The notes: generated by a model from the sequence alone, not told the origin. DNA of 64,000 nucleotides from an uncultured Ruminococcus sp. (GCA_946534605.1 CAMNCU010000003.1:954-64953); one strand, 5' to 3'. Shown: positions 1-64,000, numbered from the stretch's first letter. Made by a program: numbers and translations.

Positions 1-153
1 GCACCAGCTGTCTTTCAGATTGACACTGCCCTGACGGATAGACTTGACTTCTGTTCCAGTGAGTTCAATACCGGCTTCAAAAGTTTCCAGAATAAAATAT
101 TCGTGTCTTGCCTGGCGGTTTTCAGTGATAAGTTTTGTACCTTTGGAGCGCAT
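1..153 (-). CDS. smpB: SsrA-binding protein SmpB, N-terminal fragment (gene runs off the left edge)
   Basis: ATG at 153..151 on the minus strand reads [51 protein letters not shown] to base 1 with no stop. This matches the conserved SmpB N-terminus. It is absent from the ORF track because it is truncated. Confidence 0.85.
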
Positions 154-198
154 GATTTCACCTGCTTTCCGGATTTAGGATATGAAAAAGATTCAGAA

Positions 199-435
199 TT
201 ATTCGTCGAAGCTGTCCAGATTCAAAGTATCGATTAATTCACGAAGCTTGACAAGCTCATCGGCGGTGAAAGTAATGCCTTTTCCCATGCGACTGTGGTC
301 AGGAGACCAGTCGCGGATGTCATATTTGGGTTCACGGTCATTCCAGCTGACAAGATTCAGTTCCTTTGTCCAGCCGCGACCGTTGTCGCCGAGTTCACCG
401 AGATGTTCTGTAATTTCAAATTTCAGTTCTGCCAT
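199..435 (-). CDS. PC4/YdbC-like single-stranded DNA-binding protein
   Basis: 78 aa. The stretch GWTKELNLVSWNDREPKYDIRDWSPDHSRMGKGITF closely resembles the Lactococcus YdbC / PC4-fold family as I recall it. Confidence 0.7.
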   Translation of the reverse strand: MAELKFEITEHLGELGDNGRGWTKELNLVSWNDREPKYDIRDWSPDHSRMGKGITFTADELVKLRELIDTLNLDSFDE

Positions 436-540
436 GATAGATTCCTCTTTCCGGGTGTTGATATACAGTTTTTCAGACCTGTATTTATATTATACAACAT
501 CCGGAAAGATTTTGCAAGTGTTTTTTGAAAAAATTTAAAA

Positions 541-2121
541 TTATTTTTTTTCTTCGTAATGCCACTGGAATTTGATTCGTTCATGATTGTTCGGGTCTGC
601 ATGGGGGAAGATGATGAAATTTTTTCCTTCGGCAGAAGCTTCAAGTTTTTTTCCTGTCAGGAGCTGCTTGACCTGAAAGGCATTGATTTTAATTTTTCCG
701 AAATGAACGGACTGCAGGTTCATACCGCAGTTCTGGCACAGTCCGGAAAGCCGGAAAAGAACCTGCCCGCACTGGGGGCAGAGATAGAGTTCTTTTGTTT
801 TCCAGGAAGGGGGATGACTTTCCTGATTGACTTCAGGAGAAATTTTAAAAATTCTGTTTTCATTTTTCGGATGGAGTTCGACAGGGGAGTGATTCAGGAG
901 TTGTTTTGTCTGTTCATTAGTCAGGAAAATCTGATTTTTCTTGTTCAGGCTGTCAGGCACAGCGTACAGCAGCATACCACAGGAACAGGAACGGGTATTT
1001 TTGTTTTTCCGACCGGACAGAAGCAGCGGTTTCTGACAGTTTGGACAGAGCGCATCATATTTCACGGAAGCCGCATGATGCATCTTACTGAGATTCCTGC
1101 CGCATTTGCAGTAATCAGAATTTTCAGCATCACTGGCATAAACAGCCCTTTTGCAGGAAGGGCAGCAGCCAAGGGGCTTTTCGTGCAGAAGTCTGCTGTA
1201 TTCCGCAGAACAGCTTTCCAGAATTTTCTGATACAGCTGATTTTTGCTGTCATTCTGCTTGAACCATGAAACTGCCTGTGTCCGTGTTTTCTGAGACATG
1301 GGAGAAAGACCGGATTCTGTTTCAAGTGCCTGAATTCTGGATTCCAGTTCGTCAAGCCGGGCGACTTGTTTCCGGATTTGTGCATTCTGAATCCGGATTT
1401 CATTCTGATTGGAAAATACAACAAGAGAACGGAGACGTTTCTGAATTTCAGAATCTTTACAATATGTCTGAATCAAGCGGATATGATTCTGATTCTGTGT
1501 CAGGGGGTCATCATAATCGCCGCAGATTAATTTTTTATTTTTATTATCATAACTGATTTTGATTTCTGATTTCCAGTGTTTGCATTCCAGTACCAGAATC
1601 AGCCGGGACGTTATCAGAATAAAATCGGACTGTGCGCTTTCCTTATCCTCACCGGAAAGATAGAAATCATGCAGAAGAGTCATATTTTTCGGAATGCTGC
1701 ACAATTTATCATACACCATTTTTTCGCCTTTGTCCCCGGCGGAAGTATTGGAGATTTCAGAATTCAGTTCTTCTTTGAGTTCTTTGACGCGAACCGGAAG
1801 GGAAGAGCTTTCCGGAAAGGAAGCATCCAGTTTCCGGGATAATTTTTCCAGTTCACTGATGTAACTGCTGTGATTCTGAAAGGCTTTCAGTACAGTGCAT
1901 TTTTCTTTTGTCTGAGCAGAATTTGCCGGAGTTTTGGACTTCTGATATGACTGCACAGGTTTTGCCGGCGTTTTTTTCTTCTGATATGACCGTACAGGCT
2001 TAGCAGATTTTGCCGGAGTGTCCGTCTTTTTCTGCCGTGCCGGGCTTTCTTCTTTTTGATTGCCGGAAACCAACTTTTTCCAGAAACTGCCAAAATTCTT
2101 AAAAACTCCCATTGCTTGCAT
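541..2121 (-). CDS. NERD-domain protein with Lys-rich N-terminal repeats and C-terminal zinc ribbons
   Basis: NERD-like core (DFILITSRLILVLECKHW). N-terminal repeats PAKSAKPVRSYQKKKTPAKPVQSYQKSKTPA. Three CxxC...CxC(G) zinc-ribbon pairs in the C-terminal half. Confidence 0.6.
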   Translation of the reverse strand: MQAMGVFKNFGSFWKKLVSGNQKEESPARQKKTDTPAKSAKPVRSYQKKKTPAKPVQSYQKSKTPANSAQTKEKCTVLKAFQNHSSYISELEKLSRKLDASFPESSSLPVRVKELKEELNSEISNTSAGDKGEKMVYDKLCSIPKNMTLLHDFYLSGEDKESAQSDFILITSRLILVLECKHWKSEIKISYDNKNKKLICGDYDDPLTQNQNHIRLIQTYCKDSEIQKRLRSLVVFSNQNEIRIQNAQIRKQVARLDELESRIQALETESGLSPMSQKTRTQAVSWFKQNDSKNQLYQKILESCSAEYSRLLHEKPLGCCPSCKRAVYASDAENSDYCKCGRNLSKMHHAASVKYDALCPNCQKPLLLSGRKNKNTRSCSCGMLLYAVPDSLNKKNQIFLTNEQTKQLLNHSPVELHPKNENRIFKISPEVNQESHPPSWKTKELYLCPQCGQVLFRLSGLCQNCGMNLQSVHFGKIKINAFQVKQLLTGKKLEASAEGKNFIIFPHADPNNHERIKFQWHYEEKK

Positions 2122-2129
2122 TCTCGCTT

Positions 2130-2172
2130 TCTAAAAAAATCATTCTGCCGGAACAGAAATATTCCGGCAGAA
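2130..2172 (-). terminator. Intrinsic terminator after the trxA/FTR-like pair
   Basis: Arms TTCTGCCGGAA (2143..2153) and TTCCGGCAGAA (2162..2172), followed on the minus strand by a T-run (2132..2140). Confidence 0.7.
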
Positions 2173-2177
2173 AGAAA

Positions 2178-2378
2178 TCATTTCTGATTGTCTTTATAAT
2201 ATAACAGACAGTGACAATATCCTTCAAATGCAGGGTCAGCAATCTGTTCCCGGAACTCTTTGCACATGCATTTTGTATCCGGTGTGCGTTCCAGACGGCA
2301 GGGGCAGTAACCGCCTGTGTTTTTCAGTCCTTCGCGAATCATATCGACAATCTTTTTATCTTCGTTTAATCTGACCAT
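2178..2378 (-). CDS. Ferredoxin-thioredoxin reductase catalytic-subunit-like protein
   Basis: 66 aa from ATG 2378 (MVRLNEDKK...). Carries the CPC...CMC...CHC cysteine pattern of FTR catalytic chains. The start lies 1 nt after the trxA stop. The longer track ORF (to 2462) overlaps trxA and is unlikely. Confidence 0.65.
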   Translation of the reverse strand: MVRLNEDKKIVDMIREGLKNTGGYCPCRLERTPDTKCMCKEFREQIADPAFEGYCHCLLYYKDNQK

Positions 2379-2379
2379 G

Positions 2380-2697
2380 TCAGGAAACCCCGTTTTTCCG
2401 GAAAATTTCCTTAATCTGTGCCGCGTTGTGCAGTCCGGTGATACGCTCCGCAGGCTGACCATTCCGGAATAGAATCATTGTCGGAATGGCAGAAATTCCG
2501 TATTTTATCAGCAGTTCGCGGTTTTCGTCAGCATTGACCTTGCCGATTTTCAGAGCGGGATTTTCTTCATCAATCTGATGGAGAATTTCTCCCTGCATCA
2601 TGCAGGGCGCACACCATGCTGCCCAGAAATCGACTAAAATCGGCACATCACTCTGGATTGCCTGTTCAAAACTTTCCTGATTGAGATTGGTAATCAT
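2380..2697 (-). CDS. trxA: Thioredoxin
   Basis: 105 aa with the WCAPC active site (DFWAAWCAPCMMQ) and typical thioredoxin length. Confidence 0.9.
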   Translation of the reverse strand: MITNLNQESFEQAIQSDVPILVDFWAAWCAPCMMQGEILHQIDEENPALKIGKVNADENRELLIKYGISAIPTMILFRNGQPAERITGLHNAAQIKEIFRKNGVS

Positions 2698-2719
2698 AAT
2701 GAAAAATTCCTTTCTGTTT

Positions 2720-2763
2720 GATTTTTATAAAACAGAGGTCAGAACACTGTGTTATGACCTCTG
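2720..2763 (-). terminator. Intrinsic terminator downstream of the lipoprotein gene
   Basis: Arms CAGAGGTCA (2733..2741) and TGACCTCTG (2755..2763), with T-rich tracts on both sides. Confidence 0.55.
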
Positions 2764-2799
2764 CAATATTTTTTGATATCTGAACTTGTTTTATACAAA

Positions 2800-3714
2800 T
2801 TATTCAGCAGCTGCATCAGCGGCTTCTGCGTCAGCATCAGCAGCCGGCGCGTTGCTTCCGTCAGTACCTGTAATGCTGAATGTCACTTCTACAGTTGTCC
2901 ACTGTGCGAAGGCAGCCGGGTCGATAATCTGTGCAGAATAATCTGCGCAGGCATCCAGAGCGTTGCCGTCTGCGTCATACAGTGCGCCGTCCGGAGTGCG
3001 GGCATCATCAGAAGGTGCAGACACATAAGAATTATAGATATTCGTTCTGGTTTCTGCGCCGTCATCACTGGAAGTATAGTTTTTAGCGGTCAGTTCCACT
3101 TCATTGCCGTCTACTTTAATGCTTTCCACTCTGATAACTGCACCCGGATAGAGGGATTCGCCGTCCGGAATCATAACGGACATGAAACTCAGACCTTCCG
3201 GAACATACTGATCTGTCGGGTCGCCTGTCGTATCATAACGGAAACCGTTGGTATCGGCAGTAACGCTGACAGTGTAAACGCCGTCGCCCTGAATATCAGC
3301 GATACCGGCATTATAGGAAAGCATATAGCCGTCTTTTTCAGCACTGCCCCAGTACTGAATCCACCACTGACCGTCTACAATGGCAAGATATGCCTGACCG
3401 GGCTGTGCGGAATTGGCAGGTTCAAATTCCACATCCTGAGCGGCAGTGACTTCCTGTGCGTTCTGGGAAGCATCAGAACCGCCTTCAGCAGAATTATCAG
3501 CTGAAGAATCAGCCGGCGCATCAGATTCAGCGGCACTTGCAGCAGCATCGCCGTTGGCAGCAACCGGAGAAGTTTCCGGAGCTTCCTGAACGACTTCGGA
3601 ACTTGTATTGTCAGCAGCAGTAGAAGAATTTCCATTAGAACCGCCGCAGGCTGTAAATGCAGCACCCATCATCAGGGCAGCAGTCAGACAGGCAAGATAT
3701 TTTTTCATTTTCAT
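2800..3714 (-). CDS. Secreted lipoprotein, function unknown
   Basis: Signal peptide plus lipobox (MKMKKYLACLTAALMMGAAFTAC-GGS), an Ala/Ser/Asp-rich linker, then a globular C-terminal domain. Start chosen 9 nt after AGAGGA; the track ORF extends to 3744. Confidence 0.6.
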   Translation of the reverse strand: MKMKKYLACLTAALMMGAAFTACGGSNGNSSTAADNTSSEVVQEAPETSPVAANGDAAASAAESDAPADSSADNSAEGGSDASQNAQEVTAAQDVEFEPANSAQPGQAYLAIVDGQWWIQYWGSAEKDGYMLSYNAGIADIQGDGVYTVSVTADTNGFRYDTTGDPTDQYVPEGLSFMSVMIPDGESLYPGAVIRVESIKVDGNEVELTAKNYTSSDDGAETRTNIYNSYVSAPSDDARTPDGALYDADGNALDACADYSAQIIDPAAFAQWTTVEVTFSITGTDGSNAPAADADAEAADAAAE

Positions 3715-3869
3715 AATCATTAGTCCTCTTTTCATAGTTTTCAAAATAAATATATTTCTATGATTTAATCATACACGATTTTTCAAAAAAGTGCAATATA
3801 CGAAATGCAAGAATTTTATGCGTGCTTTTCTCGGAAAACTGTCATAACCGACAAAAATCGGCACTTCTG

Positions 3870-5795
3870 TCAGGAATCCAGTTCGCAGAGTTCAGCGAAA
3901 CAAGCTTCGGACTGATTTTTTGCCTGTTCCATTTCTGCACAGACTTCCTGCATTTTCTGATAATCCGTACAGATTTCGGGGAGTGTGAGTTTTTCTTCGA
4001 GTTCGGCGATTTTGAACTCCAGCGTTTCAATCTGGTTTTCGAGTTCTTTGATTCTGTTTCGTCTGGCGGCATCGGCACTGCGCTGGGCTTTGGAACGATG
4101 GGAAGAAGCTGCCGCGGCTTGTTTTGCCTGTCTTGCCTTTTCAAGCTGTTCCGCCTGTGCCTGCGCCTGAGCAGCAGCTTTCTGTTTTGCTTTTTCTTCG
4201 AGATATTTTTCAAATCCGTAAGGATGCAGAACTGCGCCTTCCGAAGTGAGTTCCAGAAGCTGTGTCGCTAATTTTTTCAGAAAATATCTGTCATGAGAGA
4301 CAAACAGAAGCGTTCCGGTATAATCATCAAGAGCCTCTTCGAGTACTTCTTTCATGGGCAAATCCAGATGATTGGTCGGTTCGTCCAGAAGCATTACATT
4401 CGCATGTTCAAGCATGAGCAGAGCGAAACACACTCTTGCGCGTTCGCCGCCGCTGAGTGCCGAAACCGGCTTGAAGACATCTTCTCCGGTAATGCGAACC
4501 TGTCCGAGCAGATTCCGGACTTCGCCGTCGAGCATGGCAGGGAAGCGGTCATGCAGTTCGTCAATGACCGTATTTTCCGGATTCAGATTGGTACTTTCCT
4601 GGTCGAAATAAGCTGTTCTGATATTTTTATTAAAACGGATAATGCCGTCATGCGGCAGAAGATTCAGGATTTCTTTCAGAAGCGTAGATTTGCCGATGCC
4701 GTTCACGCCGATAATACCTAATTTTTCGCCGCGCCGGACGATAAAATTAATATCTTCCAGTAATTTTTTCCGGTCTGCGCCTTCGCCGACGGAAATATCC
4801 GCGTGTTTGACTTCCAGAACTTCCTGCGGCGGTTCGATTTCGTAAGTGAAACTTAATCCGGCGCGTTTCTGTGCCGTAACGGGCTTTTCGATGCGTTCCA
4901 TTTTATCAAGCTGTTTCTGACGGCTTTTCGCGCTTTTCGAGGTCGAAGCCCTTGCCATGTTCCGGGCGACATAATCTTCCAGTTTGGCGATTTCCTTCTG
5001 CTGAAGTGCGTATTCTTTCGCCTGACGTTCGACTGCGGCGGCTTTCAGAACTGTATAATCTGAATAATTGCCTTTGAACCGGGTTAGTCTGCCGCGTTCG
5101 ATTTCGCAGATGCTTGTGCAGAGTTTATCCAGAAAATAGCGGTCATGCGAAACTATCAGGAGCGCACTCCGGCTGGATTGCAGATAGTCTTCCAGCCACT
5201 GAATCGTTTCAAAATCCAGATGATTGGTCGGTTCGTCAAGAATCAGCAGATTCGGAGATTCCAGAAGCAGCTTACAGAGGGCAAGCCTTGTTTTCTCGCC
5301 GCCGCTGAATCCGGAAACTGTCCGGTGAAATTCTTCCTGTGTAAAACCCATACCGAACAGAACTGTCCGGATTTTCACTTCGATTTCATAGCCGCCGCTC
5401 ATCTGAAACCATGCGGAAAGCCTGTCATATTCTTCCAGAATTTTTTCATCATGATTGGTAAGCTGCTGTTCAAGCTTCCGGATTTTCTCCTGTGTTTCGA
5501 GCAATTCAGAAAAGACGCTCTGCATTTCCTCCCAGACGGTCAGACTGGAATCCAGTGCGGCGGACTGTGCCAGATAGCCGACAGAAGTCTTGGCGGCGCG
5601 GATAATCTGTCCGTCGCCTTCCTGTTCATGGTCGGGCAGAATCTGTCCGAGCAGAATCTTCAATAAAGTGGATTTTCCGCATCCGTTCGCGCCGATTAAG
5701 CCGATTCTGTCATTATCTTCAATTTGCAAGTCAATATCTGACAGTAATTTCACGCCGTTGTAGATTTTATTTATCTTCACTGCTTTGAGCAGCAT
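3870..5795 (-). CDS. ABC-F family ATPase (two ABC domains, no permease, C-terminal coiled coil)
   Basis: Two Walker A motifs (GANGCGKST, GVNGIGKST), two signature motifs (FSGGEKTR, LSGGERAR) and a charged Ala/Gln/Lys-rich C-terminal tail. Confidence 0.85.
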   Translation of the reverse strand: MLLKAVKINKIYNGVKLLSDIDLQIEDNDRIGLIGANGCGKSTLLKILLGQILPDHEQEGDGQIIRAAKTSVGYLAQSAALDSSLTVWEEMQSVFSELLETQEKIRKLEQQLTNHDEKILEEYDRLSAWFQMSGGYEIEVKIRTVLFGMGFTQEEFHRTVSGFSGGEKTRLALCKLLLESPNLLILDEPTNHLDFETIQWLEDYLQSSRSALLIVSHDRYFLDKLCTSICEIERGRLTRFKGNYSDYTVLKAAAVERQAKEYALQQKEIAKLEDYVARNMARASTSKSAKSRQKQLDKMERIEKPVTAQKRAGLSFTYEIEPPQEVLEVKHADISVGEGADRKKLLEDINFIVRRGEKLGIIGVNGIGKSTLLKEILNLLPHDGIIRFNKNIRTAYFDQESTNLNPENTVIDELHDRFPAMLDGEVRNLLGQVRITGEDVFKPVSALSGGERARVCFALLMLEHANVMLLDEPTNHLDLPMKEVLEEALDDYTGTLLFVSHDRYFLKKLATQLLELTSEGAVLHPYGFEKYLEEKAKQKAAAQAQAQAEQLEKARQAKQAAAASSHRSKAQRSADAARRNRIKELENQIETLEFKIAELEEKLTLPEICTDYQKMQEVCAEMEQAKNQSEACFAELCELDS

Positions 5796-5813
5796 AGTAT
5801 CACCCTTGATTTC

Positions 5814-6950
5814 TTATTTTTTCTTTTTGAGCATTTCCAGAAACAGGTCTTTGATTTTCTTTTTGCCTTCCGGGGTGTCAAGTTCTTCCTGACGCATTTC
5901 GCCCTTGAAAATCATTTCCAGAATTTTGATATAGGCTTCACCGAGCGCAGTAGTCAGCAGTCCGGCGGTCGCGCCGGAAATCGTTCCGCCAACGGCAGTT
6001 CCCACGCCGGGAATCAGTTTCAGCAGATTGGAAACAATCGTTCTGCCGAGAATCGTTGCACCGCCTGCACCGATAGTCGAAGATACAAAACAGGTCAGCA
6101 GACTTTTGCTGATATTCATGCCGAATACTGCCGTAATGCTCGCAAGCATGGTGACCTGTGTCGGCACGAGCATAGAAGCATCCGCAAACGGTACAGGAAC
6201 AAAACCCTCACCAAATGCCGCGGTGACGGAAGCCGCGACGATGGCGTGCGCTCTCTTTTTTTTTGCTTCCAGAGAAGCTTTCTGCACGTTCTGCAACGTG
6301 TCCTGTAAATCGTCCGGAAGTACGCTTGTCATGAGTTCAATCAGCGTGTCAAGTCCGTAAGCCTTGACGGTATAATCTTCATCAAGTTCCATATCCTGCG
6401 CCAGTACCGGAACGACTTTATTAATATGAAAATTCTCTGCTTCTACCAGTTTCTGCATTTCGAGAGCCTTCTTTTTCGGACAGCCCTGCGTCAGAATGAT
6501 AAAAATCGGCACTCTGGTGATTTTATTTTCTTCTGTGAATGTTCTGAGCCATTCTTCCTCGAAGCTGTCGAATGTCCGGTTTGAGCCGACATTGATGCAG
6601 TACCAGATACAATGAATGGCTTTGTTGACATCTTCCGAAGCCGCCCCGTCGCGGATAAGCTTCAGAACTTCCTGTTTAGTTCTGTCCTGCTGTTCCTTGC
6701 TGAGTTCAAAACCGGGCGTATCGTAGATAGTCAGCGGAAAATCCGGTTTTGTATAGCTTCTGATTTCCTGTGTGACAGGTCTGCCGATTCCGGTTTCGGC
6801 GAGGTTTTCGCGGAATACGGAATTAATCAGCGTACTCTTGCCGACACCCGATTTTCCCAGAATGACAATATTTAATTTATTCAGATTCCGGATTTTCTGA
6901 TTGATTTCCTGAATGCATTTTGCAGCTAATTGTTCGGGATGATATTCCAT
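5814..6950 (-). CDS. GTPase domain fused to a Gly/Ala-rich DUF697-like membrane-associated domain
   Basis: P-loop GKSGVGKSTLINSVF and DTPG. The C-terminal half is hydrophobic and Gly/Ala-rich (VGTAVGGTISGATAGLLTTALG). Confidence 0.6.
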   Translation of the reverse strand: MEYHPEQLAAKCIQEINQKIRNLNKLNIVILGKSGVGKSTLINSVFRENLAETGIGRPVTQEIRSYTKPDFPLTIYDTPGFELSKEQQDRTKQEVLKLIRDGAASEDVNKAIHCIWYCINVGSNRTFDSFEEEWLRTFTEENKITRVPIFIILTQGCPKKKALEMQKLVEAENFHINKVVPVLAQDMELDEDYTVKAYGLDTLIELMTSVLPDDLQDTLQNVQKASLEAKKKRAHAIVAASVTAAFGEGFVPVPFADASMLVPTQVTMLASITAVFGMNISKSLLTCFVSSTIGAGGATILGRTIVSNLLKLIPGVGTAVGGTISGATAGLLTTALGEAYIKILEMIFKGEMRQEELDTPEGKKKIKDLFLEMLKKKK

Positions 6951-6966
6951 AACAAATCACCCTTTC

Positions 6967-7143
6967 TTATTCAGCATCAAATTCGTCGTCATTTTGCTTG
7001 TCCGGATACATGATGTGATAAGCCTTGCTTGTCAGCTTATCCAGAAGCACAGGCAGAAACAGAAGACTTGCCAGACCTGCAACGAGACTGCCGAGAACAT
7101 AAAACAGCGTGAGTTTCTTCTTTCCAGTCTTTTCTTTTTTCAT
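6967..7143 (-). CDS. Small membrane protein, hypothetical
   Basis: 58 aa from ATG 7143, 9 nt after AAGGA. It has one predicted TM segment (LTLFYVLGSLVAGLASLLFLPVLL). Confidence 0.4.
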   Translation of the reverse strand: MKKEKTGKKKLTLFYVLGSLVAGLASLLFLPVLLDKLTSKAYHIMYPDKQNDDEFDAE

Positions 7144-7172
7144 AACAATCAATCCTTTCATTAAGTTAAATT

Positions 7173-7922
7173 TTACAAGTCAATTTCCAGACCTACCGGA
7201 CAATGGTCGCTGCCCAGGATTTCCGGATAGATTTCCGCTTTGCTGATTTTATCTGCAATCCGGTTCGAGACAAGAAAATAATCGATTCTCCATCCGACAT
7301 TCCGGCTTCTTGCCTGATGCATGTATGACCACCATGTATAGGCATCTTTCTGGTCTGGATGCAGATACCGGAAAGAATCCGTAAATCCGGCAGATAATAA
7401 TTCTGTAAATTTTCCGCGTTCTTCGTTTGTGAATCCAGCGTTGCCGATATTCGCTTTGGGATGTTTCAGGTCAATTTCCTGATGCGCGACATTCATATCA
7501 CCGCAGATGATGACAGGCTTGTCCTTATCCAGTTCCTGCATGAACTTCCGGAAATCGCCTTCCCATTCCATACGGTATCCGAGCCGTGTCAGTTCACGCT
7601 GTGCGTTCGGAACGTAGATATTCACCAGCCGGAATTTTTCATATTCGGCGATGATGGTTCTGCCTTCATCAGTGTGAACTCCGTAATTGAATGTTACCTT
7701 CAGGGGCGTTTGTTTCGTGAACAGTGCCGTTCCGGAATAGCCCTTCTTGACTGCACTGTTGAAATACTGTTCATATCCGTCGAATTTTGTTGTCACCTGT
7801 TCCGGCTGCATTTTTGTTTCCTGAATGCAGAACATATCTGCATCAAGGGCTTTGAAGTGTGCTTCAAAACCCTTGTTCAGATTTGCCCGGAATCCGTTGA
7901 CATTCCATGAAATCAGTTTCAT
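7173..7922 (-). CDS. xth: Exodeoxyribonuclease III (AP endonuclease)
   Basis: 249 aa. Starts MKLISWNVNG, with CIQETK and GSDHCPVGLEI motifs typical of Xth/ExoA. Confidence 0.9.
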   Translation of the reverse strand: MKLISWNVNGFRANLNKGFEAHFKALDADMFCIQETKMQPEQVTTKFDGYEQYFNSAVKKGYSGTALFTKQTPLKVTFNYGVHTDEGRTIIAEYEKFRLVNIYVPNAQRELTRLGYRMEWEGDFRKFMQELDKDKPVIICGDMNVAHQEIDLKHPKANIGNAGFTNEERGKFTELLSAGFTDSFRYLHPDQKDAYTWWSYMHQARSRNVGWRIDYFLVSNRIADKISKAEIYPEILGSDHCPVGLEIDL

Positions 7923-7939
7923 CGGGGATTCCTTTCTGT

Positions 7940-8143
7940 TTATTGAGCTAAATAGGCGTTGTCTGATTCGATAATCACCGTATTGGCGCAGACGGAAATC
8001 AGCATCAGCAGATTTTCGTCTTTGTCAGTAATCCGGATATAATTATCCATTTCCTGAATTGTCACATTTTCAAAATGCCGGAAAAACATCCGGTTCATGT
8101 TCTTGTCGTAGAAGCTGACGGTATAATTTCCCATGCTGTTCAC
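7940..8143 (-). CDS. Hypothetical small protein
   Basis: 67-aa ORF placed tightly between the aminopeptidase gene and xth. No recognisable motif. Confidence 0.35.
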   Translation of the reverse strand: MNSMGNYTVSFYDKNMNRMFFRHFENVTIQEMDNYIRITDKDENLLMLISVCANTVIIESDNAYLAQ

Positions 8144-8145
8144 CG

Positions 8146-9561
8146 TCAGGATTCCAAAAAGACCTTAAACGCTCTGTAAGCCGCCCAGACATCTGTTTTG
8201 GCAACGAGTTCATAAGGTGCATGCATCGACAGCACCGGAACGCCGATATCGATAGTATCAATATCCAGATTGGCGATATAAGCCGCAACAGTACCGCCGC
8301 CGCCAAGGTCAACTCTGCCGAGTTCTCCGGTCTGCCAGATAACGCCGCCGTCATCGAGAATTCTTCTGACTTCGCCGACGAATTCGGCAGAAGCATCAGA
8401 AGTACCGGATTTTCCTCTTGCGCCGGTGAATTTCGTCACGCAGACACCGTGATTCAGATACGCGCAGTTATTTCTTTCCAGAACTTCCGGGAAAGTGGGG
8501 TCAAACCCGGCATTGACATCGGCAGACAGGCATTTCGATGCGCTCATGACGGCTCTGCCGTTTGCACTGAAGCATTCCGCTAAATCGCAGAGGAAATATT
8601 TCAGATAAGAAGATTTCAGTCCGGTATTGCCGTCACTTCCGGTTTCTTCCTTATCGGTCAGGATAACAACGCTGGTATGTTCCGGCGCAGTAACAGACAG
8701 AGATGCCCGGAATGCCGGATAAGAACAAACTTTATCATCATGACCGTAAGCACCAATCAGGCTTCTGTCGAAGCCGACATCCTTTGCCTTGTAAGCCGGA
8801 ACAGCTTCCAGTTCGGCAGAGAGGAAATCTTCTTCGGTAATGCCGTATTTTTCGTTCAGTAATTTCATTAAGGCAAGCTTGACGAGTTCGTTTCCGTTAT
8901 CGGACTTGAACGGCATAGAACCGATAACAATATTCAGTTCTTCGCCTTTGATAATCTGCGGAGCGGTTCTTCTCATCTGTTCATCAGCGAGGTGCGGAAG
9001 CAGGTCAGTAATATAGAATACCGGGTCTTCTTCGTCTTCGCCGATGCGGACAGTTACTTTCGAGCCGTCCTTCTTCACGATAACGCCGTGCAGGGAAAGC
9101 GGTACGGTCGTCCACTGATATTTCTTGATTCCGCCGTAATAATGCGTCTTGAAATAGCCGATTTCCTGATTTTCATACAGCGGATGCTGTTTCATATCCA
9201 GACGGGGAGAATCAATATGTGCCGCACACAGACGAACGCCTTCGCGGATATCCGCTGTGCCGATGGTTGCCATAATAACGGCTTTTCCGCGGTTGTTGAG
9301 ATAAATTTTATCTCCGGGATGCAGCTTCATGCCGGGCTGAAATTCCTGATAGCCCTGTTTCTGAAGTTCATCAATTACAAAAGCATTGATTTCGCGTTCG
9401 GTCTTGGCAGTATTCATGAACGCCTTGTAATCTTCGCAGAACTTGTTGCAGGTCTGGAGTTCTAATTCGTCCATGCGCTGTGCGGCGTGTCTGTTCTGTG
9501 CGAACAGCTGTTCTTTCAGGGCTTTTACTTCATCTTTGGTTTTCTTAGGCATAGTAAACAC
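8146..9561 (-). CDS. M18-family aminopeptidase
   Basis: 471 aa with HIDSPRLD and other M18 (aspartyl aminopeptidase-like) signatures. Confidence 0.8.
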   Translation of the reverse strand: MFTMPKKTKDEVKALKEQLFAQNRHAAQRMDELELQTCNKFCEDYKAFMNTAKTEREINAFVIDELQKQGYQEFQPGMKLHPGDKIYLNNRGKAVIMATIGTADIREGVRLCAAHIDSPRLDMKQHPLYENQEIGYFKTHYYGGIKKYQWTTVPLSLHGVIVKKDGSKVTVRIGEDEEDPVFYITDLLPHLADEQMRRTAPQIIKGEELNIVIGSMPFKSDNGNELVKLALMKLLNEKYGITEEDFLSAELEAVPAYKAKDVGFDRSLIGAYGHDDKVCSYPAFRASLSVTAPEHTSVVILTDKEETGSDGNTGLKSSYLKYFLCDLAECFSANGRAVMSASKCLSADVNAGFDPTFPEVLERNNCAYLNHGVCVTKFTGARGKSGTSDASAEFVGEVRRILDDGGVIWQTGELGRVDLGGGGTVAAYIANLDIDTIDIGVPVLSMHAPYELVAKTDVWAAYRAFKVFLES

Positions 9562-9583
9562 TTCTTTCTGAAAAATTAAATAT

Positions 9584-10204
9584 TTAATTTGATAAATAAA
9601 TCTTGACTTTGTCGGCGACTTCTCCGGACAGGTCAGAGAGCTGTTCCAGATTGCCGTTGTTATGAATCACATAATCCGAATGCTGAATGAAAAATGCTTC
9701 ATCAAGCTGGGCGTTCATGCGTTCTCTGGCGGCTTGTTCAGACATGGCATCGCGAGCCATGATTCTGGCACAGCGGATTTCCGGATTCGCCACCACGGAA
9801 ATAATCATATCACAGAAATCAGAAGCCCGGCTTTCAAAGAGCGTCGGCGCATCCAGTAAAATAAAATGACATTCCTGTTCGGCAAACTGATTGATTTTCC
9901 GGAAGATTTCTTCTGTAATAAACGGATAGCAGATACTGTTCAGACTTTCGAGTTTTTTCTTGTCAGTAAAGACAATTTTCGCGAGGGCTTTCCGGTCGAG
10001 ACTGCCGTCGGGATTTCTGACAGAATCACCGAAATAATCGAAAATTTCGGCAAGGCAGGGCATACCGGGTTCGACAACTTCATGAGAAATTTTATCGGCA
10101 TCAATCAGCATGAAACCATGCCTGACGAAAATTTCCGAAACAGTACTTTTTCCCGCGCCGGTCTGACCAGTCAGCCCGACAACAATAGTATGCGGTTCCA
10201 TCAT
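9584..10204 (-). CDS. coaE: Dephospho-CoA kinase
   Basis: 206 aa with P-loop GLTGQTGAGKST at the N-terminus and typical CoaE length. Confidence 0.85.
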   Translation of the reverse strand: MMEPHTIVVGLTGQTGAGKSTVSEIFVRHGFMLIDADKISHEVVEPGMPCLAEIFDYFGDSVRNPDGSLDRKALAKIVFTDKKKLESLNSICYPFITEEIFRKINQFAEQECHFILLDAPTLFESRASDFCDMIISVVANPEIRCARIMARDAMSEQAARERMNAQLDEAFFIQHSDYVIHNNGNLEQLSDLSGEVADKVKIYLSN

Positions 10205-11217
10205 AAGCGAATCACCTCGAATCCGGCGGCACGCATGAGCCTGTTATAGACGGAGAGGTCTGCGCCTGACTGCTCCGGCATACGGACATAGACGGTTTCC
10301 GCGCCTTGTTCGTCGAGTTCCCGGAAGCGGAAAAATAAATCATGTGCCTGATGAATGCCATCATCTCCGTAATGCAGACAGGGAATGCCGCTGATTTCCG
10401 GGTCGGAATCGAACAGCAGACACCAGACACCGGCATTCTGATGCTGACGGACATAGTTTTCAAAAGTCTTGAAATCCGGCGCATCTACGGGGAGAATCTT
10501 TGCTTTCGGGGAGTAATGCTTATATTTCATGCCGGGGGAAGCGACTTTCACATCCGGGGCGGTCTGCTCAAAGACAGCTTTATCAACATAGACAGATTTT
10601 GCATAGGGAATCAAATCTTCTCTGGAAATCAGACCGGGGCGGAGGATATGAATCGTCTGTGCATCATCGAAGCAGATAACAGTTGATTCCACGCCGACAC
10701 TGCACTGACCGCCGTCGAGTACAGCAGAGATTCTGCCGTTCATATCATCCATGACATGTTTTGCGGTTGTGGGGCTTGGCAGTCCGGAACGGTTCGCGGA
10801 AGGCGCGGCAATCGGACAGCCGGAAAGTGAAATCAGCTTCTGCGCCATCGGATGGGAAGGCATCCGGATGCCGACGGTTTCCAGACCGCCGGAAGTGACA
10901 TACGGAATTTCGGCACGTTTCGGAAAAATCATGGTCAGAGGACCTGCCCAGAATTTTTCTGCCAGTCTGAGAGCGATTGCCGGCACATCCGCCGCGATGC
11001 CGTCAAGCATAGACAAATCTGAGATATGCACAATCAGGGGATTGTCTGCCGGTCTGCCTTTGGCGGCGAAGATGGCACGGACGGAATCTTCCCTTCTGGC
11101 ATCTGCGCCGAGTCCGTAAACTGTTTCTGTCGGAAATGCAACAAGTTCGCCGTCACGAATCAGCTGTGCGGCAAGTATTAAATCCTGTTCTGTATCTTGT
11201 AATAATCTGGTCATCAT
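10201..11217 (-). CDS. tsaC: L-threonylcarbamoyladenylate synthase (Sua5/YwlC type)
   Basis: [13 protein letters not shown] motif. The 338-aa length fits a YrdC domain plus a Sua5 C-terminal domain. 4-nt overlaps with its neighbours. Confidence 0.85.
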
Positions 11218-12296
11218 GTATTCTGCCCCGCTAACTTTGCTGCCTGGTCTGCCGTGGCAAGCGCATCAAAAATCTCATCCAAATCGCCGTTGAGAATGCT
11301 TTCCAGACGATAGAGCGTCAGATTGATTCTGTGGTCAGTCATGCGTCCCTGCGGATAGTTATATGTCCGGATGCGTTCTGACCTGTCGCCTGTGCCGACC
11401 TGCATTTTTCTTTCCGAAGCGATTTTGTCATTCTGTTCCTGCTGTTTGATTTCAAATAATCTTGCCCGGAGAACTTTCAAAGCTTTATCTTTGTTTTTAT
11501 GCTGACTGCGTTCATCCTGACATTCCACCACAAGTCCTGTCGGCAGATGGGTGATTCTGACAGCGGATTCTGTCTTGTTGATATGCTGACCGCCTGCGCC
11601 GCTGGAACGGAAGACATCAATTTTGAGTTCTGTCGGACTGAGTTCCAGTTCGACTTCATCAGCTTCGGGCAGTACAGCTACTGTTACAGTAGAAGTATGA
11701 ATTCTGCCCTGTGATTCCGTTTCCGGAACGCGCTGAACGCGGTGAACGCCGCTTTCATATTTCAATCTGGAATAAGCCGCTTCGCCGTCGATGGAAAAGC
11801 TGATTTCCTTAAAGCCGCCGAGTTCCGTCGGACTGGCATTCAGAATTTCCAGTTTCCAGCGGTGCGCCTCTGCATACATGCTGTACATACGGAACAGCGA
11901 ATTTGCAAACAGGGAAGCTTCTTCGCCGCCTGCACCGCCGCGGATTTCGATAATCACGTTCTTGTCATCATTAGGGTCTTTCGGCAGAAGCAGAATTTTC
12001 AGCTGCTGTTCCTGTTCTTCAAGCTGAAATTTTGCATCTTCCAGCTGAGACTGTGCCATTTCCTTGAGTTCGGTATCCTGTCCGGAATCTTCCAGAAGAT
12101 TTTTCGCTTCTTCCAAATCCTTCTGCGCGTTCTGATAAATCCGGAATGCCTCTATAATCGGCGTTAGATTTTTATATTCTTTCATGAGTGCGGCATATTT
12201 TTCACGGTCTGTAATAATTTCGGGACTGGAAAGCTGTTCGCTCATGTTCTGATATTTTTCCGCCATTGTCAGTAATTTTTCAAACATGTGTTTCAC
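11214..12296 (-). CDS. prfA: Peptide chain release factor 1
   Basis: 360 aa with the GGQ motif ([19 protein letters not shown]) and an RF1-type tripeptide region ([17 protein letters not shown]). Confidence 0.9.
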
Positions 12297-12495
12297 CTTC
12301 CTGACTGTCCTGATTTTCCTGATGTGTAACCTGCCGGATATATTTTTCGATTTTCAGTCTTGGCACGAGGAATTCTCTGCCGCATCTGACACAGCGCAGC
12401 CGGAAATCCATGCCGGTGCGCAGCACGAGCATTTCCTTTGCGCCGCAGGGATGCTGTTTCTTCATCACCAGTCTGTCATTGACGCGAATATCCAT
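12280..12495 (-). CDS. DUF951-family small protein
   Basis: 71 aa from ATG 12495 ([22 protein letters not shown]...RCVRCGREF), a conserved small protein often found near prfA. The longer track ORF (to 12615) is unlikely. Confidence 0.6.
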
Positions 12496-12528
12496 TCTGT
12501 AACTTTCTCCTTTTCTTTCTCTCTTGTT

Positions 12529-12557
12529 TTGCAGAAAAAGCAATTCTATTTTATTAT
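12529..12557 (+). promoter_or_regulatory. Candidate sigma-A-type promoter, back-to-back with the minus-strand one
   Basis: Plus strand: TTGCAG (12529..12534), 17-nt spacer, TATTAT (12552..12557). Its -10 overlaps the minus-strand -10 with a 1-nt offset. Confidence 0.35.
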
Positions 12558-12581
12558 ACCGCATTTTTTTGAAAAAGGCAA
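12553..12581 (-). promoter_or_regulatory. Sigma-A-type promoter for DUF951-prfA-tsaC-coaE
   Basis: Minus strand: TTGCCT (12581..12576), 17-nt spacer, TATAAT (12558..12553). Confidence 0.5.
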
Positions 12582-12629
12582 TATTTAGCGTACATAGTTT
12601 TTCGGATTTGTGCAATCATAATAAAAATA

Positions 12630-12664
12630 ACAGTCCTGTCCTGTACAGGTTGCTGTATTTTTTT
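12630..12664 (+). terminator. Terminator-like hairpin in the leader of the 12692 gene
   Basis: ACAG-t-CCTGT, loop CCTGT, ACAGG-ttg-CTGT, followed by A-T7. It ends 28 nt before ATG 12692. Confidence 0.35.
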
Positions 12665-12691
12665 AAATCATCAAACAGGAGATGTCTTTTT

Positions 12692-13039
12692 ATGGAACTT
12701 TGCAGAATGAAAGGCGAATTTGCCTCCGAAGAACTTGCCGAACTTGCTGCCGGACGCATCCGCAGAAGTCTGAAACATGTCCGCAGTCTCCGCATTCGGA
12801 AACTGGGAAAGGCTCTGCCTTCGGTCAGCGGCAGACAGCATTTTACCATGCTCCCGGCAAACCTGAGAATGGAAAATTATGCCACAGATGTCCTGATTTC
12901 TGAGATGAGTGATTCTGTTTACCCGGAACACTGGTTCCGGAAATCTGCCGAACTGACCGTCATCTGTGACAAAGACGATTCCGGCGCAGTTTCGGCGATT
13001 ATGCAGGCTCTGGGCGCGGTGCAGGTTCACTTTGCATGA
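12692..13039 (+). CDS. Hypothetical protein
   Basis: 115 aa from ATG 12692, preceded by ACAGGAG. No recognised motif. Confidence 0.4.
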   Translation: MELCRMKGEFASEELAELAAGRIRRSLKHVRSLRIRKLGKALPSVSGRQHFTMLPANLRMENYATDVLISEMSDSVYPEHWFRKSAELTVICDKDDSGAVSAIMQALGAVQVHFA

Positions 13040-13090
13040 TTTTGTCATCAAATTGTGATAATTTTTGACAAAAAGTAATCATTCATGTAC

Positions 13091-13119
13091 TTGACAAATC
13101 TTCAAAAATATGATAGCAT
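13091..13119 (+). promoter_or_regulatory. Promoter of the S1-domain gene
   Basis: TTGACA (13091..13096), 17-nt spacer, extended -10 TGaTAGCAT (13112..13119). Confidence 0.5.
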
Positions 13120-13136
13120 GAAAGAGATGAAAATCT

Positions 13137-13216
13137 GCCGGATGTCAGAAAGTCATCTGCTGTAGTCGGAATCTGACAGGTTCTATTCCAGACTTATCCG
13201 GCATATACTACAGCAG
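13137..13216 (+). promoter_or_regulatory. Structured 5' leader (interleaved helices, pseudoknot or alternative folds)
   Basis: GCCGGAT 13137..13143 pairs with ATCCGGC 13196..13202. TGTCAGA 13143..13149 pairs with TCTGACA 13172..13178. CTGCTGTAGT 13157..13166 pairs with ACTACAGCAG 13207..13216. Confidence 0.4.
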
Positions 13217-13251
13217 GACTTTTCCTAAAATAAAAATCGGAGGTCGAAAAC

Positions 13252-14202
13252 ATGTATCAGAAACATTTTTGTCCGGAAGGCACGCTTCTGGACACACCCG
13301 AGAATCAGGCAGCCATTTCCAGTCCGCAGGGTCTTTTACAGGCGCAGCTGACCGGAAGAATCCTCGAAGCCAGAGTGACTACCTGTGACAGCAACCATAA
13401 TATGTGGGTGAGTATGCCCTGTATGAGAGGCATGATTCCCCGCGAAGAAGGTGCTGTCGGTATTCTGGAAGGAGAACTCCGCGACATTGCGCTTATCGCA
13501 AGAGTCGGGAAGCCTGTCTGCTTCAAAGTCATCCGTCTGGAAACTGATGAAACAGGGGAGGAAGTAGCGATTCTGTCGCGCCGTGCCGTTCAGGAACAGT
13601 GCATGGCACAGTTTCTCAGCCAGCTGAACCCCGGTGACATTATTGATGCCAAAGTCACCCATCTGGAGCCTTTCGGCGCGTTTGTCGATATCGGTTCCGG
13701 AATCGCGTCCATGGTGCCGATTGATGCGATTTCTGTTTCCAGAATTGCACACCCGTCTGACCGCTTTGTGGTCGGGCAGAATATCCGCGTGATTATCAAA
13801 GGCAGACAGGACAAGAGAATTCTGCTTTCTCACAAGGAACTGCTCGGCACATGGGAAGAAAATGCGGCTCTGTTCCACGTCGGGGAGACTACCTGCGGCA
13901 TTGTGCGTTCCGTCGAAAAGTACGGCGTATTCATCGAACTGATGCCGAACCTCGCCGGACTTGCTGAACTCCGCCAGCCGGTGGAAGTCGGTCAGCGCAC
14001 CAGCGTTTACATTAAGGCTCTCATCCCGGAAAAACTCAAAGTCAAGCTGATTCTGGTGGATGTCTGTGAAGACAGTGCCAAACCTGAACCGCTGCGGTAT
14101 TTCTATCATGAAGACCATATAGACCACTGGATTTATACACCGCCGGGAGCAGGCAAATTTATCGATACCGTCTTTGATGGCAATCTGACGGGCATTCTGT
14201 AA
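13252..14202 (+). CDS. S1 RNA-binding domain protein (three S1-like repeats)
   Basis: 316 aa with repeated S1 signatures (GDIIDAKVTHLEPFGAFVDIG, GETTCGIVRSVEKYGVFIEL). RBS GGAGG lies upstream. Confidence 0.7.
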   Translation: MYQKHFCPEGTLLDTPENQAAISSPQGLLQAQLTGRILEARVTTCDSNHNMWVSMPCMRGMIPREEGAVGILEGELRDIALIARVGKPVCFKVIRLETDETGEEVAILSRRAVQEQCMAQFLSQLNPGDIIDAKVTHLEPFGAFVDIGSGIASMVPIDAISVSRIAHPSDRFVVGQNIRVIIKGRQDKRILLSHKELLGTWEENAALFHVGETTCGIVRSVEKYGVFIELMPNLAGLAELRQPVEVGQRTSVYIKALIPEKLKVKLILVDVCEDSAKPEPLRYFYHEDHIDHWIYTPPGAGKFIDTVFDGNLTGIL

Positions 14203-14211
14203 TGATTTTTG

Positions 14212-14244
14212 AATCCGGTTCTTTCGCAGAACCGGATTTTTTAT
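14212..14244 (+). terminator. Intrinsic terminator
   Basis: Arms AATCCGGTTCT and AGAACCGGATT followed by a T-run. Confidence 0.75.
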
Positions 14245-14369
14245 TTGATAAAATACCGTGAATTTTTATATTATTTTTGTATATTCTGCCGAAATTTACA
14301 GAAATATCATAAAAATTCCGGTTGCCGGACGTATCATAGATAACCAAGTTAAAGAAAGGGGATTTCCTT

Positions 14370-15605
14370 ATGAAATTCAAAAAATTAATCAGTGTGCTTG
14401 CTTCGTGCGTTCTGCTTTCCGGGTGCGGTGCTGTCAGCGAAACGCCCGGTAATAATCTGACTGCTTCCGTGCAGAGCCAGCCCGTCAGCGTATCCGTTCC
14501 GGAAGGTGATTTTCAAACCTCACAGATGCAGTTTGCAGTCAAGCTTTTTCAGGAAAGCGTTTCCGAAACACCGGACGGCAATGTTCTTGTTTCTCCGCTG
14601 TCGGTAATGCTTGCACTCTCCATGACCGCCAACGGCGCGAACGGGCAGACGCTCTCCGAAATGGAACAGGTTCTCGGCAGTCCGCTTTCTGACCTGAATC
14701 AGAATCTTTACAGTTATACGCACAATCTGCCGTCCGGCGAAAATGCGAAGCTTTCTCTTGCAAATTCCATCTGGTTCAGAGACAGAGAAGATTTCAGCGT
14801 CAAACAGGAATTTTTACAGACTGATGCGGATTATTATCAGGCGGATGTATTTCAAGAGGCGTTCGACTCGAAAACATGCAATAAAATCAACAGCTGGGTG
14901 AAACAGAAAACAGACGGCATGATTCCGCAGATTATTGATACTATCGATACCGATACAATGATGTATTTAATCAATGCGCTGTCGTTCGATGCCGAATGGC
15001 TTCATATCTACGAAGATACGGATATTCGTGAAAATCAGAAATTCACGAATGCTGACGGCACAGAACAGACTGTCACGATGATGTCCTCAATAGAACCCAG
15101 ATATCTGAAATCCGAACATGCTAAAGGCTTTATTAAGCCATATAAAGATGGCTATAGTTTCGCGGCGATTCTGCCGGAAGAAAATCTTTCCGTAGATGAT
15201 TATATCGCTTCCCTGAATCCGGAATTGCTTTCTGATATGCTGAACAATGCGCAGAATACCGCTGTCTTTGCCCAGATGCCGAAATTCAAGTCAGAATATG
15301 ATACTTCTCTTGTGAATGCCCTGAAAGCTATGGGAATGCCGACAGCATTTTCCGGTACTGCCGATTTTTCCGGCATAAGTGATACATCTCTGTATATCAG
15401 TGATGTGCTTCACAAGACGTTTATCGAAGTCGACGAGCGCGGAACAAAAGCCGGAGCTGTGACCGCAGTCGCAGTAGCGGAAGGTGCAGGACTCGCATCA
15501 GATGAAAAAACAATTATTCTTGACAGACCATTTGTTTATATGATTATTGATGATGAAAATCATCTGCCTGTATTTATCGGCACAGTCCGGGAAATGCAGA
15601 ATTAA
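14370..15605 (+). CDS. Serpin (serine protease inhibitor), lipoprotein
   Basis: Lipobox LLSGC. Serpin body ending in hinge and reactive-centre loop DERGTKAGAVTAVAVAEGAGLASDEKTIILDRPFVYMI. Confidence 0.85.
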   Translation: MKFKKLISVLASCVLLSGCGAVSETPGNNLTASVQSQPVSVSVPEGDFQTSQMQFAVKLFQESVSETPDGNVLVSPLSVMLALSMTANGANGQTLSEMEQVLGSPLSDLNQNLYSYTHNLPSGENAKLSLANSIWFRDREDFSVKQEFLQTDADYYQADVFQEAFDSKTCNKINSWVKQKTDGMIPQIIDTIDTDTMMYLINALSFDAEWLHIYEDTDIRENQKFTNADGTEQTVTMMSSIEPRYLKSEHAKGFIKPYKDGYSFAAILPEENLSVDDYIASLNPELLSDMLNNAQNTAVFAQMPKFKSEYDTSLVNALKAMGMPTAFSGTADFSGISDTSLYISDVLHKTFIEVDERGTKAGAVTAVAVAEGAGLASDEKTIILDRPFVYMIIDDENHLPVFIGTVREMQN

Positions 15606-15618
15606 GGAGGAATGTTAC

Positions 15619-17001
15619 ATGAAATCGAAAAAATTATTATCAGCCGTTCTGTTGTGCAGTCTTCTGCTGACCGGGTGCGGAGGACAGACCGAATCCCTCA
15701 CACCGCCGGAATCCGCTGTGATTCCTGAAACAGAAACAACGACAGAAACGGAAGTCATCACAGAATCGGAAACAGAAACCCAAACAGAAATTATTACAGA
15801 ACCCGAAACAGAACCGCTTACAGAAACCGAATCCGAAACAGAAACAAACAGTTCTGTTTCCACATGGGAGGATATGACAATGAATGACGCATTCAAAACG
15901 AATCAGATGAATTTAGCAGTTTCACTGCTTCAGAAAGAAACCGAACGGCATTCTAACCAGAATGTTCTGATTTCGCCGTTTTCGATTTCGACGGCGTTAG
16001 CCCTGACCGCTGACGGTTCAGCCAGTGAAACCCGGAAACAGATGGAAGATTTCTTCGGTCAGGATATCGAAACTTTCGGCACGGATTTGAAAAACTATAC
16101 CGAAAATCTGCCTTCTACAGAAAACAGCAAGTGCGTTTCTGCAAATTCGGTCTGGATAAAACAGACAGATGAAATCACCGTAAAAGAAGATTTTCTCAAA
16201 ACTGCCGATGAACTCTATCATGCCGGCGTGTTTGAAGAACCCTTCGATTCCAGCACAAAAGATAAAATTAACGGCTGGGTCAGCGAACATACAGATAATA
16301 TGATTGATAAAATTATTGATGATATCAGCGAAGATGCTGTCATGTATCTTATCAACGCGCTGACATTCGACGCGCAGTGGGATGACCAGTATGAAGATTA
16401 TCAGATTGAAGACGGTACTTTCACGGCTCTGAACGGTACGGAACGAACCGTTTCCATGATGCAGAGTACAGAAGGCAGCTACTATGAAGATGAACATGCT
16501 GTCGGATTCAGCAAGCCTTACCGTTACGGCTATAGTTTTGTTGCACTGCTTCCGGATGAAGATACGGATATTCTGGATTATGTCAGCACGCTCGACGGCG
16601 AAAGAATTCATAATCTTCTGGAGAATCCGCAGAGATATGATGTCAATGCCAAACTTCCGGCATTCGAGACAGACTACAGCACAAGCCTGAAAGATTCTCT
16701 GGAATCCTCCATGCCAGATGCGTTCTCTCAGGAAAGTGCCGATTTTTCCAGGATGGCGGATGTCAATAATCCTGAAAAGAATCTCTATATCAATGATGTG
16801 ATTCATAAAACTTATATCTCCGTCGATAAGAACGGCACGAAAGCCGCCGCTGTGACGGCTGTCGAAATGTACGCTACTGCATCTGCCAGAGAAGAAAGAG
16901 AAATCAAAGAAGTCATTCTCGACCGCCCCTTTGTCTACCTGATTGTTGATAATGCAAATATGCTCCCGTTATTTATGGGAATTGTCACAGATATTGCTTG
17001 A
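15619..17001 (+). CDS. Serpin, lipoprotein with a Thr/Glu-rich linker
   Basis: ATG 15619 after AAGGAGG. Lipobox LLLTGC, a (T/E)-rich linker of about 45 aa, then a serpin body with hinge NGTKAAAVTAVEMYATASAREEREIKEVILDRPF. Confidence 0.85.
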   Translation: MKSKKLLSAVLLCSLLLTGCGGQTESLTPPESAVIPETETTTETEVITESETETQTEIITEPETEPLTETESETETNSSVSTWEDMTMNDAFKTNQMNLAVSLLQKETERHSNQNVLISPFSISTALALTADGSASETRKQMEDFFGQDIETFGTDLKNYTENLPSTENSKCVSANSVWIKQTDEITVKEDFLKTADELYHAGVFEEPFDSSTKDKINGWVSEHTDNMIDKIIDDISEDAVMYLINALTFDAQWDDQYEDYQIEDGTFTALNGTERTVSMMQSTEGSYYEDEHAVGFSKPYRYGYSFVALLPDEDTDILDYVSTLDGERIHNLLENPQRYDVNAKLPAFETDYSTSLKDSLESSMPDAFSQESADFSRMADVNNPEKNLYINDVIHKTYISVDKNGTKAAAVTAVEMYATASAREEREIKEVILDRPFVYLIVDNANMLPLFMGIVTDIA

Positions 17002-17026
17002 CTTTTTGAAAAATTTGCTATATAAT
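16998..17026 (+). promoter_or_regulatory. Sigma-A-type promoter of the xylanase gene
   Basis: TTGACT (16998..17003), 17-nt spacer, TATAAT (17021..17026). Confidence 0.6.
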
Positions 17027-17061
17027 AATAGTAACATATTTTATTCAAAGGGGAAAATTGT

Positions 17062-20000
17062 ATGAAAAAAAGAAGAATCACCGCAGGCATCATGACTGCC
17101 GCCATGCTGTTATCAGCTATGCCGGTCATGAACGTTGCCGCCGAAGATGTCGAACTCGTCAACGATACGTTCGAGGAAGGCTTCAGCACTTGGAAAGCCC
17201 GTACTTCCGGCAGTACGGAATTAAGCTTGTCGGACAAGTATGCCAATTCCGGAAGCAAGTCGCTTTCCGTAACCGGCAGAACTGTCAGCTGGAACGGCGC
17301 AGGTGCGTCCATGATTGGCACAATGTATGCCGGAAAGCAGTATACACTGAGTGTTGCCGTCATGTATGATGATGAAACAGTCGGCGGACAGAATCAGCAG
17401 TTCAATCTGCAATGCTTATACACTGATGCCAACGGCAAGGAAAATTATAAGTATATCAGCAGTGTGAACGCAAAAGTCGGCGAGTGGAGTACCATCAACG
17501 GAACATACACCGTTCCGGAAGATGCTTCCAATATCGTTATCTATGTCGAAGCCGCGACTTTAAGTGACTTCTATATGGATGATTTCACCGTCAAGGGCGA
17601 GAAAATCGAGAAAGAAGCCGGAAACGACGGCTTTTCTGATAATTTTGATGACGGTACTGTCATGAAATGGCAGGGCAGAGGCTCACAGACGACTCTGGAA
17701 GTTTCGACAAAATACGCGCACAGCGGAGAATATTCGCTTTATACAGACGGTCGTCAGCAGTTATGGAACGGCGCAACCTGTAATAAAGCTTTGGTTCTCG
17801 AAGCAGGGGGCTATTACAGATTCGGCTGTTATGTTCTCTATGACGGAGATGAATATACTGATACGCAGAAATTCTCTATCAATCTCCAGTATGATTTGAA
17901 CGGCAAAGAAAATTATTATACTATCTATACCGAAACCGCTAACAAAGGCGAATGGACTTACATCGGCACGGAATGCACCATTCCGGAAGGTGCTTCCAAT
18001 ATGTATGTTTACGTTCAGACAGCTTACAAGCCGGAATCTGCCGTGACAAGTCAGGATTTAATGGGCTTCTATCTGGATGATGTTACAGGCGAACGTCTGC
18101 CTGACCCGGCAATTCAGGAAGATATTGCTTCCCTGAAAGATATCTATGCAGATGATTTCAAAATCGGTTGTGCTGTTGCCGGTGCAGAATTCACACAGGG
18201 CGCGACGAAAGACCTGATTCTGAAACATTATAACAGCGTAACAATCGGAAACGAACTCAAGCCGGAAGCTGTTCTCGACCAGAGCGCAACGCTCGCCTAT
18301 ATGGAAGCCAACGGCGGTGACCAGACAAATCCGCAGATTTCTCTGAAACAGGCTGCTGCTATGCTCAAATTCTGCGAAGATAACAATCTTGATTTAAGAG
18401 GTCATGTTCTGGTATGGCACAGCCAGACGCCGGACTGGTTCTTTAAAGAAAATTATGATGCTTCTGCCGATTTCGTTTCTCCTGAAATCATGGACAAGCG
18501 CATGGAGAATTATATCAAGAACGTCATGGAAGCCATCAAAACGCAGTATCCGAAGCTGAACGTTTATTCATGGGATGTCGTGAATGAAGCCGCTTCCGAT
18601 TCCGGTACAATGAGAAACGCCGGAGCCTACTCACAGGGCGACGGTTCTTCCGGCTGGGTGAGCGTTTACGGCGACCAGAGTTATATCAAGAAAGCTTTCA
18701 CCTATGCGAGAAAATACGCACCGGAAGGCTGTAAATTATTCTACAATGACTATAACGAATACAGCGAGAATAAATTAAAATATATCCAGTCCGAAATTTT
18801 ACAGGAACTCGTTGACGCGAAGTTAATCGACGGCATGGGTATGCAGTCGCATATCGGTATGAGTTCTCCGTCTATCGCGCAGTATGAAACCGCTTTAAGA
18901 AGCTATGCGGCAATGGGTCTGGAAATTCAGGTCACTGAACTTGATGTGTCTCTCCGCTCGAATGCCGATGAAGATTTGCTTGCCTTAGCTGAAAGATATC
19001 GCCAGTGCTTCGATATGTATAAGCGTGTGAAGGCTGACGGTGTAAATCTGTCCGCTGTGGTACTCTGGGGCATTACGGATTCTACAAGCTGGATTGGCGG
19101 CTATCCGTTACTGTTCGATAAGGATTATCAGGCAAAAGCCGCTTATTATGCCGTTGCAGATACTTCCGCAGAAGTACAGACCATCCAGACAGCAAGAGCC
19201 TATATCGCAGGCACTTCCGCACAGCAGGCTTTTGAAGCACAGGCAGAAAATACAATCGGCAGTGCCGGAACGTTTAAAGTCGCTTATTCGCAGAAAACCG
19301 GAGAACTGATGTTCACAATCAATGCCAGAAAAGCCGGAACAGCAGTTCTTATGATTAACGGCGGAAAAGAAACAATTGATGTCGGAGCAGGGGAAAATGA
19401 TTATGCTATGCCCGTCAGTGACCTGAAAGCCGGAGATACTGTCCGTTTTGATATTTCTCTGAACGGCGAAAACTGGAATTCTCTGGGAGAATTATCAGAA
19501 TCCACAAGCGGCAAACTTCTAATTGCAGAAGTTCCGGCAATGGCGGAAGCCGTTCAGGGTACACCCACAATTGACGGCAAAATCGACGAAATCTGGAATA
19601 CGGCGAAAACCATCAATATAGATACTTACTCTATGGGTAACGGTGCGACCGGAACAGCAAAGATTCTCTGGGACAGCAAGAACATCTATGTTCTGGCAGA
19701 AGTCAAAGACCCGGTATTAAGCAAGGCAAGCAGCAACAGCTATGAACAGGATACTGTTGAAATCTTCCTGGATGAAAACAATCACAAGTCAACAGCTTAT
19801 GAAGCGGATGATATTCAGGTCAGAACGAATTTCGACAATGAAAAGTCCGTAACTGACGGACTTTCAACAGACAGATTCACATCCGCGACGACGAAAACTG
19901 CTGACGGCTATCTGGTAGAATTCGCGATTCCGTCAACTCTGGGCGGATTCAAGGCGAATCAGATTGTCGGATTTGACGCACAGGTCAATGATGACGGCAC

Positions 20001-20304
20001 AGGCGACGGAAAGAGAACTTCCATCGCGAACTGGTTCGACCTGTCCGGCATGGGCTATACTGACGTTTCCGGACTTGGTCTGCTGAAACTCACCGGAGAA
20101 GAAAGCAAACTGCCTGGTGATGCGGATTTAAGCGGAAAAGTTGACATTCTGGATGTCATTACCGTGAACAGGGCAGTTCTCGGAAAAGAAACGCTCTCTG
20201 CACAGCAGCTGACAAATGCAGATGTCAATAAAAACAGCAAGCCGGATGCCGCAGATTCTCTGCTGATTATGAAATATATTGTCGGTCTGGTGACTGAATT
20301 CTGA
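17062..20304 (+). CDS. Endo-1,4-beta-xylanase, CBM22-CBM22-GH10-(linker domain)-CBM9-dockerin
   Basis: Signal peptide and two ~150-aa CBM22-like repeats. GH10 motifs WDVVNEA and IQVTELDV. CBM9-like region (DGKIDEIWNTAKTINIDT...). C-terminal dockerin GDADLSGKVDILDVITVNRAVLGKE...DVNKNSKPDAADSLLIMKYIVGL. Confidence 0.85.
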   Translation: MKKRRITAGIMTAAMLLSAMPVMNVAAEDVELVNDTFEEGFSTWKARTSGSTELSLSDKYANSGSKSLSVTGRTVSWNGAGASMIGTMYAGKQYTLSVAVMYDDETVGGQNQQFNLQCLYTDANGKENYKYISSVNAKVGEWSTINGTYTVPEDASNIVIYVEAATLSDFYMDDFTVKGEKIEKEAGNDGFSDNFDDGTVMKWQGRGSQTTLEVSTKYAHSGEYSLYTDGRQQLWNGATCNKALVLEAGGYYRFGCYVLYDGDEYTDTQKFSINLQYDLNGKENYYTIYTETANKGEWTYIGTECTIPEGASNMYVYVQTAYKPESAVTSQDLMGFYLDDVTGERLPDPAIQEDIASLKDIYADDFKIGCAVAGAEFTQGATKDLILKHYNSVTIGNELKPEAVLDQSATLAYMEANGGDQTNPQISLKQAAAMLKFCEDNNLDLRGHVLVWHSQTPDWFFKENYDASADFVSPEIMDKRMENYIKNVMEAIKTQYPKLNVYSWDVVNEAASDSGTMRNAGAYSQGDGSSGWVSVYGDQSYIKKAFTYARKYAPEGCKLFYNDYNEYSENKLKYIQSEILQELVDAKLIDGMGMQSHIGMSSPSIAQYETALRSYAAMGLEIQVTELDVSLRSNADEDLLALAERYRQCFDMYKRVKADGVNLSAVVLWGITDSTSWIGGYPLLFDKDYQAKAAYYAVADTSAEVQTIQTARAYIAGTSAQQAFEAQAENTIGSAGTFKVAYSQKTGELMFTINARKAGTAVLMINGGKETIDVGAGENDYAMPVSDLKAGDTVRFDISLNGENWNSLGELSESTSGKLLIAEVPAMAEAVQGTPTIDGKIDEIWNTAKTINIDTYSMGNGATGTAKILWDSKNIYVLAEVKDPVLSKASSNSYEQDTVEIFLDENNHKSTAYEADDIQVRTNFDNEKSVTDGLSTDRFTSATTKTADGYLVEFAIPSTLGGFKANQIVGFDAQVNDDGTGDGKRTSIANWFDLSGMGYTDVSGLGLLKLTGEESKLPGDADLSGKVDILDVITVNRAVLGKETLSAQQLTNADVNKNSKPDAADSLLIMKYIVGLVTEF

Positions 20305-21182
20305 TGAAAGCAAAATATAAAGCAATTTTACTGATTATCTGTTCGGCGTTCTGTTTCGCGTTTATGAATGCATTTGTACGGCTTTCGGGAGATTTGCCGT
20401 CGGTGCAGAAAAGTTTCTTCCGAAACTTTGTCGCGCTTCTGATAGCTGTCGTTGCGTGTTACAAGGACAGAAAAAACATGAACATTCCCCGGAATGGCTG
20501 GGGCTGGCTCGTTTTGAGAGCCAGCTTCGGCACACTTGGAATCTTATGCAATTTTTACGCGATTGACCATCTTGTTTTGTCTGATGCGTCTATGCTGAAT
20601 AAAATGTCACCATTTTTCACGATACTGTTTTCATGGCTTCTGCTGAAAGAAAAGCTTCGCCCGGCACAGGGTGCGGCAGTACTGACGGCATTTCTCGGCA
20701 GTCTGCTGATTGTCAAGCCTTCTCTGGACTTTACGGATTTCAAAGCTTCTCTGATAGGTCTGACGAGCGGCATCAGTGCCGGCGTTGCCTATGCCTGTGT
20801 GAGAGTGTTAGGTCAGAAGGGAGTCAACAAGAATTTTATTGTCATGTTCTTTTCGGGATTTTCATGTCTGGTAACACTGCCATGGCTGATACTGGATTTT
20901 CATCCCATGACGCTGAAACAAGTGTTGATTCTAATCGGCGCAGGCACAGCCGCCGCCGGAGGACAGTTTTCGATTACAGCGGCATACTGCCACGCACCCG
21001 CGAAAGAAATTTCTGTCTATGACTATTCGCAGATTATCTTTGCGACTTCGCTGGGATATTTATTTTTCCGGGAGATTCCGGATAAATACAGTTTTATCGG
21101 CTATGGAATCATTATTTTCGCAGCGGCGGCAATGTTCTGGTATAATAATTATTATTTAACAAAAAAGCAGTCTGAAAGCTGA
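20304..21182 (+). CDS. DMT (EamA-like) family transporter
   Basis: 292 aa, about 10 TM segments and a two-EamA-repeat architecture. The start overlaps the xylanase stop (TGATG). Confidence 0.7.
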   Translation: MKAKYKAILLIICSAFCFAFMNAFVRLSGDLPSVQKSFFRNFVALLIAVVACYKDRKNMNIPRNGWGWLVLRASFGTLGILCNFYAIDHLVLSDASMLNKMSPFFTILFSWLLLKEKLRPAQGAAVLTAFLGSLLIVKPSLDFTDFKASLIGLTSGISAGVAYACVRVLGQKGVNKNFIVMFFSGFSCLVTLPWLILDFHPMTLKQVLILIGAGTAAAGGQFSITAAYCHAPAKEISVYDYSQIIFATSLGYLFFREIPDKYSFIGYGIIIFAAAAMFWYNNYYLTKKQSES

Positions 21183-21195
21183 ACTTTCAGACTGC
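21167..21195. terminator. Bidirectional terminator between the DMT gene and pnp
   Basis: 12-bp arms GCAGTCTGAAAG and CTTTCAGACTGC, with an A-run upstream and a T-rich tract downstream. Confidence 0.7.
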
Positions 21196-21212
21196 TGAAT
21201 TTTTACAGGAAA

Positions 21213-23345
21213 TTAGCTGTTTTTCTTTTTTGCGGCGATATCGGCGAGGGCTTCTTTTCTGGAAAGATTGATTCTGCCCTGCTTGTCGATTTCGATGACT
21301 TTTACGACGATTTCATCGCCAATCTGAACAACATCTTCGACGTTTTCGACACGGCGGTTTTCCAGCTGGGAGATATGAACCAGTCCGTCCTTGCCGGGAG
21401 CGATTTCCACGAATGCGCCGAAATTCATGATTCTGACAACTTTACCCTTATAGATAGCACCGACTTCAGGGTCGTTGGCGATGGTTTCGACAATCTGGAT
21501 GGCTTTCTTGGCATTTGCCATATCGATACCGCTGACGAATACGCTGCCGTCTTCATTGATATCAATCTTGACATCGCATTCCGCGCAGATTTTCTGAATG
21601 ACTTTGCCGCCCTGACCGATAACTTCACGGATTTTGTCAACCGGAACTCTAGTCTGGAGCATCTTGGGCGCATAAGCACCGACTTCGGGACGAGGTTCCG
21701 GAATCGCTTTGAGCATGATTTCATCGAGAATATATAATCTTGCTTTTCTGGTTTTCTCGAAAGCCTGTTCGATGATAGCCGGGGTCAGACCGTCTACCTT
21801 GATATCGACCTGAATCGCTGTGATACCCTTGTGAGTACCGCCGACTTTGAAGTCCATATCTCCGAAGAAGTCTTCCAGACCCTGAATATCTACCATAGTC
21901 ATGAAGTCGTCGCTGTCCGGCAGAGTAATCAGACCGCAGGAAATACCTGCTACAGGTGCTTTAATCGGAACGCCTGCATCCATCAGTGCCAGAGTAGAAC
22001 CGCAGATAGAACCCTGAGAAGTAGAACCGTTGGAACTTAATACTTCGGAAACGAGTCTCATGGAATAGGGGAATTCTTCAACGGACGGCAGAACCGGAAC
22101 AAGTGCCTTTTCAGCGAGTGCGCCGTGACCGATTTCACGTCTGCCGGGTCCTCTGGAAGGCTTTGTTTCGCCGACGGAGTAAGACGGGAAGTTATACTGA
22201 TGCATATAACGTTTGGAAGTTTCTTCATCCAGACCGTCAATTTTCTGCGCATCGCTGACGGGTCCCAGAGTAGCCACCGTCATGACCTGTGTCTGACCTC
22301 TGGTGAAAAGTCCGGAACCGTGAACTCTCGGCAGAACACCGACTTCGGCAGCCAGAGGACGGATTTCATCAATGCCTCTGCCGTCTACGCGCTTGCCGTT
22401 ATAGAGCCAGTTACGGACAATCTTTTTCTGTAATTTATAAATGCATTCGTCAATTTTTGCGATAGTTGCATCACCGAACTGTTCCGCAAGCTTTTCATCG
22501 AAAGCGGCGTGAACTTCGTCAATAATCGGCTGCATACGTTCATCACGAACGTTCTTGTCGTTGGTATCGAGAGCGACTTTGACTTTTTCACCGACGAGGG
22601 CTTCTACAGCATCAAAGACATCATGCGGAATTTCCTGAGATTCAAACTCGAACTTCGGCTTGCCGATTTCTTTCTGAATGTCAGAGATAAAGGCAACCAT
22701 TTTCTTGATTTCTTCATGACCGGTCAGGATAGCATTGAGCATAGTTTTTTCGTCAACTTCGTTTGCACCTGCTTCAATCATGACGATTTTATTGGCACTT
22801 CCGGCAACAGTCAGAACAAGGTCATTGTTTTCTCTCTGTTCTTTGGTAGGATTGAGGACGATTTCGCCGTTCACCAGACCGACGCTGATACCTGCAATAG
22901 GTCCGTTCCACGGAATATCAGAGATAGAAATCGCGATGGAAGTTGCAATCATGCCGGTGATTTCGGGAGAGCAGTCCGGGTCAACGGAAAGTACGGTCAT
23001 GACAACAGAAACATCATTTCTCATGTCCTTGGGGAACAGAGGTCTGATAGGTCTGTCCACCATACGGGAAGTCAGGATAGCCTTTTCAGAGGGCTTGCCT
23101 TCGCGCTTGGTAAAAGAACCCGGAATCTTGCCGACAGAGTATAATCTTTCCTCATAGTCAACGGAAAGAGGGAAGAAGTCCACACCTTCACGGGGCTTGG
23201 GGCTTGCGGTGACGTTTGCCATGACAACCGTATCGCCATAGCGAACCCAGCAGGAACCATTGGAGAGCGCACAGGTCTTGCCTGTTTCTACTTTGACGGG
23301 TCTGCCTGCATAGGTTGTTTCAAAAGTTCTGTAATTTTCAAACAT
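21213..23345 (-). CDS. pnp: Polyribonucleotide nucleotidyltransferase (PNPase)
   Basis: 710 aa with two RNase PH domains plus KH and S1 domains. Sits in the classic rpsO-pnp arrangement. Confidence 0.95.
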   Translation of the reverse strand: MFENYRTFETTYAGRPVKVETGKTCALSNGSCWVRYGDTVVMANVTASPKPREGVDFFPLSVDYEERLYSVGKIPGSFTKREGKPSEKAILTSRMVDRPIRPLFPKDMRNDVSVVMTVLSVDPDCSPEITGMIATSIAISISDIPWNGPIAGISVGLVNGEIVLNPTKEQRENNDLVLTVAGSANKIVMIEAGANEVDEKTMLNAILTGHEEIKKMVAFISDIQKEIGKPKFEFESQEIPHDVFDAVEALVGEKVKVALDTNDKNVRDERMQPIIDEVHAAFDEKLAEQFGDATIAKIDECIYKLQKKIVRNWLYNGKRVDGRGIDEIRPLAAEVGVLPRVHGSGLFTRGQTQVMTVATLGPVSDAQKIDGLDEETSKRYMHQYNFPSYSVGETKPSRGPGRREIGHGALAEKALVPVLPSVEEFPYSMRLVSEVLSSNGSTSQGSICGSTLALMDAGVPIKAPVAGISCGLITLPDSDDFMTMVDIQGLEDFFGDMDFKVGGTHKGITAIQVDIKVDGLTPAIIEQAFEKTRKARLYILDEIMLKAIPEPRPEVGAYAPKMLQTRVPVDKIREVIGQGGKVIQKICAECDVKIDINEDGSVFVSGIDMANAKKAIQIVETIANDPEVGAIYKGKVVRIMNFGAFVEIAPGKDGLVHISQLENRRVENVEDVVQIGDEIVVKVIEIDKQGRINLSRKEALADIAAKKKNS

Positions 23346-23400
23346 AAAAAAATTCCTCGCTTTTCCAGCATAAATTTTTTTGTGTCAGGCAGCGTTTTTA

Positions 23401-23507
23401 GCAAAAAACCCTGCTCCGGATGACGTTCCGGAGTACGGCAGAATGCTAATAAGCCGCTGCTGACAACATGCACAGAAAGGCAGACGGCATAAAAGCCGCT
23501 GCCTTTT
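23401..23507 (-). promoter_or_regulatory. rpsO terminator(s) and structured pnp leader
   Basis: Minus-strand hairpins AAAGGCAGCGGC...GCCGTCTGCCTTT (23476..23507) and CTCCGGA-acgtca-TCCGGAG (23414..23433). The second is followed by a T6 run (23403..23408). Confidence 0.55.
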
Positions 23508-23516
23508 ATGTGTTTC

Positions 23517-23783
23517 TTACTTACGGATGCCGAGCTTTGCAATAATGGCACGGTATCTTTCGATGTCCTTCTTCTTGAGATAAGCAAGAAGGTTTCTTCT
23601 GCGACCAATCATCTTGAGCATTCCTCTTCTGGAATGATGGTCATTCTTGTGGACTTTCAGATGTTCTGTCAGGTCGTTGATACGACGTGTCAGAATAGCA
23701 ATCTGCACTTCAGGAGAACCTGTATCAGTATCATGATTGCGGTTCTGCTCGATGACAGCGGTCTTTTCTTCCTTACGCAGCAT
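23517..23783 (-). CDS. rpsO: 30S ribosomal protein S15
   Basis: 88 aa with a typical S15 sequence ([35 protein letters not shown]-like). Confidence 0.95.
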
Positions 23784-23886
23784 TATGATTCACCCCTTTA
23801 TAATAAATTTAATTCTCCGCGAACGCAGAAAAGGGAAGGCGAAAATTCCCGTTTCGGGCATAACCCCTTAACCGGGTACGCGGAAC
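23784..23886 (-). promoter_or_regulatory. Structured rpsO 5' leader (possible S15 autoregulatory element)
   Basis: Leader of about 100 nt with TCCGCG...CGCGGA enclosing CCCG-AAA-CGGG and AAGGG...CCCTT pairings. Confidence 0.35.
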
Positions 23887-23893
23887 AATTAGT

Positions 23894-23922
23894 ATTATAC
23901 CATATTTTTTTTGATTTGTAAA
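23894..23922 (-). promoter_or_regulatory. Sigma-A-type promoter of rpsO
   Basis: Minus strand: TTTACA (23922..23917), 17-nt spacer, TGgTATAAT (-10 at 23899..23894). Confidence 0.6.
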
Positions 23923-23975
23923 GTCTTTTTTTCAAATTTTTTAAAAATTTTTTTGTTCTGAAAAAAGCCGGCTGC

Positions 23976-24650
23976 CTATAATAATATTTCGGCGTTGGTA
24001 CCGTAGAAAATATCCGGTTTTCCGGCGATTTTATCAAGCAGACGCTCCATTCTGTCCCAGTTGTGATTGCCGTCGAATTCATAGCTGTGTCCCCAGATAT
24101 AGAATATCTGTCTTTCATCCGATTCAGATGCGAGAAATGCTTCGGCAAGCGAAAACAGATTTTCATCATCATGATGACATGTCGGCAGAAACACAAGCAG
24201 ATTCTGCTGTAACGCAAAGCTATGACTTGGATGAACAATTCTGCCGTAACGGATTCCGGCAGACTTCAGGCATTCTGTCACGGTCTGGCTGTGACATCCG
24301 TAAGGATAAGCCATCCCGACCGGCACGCTGCCGAAAAGTTCCGTAAGCCTGTCACGGTCGGAGAAGATTTCCTCATGCAGTTCCGATTCGGAAAGTTCTG
24401 TCATATTTCTGTGGAATGTTCCGTGAACGGCGATTTCGTGTCCTTTGTATAAATCAATACATTCCGGAAGGTTCAGCCTGCGGACGGGCATTCCCTGATA
24501 GAGCCATTCTGTAGAATTGTCCAGCCCGGAATTCAAGTTGAAAGTGCATTTCACGCCGTACTGATTAAACAGCTTCACAAGACGGATATCCTGTTCGTTT
24601 CCGTCGTCATAGCTGAATGTGACAGCTTTCCGGAAGCGTTCCGGAATCAT
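23976..24650 (-). CDS. Polysaccharide deacetylase (CE4 family)
   Basis: 224 aa from ATG 24650 (ATGA overlap with the upstream gene). NodB-type motifs FSYDDG and HG..H. Confidence 0.7.
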   Translation of the reverse strand: MIPERFRKAVTFSYDDGNEQDIRLVKLFNQYGVKCTFNLNSGLDNSTEWLYQGMPVRRLNLPECIDLYKGHEIAVHGTFHRNMTELSESELHEEIFSDRDRLTELFGSVPVGMAYPYGCHSQTVTECLKSAGIRYGRIVHPSHSFALQQNLLVFLPTCHHDDENLFSLAEAFLASESDERQIFYIWGHSYEFDGNHNWDRMERLLDKIAGKPDIFYGTNAEILL

Positions 24651-25807
24651 CTGCAAAGTTCCTCTGCCATGGCTTCCATTTCTTTCAGGTTGGCAGACTT
24701 GACAGCGGCAGTAATTTTCACGGAAGATTCCAGCCATGTGATATTTTTAGACTTCTCGAACATGGATTTCATGACCTTAGCGGCAAGCGGTGCCCATGAG
24801 CCGTTTTCAATCAGCCCGACAGTACGGTTCTGATAATTCCGTTCTGTCAGGGATTCGATAAAGTTCCGCATTGCCGGGAAAATATCGCCGTTATAGGTTG
24901 TCGTTGCGAGGACAAGTTTTCCGTAACGGAAGGCATCTTCCACCGCTTCGGCAGCATCTTCACGGACGAGGTCACAGAGGACAACTTTCGGACAGCCTTT
25001 TTCTGTGAGTTGTTCAGCAAGGAGTTCAGCAGCTTTTTTCGTGTTGCCGTATACAGAAGTATAAGCAATCATCACGCCTTCGGATTCCACACCGTAAGAA
25101 GACCAGGTATTATATAAATCAAGATAATAATTCAGATTTTCTTTCAGAACGGGACCGTGCAGGGAACAGATTATCTGAATGTCAAGAGCGGATGCTTTTT
25201 TCAGGACAGCCTGCACCTGTGCGCCGAACTTTCCGACAATGCCGAAATAATATCTTCTGGCTTCGCAAGCCCATTCTTCCTCAACATCGAGTGCGCCGAA
25301 CTTTCCGAACGCATCGGCAGAGAACAGCACTTTGTCTGTTTTGTCATAAGTGAACATAACTTCAATCCAGTGAACCAGCGGCGCAAAGATAAACTGAAGT
25401 TCATGCTTTCCGAGAGAGAGCGTTCCGCCGTCAGTGACGACAAGTTTTCTTTCTCCGAGGTCTAAGTTCTCGAAATATTCGCCGAGCATTTTGAATGTCT
25501 TTGCATTGCCGACAGCAACCGTTTCCGGATATTCTTCCAGAAATGCCATGATATTGGCAGAATGGTCAGGCTCCATATGCTGAATTATCAGATAATCGGG
25601 CTTTCTGTCTCCGAGTGCTTCTTTCAGATTGGCAAGCCATTCCTCTTTGAAATTGCCGTCTACAGTATCGAACACGGCAATTTTCTCATCCAGAATCACA
25701 TAAGAATTATATGCCATGCCGTTAGGAACAGTATACTGTCCCTCGAACAGGTCAATCTGATGGTCATTCACACCGATATAGGCGATATCTTCTGTAATCT
25801 TTGTCAT
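24647..25807 (-). CDS. FprA-type flavodiiron protein (metallo-beta-lactamase-like plus flavodoxin domains)
   Basis: 386 aa with the diiron motif HMEPDHS and a C-terminal flavodoxin-like half (IAYTSVYGNTKKAAE). Confidence 0.8.
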   Translation of the reverse strand: MTKITEDIAYIGVNDHQIDLFEGQYTVPNGMAYNSYVILDEKIAVFDTVDGNFKEEWLANLKEALGDRKPDYLIIQHMEPDHSANIMAFLEEYPETVAVGNAKTFKMLGEYFENLDLGERKLVVTDGGTLSLGKHELQFIFAPLVHWIEVMFTYDKTDKVLFSADAFGKFGALDVEEEWACEARRYYFGIVGKFGAQVQAVLKKASALDIQIICSLHGPVLKENLNYYLDLYNTWSSYGVESEGVMIAYTSVYGNTKKAAELLAEQLTEKGCPKVVLCDLVREDAAEAVEDAFRYGKLVLATTTYNGDIFPAMRNFIESLTERNYQNRTVGLIENGSWAPLAAKVMKSMFEKSKNITWLESSVKITAAVKSANLKEMEAMAEELCR

Positions 25808-25894
25808 AAAAAATCCTTCTTTCTGAAATGATATATTTTATATTTTAGCATAAAATCCGGTTGATGTCAATGAATTTTTTGTGAAAAATACAGA

Positions 25895-25923
25895 TTGACA
25901 AAACAAATAAATCATGCTATCAT
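25895..25923 (+). promoter_or_regulatory. Sigma-A-type promoter
   Basis: TTGACA (25895..25900), 17-nt spacer, TATCAT (25918..25923). Confidence 0.5.
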
Positions 25924-25960
25924 AGTGTAAATAATATTTACGTCAGAGAGAAGTGACCTT

Positions 25961-26461
25961 ATGGAGAACTATCAGTTATGGCTCACACCGGAGCAGAAAA
26001 ATCAGCTTTTGAATTATATCAAAGACAGAAGATATCATTTTATGCTGTTGCTGTATCTTGCGCTGATAATTTCTGTTGTGCTGAACGCAGTCAATCTGGC
26101 GGATTTGCTGACTGTCAGAATGTATCTGATACTGGAACCGCATCTGCTTGTTCCGTGGGTCGTTTCCACGGTGGGATTTATATTTCTGTTCTTTCACGGC
26201 ATGGGAAACATCTTCTGGAAAAATTCTGATTATGACTGCCTGAAACATGACAACTATACGCTTGATATCCGCGAGTACGCCGGGAAACTCCCGGATTCCG
26301 GAAAATATCCGTATTTTGTAAAGGCAGCTGACGGAAATTCCTATCAGTGTACCGCATTTATGGACTGGAAACGCGCTCATGACGGCGATATGCTCATCTG
26401 TATCGAACTGAAAAACGGTCAGAAATATGCGTTATTGCAGAAAGTCAGCCTTGAAAAATAA
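25961..26461 (+). CDS. Membrane protein, paralog 1 of a tandem pair
   Basis: 166 aa. N-terminus YQLWLTPEQKNQLLNYIKDRRY, two TM segments, C-terminus FWKNSDYDCLKHDNYTLDIREYAGKLPDSGKYPYF. Confidence 0.5.
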   Translation: MENYQLWLTPEQKNQLLNYIKDRRYHFMLLLYLALIISVVLNAVNLADLLTVRMYLILEPHLLVPWVVSTVGFIFLFFHGMGNIFWKNSDYDCLKHDNYTLDIREYAGKLPDSGKYPYFVKAADGNSYQCTAFMDWKRAHDGDMLICIELKNGQKYALLQKVSLEK

Positions 26462-26474
26462 GGGGGAAACCTGT

Positions 26475-26984
26475 ATGAACTATCAGTTATGGCTTCTGCC
26501 GGAACAGAAAAATCAGCTTCTGGAATATATCAAAGACAGAAGATACAAGCTTATGATTACAATGTATTGTTCGCTGATTGCATCTATCTTGCTGATTCCG
26601 CCGGCAGTATGGGAGTTTCATGATATCGAACGGCAGATTATGGTACGGTATCATTCCAAGGGAGACAGCGCAGGGATGATTATCCTGCTGCTGCTGTGGT
26701 CGGCTTTCACATTTCTGGTGAATTTTGTCCGCGGTGTCGGAAAGGATTTCTGGAAAAATTCCGACTATGACTGCTTAAAACATGATGCCTATACGCTCGA
26801 TATCCGCGAATGTTCCGGAAAACTCCCGGATTCCGGAAAATATCCCTATTTCATTACCGATTCTGACGGGAATGCTTATCAGTGCTGTATGAAGTTTCTG
26901 GAATGGAAAAATCTCCCGGCAGGGGAGGAACTCCTCTGTGTCACACTCCGCAACGGGCAGAAATTCGCGCTGTTACAGGCTTGA
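26475..26984 (+). CDS. Membrane protein, paralog 2 of a tandem pair
   Basis: 169 aa from ATG 26475. It shares the same N- and C-terminal blocks as 25961..26461. Confidence 0.5.
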   Translation: MNYQLWLLPEQKNQLLEYIKDRRYKLMITMYCSLIASILLIPPAVWEFHDIERQIMVRYHSKGDSAGMIILLLLWSAFTFLVNFVRGVGKDFWKNSDYDCLKHDAYTLDIRECSGKLPDSGKYPYFITDSDGNAYQCCMKFLEWKNLPAGEELLCVTLRNGQKFALLQA

Positions 26985-27053
26985 CATTTCCCGAATTCTG
27001 TGCTATACTAGAAAGCAGAAAAGATGACATCAAGAATTCAAGGAGAGGTATTT

Positions 27054-27992
27054 ATGAGAAAAAAATTATTGCTGATAACTGCATTCTGTCTCTGTGCGCT
27101 GACGCTCGCCGGATGCGGCGGAAAGAATAATTCTACAGCAGAAACTTCATCTTCCGAAGCCACGGCAGAAACACAGAGTATCGACAGGGAAGCCGTTCCG
27201 TTTGAACAAACTGTCGGTGTCTGGACTTATGGAACTGATATCATTTTCCATTCCGCGGACGGAAACCGCTATCAGCTGAAAGAAGACAGTTCCGGCACAG
27301 TGCAGGACAAGAACGGGAAAACCTATACGGTTTCCGAATGCGAATATAAACTGCTGAAAATCATGAACCTGACAGAGGATAACATCAACGTCAGGGAAGG
27401 CAGATATTCTGCAAAGTTCCTCGGCAGTGTGGATTATCCGGACGGCTATAAAACGATGATTATCAGCTATCAGAAATCTGATTTGTTCGATATCGAAAAA
27501 CTGGAAGAAGCTGTCAAGGGCGGTGTAACTCCGGCAGATGCCGAAACAGAATCGGAATCACAGACCGAAACCGAAACCCAGCCTTCCGAAACAGAATCCG
27601 AAACTACTACAGAAGCCCCCACAGAAACGGAAACAGAACTGGAATCTGTCACAGAAACTCAGCCCTCCGAATCAGCAACTGAAACCGAAACGGAAACTTC
27701 TGCGGATGCTTCCGAAAAAACAGAAGCTTCCGAAATTCCGGCTGATGCCGAATATGCTGCTATTTACAAGAAAGTACAGGATTTCCTCGAAACAGATAAC
27801 TACAAGCAGAAAGACGCCGGCAACCGTTCTCTTGAAATTTTCAATTATCTGCATAATCTGGCAGATTCCAATATTGAAGAAGCTTCTATCACAAACGATA
27901 CCGCCAAAAATGAAGTCAGCTTCAAGTGCTATGAAAAATATACAATTACCGTCAATAATACAGAAGGTACTATCACCGTCAGCGAAAACTGA
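27054..27992 (+). CDS. Lipoprotein with an acidic Thr/Glu/Ser-rich linker, function unknown
   Basis: ATG 27054, lipobox LTLAGC, central ETESESQTETETQPSETESETTTEAPTETETE linker. Confidence 0.55.
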   Translation: MRKKLLLITAFCLCALTLAGCGGKNNSTAETSSSEATAETQSIDREAVPFEQTVGVWTYGTDIIFHSADGNRYQLKEDSSGTVQDKNGKTYTVSECEYKLLKIMNLTEDNINVREGRYSAKFLGSVDYPDGYKTMIISYQKSDLFDIEKLEEAVKGGVTPADAETESESQTETETQPSETESETTTEAPTETETELESVTETQPSESATETETETSADASEKTEASEIPADAEYAAIYKKVQDFLETDNYKQKDAGNRSLEIFNYLHNLADSNIEEASITNDTAKNEVSFKCYEKYTITVNNTEGTITVSEN

Positions 27993-28006
27993 ACATCAAA
28001 ACAAAG

Positions 28007-28033
28007 CCCCTCTTTCCGGAACAGAAAGAGGGG
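28007..28033. terminator. Bidirectional terminator between convergent genes
   Basis: Arms CCCCTCTTTC and GAAAGAGGGG. Confidence 0.65.
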
Positions 28034-28048
28034 ATAATTTTATTCATA

Positions 28049-28834
28049 TCAGCTTAATCTAACCCATCCGGCACCGGATTTGAGCTTGCCCCACTTTACT
28101 CCGGCGGAATCTGTCATTTCCTGTACAATTGTGAAAGAACCATTAGAACCGATTGTGCCGTTGGAACTGCCGTTCGGACTGGAATAAATCGTAGCAGAAC
28201 CGCTCAGAGATACTACATAGTTGGTACTTGTGATAGTGCCGTCACCGGGCGTATTCTGTGCCACAGTCGTTGTGACTGTTGTGGCATTGCTTCCATTGCC
28301 GGCAGTGGTCAGCGGCGGTGCGAGGGTTGCAATTCCTGAATAAGGGTCTGTTGTCGCAACATAGACCGGAGTCGGGCTGTCAGGTCTTGCACCTGTTGTC
28401 GTATACTGTGCAGACGGTGTCACTGCGCCGGGAGCGGTCGTTTCTCCGGGAACAGCAGGTTCTCCGCCGGGTGCTGTTTCACCTGGCATAGTTTCCGGCG
28501 GTATCGTATCAGAATAAGTAATTTCTTCTGTGGTAGCAAGAGAAGGGTCGAGTACTTCTGCCGGAATCGTTTCTGTTTCCGTATTGCCGTGATTCGGGTC
28601 GACAGTAGTAGCAATGGTTTCTCCGTTTTCTTCCGTAGGTACCTGAATCTGAATTACATTTTCCTGCGGATTGGTATTTTCACCGTGACCGAGGCTCATG
28701 AATGCCGCTACCAGAAGCGCGACAATCACCAGAAACAGCAGGAAAATCAGCACAATTCTGGTGACTTCAGAATCCATCTGAAATTTTTTTCCGCCATTTT
28801 TCTGGCTGCCTTTCTTTGATGCTTGACTTGACAT
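28049..28834 (-). CDS. Membrane-anchored Pro/Thr-rich protein with a C-terminal SH3b-like domain
   Basis: One TM segment (IVLIFLLFLVIVALLVAAFMSL), a P/T-rich spacer, and the C-terminus ATIYSSPNGSS...VKWGKLKSGAGWVRL. Confidence 0.5.
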   Translation of the reverse strand: MSSQASKKGSQKNGGKKFQMDSEVTRIVLIFLLFLVIVALLVAAFMSLGHGENTNPQENVIQIQVPTEENGETIATTVDPNHGNTETETIPAEVLDPSLATTEEITYSDTIPPETMPGETAPGGEPAVPGETTAPGAVTPSAQYTTTGARPDSPTPVYVATTDPYSGIATLAPPLTTAGNGSNATTVTTTVAQNTPGDGTITSTNYVVSLSGSATIYSSPNGSSNGTIGSNGSFTIVQEMTDSAGVKWGKLKSGAGWVRLS

Positions 28835-29042
28835 TTTTTCTTTCAGCTTCTTTCTTCATAAGATTTGAATCACATTCATTATACCATAAACGGCAGGAAA
28901 TTTGCTATTCGCATTATGAACAAATAACACGGACAGAATGCGATTGTTTTCGACAAATCCGTGATACACTGCCGGACTGTTTCTATTATAGCAGAAATCT
29001 GAAAAAATTGCAAGGGCTAATCAGAAAATACTTGAAGTCCCC

Positions 29043-29071
29043 TTGCAAAATTTGTGAAAATGTGCTAAAAT
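29043..29071 (+). promoter_or_regulatory. Sigma-A-type promoter
   Basis: TTGCAA (29043..29048), 17-nt spacer, TAAAAT (29066..29071). The -35 lies in the right arm of a 9-bp inverted repeat (29008..29016 / 29040..29048). Confidence 0.5.
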
Positions 29072-29109
29072 AAGAATAGCATATTTTTGAGAAAAGGAGA
29101 TAATGCTGT

Positions 29110-31488
29110 ATGAAATTTCAAAAAATTGCCTGTTCTGTCACGGCATTCCTGCTAACAGCTGTCATGATGCCTGTTCCGGTACAGGCTGAGAACAAGCTTG
29201 TCGATTCCGGCATGAACTATCAGGAGAGTACCGAGACTATCAATAATCCGGGGGCTGGGTATACCAAAACTTTATGGTATAAGTGCAAGCCCGGTGAAAC
29301 TGCCGTCCAGAATCCGACCGGAAATCTGGTGCTGATGTTTATTGATATCGGGGCATTCTCTTCCGGCGCGAACGGAACTACTTCAACAGATGCCGACGGA
29401 AATGAAGTCTATACCGAAGGAACAGACTATGACCTTGATGAACAGTTTTTCACAGCCATGCGCGGAACGCTCGAAAACTGCCGGAAAAACGGCTCAACCG
29501 TTGCCGTCAGATTCCGCTATGATGCCAACGGCAAAACCAATCCTGAACCGGCAAGCTTTGAACAGGTGCTTCATCACATTCAGCAGATTAAAGAAAACGG
29601 CTTCCTGGAAGACTATAAAGATATTCTCATGTATGTCGAATCCGGCTTTGTCGGCGCATGGGGCGAACAGCACAGCGGAAAATATACCTCTCTGGAATAT
29701 AAAGCACAGCTTCTTGATGCGGTTCTGGATATGACTCCGGATGATATTCCCGTCACCGTCAGAACGCCGAATATCTTCGCGAAATGGGCTGGCATTGAAA
29801 CCAAAGACCTCGCGGACTGGGTTTCCGAACCCGGCAGTCAGGCTTCCAGAGTCGGTCTGTATAATGACGGCTATATGGGTTCTGATTCCGACCTCGGAAC
29901 GTATTCCAACAGAGAAATTGAAACGACATGGCTCGGCAGTCAGACCGTCAGAACCTACTACGGCGGAGAGTTCTCCGGCGCACTCGACTGGGCGAAAAAA
30001 TACGATACATGGGAACCACAGAACGCCATTCCCGAAATGTACAAGACCCATCTGAGCTATATCAATTCCAATATCTATACGATGTATCAGGACTATACGT
30101 TCGGTGAACAGTATGACGTTTCCGGCGTGGATAATTCGGCATATTACGGACAGACGGTCTTTAAGTTTATCCGTGACCATCTCGGCTATCGCTTTGTTGT
30201 CCGTGACTGTGACCTGAATCAGACCGCTGAACAGGGGAGTACATTCAATCTTGATTTTTCAGTTGAGAATACAGGCTTTGCAAATCCCATCCGACCGCAG
30301 AACGCTGAAATCATTCTCGAAAAAGACGGAAATTATGTCGTTCAGGATATTGACATTGATTCCCGTGAGTGGTATTCCTGCACGACTTCACAGGAGAATC
30401 TTGAAATTCAGGTTCCCGGCAATCTGGAAGCAGGGGAATGGAATGTTTATTTAAGGCTGTCTGTCGGGAATCAGGACATTCCGGACGGCAATTTAAGAAC
30501 TGTACAGTTCGCGAATCCAGATATCTGGAACGCTTCCCTCGGCGCGAACAAGATGGGTTCTGTTCAGATTACTGAAACAAAAGATTCTGTTAAGAAAGCA
30601 AATTATCAGTCTGATTTGTATACTTCCGGGAATGTTTTTATCTTTGACGGCATCCGTTCCAGTGATTCGGAATGGACGGAACAGAATCTTATCGCGGAAT
30701 CCGGAGAAAATAAACTCTACATGTCCGCAGATGACAAATATTTATATATCGGCGCGGAAGTACATCACAACGTCGAAAAGCCTGTCTGGAATCTTCGGTT
30801 GGAACATGACGGCGATTCCTACTGGATTTACTATCAGTCCGCCGGATGGTGCTACTATTCCAAAGGCGACGACCATACCGGCTTTGATTTCAAGAAAAGT
30901 GCTGATTTCGCAGAATTCAAGATTGATATGAGTTCTATGAATATCCAGTCCGGAACAGTTTTCGATAAAGTCAGAATCTTCGTGCAGGATGAGGGCGACG
31001 GCTGGAAGGGTGCCGGCGAACTTATCGCGGAAGGCTGTACGCTGAACAGCAGTTTTCCGGTATACTCGGCATATCAGAAAGTCTCTCTGAAAGAGCACCA
31101 GGAATATACCATGCAGGCGGTGACTTCTCTGGAGAATGTTTCTTATCAGTGGCTGAAAGACGGTGAGGAAATTTCCGGCGCGGACAGCAGAACGCTCACG
31201 CTGAAAGATATCAGTCAGGCATCAGCAGGGGACTACTCTGTCAAAATTACGGCTGAAAATGGTACAGCTCAGGAAATTTTATTATATACTGTTGAGAATG
31301 TCTATCCGGCGGAAGCTGTCCGGAAAGGCGATTTGAATGCTGACGGTGCTGTCGATATCAAAGATATCAAATTATTACAGGACTATCTGCACAAGCATGA
31401 AGTTAAGATTCAGGGTGATGCTGACATGAACGGTGACGGCATCTGGAATATCTATGACCTGATTTTATTAAAACGGAGCATTAAATAA
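29110..31488 (+). CDS. Dockerin-bearing putative glycoside hydrolase (DUF4874/DUF4832-like) with an Ig I-set-like domain
   Basis: Signal peptide. GFVGAWGEQH-type motif in the N-terminal TIM-barrel-like region. Ig-like segment YQWLKDGEEISGADSRTLTLKDISQASAGDYSVKITAENG. C-terminal dockerin GDLNADGAVDIKDIKLLQ...DMNGDGIWNIYDLILLKR. Confidence 0.55.
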   Translation: MKFQKIACSVTAFLLTAVMMPVPVQAENKLVDSGMNYQESTETINNPGAGYTKTLWYKCKPGETAVQNPTGNLVLMFIDIGAFSSGANGTTSTDADGNEVYTEGTDYDLDEQFFTAMRGTLENCRKNGSTVAVRFRYDANGKTNPEPASFEQVLHHIQQIKENGFLEDYKDILMYVESGFVGAWGEQHSGKYTSLEYKAQLLDAVLDMTPDDIPVTVRTPNIFAKWAGIETKDLADWVSEPGSQASRVGLYNDGYMGSDSDLGTYSNREIETTWLGSQTVRTYYGGEFSGALDWAKKYDTWEPQNAIPEMYKTHLSYINSNIYTMYQDYTFGEQYDVSGVDNSAYYGQTVFKFIRDHLGYRFVVRDCDLNQTAEQGSTFNLDFSVENTGFANPIRPQNAEIILEKDGNYVVQDIDIDSREWYSCTTSQENLEIQVPGNLEAGEWNVYLRLSVGNQDIPDGNLRTVQFANPDIWNASLGANKMGSVQITETKDSVKKANYQSDLYTSGNVFIFDGIRSSDSEWTEQNLIAESGENKLYMSADDKYLYIGAEVHHNVEKPVWNLRLEHDGDSYWIYYQSAGWCYYSKGDDHTGFDFKKSADFAEFKIDMSSMNIQSGTVFDKVRIFVQDEGDGWKGAGELIAEGCTLNSSFPVYSAYQKVSLKEHQEYTMQAVTSLENVSYQWLKDGEEISGADSRTLTLKDISQASAGDYSVKITAENGTAQEILLYTVENVYPAEAVRKGDLNADGAVDIKDIKLLQDYLHKHEVKIQGDADMNGDGIWNIYDLILLKRSIK

Positions 31489-31491
31489 CAT

Positions 31492-31806
31492 ATGCACAAC
31501 GGCAGAGTAATAGTATGGATGATGACGGCGACTTTCTTCATGATGATACTGGACAGCCTGCTTGCGTATCTCTTTCAGTCGCTGCTACATTTCAGAATTT
31601 CTGATATGCTTTCCGATGATTTTGAAATGATGTTCCTGCTGTTTTTCTTACTTCCGGTTATGGTTGCCGGTGCTTGTGCTATTATTTATGATGTCAGATT
31701 TGACAGAGATGCAAGAAAAGCCTATTTTGAAAGAGAAGTTAAAATAATTGCATTGGTAAATTTAATATCTGTAATCGGATTTTGTATATTAGGAGCGATA
31801 GCATGA
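31492..31806 (+). CDS. Small membrane protein, hypothetical
   Basis: 104 aa with three predicted TM segments. Begins 4 nt after the upstream stop. Confidence 0.45.
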   Translation: MHNGRVIVWMMTATFFMMILDSLLAYLFQSLLHFRISDMLSDDFEMMFLLFFLLPVMVAGACAIIYDVRFDRDARKAYFEREVKIIALVNLISVIGFCILGAIA

Positions 31807-32330
31807 ATGACTGGAAATCTACAGAATGGCAGGAAAGAACGTGGCAGAAGCCTTCCCGTTACTGGATTCGCGACGAGATAGAAGAAATCATCAAAGAAGA
31901 AAGCATCGACAGAACCAGATTCGGTGAGTATTCCAAATTCCGATATGATAAAATTATCAGAAGATTTTATTATACTTTCTGCGACTATCAGAATTTTACG
32001 CCGTCTGTCATTCCTCTGGAACATTATCACATGCATCTCCGTCAGAATCTGGAATGTGAATGCATTGCCGGATTTCTCCGGTCGTGTAACTGGATAACCT
32101 ATCTGGAAGAAATCCGGAACGAAATCCCGGAATCAGCAGACAAGTGCTTCCTGATTTTATCCGAAGGCTGGGTTTATGAAGGCTGTCCGGAAGAAATCAG
32201 AAAAGTCCTGAGCGAAACTGACGGCTGGCTTGATGATTTCATCATCTTATCCAACAAATTTGAATGGTTTGTCATTCATGATGACATTGCGGAATGTGCT
32301 TTCCTGTATCGGAGAAATTGTGCAAAATGA
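31803..32330 (+). CDS. Hypothetical cytoplasmic protein
   Basis: 175 aa from ATG 31803 (ATGA overlap). No recognised motif. Confidence 0.45.
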   Translation: MNDWKSTEWQERTWQKPSRYWIRDEIEEIIKEESIDRTRFGEYSKFRYDKIIRRFYYTFCDYQNFTPSVIPLEHYHMHLRQNLECECIAGFLRSCNWITYLEEIRNEIPESADKCFLILSEGWVYEGCPEEIRKVLSETDGWLDDFIILSNKFEWFVIHDDIAECAFLYRRNCAK

Positions 32331-32376
32331 CGAACAAATCAGCAGGGGAGTGCCTCCCCTCTCATCATAATCAACA

Positions 32377-32406
32377 AAAACAGCACTCTTTTCAGGGTGC
32401 TGTTTT
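32377..32406. terminator. Bidirectional terminator
   Basis: Arms AAAACAGCAC and GTGCTGTTTT between convergent genes. Confidence 0.65.
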
Positions 32407-32410
32407 ACTC

Positions 32411-32848
32411 TTATTCTTCTAATAACCGGATAGCGTTCTGATATTTCTCGAATCGTTTCAGAGCCTTTTCATCAATTTTATCCAGTCTCGATAAGTCGCT
32501 GTTATGGCGCAAATCAGCCAGTTTGACGGCTCTTGCAATCGGATTTTGCTTGATTCGCAGAACATATTCTGTATATTCTTCACCGGAATCATGCGTCAGC
32601 AGGGAAACGGCTTCCACAACATTTTCAGAAAAGCCCATGTTTCGCAAGTCCTGAACCGATAGGGGAGTGTCTTCCACAACATCATGGAGCAGGGCAGTGG
32701 TGACAGTTTCTTCTGTTGTCATCTGTTCCGCCAGATGAAACGGGTGGAACACATAAGGCATACCGCTTTTGTCAACCTGGTGCTGATGGGCTTCAAAGCA
32801 GAGTTTCAGGGCTTTTTTCGTCTGTTCTGTATAAATCATAGCAATCAT
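32411..32848 (-). CDS. HD-domain (p)ppGpp-hydrolase-like protein (small alarmone hydrolase type)
   Basis: 145 aa with RelA/SpoT hydrolase-domain motifs (HPFHLAEQ, LLHDVVEDT). Confidence 0.65.
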   Translation of the reverse strand: MIAMIYTEQTKKALKLCFEAHQHQVDKSGMPYVFHPFHLAEQMTTEETVTTALLHDVVEDTPLSVQDLRNMGFSENVVEAVSLLTHDSGEEYTEYVLRIKQNPIARAVKLADLRHNSDLSRLDKIDEKALKRFEKYQNAIRLLEE

Positions 32849-33636
32849 TCCTCATCATAAGACGGCATGGGCGGAGCGGTTTCCGGAGCTTCCGGTTCCG
32901 GTTCTTGCGGAGAAGTCATAGGCGGAGCGGTTTCGGGCGGATTGGTTATCGGGGGAGCGGTTTCCGGAGCTTCCGGTTCCGGTTCTTGCGGAGAAGTCAT
33001 AGGCGGAGCGGTTTCGGGCTTTTCGGTAATGACCTGAACAGGTTCGGTCTTTCTGACCGCTGTTGTTTCGGCAGGTCTTTGCGTCGTGTAAACCACGGGC
33101 GGAGCCGTAACGGGAACGGTTTCTGTTTCTGTGGTGATGTTTCTGGTTGTGCCGTTCTGGTCAGTATATCTTCTGACAGTTGTGCTTCCATCACTGCTGC
33201 CGGTATTTGTACCGGATTCCAGAGTATCGGCAGTTGTCATAGTACCGGATTCACTGGTTTCTGTAGCGGCTGTTGTGGATTTTTTGCCGGAATATCGCGT
33301 TGATTCGTAAAAATTATCATAAAACTCTGTTGTAGTAGATGTGACAGCTGTAGAAGTATGCGGTGCAGTGGTGACAACTTCTACAAACTCAAAAGAAACC
33401 GCAGTCGTTTCAGAGGTTGTCTGCATCTCGTTCTGAATATAGTTGTTTGTTCTGGGTGCGCGTTTCGCGAGATTCACAAAACCGAATCCGAGTACTGCAA
33501 TAATTGCGATAATCAGAATTGCAATCAGAATCATCGGTGCAATTCTGGAAATGACGGATTCAGATTCGGCTTCTTCGTAATCATCTTCGACAGGAACATC
33601 GATATCCATATCACGATTGTGGTGATTTTGTGCCAT
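32845..33636 (-). CDS. Membrane-anchored Thr/Pro-rich repeat protein
   Basis: Acidic N-terminus, one TM segment (IAPMILIAILIIAIIAVLGFGF), and a Thr-rich then Pro/Glu-rich C-terminal tail carrying a 27-aa tandem repeat. Confidence 0.5.
   Translation of the reverse strand: MAQNHHNRDMDIDVPVEDDYEEAESESVISRIAPMILIAILIIAIIAVLGFGFVNLAKRAPRTNNYIQNEMQTTSETTAVSFEFVEVVTTAPHTSTAVTSTTTEFYDNFYESTRYSGKKSTTAATETSESGTMTTADTLESGTNTGSSDGSTTVRRYTDQNGTTRNITTETETVPVTAPPVVYTTQRPAETTAVRKTEPVQVITEKPETAPPMTSPQEPEPEAPETAPPITNPPETAPPMTSPQEPEPEAPETAPPMPSYDEE
32871..33020 (-). repeat. 81-bp in-frame tandem duplication (2 copies)
   Basis: GGAGCGGTTTCCGGAGCTTCCGGTTCCGGTTCTTGCGGAGAAGTCATAGGCGGAGCGGTTTCGGGC starts at 32873 and again at 32954. 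It encodes PETAPPMTSPQEPEPEAPETAPP. Confidence 0.8.
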
Positions 33637-33794
33637 GATAAAAACTCCTTTTTAAATTTTTTTGAAAATAGAATTCTTTGTTTATTCTAACACAAACAGC
33701 GAAAAATGTCAAGAGGGAGAAATATATTCAAACTTGCGCCAAATATCAATTTTGTGCAAGTTTGAACTGCAAATCTGCCGAAGCTTCAAAATAC

Positions 33795-33823
33795 TTGACA
33801 AAAATCAGAAAACGAGATATAAT
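33795..33823 (+). promoter_or_regulatory. Consensus sigma-A promoter of a micro-gene
   Basis: TTGACA (33795..33800), exactly 17 nt, TATAAT (33818..33823). Confidence 0.7.
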
Positions 33824-33846
33824 AAATTTAGAAAGGAGTTGGTATT

Positions 33847-33924
33847 ATGACTATCATTATGAACATTACTGACAGCCAGATGGAACGTGTTCCGGATTTA
33901 AAATTGGAAAACTGGATTGAGTAG
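33847..33924 (+). CDS. 25-aa micro-protein (MTIIMNITDSQMERVPDLKLENWIE)
   Basis: GAAAGGAG ends 8 nt before ATG 33847; TAG at 33922..33924. A consensus promoter precedes it and an intrinsic terminator follows. Below the ORF-track size cut-off. Confidence 0.5.
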   Translation: MTIIMNITDSQMERVPDLKLENWIE

Positions 33925-33934
33925 AGTATGTTAT

Positions 33935-33966
33935 CCCCTGTTTCTTATGAAACGGGGGTATTTTTG
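33935..33966 (+). terminator. Intrinsic terminator of the micro-gene
   Basis: CCCCTGTTTC, loop TTAT, GAAACGGGGG (one G-U pair that works only on the plus-strand RNA), followed by TATTTTT. Confidence 0.75.
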
Positions 33967-34051
33967 ACTTTGTGCAATATGCTGAATCATGCAATAGACT
34001 AAAGACTTCTGTTTTAGTCAAAGTGCATAAATCGGATTTGTTTCCGTACAC

Positions 34052-34080
34052 TTGCCTTTTGAAATAAAATATGTTATAAT
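34052..34080 (+). promoter_or_regulatory. Sigma-A-type promoter of the CDF transporter gene
   Basis: TTGCCT (34052..34057), 17-nt spacer, TATAAT (34075..34080). Confidence 0.6.
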
Positions 34081-34117
34081 TTTTATGATAAGATTATTTT
34101 CAAGGAGTCTGATTACT

Positions 34118-35254
34118 ATGTTGATTCAAAACGAACAGAACGAAAACCGGGATAAAATTATTATCCGGACGAGTATTATCGGCATTGCCGCGAATGTGCT
34201 TCTTGCCGGGTTCAAAGCCGCTGTCGGCATTCTGGCGCATTCGATTGCGGTCACGATGGATGCTGTGAACAACCTCAGTGATGCCGGGTCTTCCCTGATT
34301 ACCATTATCGGAACGAAACTCGCCGGAAAACAGCCGGATAAAAAACATCCGTGGGGCTATGGCAGAATTGAATATCTCAGTGCTATGCTGATTGCCGTGA
34401 TTGTACTTTATGCCGGTGTGACTTCCCTGTCCGAATCTGTGAAAAAAATCATTTCTCCGGAACTGCCGGATTACTCTGCTGTTTCGCTGGTTATCGTCAG
34501 CGCGGGCGTGCTTGTGAAGATTCTGCTCGGACAGTTTGTCAAGAAAACAGGCGAAAAAGTCAATTCTGATGCGCTTGTGAACTCCGGCACGGATGCCCTG
34601 ATGGATTCCATTATTTCGGCATCGACGCTGGCAGCCGCTGTGATTTATCTGCTGTTTCATGTCAGTCTGGAAGCGTGGCTTGGCGCGGTGATTTCGGCGG
34701 TGATTATCAAATCCGGAATTGAAATGCTGAAAGATACGCTTTCCGAGATTCTCGGTGAACGAATCAGCCCGGAAACCGCAAAGGCGGTCAGAAAATGCAT
34801 TCTCTCCTTCCCTGAAATCAGCGGCGTGTATGATATGATATTCCATGATTATGGTCCCGACAGAATCAACTGTTCCGCACATATCGAAATCCTGGATACC
34901 ATGACAGCAGACCGGATAGACCAGCTTCAGAGAGATATTACAATGAAGCTGTTTCAGGAACAGAATATTATCCTGACAGCCCTGAGCGTCTATGCCGTCA
35001 ATACCAGAGACAGCCATGTAAAGGAAATCCGGAATCAGATTTATAAAACAGTTCTGAATCTGGAACATGTCATTCAGGTACATGGCTTTTACCTGAACGA
35101 AGCCGAAAAAAGAATGCAGTTTGATGTCATTGTCGACTTTGATGCCGAGGACAGAACTGCGGTTTATCAGCAAGTGATGCAGAACGTCAGCAGTTTATAT
35201 CCGGAGTATCAGTTATTGTGTACTTTAGATACAGATTTCAGTGTCAGCGAATGA
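34118..35254 (+). CDS. Cation diffusion facilitator (CDF) family metal efflux transporter
   Basis: 378 aa from ATG 34118 after CAAGGAG. Six TM segments with HSIAVTMDAVNNLSDA, and a C-terminal cytoplasmic domain. Confidence 0.8.
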   Translation: MLIQNEQNENRDKIIIRTSIIGIAANVLLAGFKAAVGILAHSIAVTMDAVNNLSDAGSSLITIIGTKLAGKQPDKKHPWGYGRIEYLSAMLIAVIVLYAGVTSLSESVKKIISPELPDYSAVSLVIVSAGVLVKILLGQFVKKTGEKVNSDALVNSGTDALMDSIISASTLAAAVIYLLFHVSLEAWLGAVISAVIIKSGIEMLKDTLSEILGERISPETAKAVRKCILSFPEISGVYDMIFHDYGPDRINCSAHIEILDTMTADRIDQLQRDITMKLFQEQNIILTALSVYAVNTRDSHVKEIRNQIYKTVLNLEHVIQVHGFYLNEAEKRMQFDVIVDFDAEDRTAVYQQVMQNVSSLYPEYQLLCTLDTDFSVSE

Positions 35255-35273
35255 TAATTGTTTGAAAAAACAC

Positions 35274-35302
35274 TTGTCATTCGCTGACAAATATGCTATA
35301 AT
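35274..35302 (+). promoter_or_regulatory. Sigma-A-type promoter of the ABC/FtsX gene
   Basis: TTGTCA (35274..35279), 17-nt spacer, TATAAT (35297..35302). The -35 overlaps the right arm of a 12-bp inverted repeat (35243..35254 / 35277..35288). Confidence 0.55.
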
Positions 35303-35361
35303 AAAACAATACAGAAGATAAAAATCAAGAGTTCAGCCATAAGGAAAGGAGTTATGATGCT

Positions 35362-38300
35362 ATGCTGCAAATCAAAAATATCCGGAAACAGTATGTCACT
35401 GGTGATTTGGTGCAGACAGCCCTTGATGATGTCAGCCTGAATTTCCGCGATAATGAGTTTGTTGCCATTCTGGGACCTTCCGGCTCCGGTAAAACGACAA
35501 TGCTGAATATTATCGGCGGTCTGGACAGATACGATTCCGGCGACCTGATTATCAACGGCATTTCGACAAGACAGTATAAAGACAGAGACTGGGATTCCTA
35601 CCGGAATCATACGATAGGATTTGTATTTCAAAGTTATAATCTGATTCCGCATCAGAGCGTACTCTCGAACGTGGAACTTGCCCTGACGATTTCCGGCATT
35701 TCCAAAGCGGAACGCCGCAGACGTGCCAAAGAAGCCCTCGAAAAAGTCGGCCTGGGAAATCAGGTGCATAAAAAGCCGAACCAGATGTCCGGCGGACAGA
35801 TGCAGAGGGTCGCCATCGCCAGAGCTTTAGTAAACAATCCGGCGATTCTCCTCGCCGACGAACCAACCGGCGCACTGGATTCTGAAACCAGCGTGCAGGT
35901 CATGGAAATGCTCAAGGAAGTCGCCAGAGACCGCCTTGTTATCATGGTGACGCACAATCCGGAACTCGCCTATGAATATGCCACCAGAATTGTCAAGGTT
36001 AAGGACGGCAGAATTCAGGAAGATTCCATGCCGTTCGATTCCGCCAAGGAACAGCCCGGTCATCACGAGAATATGGGAAAATCTTCCATGTCCGTCCTGA
36101 CTGCCTTAGGACTGAGTTTCAACAACCTGAAAACCAAGAAAGGCAGAACACTCCTGACTTCCTTTGCCGGGTCAATCGGCATTATCGGAATTGCCCTGAT
36201 TCTGTCACTCTCCAACGGTGTCAACACTTACATTCAGGACTTGCAGAAAGATACCATGACTGCCTATCCGATTTCGATTGAAGCGCAGTCTTTTGATTTT
36301 ACCACACTGATGCTTTCCGGACAGAACAAGAAAAAAGAAAAGTTTCTGGAAGATGCCGACCATAAGCTTGACGGCGTATACTCGGACGGCAGCAATCTGG
36401 AAATGGCTTCCACGTTCAAGACCAGCCTGAAAGAAAACAATCTGACCGAATTCAAGAAATACCTGGATGACCCGGAAAGCGAAATTAACAGCTATATCGG
36501 AGAAAATGGCATTGTCTATAATTATGATACCCGTTTCAGCGTCTTCACGCATGACGAAGACGGCGAACTCGTCAACACGGACGGCAGTACCCTCTCCGAA
36601 GATAATAACTATATGGTCAACATGATGCTGACTACCAGTTTCACCAGTACCATGCCTTCCAACAGCTCCAATAACTTTGAACAGCTCATGCCCGGCGCAG
36701 AAGGCACACTTGTCAGCCCCACAGTTACACAGCATTATGATTTGCTTTACGGCTCCATGCCGAATGCTTATAACGAACTGGTTCTTGTACTCGACAAACA
36801 GAACGAAATTCCCCTCACTGTCCTGTATCAGCTCGGCTTTCTGCCATCGGAAGAATATAAAGACCTGATGAAACGCGTCCGGGACGGCGAAGAAGTCACC
36901 CTCGATTCCCAGAAAATCAGCTATACAGAAATATGCAGTCAAAAATTTTATCTTGTTCCCGAATGCGATTTCTATGAAGAAAAACAGGACGGCTTATTCA
37001 AGAAAACAAATGCTTCTGATACAGAGAAAATCGAAACGCTTCTTGATGATGCGCTGGAACTGAAAATTACCGGCGTTATCCGCCCGAATGATGATACTGA
37101 CACAACTCTCATCAACAGCGCGGTCGGCTATACCCATGCCCTGACGGAATATCTGATTGACTATACCAATAAGAGCGATGTTGTCCGCGCTCAGGAAAAA
37201 CAGGAAGATGTCAATATCCTGACTGGTATGCATTTTGACGCTGACAACGACAAAAAAGAGAAAATTCAGGATATTACAAATTATATCAATGATTTGGGCA
37301 TTTCTGAAAAAGCGATGATGTATCAGACAACCATGATGATTGAACAGATGCGGAAATCCGACAGTTCCAAAGATGAAGAAGAAACAACAGAAAACTCTCC
37401 CGTACAGAACGTTTCCTACCAGTCTCCGCGTGACGCACAGGTGTTCGGACTCGCCTTCCATCCGGAAAGCGTCTCTGTCAGACCGCTTTCGGAACTTTCC
37501 TTCCCGGAAGAAGAAACTTTCACCGAACCCGAAGAACCGGAAACAGCCTTCACAGAAACATCTTTCTCCGAATCAGAAACCATTCCGGAATCCGATACCG
37601 AACCAGAAACAGAATCCATTCCGGAAGAGACGGAAGAACCTACAGAACCCGAAACCGAAAGCGATTCCGCTTCCGAAACAGAATCCGAGAGTGAATCCGA
37701 ACCGGAAAGTGAAACGGAATCCGAATCCGAAACAGAAGCTCTCCCCCCTGACCTCACGCCCGAACTGCTGATGCAGTACCTCGAACAGCTGAAAGAAAAT
37801 ATTGCAAATGCCATCGGCACGGAAAAAGAAAATATCGACGCGGCTATCGAAAGCCAGAAACAAGCCGCTGAACAGAGACAGCAGTATCTTGATAATGCAA
37901 TGCGAGCCGGAGACGAACTTCTGCATGATTTCTATCATACACTCAAAGCAATTGCTTCTCTGGGCAATCTGATTCCCGATACCAGCAGCATGTCACAGGA
38001 AGACCTGCTCCGCATGTATCTCGAACAGATGGGCGGCGGTGCAGCTTCCGGCGGCGGCATGAATATGCAGGATTTAATGTCCATGTACAGTTCCGCTTCC
38101 GGTATGCAGGATTTGCTGAATCAAGGCTCCGGCGGTCAGAGCTTGCAGGATTTAATGTCCATGTATACAGCCGCCTCTGGAATGCAGGATTTGCTGAATT
38201 TTTCCTCGAATCCGGCGGCAATGTCCGGAACAGGCACTTCCGCACAAGACCTGATGAAAATGTATACAGCCGCTTCCGGCGTTTCTCAGGAAGATTTGAT

Positions 38301-39354
38301 GAAGATGTATCTTCAGGATAATGCTTCCGGTGCGTCCGGTACTTCCGCTCAGGATTTAATGCAGGCTTATGCTTCCGCTTCCGGTACTTCTACAGAAGAC
38401 CTCATGAAAGCTTATGCTGCTTCGACCGGCATGTCCACAGATGACCTCATGAAAATGTATACTGCTCAGAATTCTGAAACCTCTTCCAATGCCGGAAACG
38501 CTTCCGGAAAAGTCATGACCCCCGAAGAAATGATGAAAGCCTATCTCGACGGCTCTATGTCTCAGGAAGAACTTATGAATATCTATGCACAGCAGCAGGG
38601 CATGTCTCAGGAAGATATGAAAGAAATGATGAGCCTCGCCGAACTCTCCGAAACCGAACTCGCCCAGAAAATGGATGAGTATATGAAAGACCCTGACGAA
38701 GATACCCTTCTCGAACTCTATGACAGATATATCGCTTCCGGAAGCTATGACGACAATATGAGTACATTCGGCGTTGTCAGCATGGATGCGCCTTCTGCTA
38801 TCGAACTTTATGTAGACAGCTTTGAAGCCAAGGAATCTATCCAGAAATGCATTGATGACTATAATGCAGATGTTCCCGAAGAAGACAAGATTCAGTATAC
38901 AGACTATGTCGGCTTGCTGATGAATTCCGTCACAACGATTGTCAACGTCATTTCTTATGTCCTGATTGCGTTCGTTGCCGTTTCGTTGATTGTTTCTTCC
39001 ATCATGATTGGCATTATTACTTATATCTCCGTACTGGAACGGACAAAAGAAATCGGCATTCTCCGTGCCATCGGCGCGTCCAAGCAGAATATCTCACAGG
39101 TATTCAATGCCGAAACGTTTATCATCGGTCTGTGTTCCGGGCTGATTGGTGTCGGCATGACAGAACTGATTCTCATCCCCGGCAATTTTGTGATTCATTC
39201 CCTCGCCGATACTGATGCTGTCAGTGCGGCTCTGCCGTTTGCAGCAGCCATTATCCTGATTATCATCAGCGTGATACTGACCTTAATCGGCGGTCTGATT
39301 CCGGCAAAGAAAGCCGCTACCAAAGACCCTGTCACCGCACTCCGTACAGAATAA
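35362..39354 (+). CDS. Fused ABC ATPase / FtsX-type permease (MacB-like) with a ~900-aa extracytoplasmic insert
   Basis: N-terminal ATPase (GPSGSGKTT, MSGGQMQRVAIARAL, LLADEPTGALD). TM1 at about aa 262-285. FtsX block ERTKEIGILRAIGASKQNI and three C-terminal TM segments. An acidic linker and a Met-rich repeat array lie between. Confidence 0.8.
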   Translation: MLQIKNIRKQYVTGDLVQTALDDVSLNFRDNEFVAILGPSGSGKTTMLNIIGGLDRYDSGDLIINGISTRQYKDRDWDSYRNHTIGFVFQSYNLIPHQSVLSNVELALTISGISKAERRRRAKEALEKVGLGNQVHKKPNQMSGGQMQRVAIARALVNNPAILLADEPTGALDSETSVQVMEMLKEVARDRLVIMVTHNPELAYEYATRIVKVKDGRIQEDSMPFDSAKEQPGHHENMGKSSMSVLTALGLSFNNLKTKKGRTLLTSFAGSIGIIGIALILSLSNGVNTYIQDLQKDTMTAYPISIEAQSFDFTTLMLSGQNKKKEKFLEDADHKLDGVYSDGSNLEMASTFKTSLKENNLTEFKKYLDDPESEINSYIGENGIVYNYDTRFSVFTHDEDGELVNTDGSTLSEDNNYMVNMMLTTSFTSTMPSNSSNNFEQLMPGAEGTLVSPTVTQHYDLLYGSMPNAYNELVLVLDKQNEIPLTVLYQLGFLPSEEYKDLMKRVRDGEEVTLDSQKISYTEICSQKFYLVPECDFYEEKQDGLFKKTNASDTEKIETLLDDALELKITGVIRPNDDTDTTLINSAVGYTHALTEYLIDYTNKSDVVRAQEKQEDVNILTGMHFDADNDKKEKIQDITNYINDLGISEKAMMYQTTMMIEQMRKSDSSKDEEETTENSPVQNVSYQSPRDAQVFGLAFHPESVSVRPLSELSFPEEETFTEPEEPETAFTETSFSESETIPESDTEPETESIPEETEEPTEPETESDSASETESESESEPESETESESETEALPPDLTPELLMQYLEQLKENIANAIGTEKENIDAAIESQKQAAEQRQQYLDNAMRAGDELLHDFYHTLKAIASLGNLIPDTSSMSQEDLLRMYLEQMGGGAASGGGMNMQDLMSMYSSASGMQDLLNQGSGGQSLQDLMSMYTAASGMQDLLNFSSNPAAMSGTGTSAQDLMKMYTAASGVSQEDLMKMYLQDNASGASGTSAQDLMQAYASASGTSTEDLMKAYAASTGMSTDDLMKMYTAQNSETSSNAGNASGKVMTPEEMMKAYLDGSMSQEELMNIYAQQQGMSQEDMKEMMSLAELSETELAQKMDEYMKDPDEDTLLELYDRYIASGSYDDNMSTFGVVSMDAPSAIELYVDSFEAKESIQKCIDDYNADVPEEDKIQYTDYVGLLMNSVTTIVNVISYVLIAFVAVSLIVSSIMIGIITYISVLERTKEIGILRAIGASKQNISQVFNAETFIIGLCSGLIGVGMTELILIPGNFVIHSLADTDAVSAALPFAAAIILIIISVILTLIGGLIPAKKAATKDPVTALRTE
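37990..38631 (+). repeat. In-frame array of about a dozen degenerate [E/Q/D][D/E]LM(K/S)MY-type repeats
   Basis: aa 877-1090: SQEDLLRMY, MQDLMSMY (x2), AQDLMKMY, QEDLMKMY, AQDLMQAY, TEDLMKAY, TDDLMKMY, PEEMMKAY, QEELMNIY, separated by Ser/Gly/Ala spacers. Confidence 0.8.
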
Positions 39355-39363
39355 CGTTCCCGT

Positions 39364-39391
39364 CAGCACAGTTTTTCCGGAAACTGTGCTG
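39364..39391 (+). terminator. Intrinsic terminator
   Basis: Arms CAGCACAGTTT and AAACTGTGCTG followed by a T-rich tract. Confidence 0.65.
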
Positions 39392-39398
39392 ATTTCTC

Positions 39399-39427
39399 TT
39401 GCAAAATCCGGAAAAATATGCTATAAT
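39399..39427 (+). promoter_or_regulatory. Sigma-A-type promoter
   Basis: TTGCAA (39399..39404), 17-nt spacer, TATAAT (39422..39427). Confidence 0.6.
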
Positions 39428-39460
39428 CTAATTATTACCATAATTCAGGAGGATGATTTC

Positions 39461-41404
39461 ATGAAATCTTATCAGTTCAGAAGATGTGCTGCTGCTCTGA
39501 CAGCACTTTCCCTTTGTCTTGCTTCTGCCGTTTCGGCGGTGTTTCCGGCGAAATCAGAAATTCTGCTGACCGCTTCCGCCGCGGATGACATGCAGATTCT
39601 GACAGACAAAATCAACGCGCTCCGCGCAGAAAAGAACCTTTCCCCTGTTGTGCTGAATGCGGATGCCTGTGAAGCTTCCGCTGTCCGTGCCGCGGAACTC
39701 GCGCAGAAAGTCTCTCACGAACGTCCGGACGGCAGAGATTCTTTCACCGTTCTGGAAGAAAAAAATATCTACTATACCAAAGCCGCCGAAAATATCGCTG
39801 TCACTTCTGAAAAAGACCCGGAAGCCGCTTTTGCTCAGTGGCTGAACAGTGAAAGCAATCTTGAGAACATGCTCGGCGAAGATTTTGAATATCTCGGTGC
39901 TGCCTGTGCCTATGATGCCGAAGATTTACAGACCCCGTATCACTGGCAGATTTTCCTGTTTACCGGACAAGTACCCGGTATCAGTCAGGAAATTCCGGCG
40001 GATTACGCACAGACTGCCATGAACGAAATCAATGCGCTCCGTGCTGAAAACGGTGCAGACCCTGTTTCCCTTCACGATACCGCCGCAACTGCCGCACAAC
40101 TCCGCGCTCAGGAACTCGCGCAGTCTTTCACCCATACCCGCCCCGACGGCAGTTTGCCCACCACTGCCCTGACAGAACTCGGCATTACCCTCAGCTGTGT
40201 GGCAGAAAATATTCTTCTGACTGCCCTTCCGGATGCTTCTCTTGCCGTGGAATACTGGAAAAACAGCACAGGACATTTTCAGAATATGATTAACCCGGAA
40301 TTCCAGTCTATGGCAATCGGCTGTTATTATGACGAAAATGCCAATTCCGAAACGCCGTACTGCTGGTGCCTGTTCCTGTTTACCGAAGATGACGGTTCAG
40401 AGACTCCCGAGATTTCCACAGAACAGAAGAAAACTTCCCTTCTGGAACAAATCAACACGCTCCGGAAAGAAAACAATCTGCCGGAATTCCAGACTATGCC
40501 GGAACTCTCCGGAGTTTCTGACTTACGCGCTGAAGAAACCGTACAGGAATTTTCTCACAGCCGACCGGACGGCAGCAGTTATACCACCGCTCTGGAAGAA
40601 GCCGGCATTCCGTTCGTCAACTCGAATGAACTGCTTGCCGCCGGACGTTCCGAAGCAGAAGAAGTTCTCAAGCAGTGGCTGAATCAGGAAAGCTCGGAAA
40701 AACTGCTTCTGAGCAGTGCTTACTCTCATATCGGAATCGGCTGTTATGCAGATGCGTCCGCGCCGTATCAGTATTACTGGACACTGGTTTTCATCAGTTC
40801 GCCGGGCAGCAATGTGCAGACTATGCTGGACAGTATCAACAGTCAGCGTGAAGAAAATCAGCTTCCTGCCCTGACCCTGAACGAAGAACTGAACGCTGCC
40901 GCGGATGTCCGCGTGAAGGAACTGACGGAATCGTTCAGCCATACCAGACCGGACGGCTCGAACTGTCTGACAGCTCTGGATTCGCTTTCTTATCAGGCAG
41001 GGAAAAAAATGGAAATCTTTTCTTCCGGAAATCCTGACCCTGCCGAAGTTCTGGAAGCTTGGCTCGATTCCAAGACGCATAAAGAAGTGATTCTGAATCC
41101 GGATTACACGAATATCGGCATCAGTTTTCTTTCCGACCCGGAATCAGAATATCAATATTACTGGGAAATCTGGTTCACGGACGGAACTGCACAGTCAAAC
41201 AGCGGCGAACTTCCGGGCGATGCCGATTTGAGCGGAAAAATTGACATTCTGGATGTCATTACCGTGAACAGGGCGATTCTAGGAAAAGAAACCCTCGATA
41301 CACAACAGCTGAAAAATGCTGATGTCAACCATAACAGCAAGCCGGATGCTGCTGATTCTCTCCAGATTATGAAATATATTGTCGGTCTGGTGACAGAATT
41401 TTAA
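39461..41404 (+). CDS. Secreted protein with four CAP/SCP (PR-1-like) domains and a C-terminal dockerin
   Basis: ATG 39461 after AGGAGG, then a signal peptide. A ~130-aa unit occurs four times (N.LR.E......L......A..RA.EL...FSH.RPDGS ... W..S..H). The dockerin GDADLSGKIDILDVITVNRAILGKE... is nearly identical to the xylanase dockerin. Confidence 0.75.
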   Translation: MKSYQFRRCAAALTALSLCLASAVSAVFPAKSEILLTASAADDMQILTDKINALRAEKNLSPVVLNADACEASAVRAAELAQKVSHERPDGRDSFTVLEEKNIYYTKAAENIAVTSEKDPEAAFAQWLNSESNLENMLGEDFEYLGAACAYDAEDLQTPYHWQIFLFTGQVPGISQEIPADYAQTAMNEINALRAENGADPVSLHDTAATAAQLRAQELAQSFTHTRPDGSLPTTALTELGITLSCVAENILLTALPDASLAVEYWKNSTGHFQNMINPEFQSMAIGCYYDENANSETPYCWCLFLFTEDDGSETPEISTEQKKTSLLEQINTLRKENNLPEFQTMPELSGVSDLRAEETVQEFSHSRPDGSSYTTALEEAGIPFVNSNELLAAGRSEAEEVLKQWLNQESSEKLLLSSAYSHIGIGCYADASAPYQYYWTLVFISSPGSNVQTMLDSINSQREENQLPALTLNEELNAAADVRVKELTESFSHTRPDGSNCLTALDSLSYQAGKKMEIFSSGNPDPAEVLEAWLDSKTHKEVILNPDYTNIGISFLSDPESEYQYYWEIWFTDGTAQSNSGELPGDADLSGKIDILDVITVNRAILGKETLDTQQLKNADVNHNSKPDAADSLQIMKYIVGLVTEF

Positions 41405-41411
41405 ATCAAAA

Positions 41412-41438
41412 GATTCCCCCTGTTTGTCAGGGGGAATC
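41412..41438. terminator. Bidirectional terminator
   Basis: 11-bp arms GATTCCCCCTG and CAGGGGGAATC between convergent genes. Confidence 0.7.
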
Positions 41439-41440
41439 TG

Positions 41441-41614
41441 TTATTCTATAATCTCGAACATGCCCATCATGCCGTGAAGCTTTGTTCCCACGTCGCTCCC
41501 GAACGGCAACAGCGCAACCGCTACCGGAAACAGTTCCGGATTATCGGCATCCAGCTGTTTCAGCTGTGCATAGTCGCCCTGAATATCTGTGATAATATAA
41601 TCATGCATTTCCAT
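41441..41614 (-). CDS. 57-aa hypothetical protein coupled to recN
   Basis: ATG 41614 lies 5 nt after the recN stop, with AAAGGA upstream. Translation MEMHDYIITDIQGDYAQLKQLDADNPELFPVAVALLPFGSDVGTKLHGMMGMFEIIE; TAA at 41441. Below the track cut-off. Confidence 0.4.
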   Translation of the reverse strand: MEMHDYIITDIQGDYAQLKQLDADNPELFPVAVALLPFGSDVGTKLHGMMGMFEIIE

Positions 41615-41619
41615 AAAAA

Positions 41620-43296
41620 TTATCCTTTCTGAATGATTTTTTCCAGTTCTTCCCTTGCGTTCTCCAGCATGAGTGCGCTTGGATTTTCTCCGCCCATGAT
41701 ACGCGCGATTTCCTGAATCCGCCCTTCAAAATCCAGAAGATGCACCTGTGTGACCGTGCGTTCCTGTTCGGTATGTTTTTCAATCAGATACTGTGTATCT
41801 GCCATGACCGCAATCTGTGACAGGTGTGTGACGCATAACACCTGCTTGTCCCGGCTGACTGCCCGGAGTTTGATGCCGATTTTCTGTGCGGCTTTTCCGC
41901 TGACTCCCGTGTCGATTTCGTCAAAAATCAGCGTCGGAACGTTTCCGGCAATCACGGATTTCAGAGCGAGCATGATTCTGGAAAGTTCGCCGCCGGATGC
42001 AATTTTAGAAATCGGCTTCGGTTCTTCGCCCTTGTTTGCCGAAATCAGAAACAGTACGGAATCCCGTCCGTGAACGGTCAGCTTGCCTTTCTCCTGCTGT
42101 ACGCTCAGAATCACATCCGGCATGTCCAGAAACTGTAATTCTCCGGCGACGCGCCGGGAAAATTCCACAGCTGTCCGGGCGCGGTATTCGGAGAGCGCGT
42201 TCGCCTTTTCGGTCACGGTTTCCAGCAGTTCTGCTTTCCGGGCTTCGAGCGCGTTGATTTTTTCGGTATCTTCCTGCATGGTTTCGATTTCTTTTTTTGC
42301 CGTTTCGTACATGCGGATTAACTCATCAAAATCACAGAAAAACTGCTTCTTTGCCTGACTGATTGCCTGATACCTCTGCCGGATGCGGAGCAGTTCATTT
42401 TCATCAAGAGCAATGCTTTCGGAAAGTCCCTGCAAATCCTGTGCAATGTCTTTGAGTTCAATCAGACAGGACTGTAACCGCGCCGGAATCTCACCGGTTT
42501 CCGGATAGACATCTTCAATTTCCTGTAACAGCACCATAGCAGAACGTACCTGTTCCGCTGCCGAACCTTCCTGTTCCGTACCGAGCAGTCCGGCACTCCC
42601 GGACAGTGCCGAAATAATCCGTTCGGAATTCTCTGCCTGAATCAGAGCCGTTTCGAGTTCATCTTCTTCGCCGGGTTTCAGGTGCAGTGCGCCGATTTCC
42701 TGAATCTGCTTTTGCAGAACCACGGCTTTCTGACGGCGTTCCTGTTCTTTCTTCTTTCGTTTGCCGAGTTCCTTTGCCACGCTCTGGAGTTCCCGGAAAG
42801 ATTTCTGATATTCTTCCAGAAATGACGGATTTCCGCCGAATTCGTCCAGAATCTGCAAATGATTCTCTGGATTGAGCAGAATCTGGTTGTCATGCTGTCC
42901 GTGAATGGAAATCAGCAGAACGCCGATTTCCTTCAGAGCCGAAACAGAAGCCGTTCTGCCGTTGATTCTGCCGATACTGCCGCCGTCCGCACGGATTTCT
43001 CTTGTCATGGTAATCTGCTGTTCTTCGCAGGAAACGCCGCGTTCGGAAAGTATCTGCATGACTTCTTCCGAAAGATTTGTGAACAGTGCCGTAATGACCG
43101 CGCGGTCACAGCCGGTGCGCACCCAGTCACGGGAGACTCTCTGCCCCAGAACAGCCTGAATGCCGTGAATCAAGATAGACTTTCCGGCTCCGGTTTCGCC
43201 TGTGAATACATGGAATGCATTCTGAAACCGGATGCAGGCTTTCTCAATCACGGCAAGATTTTCAATATATAGTTCTTCAAGCATAGTTTTCCTCAC
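41620..43296 (-). CDS. recN: DNA repair protein RecN
   Basis: 558 aa. SMC-like, with N-terminal Walker A GETGAGKSIL, a long coiled coil, and C-terminal GGELSR plus Walker B. Confidence 0.9.
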   Translation of the reverse strand: MRKTMLEELYIENLAVIEKACIRFQNAFHVFTGETGAGKSILIHGIQAVLGQRVSRDWVRTGCDRAVITALFTNLSEEVMQILSERGVSCEEQQITMTREIRADGGSIGRINGRTASVSALKEIGVLLISIHGQHDNQILLNPENHLQILDEFGGNPSFLEEYQKSFRELQSVAKELGKRKKKEQERRQKAVVLQKQIQEIGALHLKPGEEDELETALIQAENSERIISALSGSAGLLGTEQEGSAAEQVRSAMVLLQEIEDVYPETGEIPARLQSCLIELKDIAQDLQGLSESIALDENELLRIRQRYQAISQAKKQFFCDFDELIRMYETAKKEIETMQEDTEKINALEARKAELLETVTEKANALSEYRARTAVEFSRRVAGELQFLDMPDVILSVQQEKGKLTVHGRDSVLFLISANKGEEPKPISKIASGGELSRIMLALKSVIAGNVPTLIFDEIDTGVSGKAAQKIGIKLRAVSRDKQVLCVTHLSQIAVMADTQYLIEKHTEQERTVTQVHLLDFEGRIQEIARIMGGENPSALMLENAREELEKIIQKG

Positions 43297-43733
43297 CTGT
43301 TCTGTAATTTTGCGGTCAGTTCCTCTGCCAGCTTTCTTGCCTGCGGAGAACTTCTGACCAGTACAAAGATAGTATCATCTCCGGCGATGGTTCCGACGAT
43401 TTCCGGATGATTCAGGTCGTCCAGAATCGTGCAGACTGCCTGCGCCGTGCCGCTTCGGCACTTGACACACATGATAGTACCGGCATGGTCGATTTTTATG
43501 ACATTATTCGCGAGCAGACCAATAGCGGACATAGCGGAATCCCGTTCCTGATAGTAATAAAACCCATTTTCATCTGCCTTTTTAATCAGCTGTAACGTCC
43601 GGATATCGCGTGAAACAGTTGCCTGTGTCACCGGAAAGCCGGACTGTGCAAGCAGTTTCTGCAAGTCGTCCTGTGTATTGATTTTTCTGGCATGAATCAG
43701 CTTGAGAATCATTTCCTGTCTGGCGTTACTCAT
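43293..43733 (-). CDS. argR: Arginine repressor
   Basis: 146 aa from ATG 43733. Winged-helix VTQATVSRDIRTL and the C-terminal GTIAGDDTIFV motif. Confidence 0.85.
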   Translation of the reverse strand: MSNARQEMILKLIHARKINTQDDLQKLLAQSGFPVTQATVSRDIRTLQLIKKADENGFYYYQERDSAMSAIGLLANNVIKIDHAGTIMCVKCRSGTAQAVCTILDDLNHPEIVGTIAGDDTIFVLVRSSPQARKLAEELTAKLQNR

Positions 43734-43753
43734 AAAACAAACAACATCCTTTA

Positions 43754-44641
43754 TCAATATATTTCTGTTTTATTTTCAGAAAAGCCCTTGATGGACTGCA
43801 TTAGCTTCTGATTGACGGAATCAAAAAAGCCGCTTTCCCTCATGCCGATGATTGTGACAGTATGTCCGGACTTGCGGATTTCGAGGGAATCTTCCGGCTG
43901 AAACAGTACCGGGTGTTCTCCGTCCGCGCTGATATAGATAGGTCTTTCCGGGTCGGCAGTGTGCCGGATGGTGACAGTTCTTTCCGCAGACAGCAGCAGC
44001 GGACGGTTAAACAGCGAATGCGGACAAATCAGGGTCAGTTCAATGCAGGAAAGTTCCGGTTCCATCAGGGGACCCCCTGCCGAAAGCGCGTAGGCTGTCG
44101 AGCCGGTGGGCGTACTGCAGACAATGCCGTCCGCGCGGTACTGTCCAATCAGCGATTCATTCGCCATCACCGAGAACGGAAACACTTTCCCGTAAAAGCC
44201 GGAAACCACAATATCATTCAGGGCAAGAAAGTGAAGATTTCTTTCTTCCTGTTTCAGGACGGCTTCCAGCAGCATGCGTCTGGAACGGAAATATTCACCG
44301 CAGAATAAGTTTTCGAGTTCATTCAGCTGTGTGGCTTCCAGACCTGTCATAAAGCCCATATGTCCGGTATTGACACCCAGCAGCAGTGCGCGTGAGCCAA
44401 TCATCTCTTTGGCACAGCGGAGCAGCGTGCCGTCTCCGCCGATGGCAATGACAGCCTCCGCTTCCTGCGCCAGAACTGAAAAATCTCCGTATTCTACATA
44501 CTCCAGACTGGAAAAATATTTCTGATGGGAACGGTCTGTCCGGATTTTTCCGCCGAGTCTGTGCAGTCTGACGCAGGCTTCTATTGCACAGGTCAGGGCA
44601 TTCGGTTTCTGAAAATTCGGATAGATGACAAAATTATGCAT
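43754..44641 (-). CDS. nadK: NAD kinase
   Basis: 295 aa from ATG 44641 (GAGG 6 nt upstream) with the GGDGTLL motif. Confidence 0.85.
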   Translation of the reverse strand: MHNFVIYPNFQKPNALTCAIEACVRLHRLGGKIRTDRSHQKYFSSLEYVEYGDFSVLAQEAEAVIAIGGDGTLLRCAKEMIGSRALLLGVNTGHMGFMTGLEATQLNELENLFCGEYFRSRRMLLEAVLKQEERNLHFLALNDIVVSGFYGKVFPFSVMANESLIGQYRADGIVCSTPTGSTAYALSAGGPLMEPELSCIELTLICPHSLFNRPLLLSAERTVTIRHTADPERPIYISADGEHPVLFQPEDSLEIRKSGHTVTIIGMRESGFFDSVNQKLMQSIKGFSENKTEIY

Positions 44642-44654
44642 AATATTCCTCACT

Positions 44655-45488
44655 TTACTGCAAATCGATGACAACGAGTTCCGGGCGGTTATAGAAACGC
44701 GGAATTTTCGTAGATTCTCTGGCAAGTCCGCGGCTGACTATCATTGTGACGCTGTTTTCCTGATATTCTCCCCCGGCGAATTTCGGGAAAAATCCCTGAT
44801 TCGGCGCATAAAGCCCGTTGAGAATGCCGGGAATCCGACATTGACCGCCGTGAGCATGTCCGCACAGGACTAAATCAAAATTCAGATTTTGATACTCCGG
44901 AAAGAGTTCCGGACGATGGGACAGCAGAATGCTGTATGTTCCGCCGGGAACAGAATCGCTTAACAGCTTCATCTGCTGTCCGGTGCTGTTCCTGTTTTCG
45001 GAATAAGCGAGGCTGTCCGGGTCGTCGATACCGCCGAGATACAGCTTCTGTCCGCCGATTTCGAGTGTTTCTGCCGTGCCGGAAAGTATGTGTATCTGAT
45101 GTGCTTTCAGGAACTCCATATTCCGGAGAAATTTTTCTTTCGGAGACCAGCCCTCATGATTTCCGGTGACATAATAGCAGGGATATGTTTCTGAAATGCC
45201 GGCAAGGGTGATTTCGGTATTTTCGTCAGAGCGTTCGTCATCGAAAATATCTCCGGCGAGGGCGATGATATCCGGATTCTGCTCGTCTATGGCGGAAAGC
45301 AGAGTTTCCTGATTCTTTCCGTATTTGCAGGAATGCAAATCCGTAATCAGCACGATTCTGACCGGACTGGTAATTTCTTCGGCATCCAGTTCATAATGCC
45401 GGACAAGCATTCTCTGGTCAAGTCCCGGCAGAATCAGAATCAGCAGAATGACGAAAAGTATCAGTTTGATTTTTTTCTTCTTGTTCAT
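44655..45488 (-). CDS. Membrane-anchored metallophosphoesterase (YkuE-like)
   Basis: N-terminal TM segment and calcineurin-like motifs DLH, GDIFD, GNHE, GHAHGG. Confidence 0.75.
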   Translation of the reverse strand: MNKKKKIKLILFVILLILILPGLDQRMLVRHYELDAEEITSPVRIVLITDLHSCKYGKNQETLLSAIDEQNPDIIALAGDIFDDERSDENTEITLAGISETYPCYYVTGNHEGWSPKEKFLRNMEFLKAHQIHILSGTAETLEIGGQKLYLGGIDDPDSLAYSENRNSTGQQMKLLSDSVPGGTYSILLSHRPELFPEYQNLNFDLVLCGHAHGGQCRIPGILNGLYAPNQGFFPKFAGGEYQENSVTMIVSRGLARESTKIPRFYNRPELVVIDLQ

Positions 45489-46222
45489 GGCGTTTCCTTC
45501 CGGAGATATAATAAATACTCAAGATTGCCGCTTCCGCCCTGCACCGGAGATTCACAGGAATCCATCACCCGGAATCCGGTCTGTCCGGCGAATGCCGAGA
45601 TTTCGGAAAGTACCTGTTTCCGGATTTTCTCAGACCGGACAACGCCCTGTTTGTTCAGGGCTTTTTTTCCGGCTTCAAACTGCGGCTTCACCAGAGCGAT
45701 ACATTCGGCAGAATCCGCCAGAATCGCGAACGCTGACGGCAGTATCAGTTTCAGCGAGATAAAAGAAACGTCAATACTGCAAAATTCCGGACGAAGGTCA
45801 AAATCATCCGGAGTCAGATTCCGGATGTCTGTATGTTCCAGATTTCTCACACGGGGATGAAGTTTCAGGCTTTCCGCCAGCTGGTCATGACCGACATCGA
45901 CAGCATAGACCAGTTCCGCGCCGTGCCGGAGCATACAGTCGGTGAATCCGCCTGTAGACGCACCAATATCCAGACAGACTTTCCCTTCCGGATTCGCCGG
46001 AAATGCTGTCAGTGCGCCTTCCAGTTTCAGTCCGCCCCTGCCGACAAACGGCAAATCTTCGACTTCCAGAACATCACTGTCAGAAACCATCACAGAAGGC
46101 TTCCGGCACGGCTGCCCGTTCAGCAGAACCTTTCCTTCTGTTATCAGCAGTTTCGCCCGTGAACGGCTCTGACAGAGTTTCCGTTCCGTCAGCGCGATGT
46201 CAATCCTTGTTTCCATAAGCAT
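45485..46222 (-). CDS. tlyA: TlyA-family rRNA 2'-O-methyltransferase
   Basis: S4-like N-terminus and SAM motif DIGASTGGFTDC. The start is uncertain between two ATGs 6 nt apart. Confidence 0.8.
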   Translation of the reverse strand: MLMETRIDIALTERKLCQSRSRAKLLITEGKVLLNGQPCRKPSVMVSDSDVLEVEDLPFVGRGGLKLEGALTAFPANPEGKVCLDIGASTGGFTDCMLRHGAELVYAVDVGHDQLAESLKLHPRVRNLEHTDIRNLTPDDFDLRPEFCSIDVSFISLKLILPSAFAILADSAECIALVKPQFEAGKKALNKQGVVRSEKIRKQVLSEISAFAGQTGFRVMDSCESPVQGGSGNLEYLLYLRKETP

Positions 46223-48104
46223 AGATATACCGACAGACGGCGTGCGCGGAAAGTTCCGATTTCTCCAGCAGTGCCGGAACAGATGCCTGTTTCAGGAAAC
46301 AGTCTGCCGAGACGCGGACATATCTGCCCTTGAAGCCGTACTGTGCCAGCAGTGACCCGAATATCGTGGAAATGCCTCCGTAGCCGCTGCTTTCTTCAAA
46401 GAACATCACAACCCGGTAAGGCAGAGCCTGTTCGACAAGTTCTTCCACCACCGGGAAGATTCTGGTCAGCTTTAACAGGCTTGTCGGACAGCCGCTTTTT
46501 TCGCAGGTCTGATGTGCTTCCCAAAGTGCCTGATAAATTCTGCCGTAAGAAATCAGCAGCATGTCACTGCCGGGAGATTCCGTGAACGTGTATTCTGTAT
46601 TCAGATTTTCTTTCGGGAACGTCATCTCTTTGTCGTTGCCGCGCGGATAGCGGACAGCGGTCAGCCCGGTATCTTCCTGAATGGCGCGTCTCATGCACAG
46701 CCGCAGTTCTTCGTAACACGCCGGAGAATAAATGACTGCCCCCGGAATCGAAGTCAGCATGGGAACGTCAAAAGTTCCCTGATGGGTTTCGCCGTCTTCA
46801 CCGACAATTCCGGCGCGGTCAATTCCCAGTACCACATGAAGCTTCCCGATTGCGACATCATGCAGAAGCTGGTCGTACGCTCTCTGTAAAAACGTCGAAT
46901 ACACCGCGAATACCGGAATCATTCCGGCGGCGGCAAGCCCTGCCGAAAATGTGACAGCATGCTGTTCCGCAATGCCGACATCATAGAAGCGTTCCGGAAA
47001 TTTCTGCTGGAAATACTGTAAGCCCGTCCCGAACGTCATCGCCGCCGTAATCGCGCAGATTCTCTCATCCTGTCCGGCGAGTTCGGCGAGTTCCTTTCCG
47101 AAGATATCGGAATAACAGCCGTTTCCGGAAACTTCCGGATTTCCGGTCATGATATCGAATTTCGGAACGCCGTGGAACAGGCTCGGATTCTTTTCCGCCG
47201 GGAGATATCCCCTGCCCTTCACGGTCTTGACGTGAATAAACACGGGCGCATGATAGCGTTTCGCCGTCCGGAGAACTTCTTCAAGTTCCTGCATGTTATG
47301 CCCGTCAACGGGTCCCAGATACACAAAGCCGAACTGCTCGAACATCGTCGCCTGCTGGAACATAATGCGCTTGAAGCCGTCCTTCGTCTTTTTCAGGACG
47401 CGGACAGCGTGCGTTCCGACTCCGGGTGTGTTCAGCAGATTCTTTTCCAGCTGCTGTTTCCGGCGGACATAGCTTTCACTCTCCCGGATAGACCGCAGAT
47501 AGCCCGAGACTGCCCCGACATTTCCGGAAATGGACATATTATTGTCATTCAGGATGACAATCAGGTTTTTCATTTTCTTCTTGCCGCCGTTGTTCAGCCC
47601 CTCGAATGCCATGCCGCCCGTCAGTGCGCCGTCACCAATCACCGCAATCACATGATGCTGTAAATCGCCCTTCATGCGCATGGCTTCGGCAATGCCGCAG
47701 GCGACTGAAATCGAAGTGCTGCTGTGTCCGCTGATAAAAATATCATGTTCCGATTCATCCGGCTTCGGAAAGCCGGAAATCCCGTTTTCCTTCCGGATAG
47801 TCGAAAACCTGTCCGCCCGTCCGGTCAGAATCTTGTGCGTATAACACTGGTGTCCCACGTCCCAGATGATTTTATCTTTCGGCGACTCGAAAATCCGGTG
47901 CAGTGCCATGGTCAGTTCCACCGTTCCCAGATTCGAGGCAAGATGTCCGCCGTTGTGCGAGATGACGCGAATCATCAGCGAACGGATTTCCTTCGCCAGC
48001 TTCCGGCATTGATAAAAATTCAGTTTTTTTAAATCTTCCGGCAGATTCAGGTCTTTCAGCTGAATGTCCCGGTTTTCCTGATTTGCTGTATTTATAGAAT
48101 TCAT
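46200..48104 (-). CDS. dxs: 1-deoxy-D-xylulose-5-phosphate synthase
   Basis: 634 aa with the TPP motif GDGALTGGMAFEGLN and typical Dxs length and order. Confidence 0.92.
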   Translation of the reverse strand: MNSINTANQENRDIQLKDLNLPEDLKKLNFYQCRKLAKEIRSLMIRVISHNGGHLASNLGTVELTMALHRIFESPKDKIIWDVGHQCYTHKILTGRADRFSTIRKENGISGFPKPDESEHDIFISGHSSTSISVACGIAEAMRMKGDLQHHVIAVIGDGALTGGMAFEGLNNGGKKKMKNLIVILNDNNMSISGNVGAVSGYLRSIRESESYVRRKQQLEKNLLNTPGVGTHAVRVLKKTKDGFKRIMFQQATMFEQFGFVYLGPVDGHNMQELEEVLRTAKRYHAPVFIHVKTVKGRGYLPAEKNPSLFHGVPKFDIMTGNPEVSGNGCYSDIFGKELAELAGQDERICAITAAMTFGTGLQYFQQKFPERFYDVGIAEQHAVTFSAGLAAAGMIPVFAVYSTFLQRAYDQLLHDVAIGKLHVVLGIDRAGIVGEDGETHQGTFDVPMLTSIPGAVIYSPACYEELRLCMRRAIQEDTGLTAVRYPRGNDKEMTFPKENLNTEYTFTESPGSDMLLISYGRIYQALWEAHQTCEKSGCPTSLLKLTRIFPVVEELVEQALPYRVVMFFEESSGYGGISTIFGSLLAQYGFKGRYVRVSADCFLKQASVPALLEKSELSAHAVCRYIYAYGNKD

Positions 48105-48131
48105 AGGCTTATCACTACTTATTATCGTATT

Positions 48132-48563
48132 TCAGAGCGGCATTGCCGCACCGATAAGAATTCCCAATATTGCGCCGCAGACGACCTGCAAAGGCGTATG
48201 CCCCAGTAATTCTTTGAACTGTGTTTCCCTTGCTTCGCCGTCTTCGGAAAACAGCTTTTCCATAATTTCGTTCAGCTGACGGGCATGCTTTCCGGCTTCG
48301 AGCCGGACGTTGGCGGCATCATACATGATAATCGCCGAAACGACGAACATCACCGCGAACACTGCCGAATCCCATCCGGCTGACCTGCCTGTCGAAATCA
48401 GCGTCGCACAGACCATGGAAGAATGCGAACTCGGCATTCCCCCCGAACCGTAAAGCCGCTCCAGCTTGACAGATTTGTTCTGCACAAGGAATAAGATAAA
48501 CTTTATGACCTGTGCCGCACCCCATCCCAGAATGCCGGCACACAGTATCGGATTATATATCAT
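48132..48563 (-). CDS. Divergent PAP2 (DUF212/YuiD-like) membrane protein
   Basis: 143 aa with the GGMPSSHS motif and 3-4 TM segments. Confidence 0.65.
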   Translation of the reverse strand: MIYNPILCAGILGWGAAQVIKFILFLVQNKSVKLERLYGSGGMPSSHSSMVCATLISTGRSAGWDSAVFAVMFVVSAIIMYDAANVRLEAGKHARQLNEIMEKLFSEDGEARETQFKELLGHTPLQVVCGAILGILIGAAMPL

Positions 48564-48587
48564 GACTTCTCTCTTTTCTGTTGAGGA

Positions 48588-49505
48588 TTACTGTACCCGG
48601 ACAAGCAGGGTTTCTGTCAGGGCGTGAAGGAATTCACGGGTTTCGGATTCCGGAAAGCTGCTGAGTATGCCGTGCGCCCGTGCCGTCAGTTCCGCGGCGC
48701 GGATTTTCGCCTTTTCGATACCGAGCAGCGTCACAAAGGTCTGCTTGCCTTCTTCGGCATCGCTTCCGGCAGGTTTTCCGAGCTGTTCGGAAGTGCTTGT
48801 CACATCCAGAATATCATCAATCATCTGGAATGCCAGTCCCACAGCCAGACCGTAGCGTCCGGCGGCTTCGGCTTGTTTCGGCGTACCGCCGCCGCAGACA
48901 ATCCCCATCTGACAGGAAGCTTTCATGAGTGCGCCGGTCTTGCCCAGACACATGGCTTCCAGCTGTTCCGGGGTGACGGTCTCCGCAGTCTCGAACAGCA
49001 TGTCCAGCATCTGACCGCCCACCATGCCGGAAGTGCCTTCTTCCTGGGCGAGAATCTGAATCAGCTGTGTTTTCTGTTCCGGGGTGAGGGCTTTGTCCTC
49101 GGCAAGAATCTGGAACGGGGCGCAGATTAAGCCGATTCCGGCGAGAATCGCTGTCGCTTCGCCGAATGCCTTGTGACAGGACGGCTTTCCGCGCCGGAAA
49201 TCGTCGTTGTCCATTGCCGGAAGGTCATCGAAAATCAGGGAAGACGTATGTGTCATTTCCATTGCTGCCGCGGCAGCGGCTGCCTGTTCCGGAGAGCCGC
49301 CGCAGAGTTCGCAGAAGGCGTAAACCATAGCCGGACGAATCCGTTTTCCGCCGGCGGTCAGGGAGTGGCGCATGGCTTCAAACAGAGAAGCTGCCGGAAT
49401 CTGACGCTGTTCCGCCTGACGGGAAAGACTGTCCACGACTGCTGAAAGATGTTGTTCTGTCTGTGAAGCGTAAGTTTGCAGACGAAGTTTCTGGTTATCG
49501 TTCAT
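48588..49505 (-). CDS. ispA: Farnesyl/geranyl-diphosphate synthase portion with its own candidate start
   Basis: 305 aa from ATG 49505, preceded by AGAGAGGAA. Polyprenyl synthase motifs FDDLPAMDNDDFRRGKP and FQMIDDILD. Confidence 0.7.
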   Translation of the reverse strand: MNDNQKLRLQTYASQTEQHLSAVVDSLSRQAEQRQIPAASLFEAMRHSLTAGGKRIRPAMVYAFCELCGGSPEQAAAAAAAMEMTHTSSLIFDDLPAMDNDDFRRGKPSCHKAFGEATAILAGIGLICAPFQILAEDKALTPEQKTQLIQILAQEEGTSGMVGGQMLDMLFETAETVTPEQLEAMCLGKTGALMKASCQMGIVCGGGTPKQAEAAGRYGLAVGLAFQMIDDILDVTSTSEQLGKPAGSDAEEGKQTFVTLLGIEKAKIRAAELTARAHGILSSFPESETREFLHALTETLLVRVQ

Positions 49506-50420
49506 GATGATGTTCCTCTCTTTATCGCAAGCCCGGACGGTGAGACTGCCGTCGGGCAGAATGACTCTTAACATGCTGTCCGCCGGAATCTGACGGACAG
49601 AAACAACCGGTTCACCTGAAAGTGTCAGGATTTCCGGGGAATGATGACTTGTGGCGAGTTCCGCCGCCGCCGAGGGCGTGGAAGCCCGTAAATCCGCGGC
49701 TTTATCGGTCAGGGTGAAGTCTGTCTCGTGTCCGACGGCAGAAATCACAGGGGTCTGACACGCGCTGACCGCCCGGACAACGGCTTCGGCATTGAAGACG
49801 CGCAAATCTTCCGCAGAACCGCCGCCGCGTCCCAGAATCAGAACGTCAAACTGCTGTGAATCTGCCGTTTGCAGTGCCTGGCAGATTTCGGCTTCTGCGT
49901 GAATGCCCTGTACATGTACCGGAAAGACGACCGCTTCCGCCGCCGGAGAACGCCGTTTCAGGATATGCAGAATATCCTGTAGTGCCGCGCCCTGTGCCGA
50001 GGTAATCACGCCGATTTTCCGGGGATTCTCCGGAATTTTCTTTTTTCCGGATTCGGTCAGAATGCCTTCGCTGTGAAGTTTCTGTTCTTTCTGCTGAAAG
50101 CCGCGCTGTACGCTGCCGATACCCTGTAATAACATATCCGTCACCCGAAGCTGAAACGTTCCCGAAACCGGATAGAAATCCGCATTGGCGGCGGCAATCA
50201 CCTGCAAGCCGTTTTCCGGCTGAAAGCGCAGACGCTGTGCCAGATGTGCGAACATGACCGCCCGGACAGAACTCTCCTCATCGCGGAGAGAAAAAAACAG
50301 ATGTCCTTTTTCTTCCCGGTGCAGATTTGCGATTTCGCCTTCGGTCAGAAGCAGCTGTAATTTCCGGTTTTTCCGGATGAGCGTTTCTGCCTGCCGGTTG
50401 AGTTCAGTGATACTCAGCAT
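48588..50420 (-). CDS. xseA: Single open frame joining a shortened exodeoxyribonuclease VII large subunit (XseA) to farnesyl-diphosphate synthase (IspA)
   Basis: N-terminal ~305 aa carry an XseA OB fold plus catalytic core (LILGRGGGSAEDL, GHETDFTL, ASTPSAAAEL). After ...VRACDKERNII the frame continues with no stop into MNDNQKL... (IspA). Start MLSITELN at 50420 chosen by similarity to XseA N-termini. Confidence 0.6.
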   Translation of the reverse strand: MLSITELNRQAETLIRKNRKLQLLLTEGEIANLHREEKGHLFFSLRDEESSVRAVMFAHLAQRLRFQPENGLQVIAAANADFYPVSGTFQLRVTDMLLQGIGSVQRGFQQKEQKLHSEGILTESGKKKIPENPRKIGVITSAQGAALQDILHILKRRSPAAEAVVFPVHVQGIHAEAEICQALQTADSQQFDVLILGRGGGSAEDLRVFNAEAVVRAVSACQTPVISAVGHETDFTLTDKAADLRASTPSAAAELATSHHSPEILTLSGEPVVSVRQIPADSMLRVILPDGSLTVRACDKERNIIMNDNQKLRLQTYASQTEQHLSAVVDSLSRQAEQRQIPAASLFEAMRHSLTAGGKRIRPAMVYAFCELCGGSPEQAAAAAAAMEMTHTSSLIFDDLPAMDNDDFRRGKPSCHKAFGEATAILAGIGLICAPFQILAEDKALTPEQKTQLIQILAQEEGTSGMVGGQMLDMLFETAETVTPEQLEAMCLGKTGALMKASCQMGIVCGGGTPKQAEAAGRYGLAVGLAFQMIDDILDVTSTSEQLGKPAGSDAEEGKQTFVTLLGIEKAKIRAAELTARAHGILSSFPESETREFLHALTETLLVRVQ

Positions 50421-51339
50421 AGCGCAGAGCGGCATAAACCGCAGTTCCGGCGGCGTTATCGCGTGAAAATTCCGGTTCGGCAAAGGCGGTTTCTGCCGGA
50501 ACGGATTCTTTCAGGAAGCTTTGCAGATACTGATTCGACATCACGCCCCCGGCATAGAGTACTGGAATCCCGGAATGCTGTTCCAGGGCTTTTTCCGTCA
50601 TGGCGCGGAGAACTTCCCCGACTGCCGAAAGACAGAATTTCGCGACTTCCGGCTTTTCGTGCTTCTGCAGCATGTCTCTGCACTGGTTCTCCAGTCCCGA
50701 AAGACAGCAGTCAAGCCCTTTCATAACGGGCTTGTACCGGAACTGCTTCCGGCTTTGTGAAGCTGATTCTTCCAGAGCCGCGCCGCACGGGAACGGTAAG
50801 CCCATCATCAGCCCGACACGGTCAATCAGCTGACCGGCTTTCAGGTCGAGCGACGACGATACCGGCAGAATGTGCAGAAGTCCGGCTTCGTCCGGCTGAC
50901 ACAGAACACAGTCCGTCGTGCCGCCGCTGACGTGAAACGCCAGAAACTCACGGTTCAGCCAGTTCAGCTTTCCGGCGGAATACAACGCCGCCAGAATATG
51001 TCCGTTCTGATGGCTTGTCCCATAAACCGGAATCCCTAACGCTTGTCCCGTCATCTTCGCCGCGCCTTCTCCGCAGAGAAAACACGGCATGTATGACCCT
51101 TCTGTGTTCCGGGGTCTGACGGAAACGCCAATCGCCGAAAGTTCCGGAAGTGCCAGTTCTGCCAGTACTTCCGGAAGCTGTACCGTATGATGAAAGACCG
51201 CGTCACTCTGCCGGAGTCCCTTTTCTCCCGGCTTGACCGGAAGCAGTTTCTTCGCCTGTAATATCTTCCCCGTTCCGGTATCGTAAACCGCCGCCGAGGT
51301 CGTATAATTACTGGTATCCAGTCCGAGAAAGACGCTCAT
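50404..51339 (-). CDS. Kae1/TsaD-like (peptidase M22 / ASKHA fold) protein
   Basis: 311 aa with N-terminus VFLGLDTSNYTTSAAVYD and an actin-like ATPase pattern. This is not a canonical TsaD sequence, so the call is at family level only. Confidence 0.45.
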   Translation of the reverse strand: MSVFLGLDTSNYTTSAAVYDTGTGKILQAKKLLPVKPGEKGLRQSDAVFHHTVQLPEVLAELALPELSAIGVSVRPRNTEGSYMPCFLCGEGAAKMTGQALGIPVYGTSHQNGHILAALYSAGKLNWLNREFLAFHVSGGTTDCVLCQPDEAGLLHILPVSSSLDLKAGQLIDRVGLMMGLPFPCGAALEESASQSRKQFRYKPVMKGLDCCLSGLENQCRDMLQKHEKPEVAKFCLSAVGEVLRAMTEKALEQHSGIPVLYAGGVMSNQYLQSFLKESVPAETAFAEPEFSRDNAAGTAVYAALRYAEYH

Positions 51340-51740
51340 TCTGTTTTGTCCTCTGTGCGGATGTAGTTCCCCAGTACGCCGTTGATGAATGCGGTATCTT
51401 CCGGAGAAGCGTAGATTTCTGACAGGTGAACGGCTTCACTCACAGCGATACCGACAGGCTGTTCCGGGTACTGACGCAGTTCGTAAATTGCCATCCGGAG
51501 CAGAATCAGGTCAGTTCTGGCGATACGGTTCAGGGCGCGTTTCTTGCTGTAGGAAGCGATAATGCTGTCGAGTTCCTCTGTCTGTGCGAGAACACCGGTC
51601 ACCAGTGTGCGGCTCTTGTCAGTGAGTTTGATTTCGCCGATTTCTTCGGCAAGCTGAAAGAGCGTTTCCGGAGAATCGTCCCGGAACGACGCTTCAAACA
51701 GGATTAAAAATGCATTTTCTCTGTACTGGCTTGCTTTCAT
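51336..51740 (-). CDS. nusB: Transcription antitermination factor NusB
   Basis: 134 aa with a typical NusB helical sequence (RMAIYELRQ...PVGIAVSEAV). Confidence 0.85.
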   Translation of the reverse strand: MKASQYRENAFLILFEASFRDDSPETLFQLAEEIGEIKLTDKSRTLVTGVLAQTEELDSIIASYSKKRALNRIARTDLILLRMAIYELRQYPEQPVGIAVSEAVHLSEIYASPEDTAFINGVLGNYIRTEDKTE

Positions 51741-52045
51741 ACTTCTGTCTCCTGCATACCGCTGATTTCGACGTGTACGTGTACGGCGGTGACGCCGGTC
51801 ATGTCCTGAATGCTCTGCTTGACGGTCTTCTGCACGCGTGAGGCGACTGCCGCAGCGCGGCTTCCGGGCTTGACGAGAATCCGGACTTCGGCGGAAACTG
51901 CGCCGCCCAGATTCGTAATTTTCACAGGGGTTTCGGCTGAGGCAACGCCCGGCACGTCTGCGGCAGAAATTGCGGCAACCTGACGGAGTACATCATCGGA
52001 AATCCGGATAGTCCGTTCGGAACGGTTCACTTTGTCCATACTCAT
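51737..52045 (-). CDS. Asp23/Gls24-family (alkaline shock) protein
   Basis: 102 aa (RISDDVLRQVAAISAADVPGV...). Occupies the yqhY-like position upstream of nusB. Confidence 0.75.
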   Translation of the reverse strand: MSMDKVNRSERTIRISDDVLRQVAAISAADVPGVASAETPVKITNLGGAVSAEVRILVKPGSRAAAVASRVQKTVKQSIQDMTGVTAVHVHVEISGMQETEV

Positions 52046-52087
52046 GAAAAATACTTCCTTTCTTTGTTCAGGGTTCTGTTATCTTTT

Positions 52088-52116
52088 ATTTTAACACAAA
52101 ATCATAAGAATGTCAA
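52088..52116 (-). promoter_or_regulatory. Sigma-A-type promoter for the asp23-nusB... genes
   Basis: Minus strand: TTGACA (52116..52111), 17-nt spacer, TAAAAT (52093..52088). Confidence 0.55.
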
Positions 52117-52133
52117 TCCAAAAAACAGATTTT

Positions 52134-52679
52134 TTACTTGACTTCAAAAATCCTGATATTTTCGGCAGGAATACTGGTTTCTTCCAGAATGATTTCTTTC
52201 ATGACCGCCGCGCCGGAAGCGTCCAGCCCGTCGGTACGGACAACGACCTTCGCGCTCTGCCCGTCCAGATAGACGACGCAGTCAGAAAAGCCCTGCGATT
52301 TAATCAGCGATTCGATAGTGCCTTCTTTTTCGATAAGACTTGCGACTTCGGCAGCGTCGAGCGCGGCGGTCACGGCTTCGTCATCGGTGACATCGCCGCC
52401 GCCAATCATCGTCTGTAAGGTCTGGACGGCTTCGTCACGGCTGACCGTCTTTTCCAGTCTGGCTTTCGCGAAATAGTCGGCAGAAGGGTCAGGCTCTGCG
52501 CTGACGAATTCTGTATCTCCATAATGCGGCGTATCGTTTTCCAGCTCTGTGACGGGCGTGGAGACCGTCAGACCCGTGCGCGAGTAAGTATAGTTCACAT
52601 AGACTGCCGCCGCGAGCAGGACGGTCAGACAGCTGAGAATCAGCTGTTTCTTTCCGATAATCAGAGAAGGCTTCTGCAT
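52134..52679 (-). CDS. spoIIIAH: Stage III sporulation protein AH
   Basis: 181 aa with an N-terminal TM segment (LILSCLTVLLAAAVYVNY) and a YscJ/FliF-like C-terminal domain. Last gene of the spoIIIA set. Confidence 0.75.
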   Translation of the reverse strand: MQKPSLIIGKKQLILSCLTVLLAAAVYVNYTYSRTGLTVSTPVTELENDTPHYGDTEFVSAEPDPSADYFAKARLEKTVSRDEAVQTLQTMIGGGDVTDDEAVTAALDAAEVASLIEKEGTIESLIKSQGFSDCVVYLDGQSAKVVVRTDGLDASGAAVMKEIILEETSIPAENIRIFEVK

Positions 52680-52693
52680 GTGTTATCATCCTT

Positions 52694-53185
52694 TCAGGGT
52701 ATGTTGTCCAGTTTTGTGACATAAATCTGTGAGAGTTTCAGACCGCAGGCGACGGAGACTGTCTGGTAGACGATTTCCTGAACGGTCACCGCGCCGCCGC
52801 CCTCACAGGCGACGACGACACCCGTCACTGCCGGAAGCGATACCGATTCGACAAGGGCTTCCTTCTTCGTACCGCCGACGGTAACATAACGGTTCTGGGA
52901 ATCCTGTGCATAATGACAGGTCTCACTGCCGGAAAGCGTCACCAGAACTTCCGCTCTGCCGACACCGTCAATCTGACAGAGCATTGCTGAAAGTTCCTTC
53001 TGGAGTGCCGTCCGGTAGGCTTCCTGACTGGTGATTTCCGGAAGTTCTGCGGATTCCGGCGTTTCTTCCTGGCAGGACGACAGAACCGTGCAGAGAATCC
53101 CAATCAGCCCGATGAATACCAGAATATGCACCAGATATTCTTTTTTAAGGCTGGCTTTGTACCGATTCCAGAATTTCCGAAACAT
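52694..53185 (-). CDS. spoIIIAG: Stage III sporulation protein AG
   Basis: 163 aa with an N-terminal TM segment and the conserved C-terminus VTGVVVACEGGG...VSVACGLKLSQIYV. Confidence 0.8.
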   Translation of the reverse strand: MFRKFWNRYKASLKKEYLVHILVFIGLIGILCTVLSSCQEETPESAELPEITSQEAYRTALQKELSAMLCQIDGVGRAEVLVTLSGSETCHYAQDSQNRYVTVGGTKKEALVESVSLPAVTGVVVACEGGGAVTVQEIVYQTVSVACGLKLSQIYVTKLDNIP

Positions 53186-53600
53186 GAAGATTCACCCCCT
53201 CACCGAGCAGTTCCCGGAGCGTTCTGAGCGTCTGCTGAAAGTCGTCACAGGTCACACTGACATCACTAATAGATATGCAGTGATTCTCGTCAATATGCAG
53301 AGAAACGGAAATTTCGCTGCAGGAAATGCCCTTCTGCTCCAGAACGGAAGCAAGGGTCTGTTTTACGGTCTGTTCGGTGAGAGCGAGGGCGGTGCGGTCA
53401 GCCTGTGACTGCTGAACACTTCCCGGAATATCAGAGAATTCCGGACGGACAAACGCCGGAAGCAGGCTCACCAGAAACATCAGCGAAACCAGAAAGCGCA
53501 CCTGTTTCCGGAGTGCGTTTTCCGGACAGAGGAACAAGCAGACCGAGACGGCAATACTCAGCAGGCAGACGGTCAGCACGGAAGATTTCAGTGTTTCCAA
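53145..53600 (-). CDS. spoIIIAF: Stage III sporulation protein AF
   Basis: 151 aa from TTG 53600, 6 nt after AAAGGAG. Two N-terminal TM segments, as in SpoIIIAF. The track's ATG 53699 has no RBS and would translate a hairpin repeat. Confidence 0.65.
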   Translation of the reverse strand: METLKSSVLTVCLLSIAVSVCLFLCPENALRKQVRFLVSLMFLVSLLPAFVRPEFSDIPGSVQQSQADRTALALTEQTVKQTLASVLEQKGISCSEISVSLHIDENHCISISDVSVTCDDFQQTLRTLRELLGEGVNLHVSEILESVQSQP

Positions 53601-53628
53601 GTTTATCTCCTTTCTGGCTTGCACCTTT

Positions 53629-53751
53629 GTGAACAGATGAGAATCACCGTCAAGGGGCTGGCTTTTAAGCCCCTTGCGGTTATTCTTGTTCACACACATG
53701 TTTTACCGCAATATATTTCTATATATTATATAGCCACTTGCGGTAATTTTT
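53629..53751. repeat. Structured module A: long imperfect hairpin plus a second hairpin with an AT-palindrome loop and T-run
   Basis: Hairpin 53629..53693 (GTGAACA...TGTTCAC, with inner CAAGGGGCT / AGCCCCTTG). Hairpin TACCGCAA 53704..53711 / TTGCGGTA 53738..53745, whose loop contains CTATATATTATATAG, followed by ATTTTT. Confidence 0.6.
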
Positions 53752-53862
53752 GCGGCAATCCGGCGGCAGAGGGCGGCACGGCTGAACGCGCGTTCAAAAA
53801 TGAAAAATGTAAAGTCGACACGACAAAATCAGGGGGAAGATGCCCTTTTCTGGTTTTGCGTT

Positions 53863-53972
53863 TGTCAATGAACGAGCGGCAGGGTTACAGGGAACGGACT
53901 TTAAGTCCCCTGTTGCTCATTGACAGGGACAATATTTTTCTATATTATATAGGGTGATTTCCCTGTTTTTTT
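53863..53972. repeat. Structured module B (diverged copy of module A)
   Basis: Hairpin 53863..53925 (TGTCAATGA...TCATTGACA, inner ...GGACTTTAAGTCC...). Hairpin ACAGGGA 53923..53929 / TCCCTGT 53960..53966, whose loop contains CTATATTATATAG, followed by a T-run. Confidence 0.6.
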
Positions 53973-54013
53973 CCCTAGGCAGCAAAACAATACTAACTGA
54001 CCGGGAGAAAACT

Positions 54014-54156
54014 TGCGCAAAACGAAGATTTTGTGCAGTTCCTGAATACGGCTTCCACCCGGGTGGAAAAAACGTTCACCCGAGTGAACAGAATTTGTAA
54101 ACTCGAGTTTACAAAATGTTGAGTCGACTCAACAAAAATGTGACATCAATGTCACA
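54014..54156. repeat. Phased array of six different short palindromes/hairpins directly after the spoIIIAE stop
   Basis: 54014..54037 TGCGCAAAA-cgaaga-TTTTGTGCA. 54053..54068 TTCCACCCGGGTGGAA. 54074..54089 GTTCACCCGAGTGAAC. 54094..54115 TTTGTAAACTCGAGTTTACAAA. 54118..54133 GTTGAGTCGACTCAAC. 54139..54156 TGTGACATCAATGTCACA. Confidence 0.7.
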
Positions 54157-54164
54157 AAATCCCG

Positions 54165-55175
54165 TCATGTACTGCTCACCGCCGCCAGAATCCCCGTACT
54201 CACACAGAACATCACCCCGAATGAAGCCGAGACCGAAAACCCTACCGAAATCATCGCTTCCAGATTCCGGAACAGCCTCTGCAACGATTCCAGCGCGAAG
54301 ACTTCTGATACTGCCGCCGCTGTCCCCGTCAGTATCTTCCAGAGAAAAAATTCGATAATTATCGGCAGTAATATCGATAAGACCGCGATAACCCCCGTCA
54401 TCCCGGCAGTCGATTTCAGAACGTTCAGACTGCCCAGCACTGCCGCGTAAGCGTCCGATACTGCTCCCCCGACAAACGGCACAGCCCCGGCTATCGCGTA
54501 TTTCGCAGCTTTTGTTCCGGCTCTGTCCGCCGTTACGGAAACGACACTCTGCACTGACAGAAAGCCCAGAAACAACGCCATCAGAAAGCCAAGCACCCAG
54601 ACCGTGAACTTCTGAAACAGCGTCAGAATACCGTTCAGAGAGAGTTCCGGCGTGACTGCCTCCGTCAGACTGACTGCCAGTCCCATCGTCAGCACCGGAA
54701 ACAGCACCCGAACGGCGATTTCCAGCGCAAGATTACAGAGCAGCAGCACTGCCCCCTGATACCCTGCCGAAGCTGTCACATGTCCGCTGACCGCCAGAAT
54801 CCCCCCGAAGATTCCCGAGAAGGTCACCATAAAATCTGCCGAATGCGTCAGCACTTCCGCTGCCTGCTGAAAGGCTTCCGTCAGCGGACTGATGAGAATC
54901 CCCACCGCACACAGTACCGCTGTGACATCACAGATTTTTGAGATTCCGGATTTCTCGCTCCGGAGACTTCCGGCAAGCGCGGAAAGCAGAATCACCCCTG
55001 TGAGCAGTCCGAGCGTCTGCAAGGGCGCGGAAATCCGGTTCTGTACCATTTCCAGAACCTGTCCGGCGAATTCCGGAAGCTGTAATTCCGACAGCGATTC
55101 TGTATCGGGAATTTCCGCCGGCGCGTCTTCCAGAAGCGTTTTCAAAATTTCATCATAAGTATAGTCCTGATTCAC
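54165..55175 (-). CDS. spoIIIAE: Stage III sporulation protein AE
   Basis: 336 aa polytopic membrane protein, Gly/Ala-rich TM segments. Position and overlap with spoIIIAD match the operon order. Confidence 0.8.
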   Translation of the reverse strand: MNQDYTYDEILKTLLEDAPAEIPDTESLSELQLPEFAGQVLEMVQNRISAPLQTLGLLTGVILLSALAGSLRSEKSGISKICDVTAVLCAVGILISPLTEAFQQAAEVLTHSADFMVTFSGIFGGILAVSGHVTASAGYQGAVLLLCNLALEIAVRVLFPVLTMGLAVSLTEAVTPELSLNGILTLFQKFTVWVLGFLMALFLGFLSVQSVVSVTADRAGTKAAKYAIAGAVPFVGGAVSDAYAAVLGSLNVLKSTAGMTGVIAVLSILLPIIIEFFLWKILTGTAAAVSEVFALESLQRLFRNLEAMISVGFSVSASFGVMFCVSTGILAAVSST

Positions 55176-55558
55176 TGTATCATCTCCAGTACGGTTTCCG
55201 AGAGCGTCACGAACAGCGGCAGTGCGAGTACCAGAAGCAGAACTCTGCCGCAGAGTTCAACCGCCGTTCCGAGCGCGTTTTCTCCTGCGTCCCGGCAGAT
55301 GTCCGTTCCAAACTGCGTCAAGTACGAAATTCCGACTGCCTTACACAGAATCCCGAAATAAGAAGCGTCAACATTTCCCCGGTGCAAGGTTTGTTCCGCT
55401 GTGGATAAGATTCTTTCCGCGTCCGGCAGAATCTGCACTATCACCAGAAGGCACAGCCCGATACTCAGCAGTAATCCGTAACTTCTCTGGTACTGTTTCA
55501 GCACCAGCACCAGAATACAGCCGATAATGCATAAGATAATTATCTGCTCTGTTCTCAC
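55172..55558 (-). CDS. spoIIIAD: Stage III sporulation protein AD
   Basis: 128 aa with four TM segments and the conserved GISYLTQFGTDICRDAGE block. Confidence 0.8.
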   Translation of the reverse strand: MRTEQIIILCIIGCILVLVLKQYQRSYGLLLSIGLCLLVIVQILPDAERILSTAEQTLHRGNVDASYFGILCKAVGISYLTQFGTDICRDAGENALGTAVELCGRVLLLVLALPLFVTLSETVLEMIQ

Positions 55559-55749
55559 AATCCGAACACCGTCCTGACCGTCTCGAACAGTTCGCTAATC
55601 TGGTCGACGATAAGCATTAGCACAACAATCAGCCCGGCGAGAACGGTCATCATGGCTTGTTCGTCGCGGTCTGACTTCTTCAAGACCAGACTGAGTACGG
55701 AAACGATAATTCCGATTCCGGCGATTTTGAAAATCAAATCCAGTTCCAC
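55555..55749 (-). CDS. spoIIIAC: Stage III sporulation protein AC
   Basis: 64 aa with two TM segments (IFKIAGIGIIVSVLSLVLKKS..). Operon position fits. Confidence 0.8.
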   Translation of the reverse strand: MELDLIFKIAGIGIIVSVLSLVLKKSDRDEQAMMTVLAGLIVVLMLIVDQISELFETVRTVFGL

Positions 55750-55776
55750 ATGATACAGCCCCTTACTCCTGAATTT

Positions 55777-56268
55777 TTACAAAAACATGACCGCGCACAC
55801 CGCACCGCCAAGCCAGCCGAGCGACTGGTATAACCGACATTTCTGCGCACTGACCGCCTGACACGCTTCCAGAGCGGTACACATCTGCGCCCGGCACAGT
55901 GTCAGCACGGCGGTCTGCCCCTGCAAATCCGATTTTCCCAGTTCACTCCCTAACAGCAGAAGAATCCGCCTTGCTTCTTCCGGCAGATGACTTTCCTCAA
56001 GAGCCTGATTCCAGAGCGTTTCCGGCGGAAGCCCCGGTACAGGGTTCAGCTTCCGGACGAAGTCAAGATTCTGATACACGGCTTTTCCGGAAAGAATCCC
56101 GAATAATTCTTCCAGATTCAGATGCTGATACTGCATATAGGTCAGGCAGTCTTCCAGAAGTAATAATAAATTCTGATAAGTTCTGACCTGATTCCGGATT
56201 CCGCAAGCCGCATACATGCCGCACCCGGCACAGCAGACCATCATCAGCAGAATCCCCGGAAACTTCAT
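55777..56268 (-). CDS. spoIIIAB: Stage III sporulation protein AB
   Basis: 163 aa with an N-terminal TM segment and a GspF-like cytoplasmic domain. Operon position fits. Confidence 0.75.
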   Translation of the reverse strand: MKFPGILLMMVCCAGCGMYAACGIRNQVRTYQNLLLLLEDCLTYMQYQHLNLEELFGILSGKAVYQNLDFVRKLNPVPGLPPETLWNQALEESHLPEEARRILLLLGSELGKSDLQGQTAVLTLCRAQMCTALEACQAVSAQKCRLYQSLGWLGGAVCAVMFL

Positions 56269-57137
56269 GACAGCCTCCTGATGGTCTGGACAGCACAGTC
56301 TTTCAGAAAGACCAGATTCCCGAACACAGACGCTTCCAGAAGCGGACGGAGAACAGTTCTGTTCCGGAGTTCGTCAGGGCTTCCGGCATGGCACGAAGCC
56401 GCGAACTTGACACCGCATCCGGAAGCCGTCAGAACAGCCTGTACATCTTCCGGGGTACTGATTTCATCACAAATCAGATATTCCGGATTCATCACGCGCA
56501 GAGCGGTCAGAATTCCGGCGGCACGCGGATAGTTATCGAAAATATCGGTCATTCTGCCGACATCATGAGAGGGCGCACCTCTCTGAACAGCGGCGAGTTC
56601 TCCCCTCTCGTCGATGAGAGCCGTCCGGCAGTGATTTCCGGCAATCCGGCAGAAATCGCGCAGATACGTCGTCTTACCGCTCCCGACTGTTCCGGCAATC
56701 AGCACACTGCCGGGACATTGTTTCCAGAGCTGTTCGGCAATGCCGGGATATTCGCCGGGGATTCTGAAATTCAGACTGCTGATATATTTCAGCGACTTGA
56801 CATTCTGATGTTCCCGGACAGCACTGCCGCAGATTCCGACACGGCATCCGCCCCGAATCGTCAGATATCCTTCTGACAGTTCCTGTTCAAAGCTGTAGAC
56901 CGAATAGGAACATACCGCCTGAAACGTCCGGGAAAGTTCCTCGAAGCTGACCGGAATTCCGGTATTCTGTTCCTTTCCCCGGATGACGATTCCGGCAGTT
57001 TTCTGATTCCGCAGGCGGATTTCCTGAATTTCGGCGCGTTCGGATTCCGGCATTCTGCTGAGATACTCCCGGACAGCACCGGGCAGATAGTTCAGGACTT
57101 CTTTCAGGCATTCGGCAGTGTTCAAGCTTCTGCACAT
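56265..57137 (-). CDS. spoIIIAA: Stage III sporulation protein AA (secretion-type ATPase)
   Basis: Walker A GTVGSGKTT and the N-terminus ...LKEVLNYLPGAVREYL...IQEIRLR, as in SpoIIIAA. The start is uncertain: ATG 57137 sits directly against its RBS, and TTG 57125 is an alternative. Confidence 0.8.
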   Translation of the reverse strand: MCRSLNTAECLKEVLNYLPGAVREYLSRMPESERAEIQEIRLRNQKTAGIVIRGKEQNTGIPVSFEELSRTFQAVCSYSVYSFEQELSEGYLTIRGGCRVGICGSAVREHQNVKSLKYISSLNFRIPGEYPGIAEQLWKQCPGSVLIAGTVGSGKTTYLRDFCRIAGNHCRTALIDERGELAAVQRGAPSHDVGRMTDIFDNYPRAAGILTALRVMNPEYLICDEISTPEDVQAVLTASGCGVKFAASCHAGSPDELRNRTVLRPLLEASVFGNLVFLKDCAVQTIRRLS

Positions 57138-57157
57138 CCTTTCTGTTAGCTTACTGC

Positions 57158-57187
57158 ATCTTATGCACAGCCTGTCCGTTTTATGAC
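57158..57187 (-). promoter_or_regulatory. Sigma-E-like sporulation promoter of spoIIIA
   Basis: Minus strand: GTCATA (57187..57182), 16-nt spacer, CATAAGAT (57165..57158). Compare the sigma-E consensus ATA-N16-18-CATACAnT. Confidence 0.4.
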
Positions 57188-57188
57188 A

Positions 57189-57222
57189 GAAAAACGGCTC
57201 ACCCGTAGGCAAGCCGCTTTTC
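57189..57222 (-). terminator. Terminator of the dockerin/serpin gene string
   Basis: Minus-strand hairpin AAAAGCGGCT...AGCCGTTTTT followed by a T-rich tract. Confidence 0.45.
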
Positions 57223-57268
57223 TTTGAGATATATCTAAGATTTCAGGAGAGTAAAATGCTGATGAAAT

Positions 57269-58297
57269 TTATTCTGTCAGACCGACAATCATTTTCATAA
57301 TCGTCAGAGAATCGGAAGCGTCGATTTTCTCGTCCTTGTTGGCATCCGCGGCGAGTTCCTGCGCAGAATTCAGCTTTTCTTTGCCGAGAATTGCTTTATT
57401 GAGAATAATCACATCCAGAATATTCAGTTTGTCGTCCAGATTCAAATCCCCGGCTTTGATTTCTACTGCTGCATCTGTAGGGAAAATTTCTTCCGGGTCA
57501 GGCTTTTTCACTATACGGAATTCAAAATCACATAATTCCAAAAAGCCCTGTTCCTGACAGTAATTTTTTATCCGGTCAATGTCTTCCTTTGTGTATGCTG
57601 TCACCGCTATGCTCATGCCTGTAACATTGAAAATACTCCCGTAATGATTGCGGGATACAAAACCCTCATATCCGTTGCTTTCCATGAATGCCTGAATCTG
57701 TTTTGCAGCCTCTGTTATGGACATTACCAGATTCTCATCCATCTGATAGACAAGATGATAGTCAATCGTATATTTTTCCGAAAAGCCCTGTTCTTCGCAG
57801 TAAGCTTCCATCAATTCTTTTATTTTTGTGCTTGCACACATGACAGTGAGAGAATTGTGGAAATAATCATAGAAAACGCGGTATGCATAGTCAGCCCCTG
57901 CCAGTTCACCGAGATATTTTTCCGTCTGCAATGCGGCGGAAATCAGCGCGTTCTTTTCTTCTTCGGGAAGTTCCGGAAGAATTTCACCGTCAAATTTCAG
58001 GAAAAACTGATATGTCACACCGTCTGTCAGATTTTCCTGCTGACAATATTCCATCATGTTGCTTTTTACATTTTCATAATGCGCCTGACTTCCGGTGTTT
58101 ACTACAACAGAAATGAGGTTCTGTTCTTCGTCACAGGTGATAGTATACAGCTGTACTGACGGCGGAATTGCATCTGCAATCTGATTGCAGATACTTTGTA
58201 CTGAAATTTCCGTTTCTCCGGCGAAAACGGGAATACTGATTTCGGACTGTATACAGCACAGGAACGCCAGCACAGCGGCTAAGAGTTTCTTTTTCAT
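57269..58297 (-). CDS. Secreted protein: three 'YCxEQGF' repeat modules plus a C-terminal dockerin
   Basis: ATG 58297 after GAGGTG, then a signal peptide. Modules end in MEYCQQENL, MEAYCEEQGF and KNYCQEQGF. Dockerin KAGDLNLDDKLNILDVIILNKAILGKEKLNSAQELAADANKDEKIDASDSLTIMKMIVGL (57272..57457). Confidence 0.65.
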   Translation of the reverse strand: MKKKLLAAVLAFLCCIQSEISIPVFAGETEISVQSICNQIADAIPPSVQLYTITCDEEQNLISVVVNTGSQAHYENVKSNMMEYCQQENLTDGVTYQFFLKFDGEILPELPEEEKNALISAALQTEKYLGELAGADYAYRVFYDYFHNSLTVMCASTKIKELMEAYCEEQGFSEKYTIDYHLVYQMDENLVMSITEAAKQIQAFMESNGYEGFVSRNHYGSIFNVTGMSIAVTAYTKEDIDRIKNYCQEQGFLELCDFEFRIVKKPDPEEIFPTDAAVEIKAGDLNLDDKLNILDVIILNKAILGKEKLNSAQELAADANKDEKIDASDSLTIMKMIVGLTE

Positions 58298-58330
58298 AAA
58301 AAGCACCTCGTTTCTGAAAATTTAAATAAT

Positions 58331-60418
58331 TTATGATTCAATGGACTTCACCGCGCCCATAAATACGGGCAGATGATTTTCCATATCGACAATCATATAG
58401 ACGAACGGTCTGTCGAGCGTGACAGTTTTATAGTCCATTACAGCGGTTACGCCGTCCATCTGGACGACTGTCACAGCGGCGGCACGAGTGCCTTCTTCGG
58501 TCACGTCGATATGCGTCTTATGCAGAACTTCCCCGATATGCAGAATATCCCATTCTGCCTGCATATCCGCCATTCTGGTGAAGTCGGCGTTCAGGGGGTC
58601 GAACGCGGTCGGCATACCCATTTCACAGAGGGGCTTTTTCAGCGTGATATCATAATCATAGCTGAACTTCGGCATTGATGTGTAAGTCTTGACAGAAACC
58701 GGGCTGGAAAGCGTATTCTGTAATGATTCGGCAGTCATGCCGGAAATATATTCATCTACAGAAATTCCCTCGTTCGGAAGCATTGCCGCGAAGGCGTATC
58801 TTCCGCCGTCATAATATTTATAGAATCCGGTCGCGGAATCGTCTTCCAGATAGGCATATTCTTCGGAATGCATCATGCTGACGGTTTCGGCAGAGCCGTC
58901 CCAGGCGGTAAAATCTCCGTCATGAACCTGATATTCCGAATCATAGGGATTCTGCCATTTTGCGTCGAAAGTGACGGCGTTAATCAGATACATCAGAGTA
59001 TCGGGGTCAATGGGCTGTTCAGGGTTGAGGACTTCCGGAATCATCCGGTCGGTCTTGTTGCTGACCCAGTTGTTAATATCTGTAACGGTAGAATCATCAA
59101 ACGGGGCTTTATAGGCATCGGCAGAGTAATAATCCGCATTGACTTTCAGGAAGTCCGGCAGAACCTGAAATCTTTCTTCAAAGTCGCGATACCAGATAGA
59201 ATTTGCCGTTGACAGCCGGCATTTGGCAGTATCCGGCTGACTGATTCGCTGTGTATACAGATACTGATTCAAATCATTGAGAGGCAGTCCGCCGAGAGTC
59301 TGTTCCATCTCGGAGAGCGTCTGCCCGTCCGCGCCGTTGGCAGTCATCGCGAGAGCCTGCATCACGGAATAAGGCGAAACAAGAACATTCTGTTCCGGAG
59401 TTTCCTGTTCGGCTTTCTGGAACAGATTCAGATAAAAGCCTGTCTGCGCCTGAATAAACGCATCATCAGCGGCTTTGCCCTCAACAGCATCTGACTGTAC
59501 AGACTTGCTTAAATTCACAGAAGCCGGGCTGAGAGCCTTGTCACTGGGTTTTTCGAGCAGTCCGACGATAGCTTTCATAATCGCCAGAGAATCGGAAGCG
59601 TCTATTTTCTCGTCCTTGTTGGCATCGGCGGCGAGTTCCTGAACGGAGTTCAGCTTTTCTTTGCCGAGAATCGCTTTATTGAGAATGATAACATCTAAAA
59701 TATTCAGTTTATCGTCAAGATTCAGGTCTCCGGCTTTGACAGTTACGTCCATACCTTCTACACCGGTTTCTGTAGGGTCTGGTTCTTCATCATCAGATGT
59801 CCATGCAATAAAAATAAAAGCATACTTTTCTGTAAAGCCCTGTTCCTGACAGAACGCCTTTACGGTTTCAAGCTGAGAATCTGCTTTTTCCCTGACTGCC
59901 TGATTTTCTTCTGAACTTGAGAACATTTCCGTTTCTGAAAGATATGCTGTCACCTGAATCAAACCATTGTTAGGAGCGGCAGTGATATAGTTCAGCTGAT
60001 TTTCATCAGCGAACTGATTGATTTGTTCAGCAATCTTCTGCTGACCGTTTTCCTCGGCGGTAAAGCGAATATCGAAATCATTCAGAAAGCCCTGTTCTTC
60101 GCAGTAAGCTTTGACGGTATCGAGATTCGCGCAAATCTTTTCCCAGTCGTAGTTGCTGTCATGGGAGGGAATTTCTATCGTCACGAAGATAACGGGTTCA
60201 GGTGTATAATCCACATTGCAGTGGATATATACAAAATTCTTTTTAAAGATAAAATTACTGATTTGATTACTCACATCACTGGAAGTCATTCTCCGGGTTT
60301 CTTCCTGCGTTTCTTCTTCGGTCGGCGCGAGGGTCACGGCATTTGCATTCAGGCTGATTCCGGTCTGGAAGCAGAGCAGTAAAGCGGCAATTCCTGCAAA
60401 AATTCTTGTTTTTTTCAT
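58331..60418 (-). CDS. Secreted protein: two 'YCxEQGF' modules, dockerin, serpin
   Basis: ATG 60418 after GAGGTG. Modules with VKAYCEEQGF and VKAFCQEQGF, dockerin (59558..59737), then a full serpin with hinge/RCL EEGTRAAAVTVVQMDGVTAVMDYKTVTLDRPF. Confidence 0.8.
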   Translation of the reverse strand: MKKTRIFAGIAALLLCFQTGISLNANAVTLAPTEEETQEETRRMTSSDVSNQISNFIFKKNFVYIHCNVDYTPEPVIFVTIEIPSHDSNYDWEKICANLDTVKAYCEEQGFLNDFDIRFTAEENGQQKIAEQINQFADENQLNYITAAPNNGLIQVTAYLSETEMFSSSEENQAVREKADSQLETVKAFCQEQGFTEKYAFIFIAWTSDDEEPDPTETGVEGMDVTVKAGDLNLDDKLNILDVIILNKAILGKEKLNSVQELAADANKDEKIDASDSLAIMKAIVGLLEKPSDKALSPASVNLSKSVQSDAVEGKAADDAFIQAQTGFYLNLFQKAEQETPEQNVLVSPYSVMQALAMTANGADGQTLSEMEQTLGGLPLNDLNQYLYTQRISQPDTAKCRLSTANSIWYRDFEERFQVLPDFLKVNADYYSADAYKAPFDDSTVTDINNWVSNKTDRMIPEVLNPEQPIDPDTLMYLINAVTFDAKWQNPYDSEYQVHDGDFTAWDGSAETVSMMHSEEYAYLEDDSATGFYKYYDGGRYAFAAMLPNEGISVDEYISGMTAESLQNTLSSPVSVKTYTSMPKFSYDYDITLKKPLCEMGMPTAFDPLNADFTRMADMQAEWDILHIGEVLHKTHIDVTEEGTRAAAVTVVQMDGVTAVMDYKTVTLDRPFVYMIVDMENHLPVFMGAVKSIES

Positions 60419-60452
60419 AATCAAGCACCTCATTTCTGAAAATTTAAATAAT

Positions 60453-61985
60453 TTATGATTCAATAGATTTCACCGCGCCCATGAATACAGGCAGATGATT
60501 TTCCATATCAACAATCATATAGACGAACGGTCTGTCGAGCGTGACGGTTTTATGTTCTTCAACGGCATCATTTCCGGCTAACATGACGGCTGTCACAGCG
60601 GCGGCGCGAGTGCCTTCTTCGGTCACGTCGATATGGGTCTTATGCAGAACCTGCGCGATATGCAGAACATCGCTAGGGTCTTTCATCTCCGCCATTCTGG
60701 TGAAATCGGCATTCCATTCGTCGAACGCGGTCGGCATACCCATTTCACAGAGGGGCTTTTTCAGCGTGATATCATAATCATAGCTGAACTTCGGCATTGA
60801 TGTGTAAGTCTTGACAGAAACCGGATGGGAAAGCGTATTCTGTAATGATTCGGCAGTCATACCGGAAATATAGTCATCTACGGAAATTCCCTCGTTCGGG
60901 AGCAGAGCCGCGAATGCGTATCTTCCGCCGTCATAATATTTATAGAATCCGGTCGCGGAAGCATCTTCCAGATAGTAATATTCTTCAGAGTTCATCATGC
61001 TGACTTTCTGCGCCGAGCCGTCCCAGGCGGTGAAATCGCCGTCATGAACCTGATATTCGGAATCATAGGGAGACATCCACTTGGCATCGAATGTGACGGC
61101 GTTGATTAAGAACATCAGCATATTAGGGGCAATCGGCTGTTCAGGGTCGAGAACGCCCGGAATCATTCTGTCGGTCTTATTGCTGACCCAGTTGTTGACA
61201 TCTGTAATGGTAGAATCATCAAACGGGGCTTTGAACGCATCGGCGGAATAATAATCCGCGTTGACTTTCAGGAAGTCCGGCAGAACCTGAAATCTTTCTT
61301 CAAAATCTCTGTACCAGATGGAATTTGCCGTTGACAGCCGGCATTTCTCTGTATTCGGCTGAGAGGTTCTTTGTGTATACAGATACTGATTCAAATCATC
61401 CAGAGGAAGTCCGCCGAGGGTCTGTTCCATCTCGGAGAGGGTCTGACCGTCCGCACCGTTGGCAGTCATGGCGAGAGCCTGCATCACCGAATAAGGCGAA
61501 ACCAGAACATTCTGTTCCGGGGTCTGTGCTTCGGCTTTCTGGAACAGATTCAGGTAAAAGCCCGTCTGTGCCTGAATAAACGCATCATCGGCGGCTTTGC
61601 CCTCGACAGCATCAGATTTGACGGCTTTACTCAAATTCGTGGAAGCCGGGCTGAGAGCCTTGTCACTGGGCTTTTCGAGCAGACCGACGATAGCTTTCAT
61701 AATCGCCAGAGAATCGGAAGCGTCGATTTTCTCGTCCTTGTTGGCATCGGCGGCGAGTTCCTGCACGGAAGTCAGCTTTTCTTTGCCGAGAATCGCTTTA
61801 TTGAGAATGATAACATCTAAAATATTCAGTTTATCGTCAAGATTCAGGTCTCCGGCTTTGACAACGACTTCAGCATTATCGCCAATTTCCGTAGGTTCTT
61901 CGGCGGCATTCGCGGTCAGGCTGATTCCGGTCTGGAAGCAGAGCAGTAAAGCGGCAATTCCTGCAAAAATTCTTGTTTTTTTCAT
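60453..61985 (-). CDS. Secreted dockerin-serpin
   Basis: ATG 61985 after AAGGAG, then a signal peptide, dockerin (61680..61859) and a serpin with hinge/RCL EEGTRAAAVTAVMLAGNDAVEEHKTVTLDRPF. Confidence 0.8.
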   Translation of the reverse strand: MKKTRIFAGIAALLLCFQTGISLTANAAEEPTEIGDNAEVVVKAGDLNLDDKLNILDVIILNKAILGKEKLTSVQELAADANKDEKIDASDSLAIMKAIVGLLEKPSDKALSPASTNLSKAVKSDAVEGKAADDAFIQAQTGFYLNLFQKAEAQTPEQNVLVSPYSVMQALAMTANGADGQTLSEMEQTLGGLPLDDLNQYLYTQRTSQPNTEKCRLSTANSIWYRDFEERFQVLPDFLKVNADYYSADAFKAPFDDSTITDVNNWVSNKTDRMIPGVLDPEQPIAPNMLMFLINAVTFDAKWMSPYDSEYQVHDGDFTAWDGSAQKVSMMNSEEYYYLEDASATGFYKYYDGGRYAFAALLPNEGISVDDYISGMTAESLQNTLSHPVSVKTYTSMPKFSYDYDITLKKPLCEMGMPTAFDEWNADFTRMAEMKDPSDVLHIAQVLHKTHIDVTEEGTRAAAVTAVMLAGNDAVEEHKTVTLDRPFVYMIVDMENHLPVFMGAVKSIES

Positions 61986-62015
61986 AACAAACACACTCCT
62001 TATAAGATAAATAAA

Positions 62016-62990
62016 TTATTGATTTTGATTTTCGGAATTGAAAAACAGATTCCGGAATTCTTCTTCGCTGATGTCAGCACTGCGGAACAGATAGTAATTT
62101 TCTTCGCCCTCGAACTGTACCGCGGCGGCTGTTCCGTAAGGCATTCCCTCGATAAGATAGGCATTGCCGATATTTTCCACTAATTTCTGTGAGCCGTCCG
62201 GATAGCGGACAGTGACATCAATGGTATCGAACCATTCGCCGACGAGCTCCGGGCTGACAGTGTTTCCGGTCAGGCAGAAGACAGCATCTTCTCCGGAATC
62301 GTTGCCCAAGCTGTTTTTCGCCAGATGAAGCGTAATTCTCGGAAAGGCGAACGCGATAGACGCCCCCTGTTCGGTGAGTTCGTCCGGAACGGTATCCGGA
62401 ATTTCTTCTGTCTGTCCTGCGATGATGGGAAGCGTTTCCGATTCAGCAGGAATCGTCGTTGTTTCGGGGATGGTTTCCGTCGGCGGAACGGTTTCCGGAA
62501 TGATTTCCGGCTGTTCGGTAATGGGAACAGCTTCCGGAACTTCCACAAGTTCAGGGGCTTCGGTGACAGGTTCAGGCGCGTTCTGAATCGGCTGAACGGT
62601 CTGTGTTGTTGTCTGAATCATCACAGAAGTTTGGATTTCTGCGGAAGTCTGTATAGCTGTTGTACTGATTTCGGGAAGCGTCTCGGACGGGCTTTCCGGA
62701 ACGGTTTCGGGAATTCTTGTTTCTGTGATGATAGCCGGAACGGATTCCGGAACTGTTGTTGCAGATGTTGTTTCTGATTCTGTTTGAACGGCAGTTTCTT
62801 CCGGAACGTTCGGGACTGCCGGAAAGTTCTGCCGGTTCTGCCACGGATGCAGACCCATCACCACCACGAAGCCGAAACTTGCCATCACGGGCGCATACCG
62901 GAAAAACAGAACCTTCTGCCGTTGTTTCTTTCTGAGATAGTCATCACGCGCGGAAAAGACCGCCTGCGCCATCTGCTGATATGTTTTCAT
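62016..62990 (-). CDS. Putative anti-sigma factor (single-pass membrane protein with an extracytoplasmic domain)
   Basis: ATG 62990 overlaps the sigma stop (ATGA). Short cytoplasmic N-terminus, TM segment (YAPVMASFGFVVVMGL), a Thr/Pro/Glu-rich linker and a globular C-terminal domain. Confidence 0.55.
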   Translation of the reverse strand: MKTYQQMAQAVFSARDDYLRKKQRQKVLFFRYAPVMASFGFVVVMGLHPWQNRQNFPAVPNVPEETAVQTESETTSATTVPESVPAIITETRIPETVPESPSETLPEISTTAIQTSAEIQTSVMIQTTTQTVQPIQNAPEPVTEAPELVEVPEAVPITEQPEIIPETVPPTETIPETTTIPAESETLPIIAGQTEEIPDTVPDELTEQGASIAFAFPRITLHLAKNSLGNDSGEDAVFCLTGNTVSPELVGEWFDTIDVTVRYPDGSQKLVENIGNAYLIEGMPYGTAAAVQFEGEENYYLFRSADISEEEFRNLFFNSENQNQ

Positions 62991-63526
62991 AAGCAACCGC
63001 CTTCCTTTTCGAGTTGAAGTTTCAGTGATTTTCTGGCATTGTACAGAAGATTTTCGACCTGTTTTCTGGTTTTCCGCATAATCCGGGCGATTTCGTCATT
63101 GCTGAACTGCTCGAAATAAGAAAGATAAATCGCCTGCTGATAGTCCGGTTTCAGATTCCGGATAGCCTGATGCACGATAATTTTCTGTTCTTCCTGAATG
63201 TAGTCCTGTTCGATATCCTGTAAATCGGCGAATTCGGCGGCATCGTCGAGCGGAACGGACGGGCGGTGTTTCCGTAGCATATCGCGCGTGACGTTTCTGC
63301 CGATAGCGTAAAGCCATGTTTTAAAAGAAGAATTTCCGCGGAACTTAGGCTTTTTAATCGCAAGTCTGATGAAAGTTTCCTGCACACAGTCTTCTGCATC
63401 ACTGATATTGTTGGTAAAACTGACGAGATACAACAGCAGACCGTCTTTATAGTCGCGGATTAATTCCGTCATGCCGCTGTCATCTCCCTCGATATAACGG
63501 CGGTAGCTACTTGCACCGTTATCCAT
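62987..63526 (-). CDS. ECF-type sigma-70 family RNA polymerase sigma factor
   Basis: Region 2 (DAEDCVQETFIRL...FKTWLYAIGRN) and region 4 (LSYFEQFSNDEIARIMRKTRKQVENLLYNARKSL). The start could be ATG 63526 or GTG 63556. Confidence 0.8.
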   Translation of the reverse strand: MDNGASSYRRYIEGDDSGMTELIRDYKDGLLLYLVSFTNNISDAEDCVQETFIRLAIKKPKFRGNSSFKTWLYAIGRNVTRDMLRKHRPSVPLDDAAEFADLQDIEQDYIQEEQKIIVHQAIRNLKPDYQQAIYLSYFEQFSNDEIARIMRKTRKQVENLLYNARKSLKLQLEKEGGCL

Positions 63527-63602
63527 GAATTGGGGAACTCCTTTCTGCGCTTTCACTTATTAGACGAGAGGAGCGAAGCAAAACACTAAGTGAATTTTAA
63601 AA

Positions 63603-63638
63603 TTTTTTGAAAAAAATTTCTCCCGGCATTCCGGGAGA
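63603..63638 (-). terminator. Intrinsic terminator after queA
   Basis: TCTCCCGG / CCGGGAGA hairpin followed on the minus strand by a T7 run (63611..63617). Confidence 0.7.
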
Positions 63639-63644
63639 GAACTT

Positions 63645-64000
63645 TCAGGCGATAAACATGGCATCTCCGAACGAGAAGAAGCGGTATTTTTCTTCCACGG
63701 CGATTCTGTAGGCATTCATCGTATGTTCATAGCCCATAAAGGCAGAAACGAGCATAATCAGCGTCGACTCCGGCAGATGGAAGTTTGTGATAAGTCCGTC
63801 AATGACTTTGAATTCATAGCCCGGATAGATAAAGATATCGGTATCACCTTCACAGGCAGTCAGACCGTCAGGGCATCGCTGGGCGGCGGATTCGAGCGTT
63901 CGGCAGGAAGTCGTTCCGACGGAAATCACTCTTCCGCCGTTTTTCTTAGTTTGATTAATTAAATCTGCTGTTTCTTGAGGTAACATAAAATGTTCGGAAT
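63645..64000 (-). CDS. queA: S-adenosylmethionine:tRNA ribosyltransferase-isomerase, C-terminal part (gene runs off the right edge)
   Basis: ...[37 protein letters not shown]...[12 protein letters not shown] matches the QueA C-terminus. The frame stays open upstream of the track's ATG to base 64000. Confidence 0.85.

Follow-up and report, generated by a model that had tools for sequence, protein, structure and literature searches.

Conflicting genealogies of reactive-centre loops and scaffolds in a tandem pair of dockerin-bearing serpins from an uncultured Ruminococcus

Dockerin-bearing serpins and serpin gene clusters

The reactive-centre loop of a serpin is the bait for the attacking protease and sets target specificity. 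Serpins that carry a dockerin include PinA of Clostridium thermocellum and its relatives (Kang et al. 2006; Ó Cuív et al. 2013, as cited in PMC5301203). Ruminococcus flavefaciens FD-1 has two adjacent genes of the SIGN-Doc-SERPIN type, ORF01368 and ORF01369 (PMC2930009), and the dockerin (group 6b) of an FD-1 Doc-Serpin bound a cohesin (PMC5301203). Neither of these accounts (PMC2930009, PMC5301203) deals with loop divergence in the pair or with its concerted evolution. The two genes described here, serpin A and serpin B, lie on the minus strand of a 64-kb window, i.e., the whole stretch of DNA analysed, from an uncultured Ruminococcus sp. Like the known dockerin-serpins, both have a signal peptide and a type I dockerin N-terminal to the serpin domain, and they form a tandem pair as in FD-1. 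The host also resembles FD-1 in being a cellulosome-producing Ruminococcus with many dockerin proteins, and the role proposed for cellulosomal dockerin-serpins, shielding the cellulosome from foreign proteases, would be shared by A and B. Unlike the known examples, A carries two extra 'YCxEQGF' modules, the locus lies behind an ECF sigma/anti-sigma pair, and the genome, 90% complete, encodes no subtilisin (Pfam S8). With dockerin-serpin pairs known from R. flavefaciens, and hypervariable loops combined with gene conversion classic in mammals, A and B are a good bacterial example of a known pattern.

Hill and Hastie are said to have described, in 1987, an accelerated evolution of reactive centres in tandem mammalian serpin clusters. 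Gene conversion plus selection in such clusters was treated by Ohta (1994, as reviewed in PMC3966226), and recent mammalian cases include SERPINB3/B4 (PMC4136820) and woodrat SERPINA3 (PMC12646145). A and B resemble these clusters in that they are tandem paralogs with a conserved scaffold, replacements focused in the bait loop and apparently converted flanks, and in that selection is invoked for keeping or creating loop diversity. In contrast to them, A and B are bacterial, intron-less and probably co-transcribed, and dN>dS is not demonstrable. Their loops also appear older than the scaffold, with no sign that conversion generated loop diversity, which suggests that the loops were preserved from conversion. 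Loop-sparing conversion of scaffolds has long been known in mammalian serpin clusters, and no bacterial description was found in the literature.

Alternative bait loops on one scaffold are also found in insects, where serpin-1 of Manduca uses mutually exclusive loop exons (Jiang et al. 1994, as cited in PMC3966226). The likeness to A and B lies in one conserved scaffold combined with several baits, which widens the inhibitor repertoire; unlike this alternative splicing of one gene, A and B are separate genes whose scaffolds would be kept alike by recombination. Among bacterial serpins, tengpin of Thermoanaerobacter tengcongensis (PDB 2PEE, 2PEF and 2VH4) has a short N-terminal tail that holds the native state (PMC1905895). 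The siropins of [Eubacterium] siraeum, a clostridial gut pair with loops 48% identical, inhibit elastase-type proteases, with cleavage measured at P3-P2 and P6-P5 and not at the predicted P1 (PMC5127057). Neither tengpin nor the siropins carry a dockerin or are described as a converted tandem pair, and their loop sequences are unrelated to those of A and B.

The serpin cassette and its predicted products

Serpin B (60453..61985, minus strand) is an ORF with a signal peptide, a type I dockerin and a serpin domain (Pfam Dockerin_1 and Serpin). It encodes 510 aa from the ATG at 61985, which is preceded by the ribosome-binding site AAGGAG, and is identical to the 510-aa database protein P0001. Serpin A (58331..60418, minus strand) encodes 695 aa from the ATG at 60418, also preceded by a ribosome-binding site, and consists of a signal peptide, two 'YCxEQGF' modules of ~80 aa, a type I dockerin and a serpin domain, the last two matched by the same Pfam families. 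These ATGs are the real starts, and not the GTG and TTG codons that had been listed. The N-termini (MKKTRIFAG..ANA) are predicted signal peptides, read from the sequence alone. Protein P0002 of a sister species has an equal domain architecture and is the ortholog of A (hereafter A2). A third cassette gene (57269..58297, minus strand) encodes a signal peptide, three 'YCxEQGF' modules and a C-terminal dockerin.

Directly upstream of the cassette and on the same strand lie genes for a membrane anti-sigma-like protein (62016..62996) and an ECF-type sigma factor (62987..63556; Pfam Sigma70_r2/r4_2). No minus-strand terminator-like site was found between this pair and the serpins, the one weak match lying inside A. 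Synteny of the sigma pair with the cassette is kept in four genomes, and the slot, between the sigma/anti-sigma pair and the spoIIIA operon, is conserved, yet its dockerin/serpin content is different in every genome. In the whole 2.5-Mb assembly (genome 90% complete), the only serpins besides A and B are two tandem lipoprotein serpins on the plus strand (14370..15605 and, from MKSKKLL, 15619..17001). Their bodies are 48% identical and their loops 18%, and the initial annotation had rightly described these genes and their two further distinct loops.

The serpin domains of A and B match PF00079 (MEROPS I4) over positions 2-367 of 370 (E 3e-83 and 1e-80, respectively). The closest solved structure is tengpin (E 5e-95), with a likeness that covers the whole domain, including the short N-terminal tail (NLSK.. 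versus NLMD..). An AlphaFold model of B has a mean pLDDT of 87.5 and a pTM of 0.89; with a pLDDT below 50 at the loop centre, it was used only for the order of secondary structures, not for geometry. The model draws the hinge as a strand, possibly a partly inserted state. The small hinge residues associated with loop insertion (P15 Gly, P14 Thr, P12-P10 Ala) are present in A and B. Across 121 relatives, the hinge motif G-T-x-A-A-A-V-T and the core residues are conserved, the hinge G, T and A being invariant or nearly so. All three cassette genes match Dockerin_1 over positions 1-56 of 57, and the same assembly has about 93 dockerin matches and two cohesin matches over the cut-off. A and B are thus predicted to be secreted inhibitory serpins, each putatively tethered to the cellulosome of this gut or rumen bacterium by cohesin binding of its internal type I dockerin. 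Their targets would be foreign proteases that attack the cellulosome. The host's own subtilisins were rejected as targets, as Pfam S8 finds nothing in the assembly and matches of the trypsin/HtrA-like kind number just three.

Distribution of differences between the two serpins

From the dockerin onward, A and B are identical at 426 of 482 positions (88%, BLASTP), in line with the nine in ten first estimated by eye. The pair had also been called near-identical, which overstates the case: nucleotide identity is 87.7%, with a dS of about 0.39, a dN of 0.07 and an omega of 0.17-0.19. The variable part of the reactive-centre loop reads VVQMDGVTAVMDY in A (58430..58468, minus strand) and AVMLAGNDAVEEH in B (60552..60590, minus strand), exactly where it had first been placed. 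By canonical count it extends from P7 to P6′, with a predicted P1 of Val in A and Asn in B. It had been described as almost completely different between the two; nine of the 13 residues do differ, but V, G, A and V are common to both. The preceding hinge, EEGTRAAAVT (P17-P8; 58469..58498 in A and 60591..60620 in B, minus strand), and the last 32 residues were reported as identical, which holds for the proteins, while the codons carry silent differences: two, and no others, in the 20-codon s5A/hinge block and six in the C-terminal 32 codons.

A second variable patch just upstream of the loop, likewise noticed at the outset, covers the loop between helix I and s5A and the start of s5A. It reads PLNADFTRMADMQAEWDILHIGE in A (residues 623-645; 58529..58597, minus strand) and EWNADFTRMAEMKDPSDVLHIAQ in B (residues 426-448 in the numbering of a 513-aa ORF; 60651..60719, minus strand), and differs at 10 of 23 positions. 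In the model of B it precedes the strand 339-348 that leads into the hinge, and it is among the most variable stretches family-wide. Outside loop and patch, only 29 of 431 positions differ (6.7%). The differences are clustered in the loop (hypergeometric p = 3e-7), and scan statistics give p = 6e-5 for any 13-residue window and p = 1e-5 for the 56-residue span. Substitutions are thus not evenly spread along the alignment, and the concentration in the loop claimed by the initial annotation is borne out, although the two patches hold only 19 of the 48 amino-acid differences and sixty percent fall outside.

Between A and B, pN is 0.47 in the loop and 0.05 in the body. With few close orthologs and indel-rich loops, selection was looked at pairwise (NG86) only, and this comparison gave no dN>dS in the A/B loop (pN 0.47 versus pS 0.68, over 13 saturated codons). 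In all tandem serpin pairs found in relatives, loop identity (7-62%) is lower than body identity (38-80%).

Loop genealogy, silent mosaic and their possible origins

The loops of A and of its ortholog A2 (VVQMDGIEAVMEY) have 10 of 13 residues in common and differ at just three, the bodies being 86% identical; simple rate variation therefore does not explain the clustering of differences between A and B. The B loop and that of an outgroup serpin, O3, have identical codons at P7 (GCC), P5 (ATG), P3 (GCC) and P4′ (GAA), and G-N at P2-P1 of B is common to the protein P0004. The genealogies of loop and scaffold conflict. In the quartet A, B, A2 and O3, the grouping A+A2 is favoured at 9 of 12 informative loop sites versus 27 of 101 elsewhere (Fisher p = 0.0016). 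In AU tests, whose clades were named after the alignment had been inspected, A+A2 is rejected for the dockerin and N-terminal half (p = 0.011; A+B support 99/97) and A+B is rejected marginally for the loop alone (p = 0.0495), the result for patch plus loop not being significant (p = 0.076). Of the nine loop sites in favour of A+A2, eight are nonsynonymous, which leaves functional convergence or reversion formally possible. The close relatives come from four genomes only, collected by protein search and from its contigs, and a scan of metagenome and genome contigs gave nothing closer than 63%. Of the four, no genome other than that of the window yielded a B-type ortholog that includes the loop, the 96%-identical fragment P0005 being cut off ahead of it. 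As judged from these alignments, the A-type loop appears to predate the split from the sister species and the B loop to retain ancestral codons, which would make both loops older than most of the surrounding sequence.

Family-wide, loop entropy is 2.6-2.7 bits versus a mean of 1.43, with variation in length, and the C-type loops of the orthologs C2 and U_2 differ almost completely. Loop and patch might accordingly be unconstrained surface whose differences are meaningless, one copy perhaps being redundant or non-inhibitory. This is very unlikely, since the A loop has been kept at its 10 positions over a species split with a dS of about 1 and proteins just 70% identical still show the B-type features (AV-M/E-L/M..G-N/E...E). 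Hinges and frames are moreover intact in both genes, at an omega of about 0.17-0.19, and tracts of conversion that end precisely at the edges of the loop in three genomes are not what neutral drift would produce.

In another account, recombination plays no part: the gene was simply duplicated once the species had separated, and the loop and patch of B then changed in a burst of positive selection. In its favour, A and B are mutually closest along most of the gene, most lineage-specific changes in the loop window are on the side of B (B stands alone at 14 sites, A at 4), and no stretch of the family varies more than the reactive-centre loop. The account is nonetheless quite unlikely: B would have to revert or converge exactly to the outgroup at nine nucleotide sites, including four identical loop codons, in a loop with no demonstrable dN>dS, and the account leaves unexplained both the heterogeneous silent divergence and the PHI signal described below. 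Of the two options first offered, recent duplication with fast loop change and recombination, the former finds no support, as the A loop appears to predate the sister split and the B loop to keep ancestral codons. The latter is supported, as gene conversion that acts on the sequence around the loop.

Silent divergence forms a mosaic. Silent differences are heterogeneous between A and B (chi-square p = 0.007) and homogeneous between A and A2 (p = 0.57). Along the gene, the A/B pS can be as low as 0.05 and as high as 0.65, and flanking single-copy genes give 0.39-0.52 between the window species and the sister species. The dockerin of A (59567..59734, minus strand; Pfam match) appears homogenised with that of B (61689..61856), with a pS of 0.05-0.14 between A and B versus 0.6-0.77 between A and A2. 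A putative recent gene-conversion tract in A, at about residues 575-622 (58598..58741, minus strand; partner in B 60720..60863), directly adjoins the second variable patch. It includes 46 codons in a row without a silent difference (permutation p = 0.006) and has a pS of 0.06-0.14 versus 0.5-0.65 mid-gene. Past the loop, a 131-nt repeat, D3 (58301..58431, minus strand), is 95% identical to 60423..60553 at a spacing of 2122 nt; as it takes in the C-terminal 32 codons and the stop codon along with the intergenic RBS region, the duplicated unit extends past the coding sequence.

Evolution is concerted in three genomes, in which dockerins and N-terminal serpin halves group by genome. In the tree of the N-terminal serpin segment, clustering by genome is supported at 76/90 for W_A+W_B, 100/99 for U_1+U_2 and 74/86 for S_A2+S_C2. 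The mid-gene tree clusters by paralog type, B falling outside A+A2, and the post-loop C-terminal tail has a low pS, 0.19-0.30, in each of the three within-genome pairs from the syntenic cassette (W, S and U). By the PHI test, a set of seven serpins gives p < 0.0005 and the set A, B, A2 and O3 p = 0.0005, versus p = 0.50 for a control set of orthologs with one serpin per genome. The test detects recombination only where same-genome paralogs are included, although the quartet A, B, A2 and C2 alone is not significant (p = 0.18). Together with a loop genealogy that differs from that of the scaffold, this pattern speaks for the recombination option.

Recombination could also have acted in one step, B having been copied recently from the dockerin-serpin part of A and then given its loop and part of the patch by an O/B-type serpin, without a long history of conversion; the donor would be a paralog since lost or DNA of a related strain. 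Such a swap would account for ancestral O-type loop codons within an A-like scaffold, and it fits a duplicated unit that takes in the intergenic RBS and a cassette whose content varies per genome, so that gain, loss and shuffling must be frequent. It is unlikely, given that mid-gene pS (0.52-0.65, aligned codons ~60-90 and 240-300) is as old as the species split, which is unexpected for a recent copy, and that B lies outside A+A2 in the mid-gene tree. Clustering by genome is also seen in two other genomes, and the genome contains no donor or silent loop cassette: a 230-nt hinge-loop-tail probe matched only A, B and, over a short length, lipoprotein serpin 1. Programmed variation by silent cassettes or a diversity-generating retroelement was rejected, the genome lacking extra loop copies.

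The conflict between loop and scaffold genealogies, the clustering by genome, the PHI results and the patchy silent divergence together argue that A and B are old paralogs whose scaffolds have been homogenised by repeated gene conversion, and we consider this reading probable. Two old paralogs would have existed at the start, an A-type loop being present before the species split and B having the more ancestral one. Since the split, repeated conversion between the tandem copies would have overwritten most of the sequence outside loop and patch, namely the dockerin, the linker, the N-terminal serpin half, the tract before the patch, the s5A/hinge block and the C-terminal tail. Conversion would halt at two places, the reactive-centre loop and the patch preceding s5A, which would give similar, young-looking scaffolds but leave the baits old and distinct. 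Selection is the likeliest cause, acting against any conversion by which one of two useful specificities would be lost, and local heterology would further help to arrest the tracts. From serpin biochemistry one can reasonably presume that the loops give A and B different protease specificities, P1 being assigned by canonical spacing only. A B-type/A-type block mosaic, P0005/L159, was considered as ongoing conversion between strains and excluded from the evidence, as its contig, at 1.5x coverage, might be a chimera of the two paralogs created in assembly.

The pair suggests that a rule of mammalian and insect serpins, one scaffold with several bait loops, also applies in bacterial operons, with scaffolds kept similar by recombination and loops kept distinct by selection. 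To rumen and gut microbiologists, A and B would offer a natural pair of inhibitors, docked on the cellulosome and distinguished almost solely by the loop and the patch before s5A, i.e., a ready-made loop-swap experiment for mapping the proteases that threaten cellulosomes. For annotators, they are a warning that young-looking paralogs can conceal old, functionally distinct loops.

A wider and rather improbable view is that cellulosomal ruminococci have, in the slot between the sigma pair and spoIIIA, a locus dedicated to a fast-shuffling 'inhibitor repertoire', in which gene conversion would keep serpin scaffolds, dockerins, signal peptides and YCxEQGF modules interchangeable and an arms race with foreign proteases would hold bait loops apart by selection. 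The unusual predicted P1 Asn of B, common to a 70%-identical relative, would then point to an Asn-specific target, e.g., a legumain-type plant or protozoal protease of ingested forage rather than a classical serine protease. Within the cassette, the dockerin of A also resembles that of the downstream gene, as part of a three-copy repeat (D1).

Organization of the serpin cassette

On the minus strand of the window, five genes lie head to tail and are directly followed by the spoIIIA operon: an ECF-type sigma factor (62987..63556), a membrane anti-sigma-like protein (62016..62996), serpin B (61985..60453), serpin A (60418..58331) and a third dockerin protein (58297..57269). Both serpin genes begin with an ATG (at 61985 and 60418, respectively) preceded by a ribosome-binding site. 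Both products start with a signal-peptide-like sequence and contain a type I dockerin and a complete serpin domain (Pfam Serpin E-values of 1e-80 to 3e-83). Among solved structures, the closest is tengpin (E 5e-95), whose native state is maintained by a short N-terminal tail (PMC1905895) that is included in the aligned region. A differs from B by two extra modules of ~80 residues that separate its signal peptide from its dockerin (59780-60289). This module, which ends with the motif '..YC[EQ]EQGF..' and has no Pfam match, is present in two copies in A, three in the downstream dockerin protein (57475-58200) and one to three in neighbouring genes of relatives (loci L035:7070-7603, L036 and L158), always with a signal peptide on one side and a dockerin on the other.

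The assembly (2.5 Mb, about 90% complete) contains about 93 dockerin matches as well as cohesins, and its four serpins are all located inside the window. Neighbouring SIGN-Doc-SERPIN genes have been listed in R. flavefaciens FD-1 (PMC2930009), and cellulosomal serpins are established in C. thermocellum, as cited in PMC5301203. An ECF sigma gene paired with a gene for a membrane protein of ~320-340 aa with a Pro/Glu/Thr-rich linker lies directly upstream of the cassette in all four genomes compared (window 62016-63556; L035:5557-7055; L036:4779-6345; L158:408-1968). The slot between this pair and spoIIIA is the same, yet its dockerin/serpin content is different in each genome: B, A and X3-Doc in the window genome (W); X-Doc, Doc, A2 and C2 in the sister species (S); Doc, the outgroup serpin O3 and X-Doc in genome T; and X-Doc, U_1 and U_2 in genome U. 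Since no convincing minus-strand terminator was found in the window between the sigma pair and the serpins, the latter may be under the control of the upstream ECF sigma factor.

Divergence of the loop and the rest of the protein

The initial annotation, whose coordinates and peptide strings proved exact, described A and B as near-identical paralogs with differences concentrated in the reactive-centre loop. From the dockerin onward, 48 of 467 aligned residues differ: 10 of 23 in a variable patch before strand s5A, none of the 20 in s5A and the hinge, 9 of 13 in the variable part of the loop, none of the 32 C-terminal residues, and 29 of 431 over everything besides loop and patch. The concentration in the loop is borne out by a permutation scan statistic (p = 6e-5 for a 13-residue window), and the whole 56-residue span gives p = 1e-5. 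The term near-identical does not hold at the DNA level, where identity is 87.7%, dS is about 0.39 and omega is 0.17-0.19. Indeed, the protein-identical C-terminal tail contains six silent differences and the s5A/hinge block two in all. No excess of dN over dS was found in the short A/B loop.

Such a pattern could arise if the loop were simply fast-evolving, and this is part of the explanation. Among 121 relatives, no other 13-residue stretch of the domain varies as much as the loop (2.6-2.7 bits vs a mean of 1.43). The patch also ranks among the most variable stretches, and in all tandem serpin pairs detected in related genomes the loop is conserved far less than the body. However, the loops of A and its ortholog A2 (P0002, L035) from the sister species differ at only 3 of 13 residues with bodies 86% identical, whereas those of A and B differ at 9 of 13 despite a 93% identical body. 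Judging from these alignments, a constant high rate of loop change does not explain the A/B pair.

Mosaic ancestry of the tandem serpins

That the serpins are mosaics produced by recombination is shown by four independent lines of evidence. The silent divergence separating A from B is uneven (chi-square p = 0.007): pS is 0.05-0.14 in the dockerin and also in the tract immediately preceding the patch, and 0.52-0.65 in two mid-gene regions, and a 46-codon run has no silent difference at all (p = 0.006). For A vs A2, silent divergence is homogeneous (p = 0.57). The flanking single-copy genes, with pS of 0.39-0.52 between W and S, yield the species tree ((W,S),T). Trees of the dockerin/linker and N-terminal serpin half group the serpins by genome (support of 99/97 for W_A+W_B in the combined segment, 100/99 for U_1+U_2 and 74/86 for S_A2+S_C2), and the mid-gene tree groups them by paralog type. 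In AU tests, for which clades were picked after the alignment had been viewed, A+A2 is rejected for the N-terminal part (p = 0.011) and A+B is marginally rejected for the loop alone (p = 0.0495). In the quartet A, B, A2 and O3, the A+A2 grouping is favoured at 9 of 12 informative sites in the loop, which is short and whose informative sites are mostly nonsynonymous, vs 27 of 101 elsewhere (Fisher p = 0.0016). The codons for P7, P5, P3 and P4' are identical in B and the outgroup (GCC, ATG, GCC and GAA) and read GTC/GTT, CAG, GAC and ATG in A and A2. The PHI test is significant for all seven serpins (p < 0.0005) and for the quartet (p = 0.0005) but not for one serpin per genome (p = 0.50), i.e., the recombination signal appears only when same-genome paralogs are included. 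Only four genomes were close enough to use, and no ortholog of the B-type loop turned up outside the window genome.

Duplication followed by loop diversification, or loop swapping, had been proposed initially. The simplest reading of the sequences is that A and B are old paralogs that would later have undergone gene conversion outside their loops. The A-type loop would be a derived state common to W and S, which would make the A/B split older than those species, and B would have retained a more ancestral loop. Gene conversion between the tandem copies would then have overwritten most of the remaining sequence. Conversion tracts end at the loop and the patch, with the 46-codon tract abutting the latter; in genomes S and U, the post-loop tail is homogenised too, but not the loop window. 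The A/B repeat does not end with the coding sequence but extends into the intergenic region that holds the ribosome-binding site: a near-identical stretch of 30 nt follows both stops (58301-58330 and 60423-60452; TAAattatttaaattttcagaaa[c/t]gaggtgct). Because the ribosome-binding site lies inside these shared 30 nt, the duplicated unit reaches beyond the stop, up to the ribosome-binding site of the next gene.

Tandem serpin clusters with hypervariable reactive centres, shaped by gene conversion and selection, are a classic observation in mammals (Hill & Hastie 1987 and Ohta 1994, as reviewed in PMC3966226), and recent examples are known too. No description of the same pattern in bacterial serpins was found in the literature searched, which does not prove novelty. 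The A/B pair is a clean prokaryotic instance of this known pattern, in which scaffold and loop contrast unusually sharply.

Several other serpins provide further observations. P0005 (L159:231-1358), a 96% identical B-type gene on a 1.4-kb metagenome contig, agrees with B at each of the 50 A/B-discriminating sites as far as residue 199, after which A-type and B-type blocks alternate; this mosaic reflects either gene conversion at strain level or, given the 1.5x coverage, a chimeric assembly of the two paralogs. C2 (L035:10130-11641) and U_2 (L158:4639-6939) represent a third paralog type with a 4-residue insertion (KDHDM / DGHDA). Their mid-region is orthologous between the two genomes, yet their loops are almost wholly unlike (IEREIPVCETPLPE vs AVEETLESEAEINE), and loop types are thus not all conserved across species. 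The two lipoprotein serpins of the window (14370-17001) carry the lipoboxes LLSGC and LLTGC, and the second most likely starts at MKSKKLL (nt 15619) rather than at the listed TTG (15547). With a body identity of only 48% and a loop identity of 18%, this pair is thus older and shows no visible homogenisation.

Predicted inhibitory mechanism and targets

By homology, each serpin would be exported, dock onto a cohesin and present its loop as bait; loop cleavage would then lead to insertion into sheet A and trapping of the protease. Canonical spacing from the hinge places P1 at Val in A and Asn in B, as a prediction only: in the related siropins, measured cleavage sites lie several residues off the predicted ones (PMC5127057). 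The patch corresponds to the turn before strand s5A in the AlphaFold secondary structure. As s5A runs up into the hinge, general serpin topology suggests that this turn should sit at the opposite pole from the native loop, which is where the translocated protease comes to rest in the classical serpin mechanism. Such a position would make co-variation of patch and loop plausible.

No subtilisin is encoded in the window genome (about 90% complete assembly), and HtrA/trypsin-like proteins number only three; foreign proteases therefore appear likelier targets of A and B, as proposed for other cellulosomal serpins (PMC5301203). Near the predicted scissile bond, many of the homologs P0018-P0101, notably LRR-dockerin-serpins of ~740 aa, have a single cysteine or a pair of them with prolines after (e.g., TD-ECCPM and ND-GC-PAPPEK). 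Loops of this kind are unusual among serpins and may indicate a specific class of protease.
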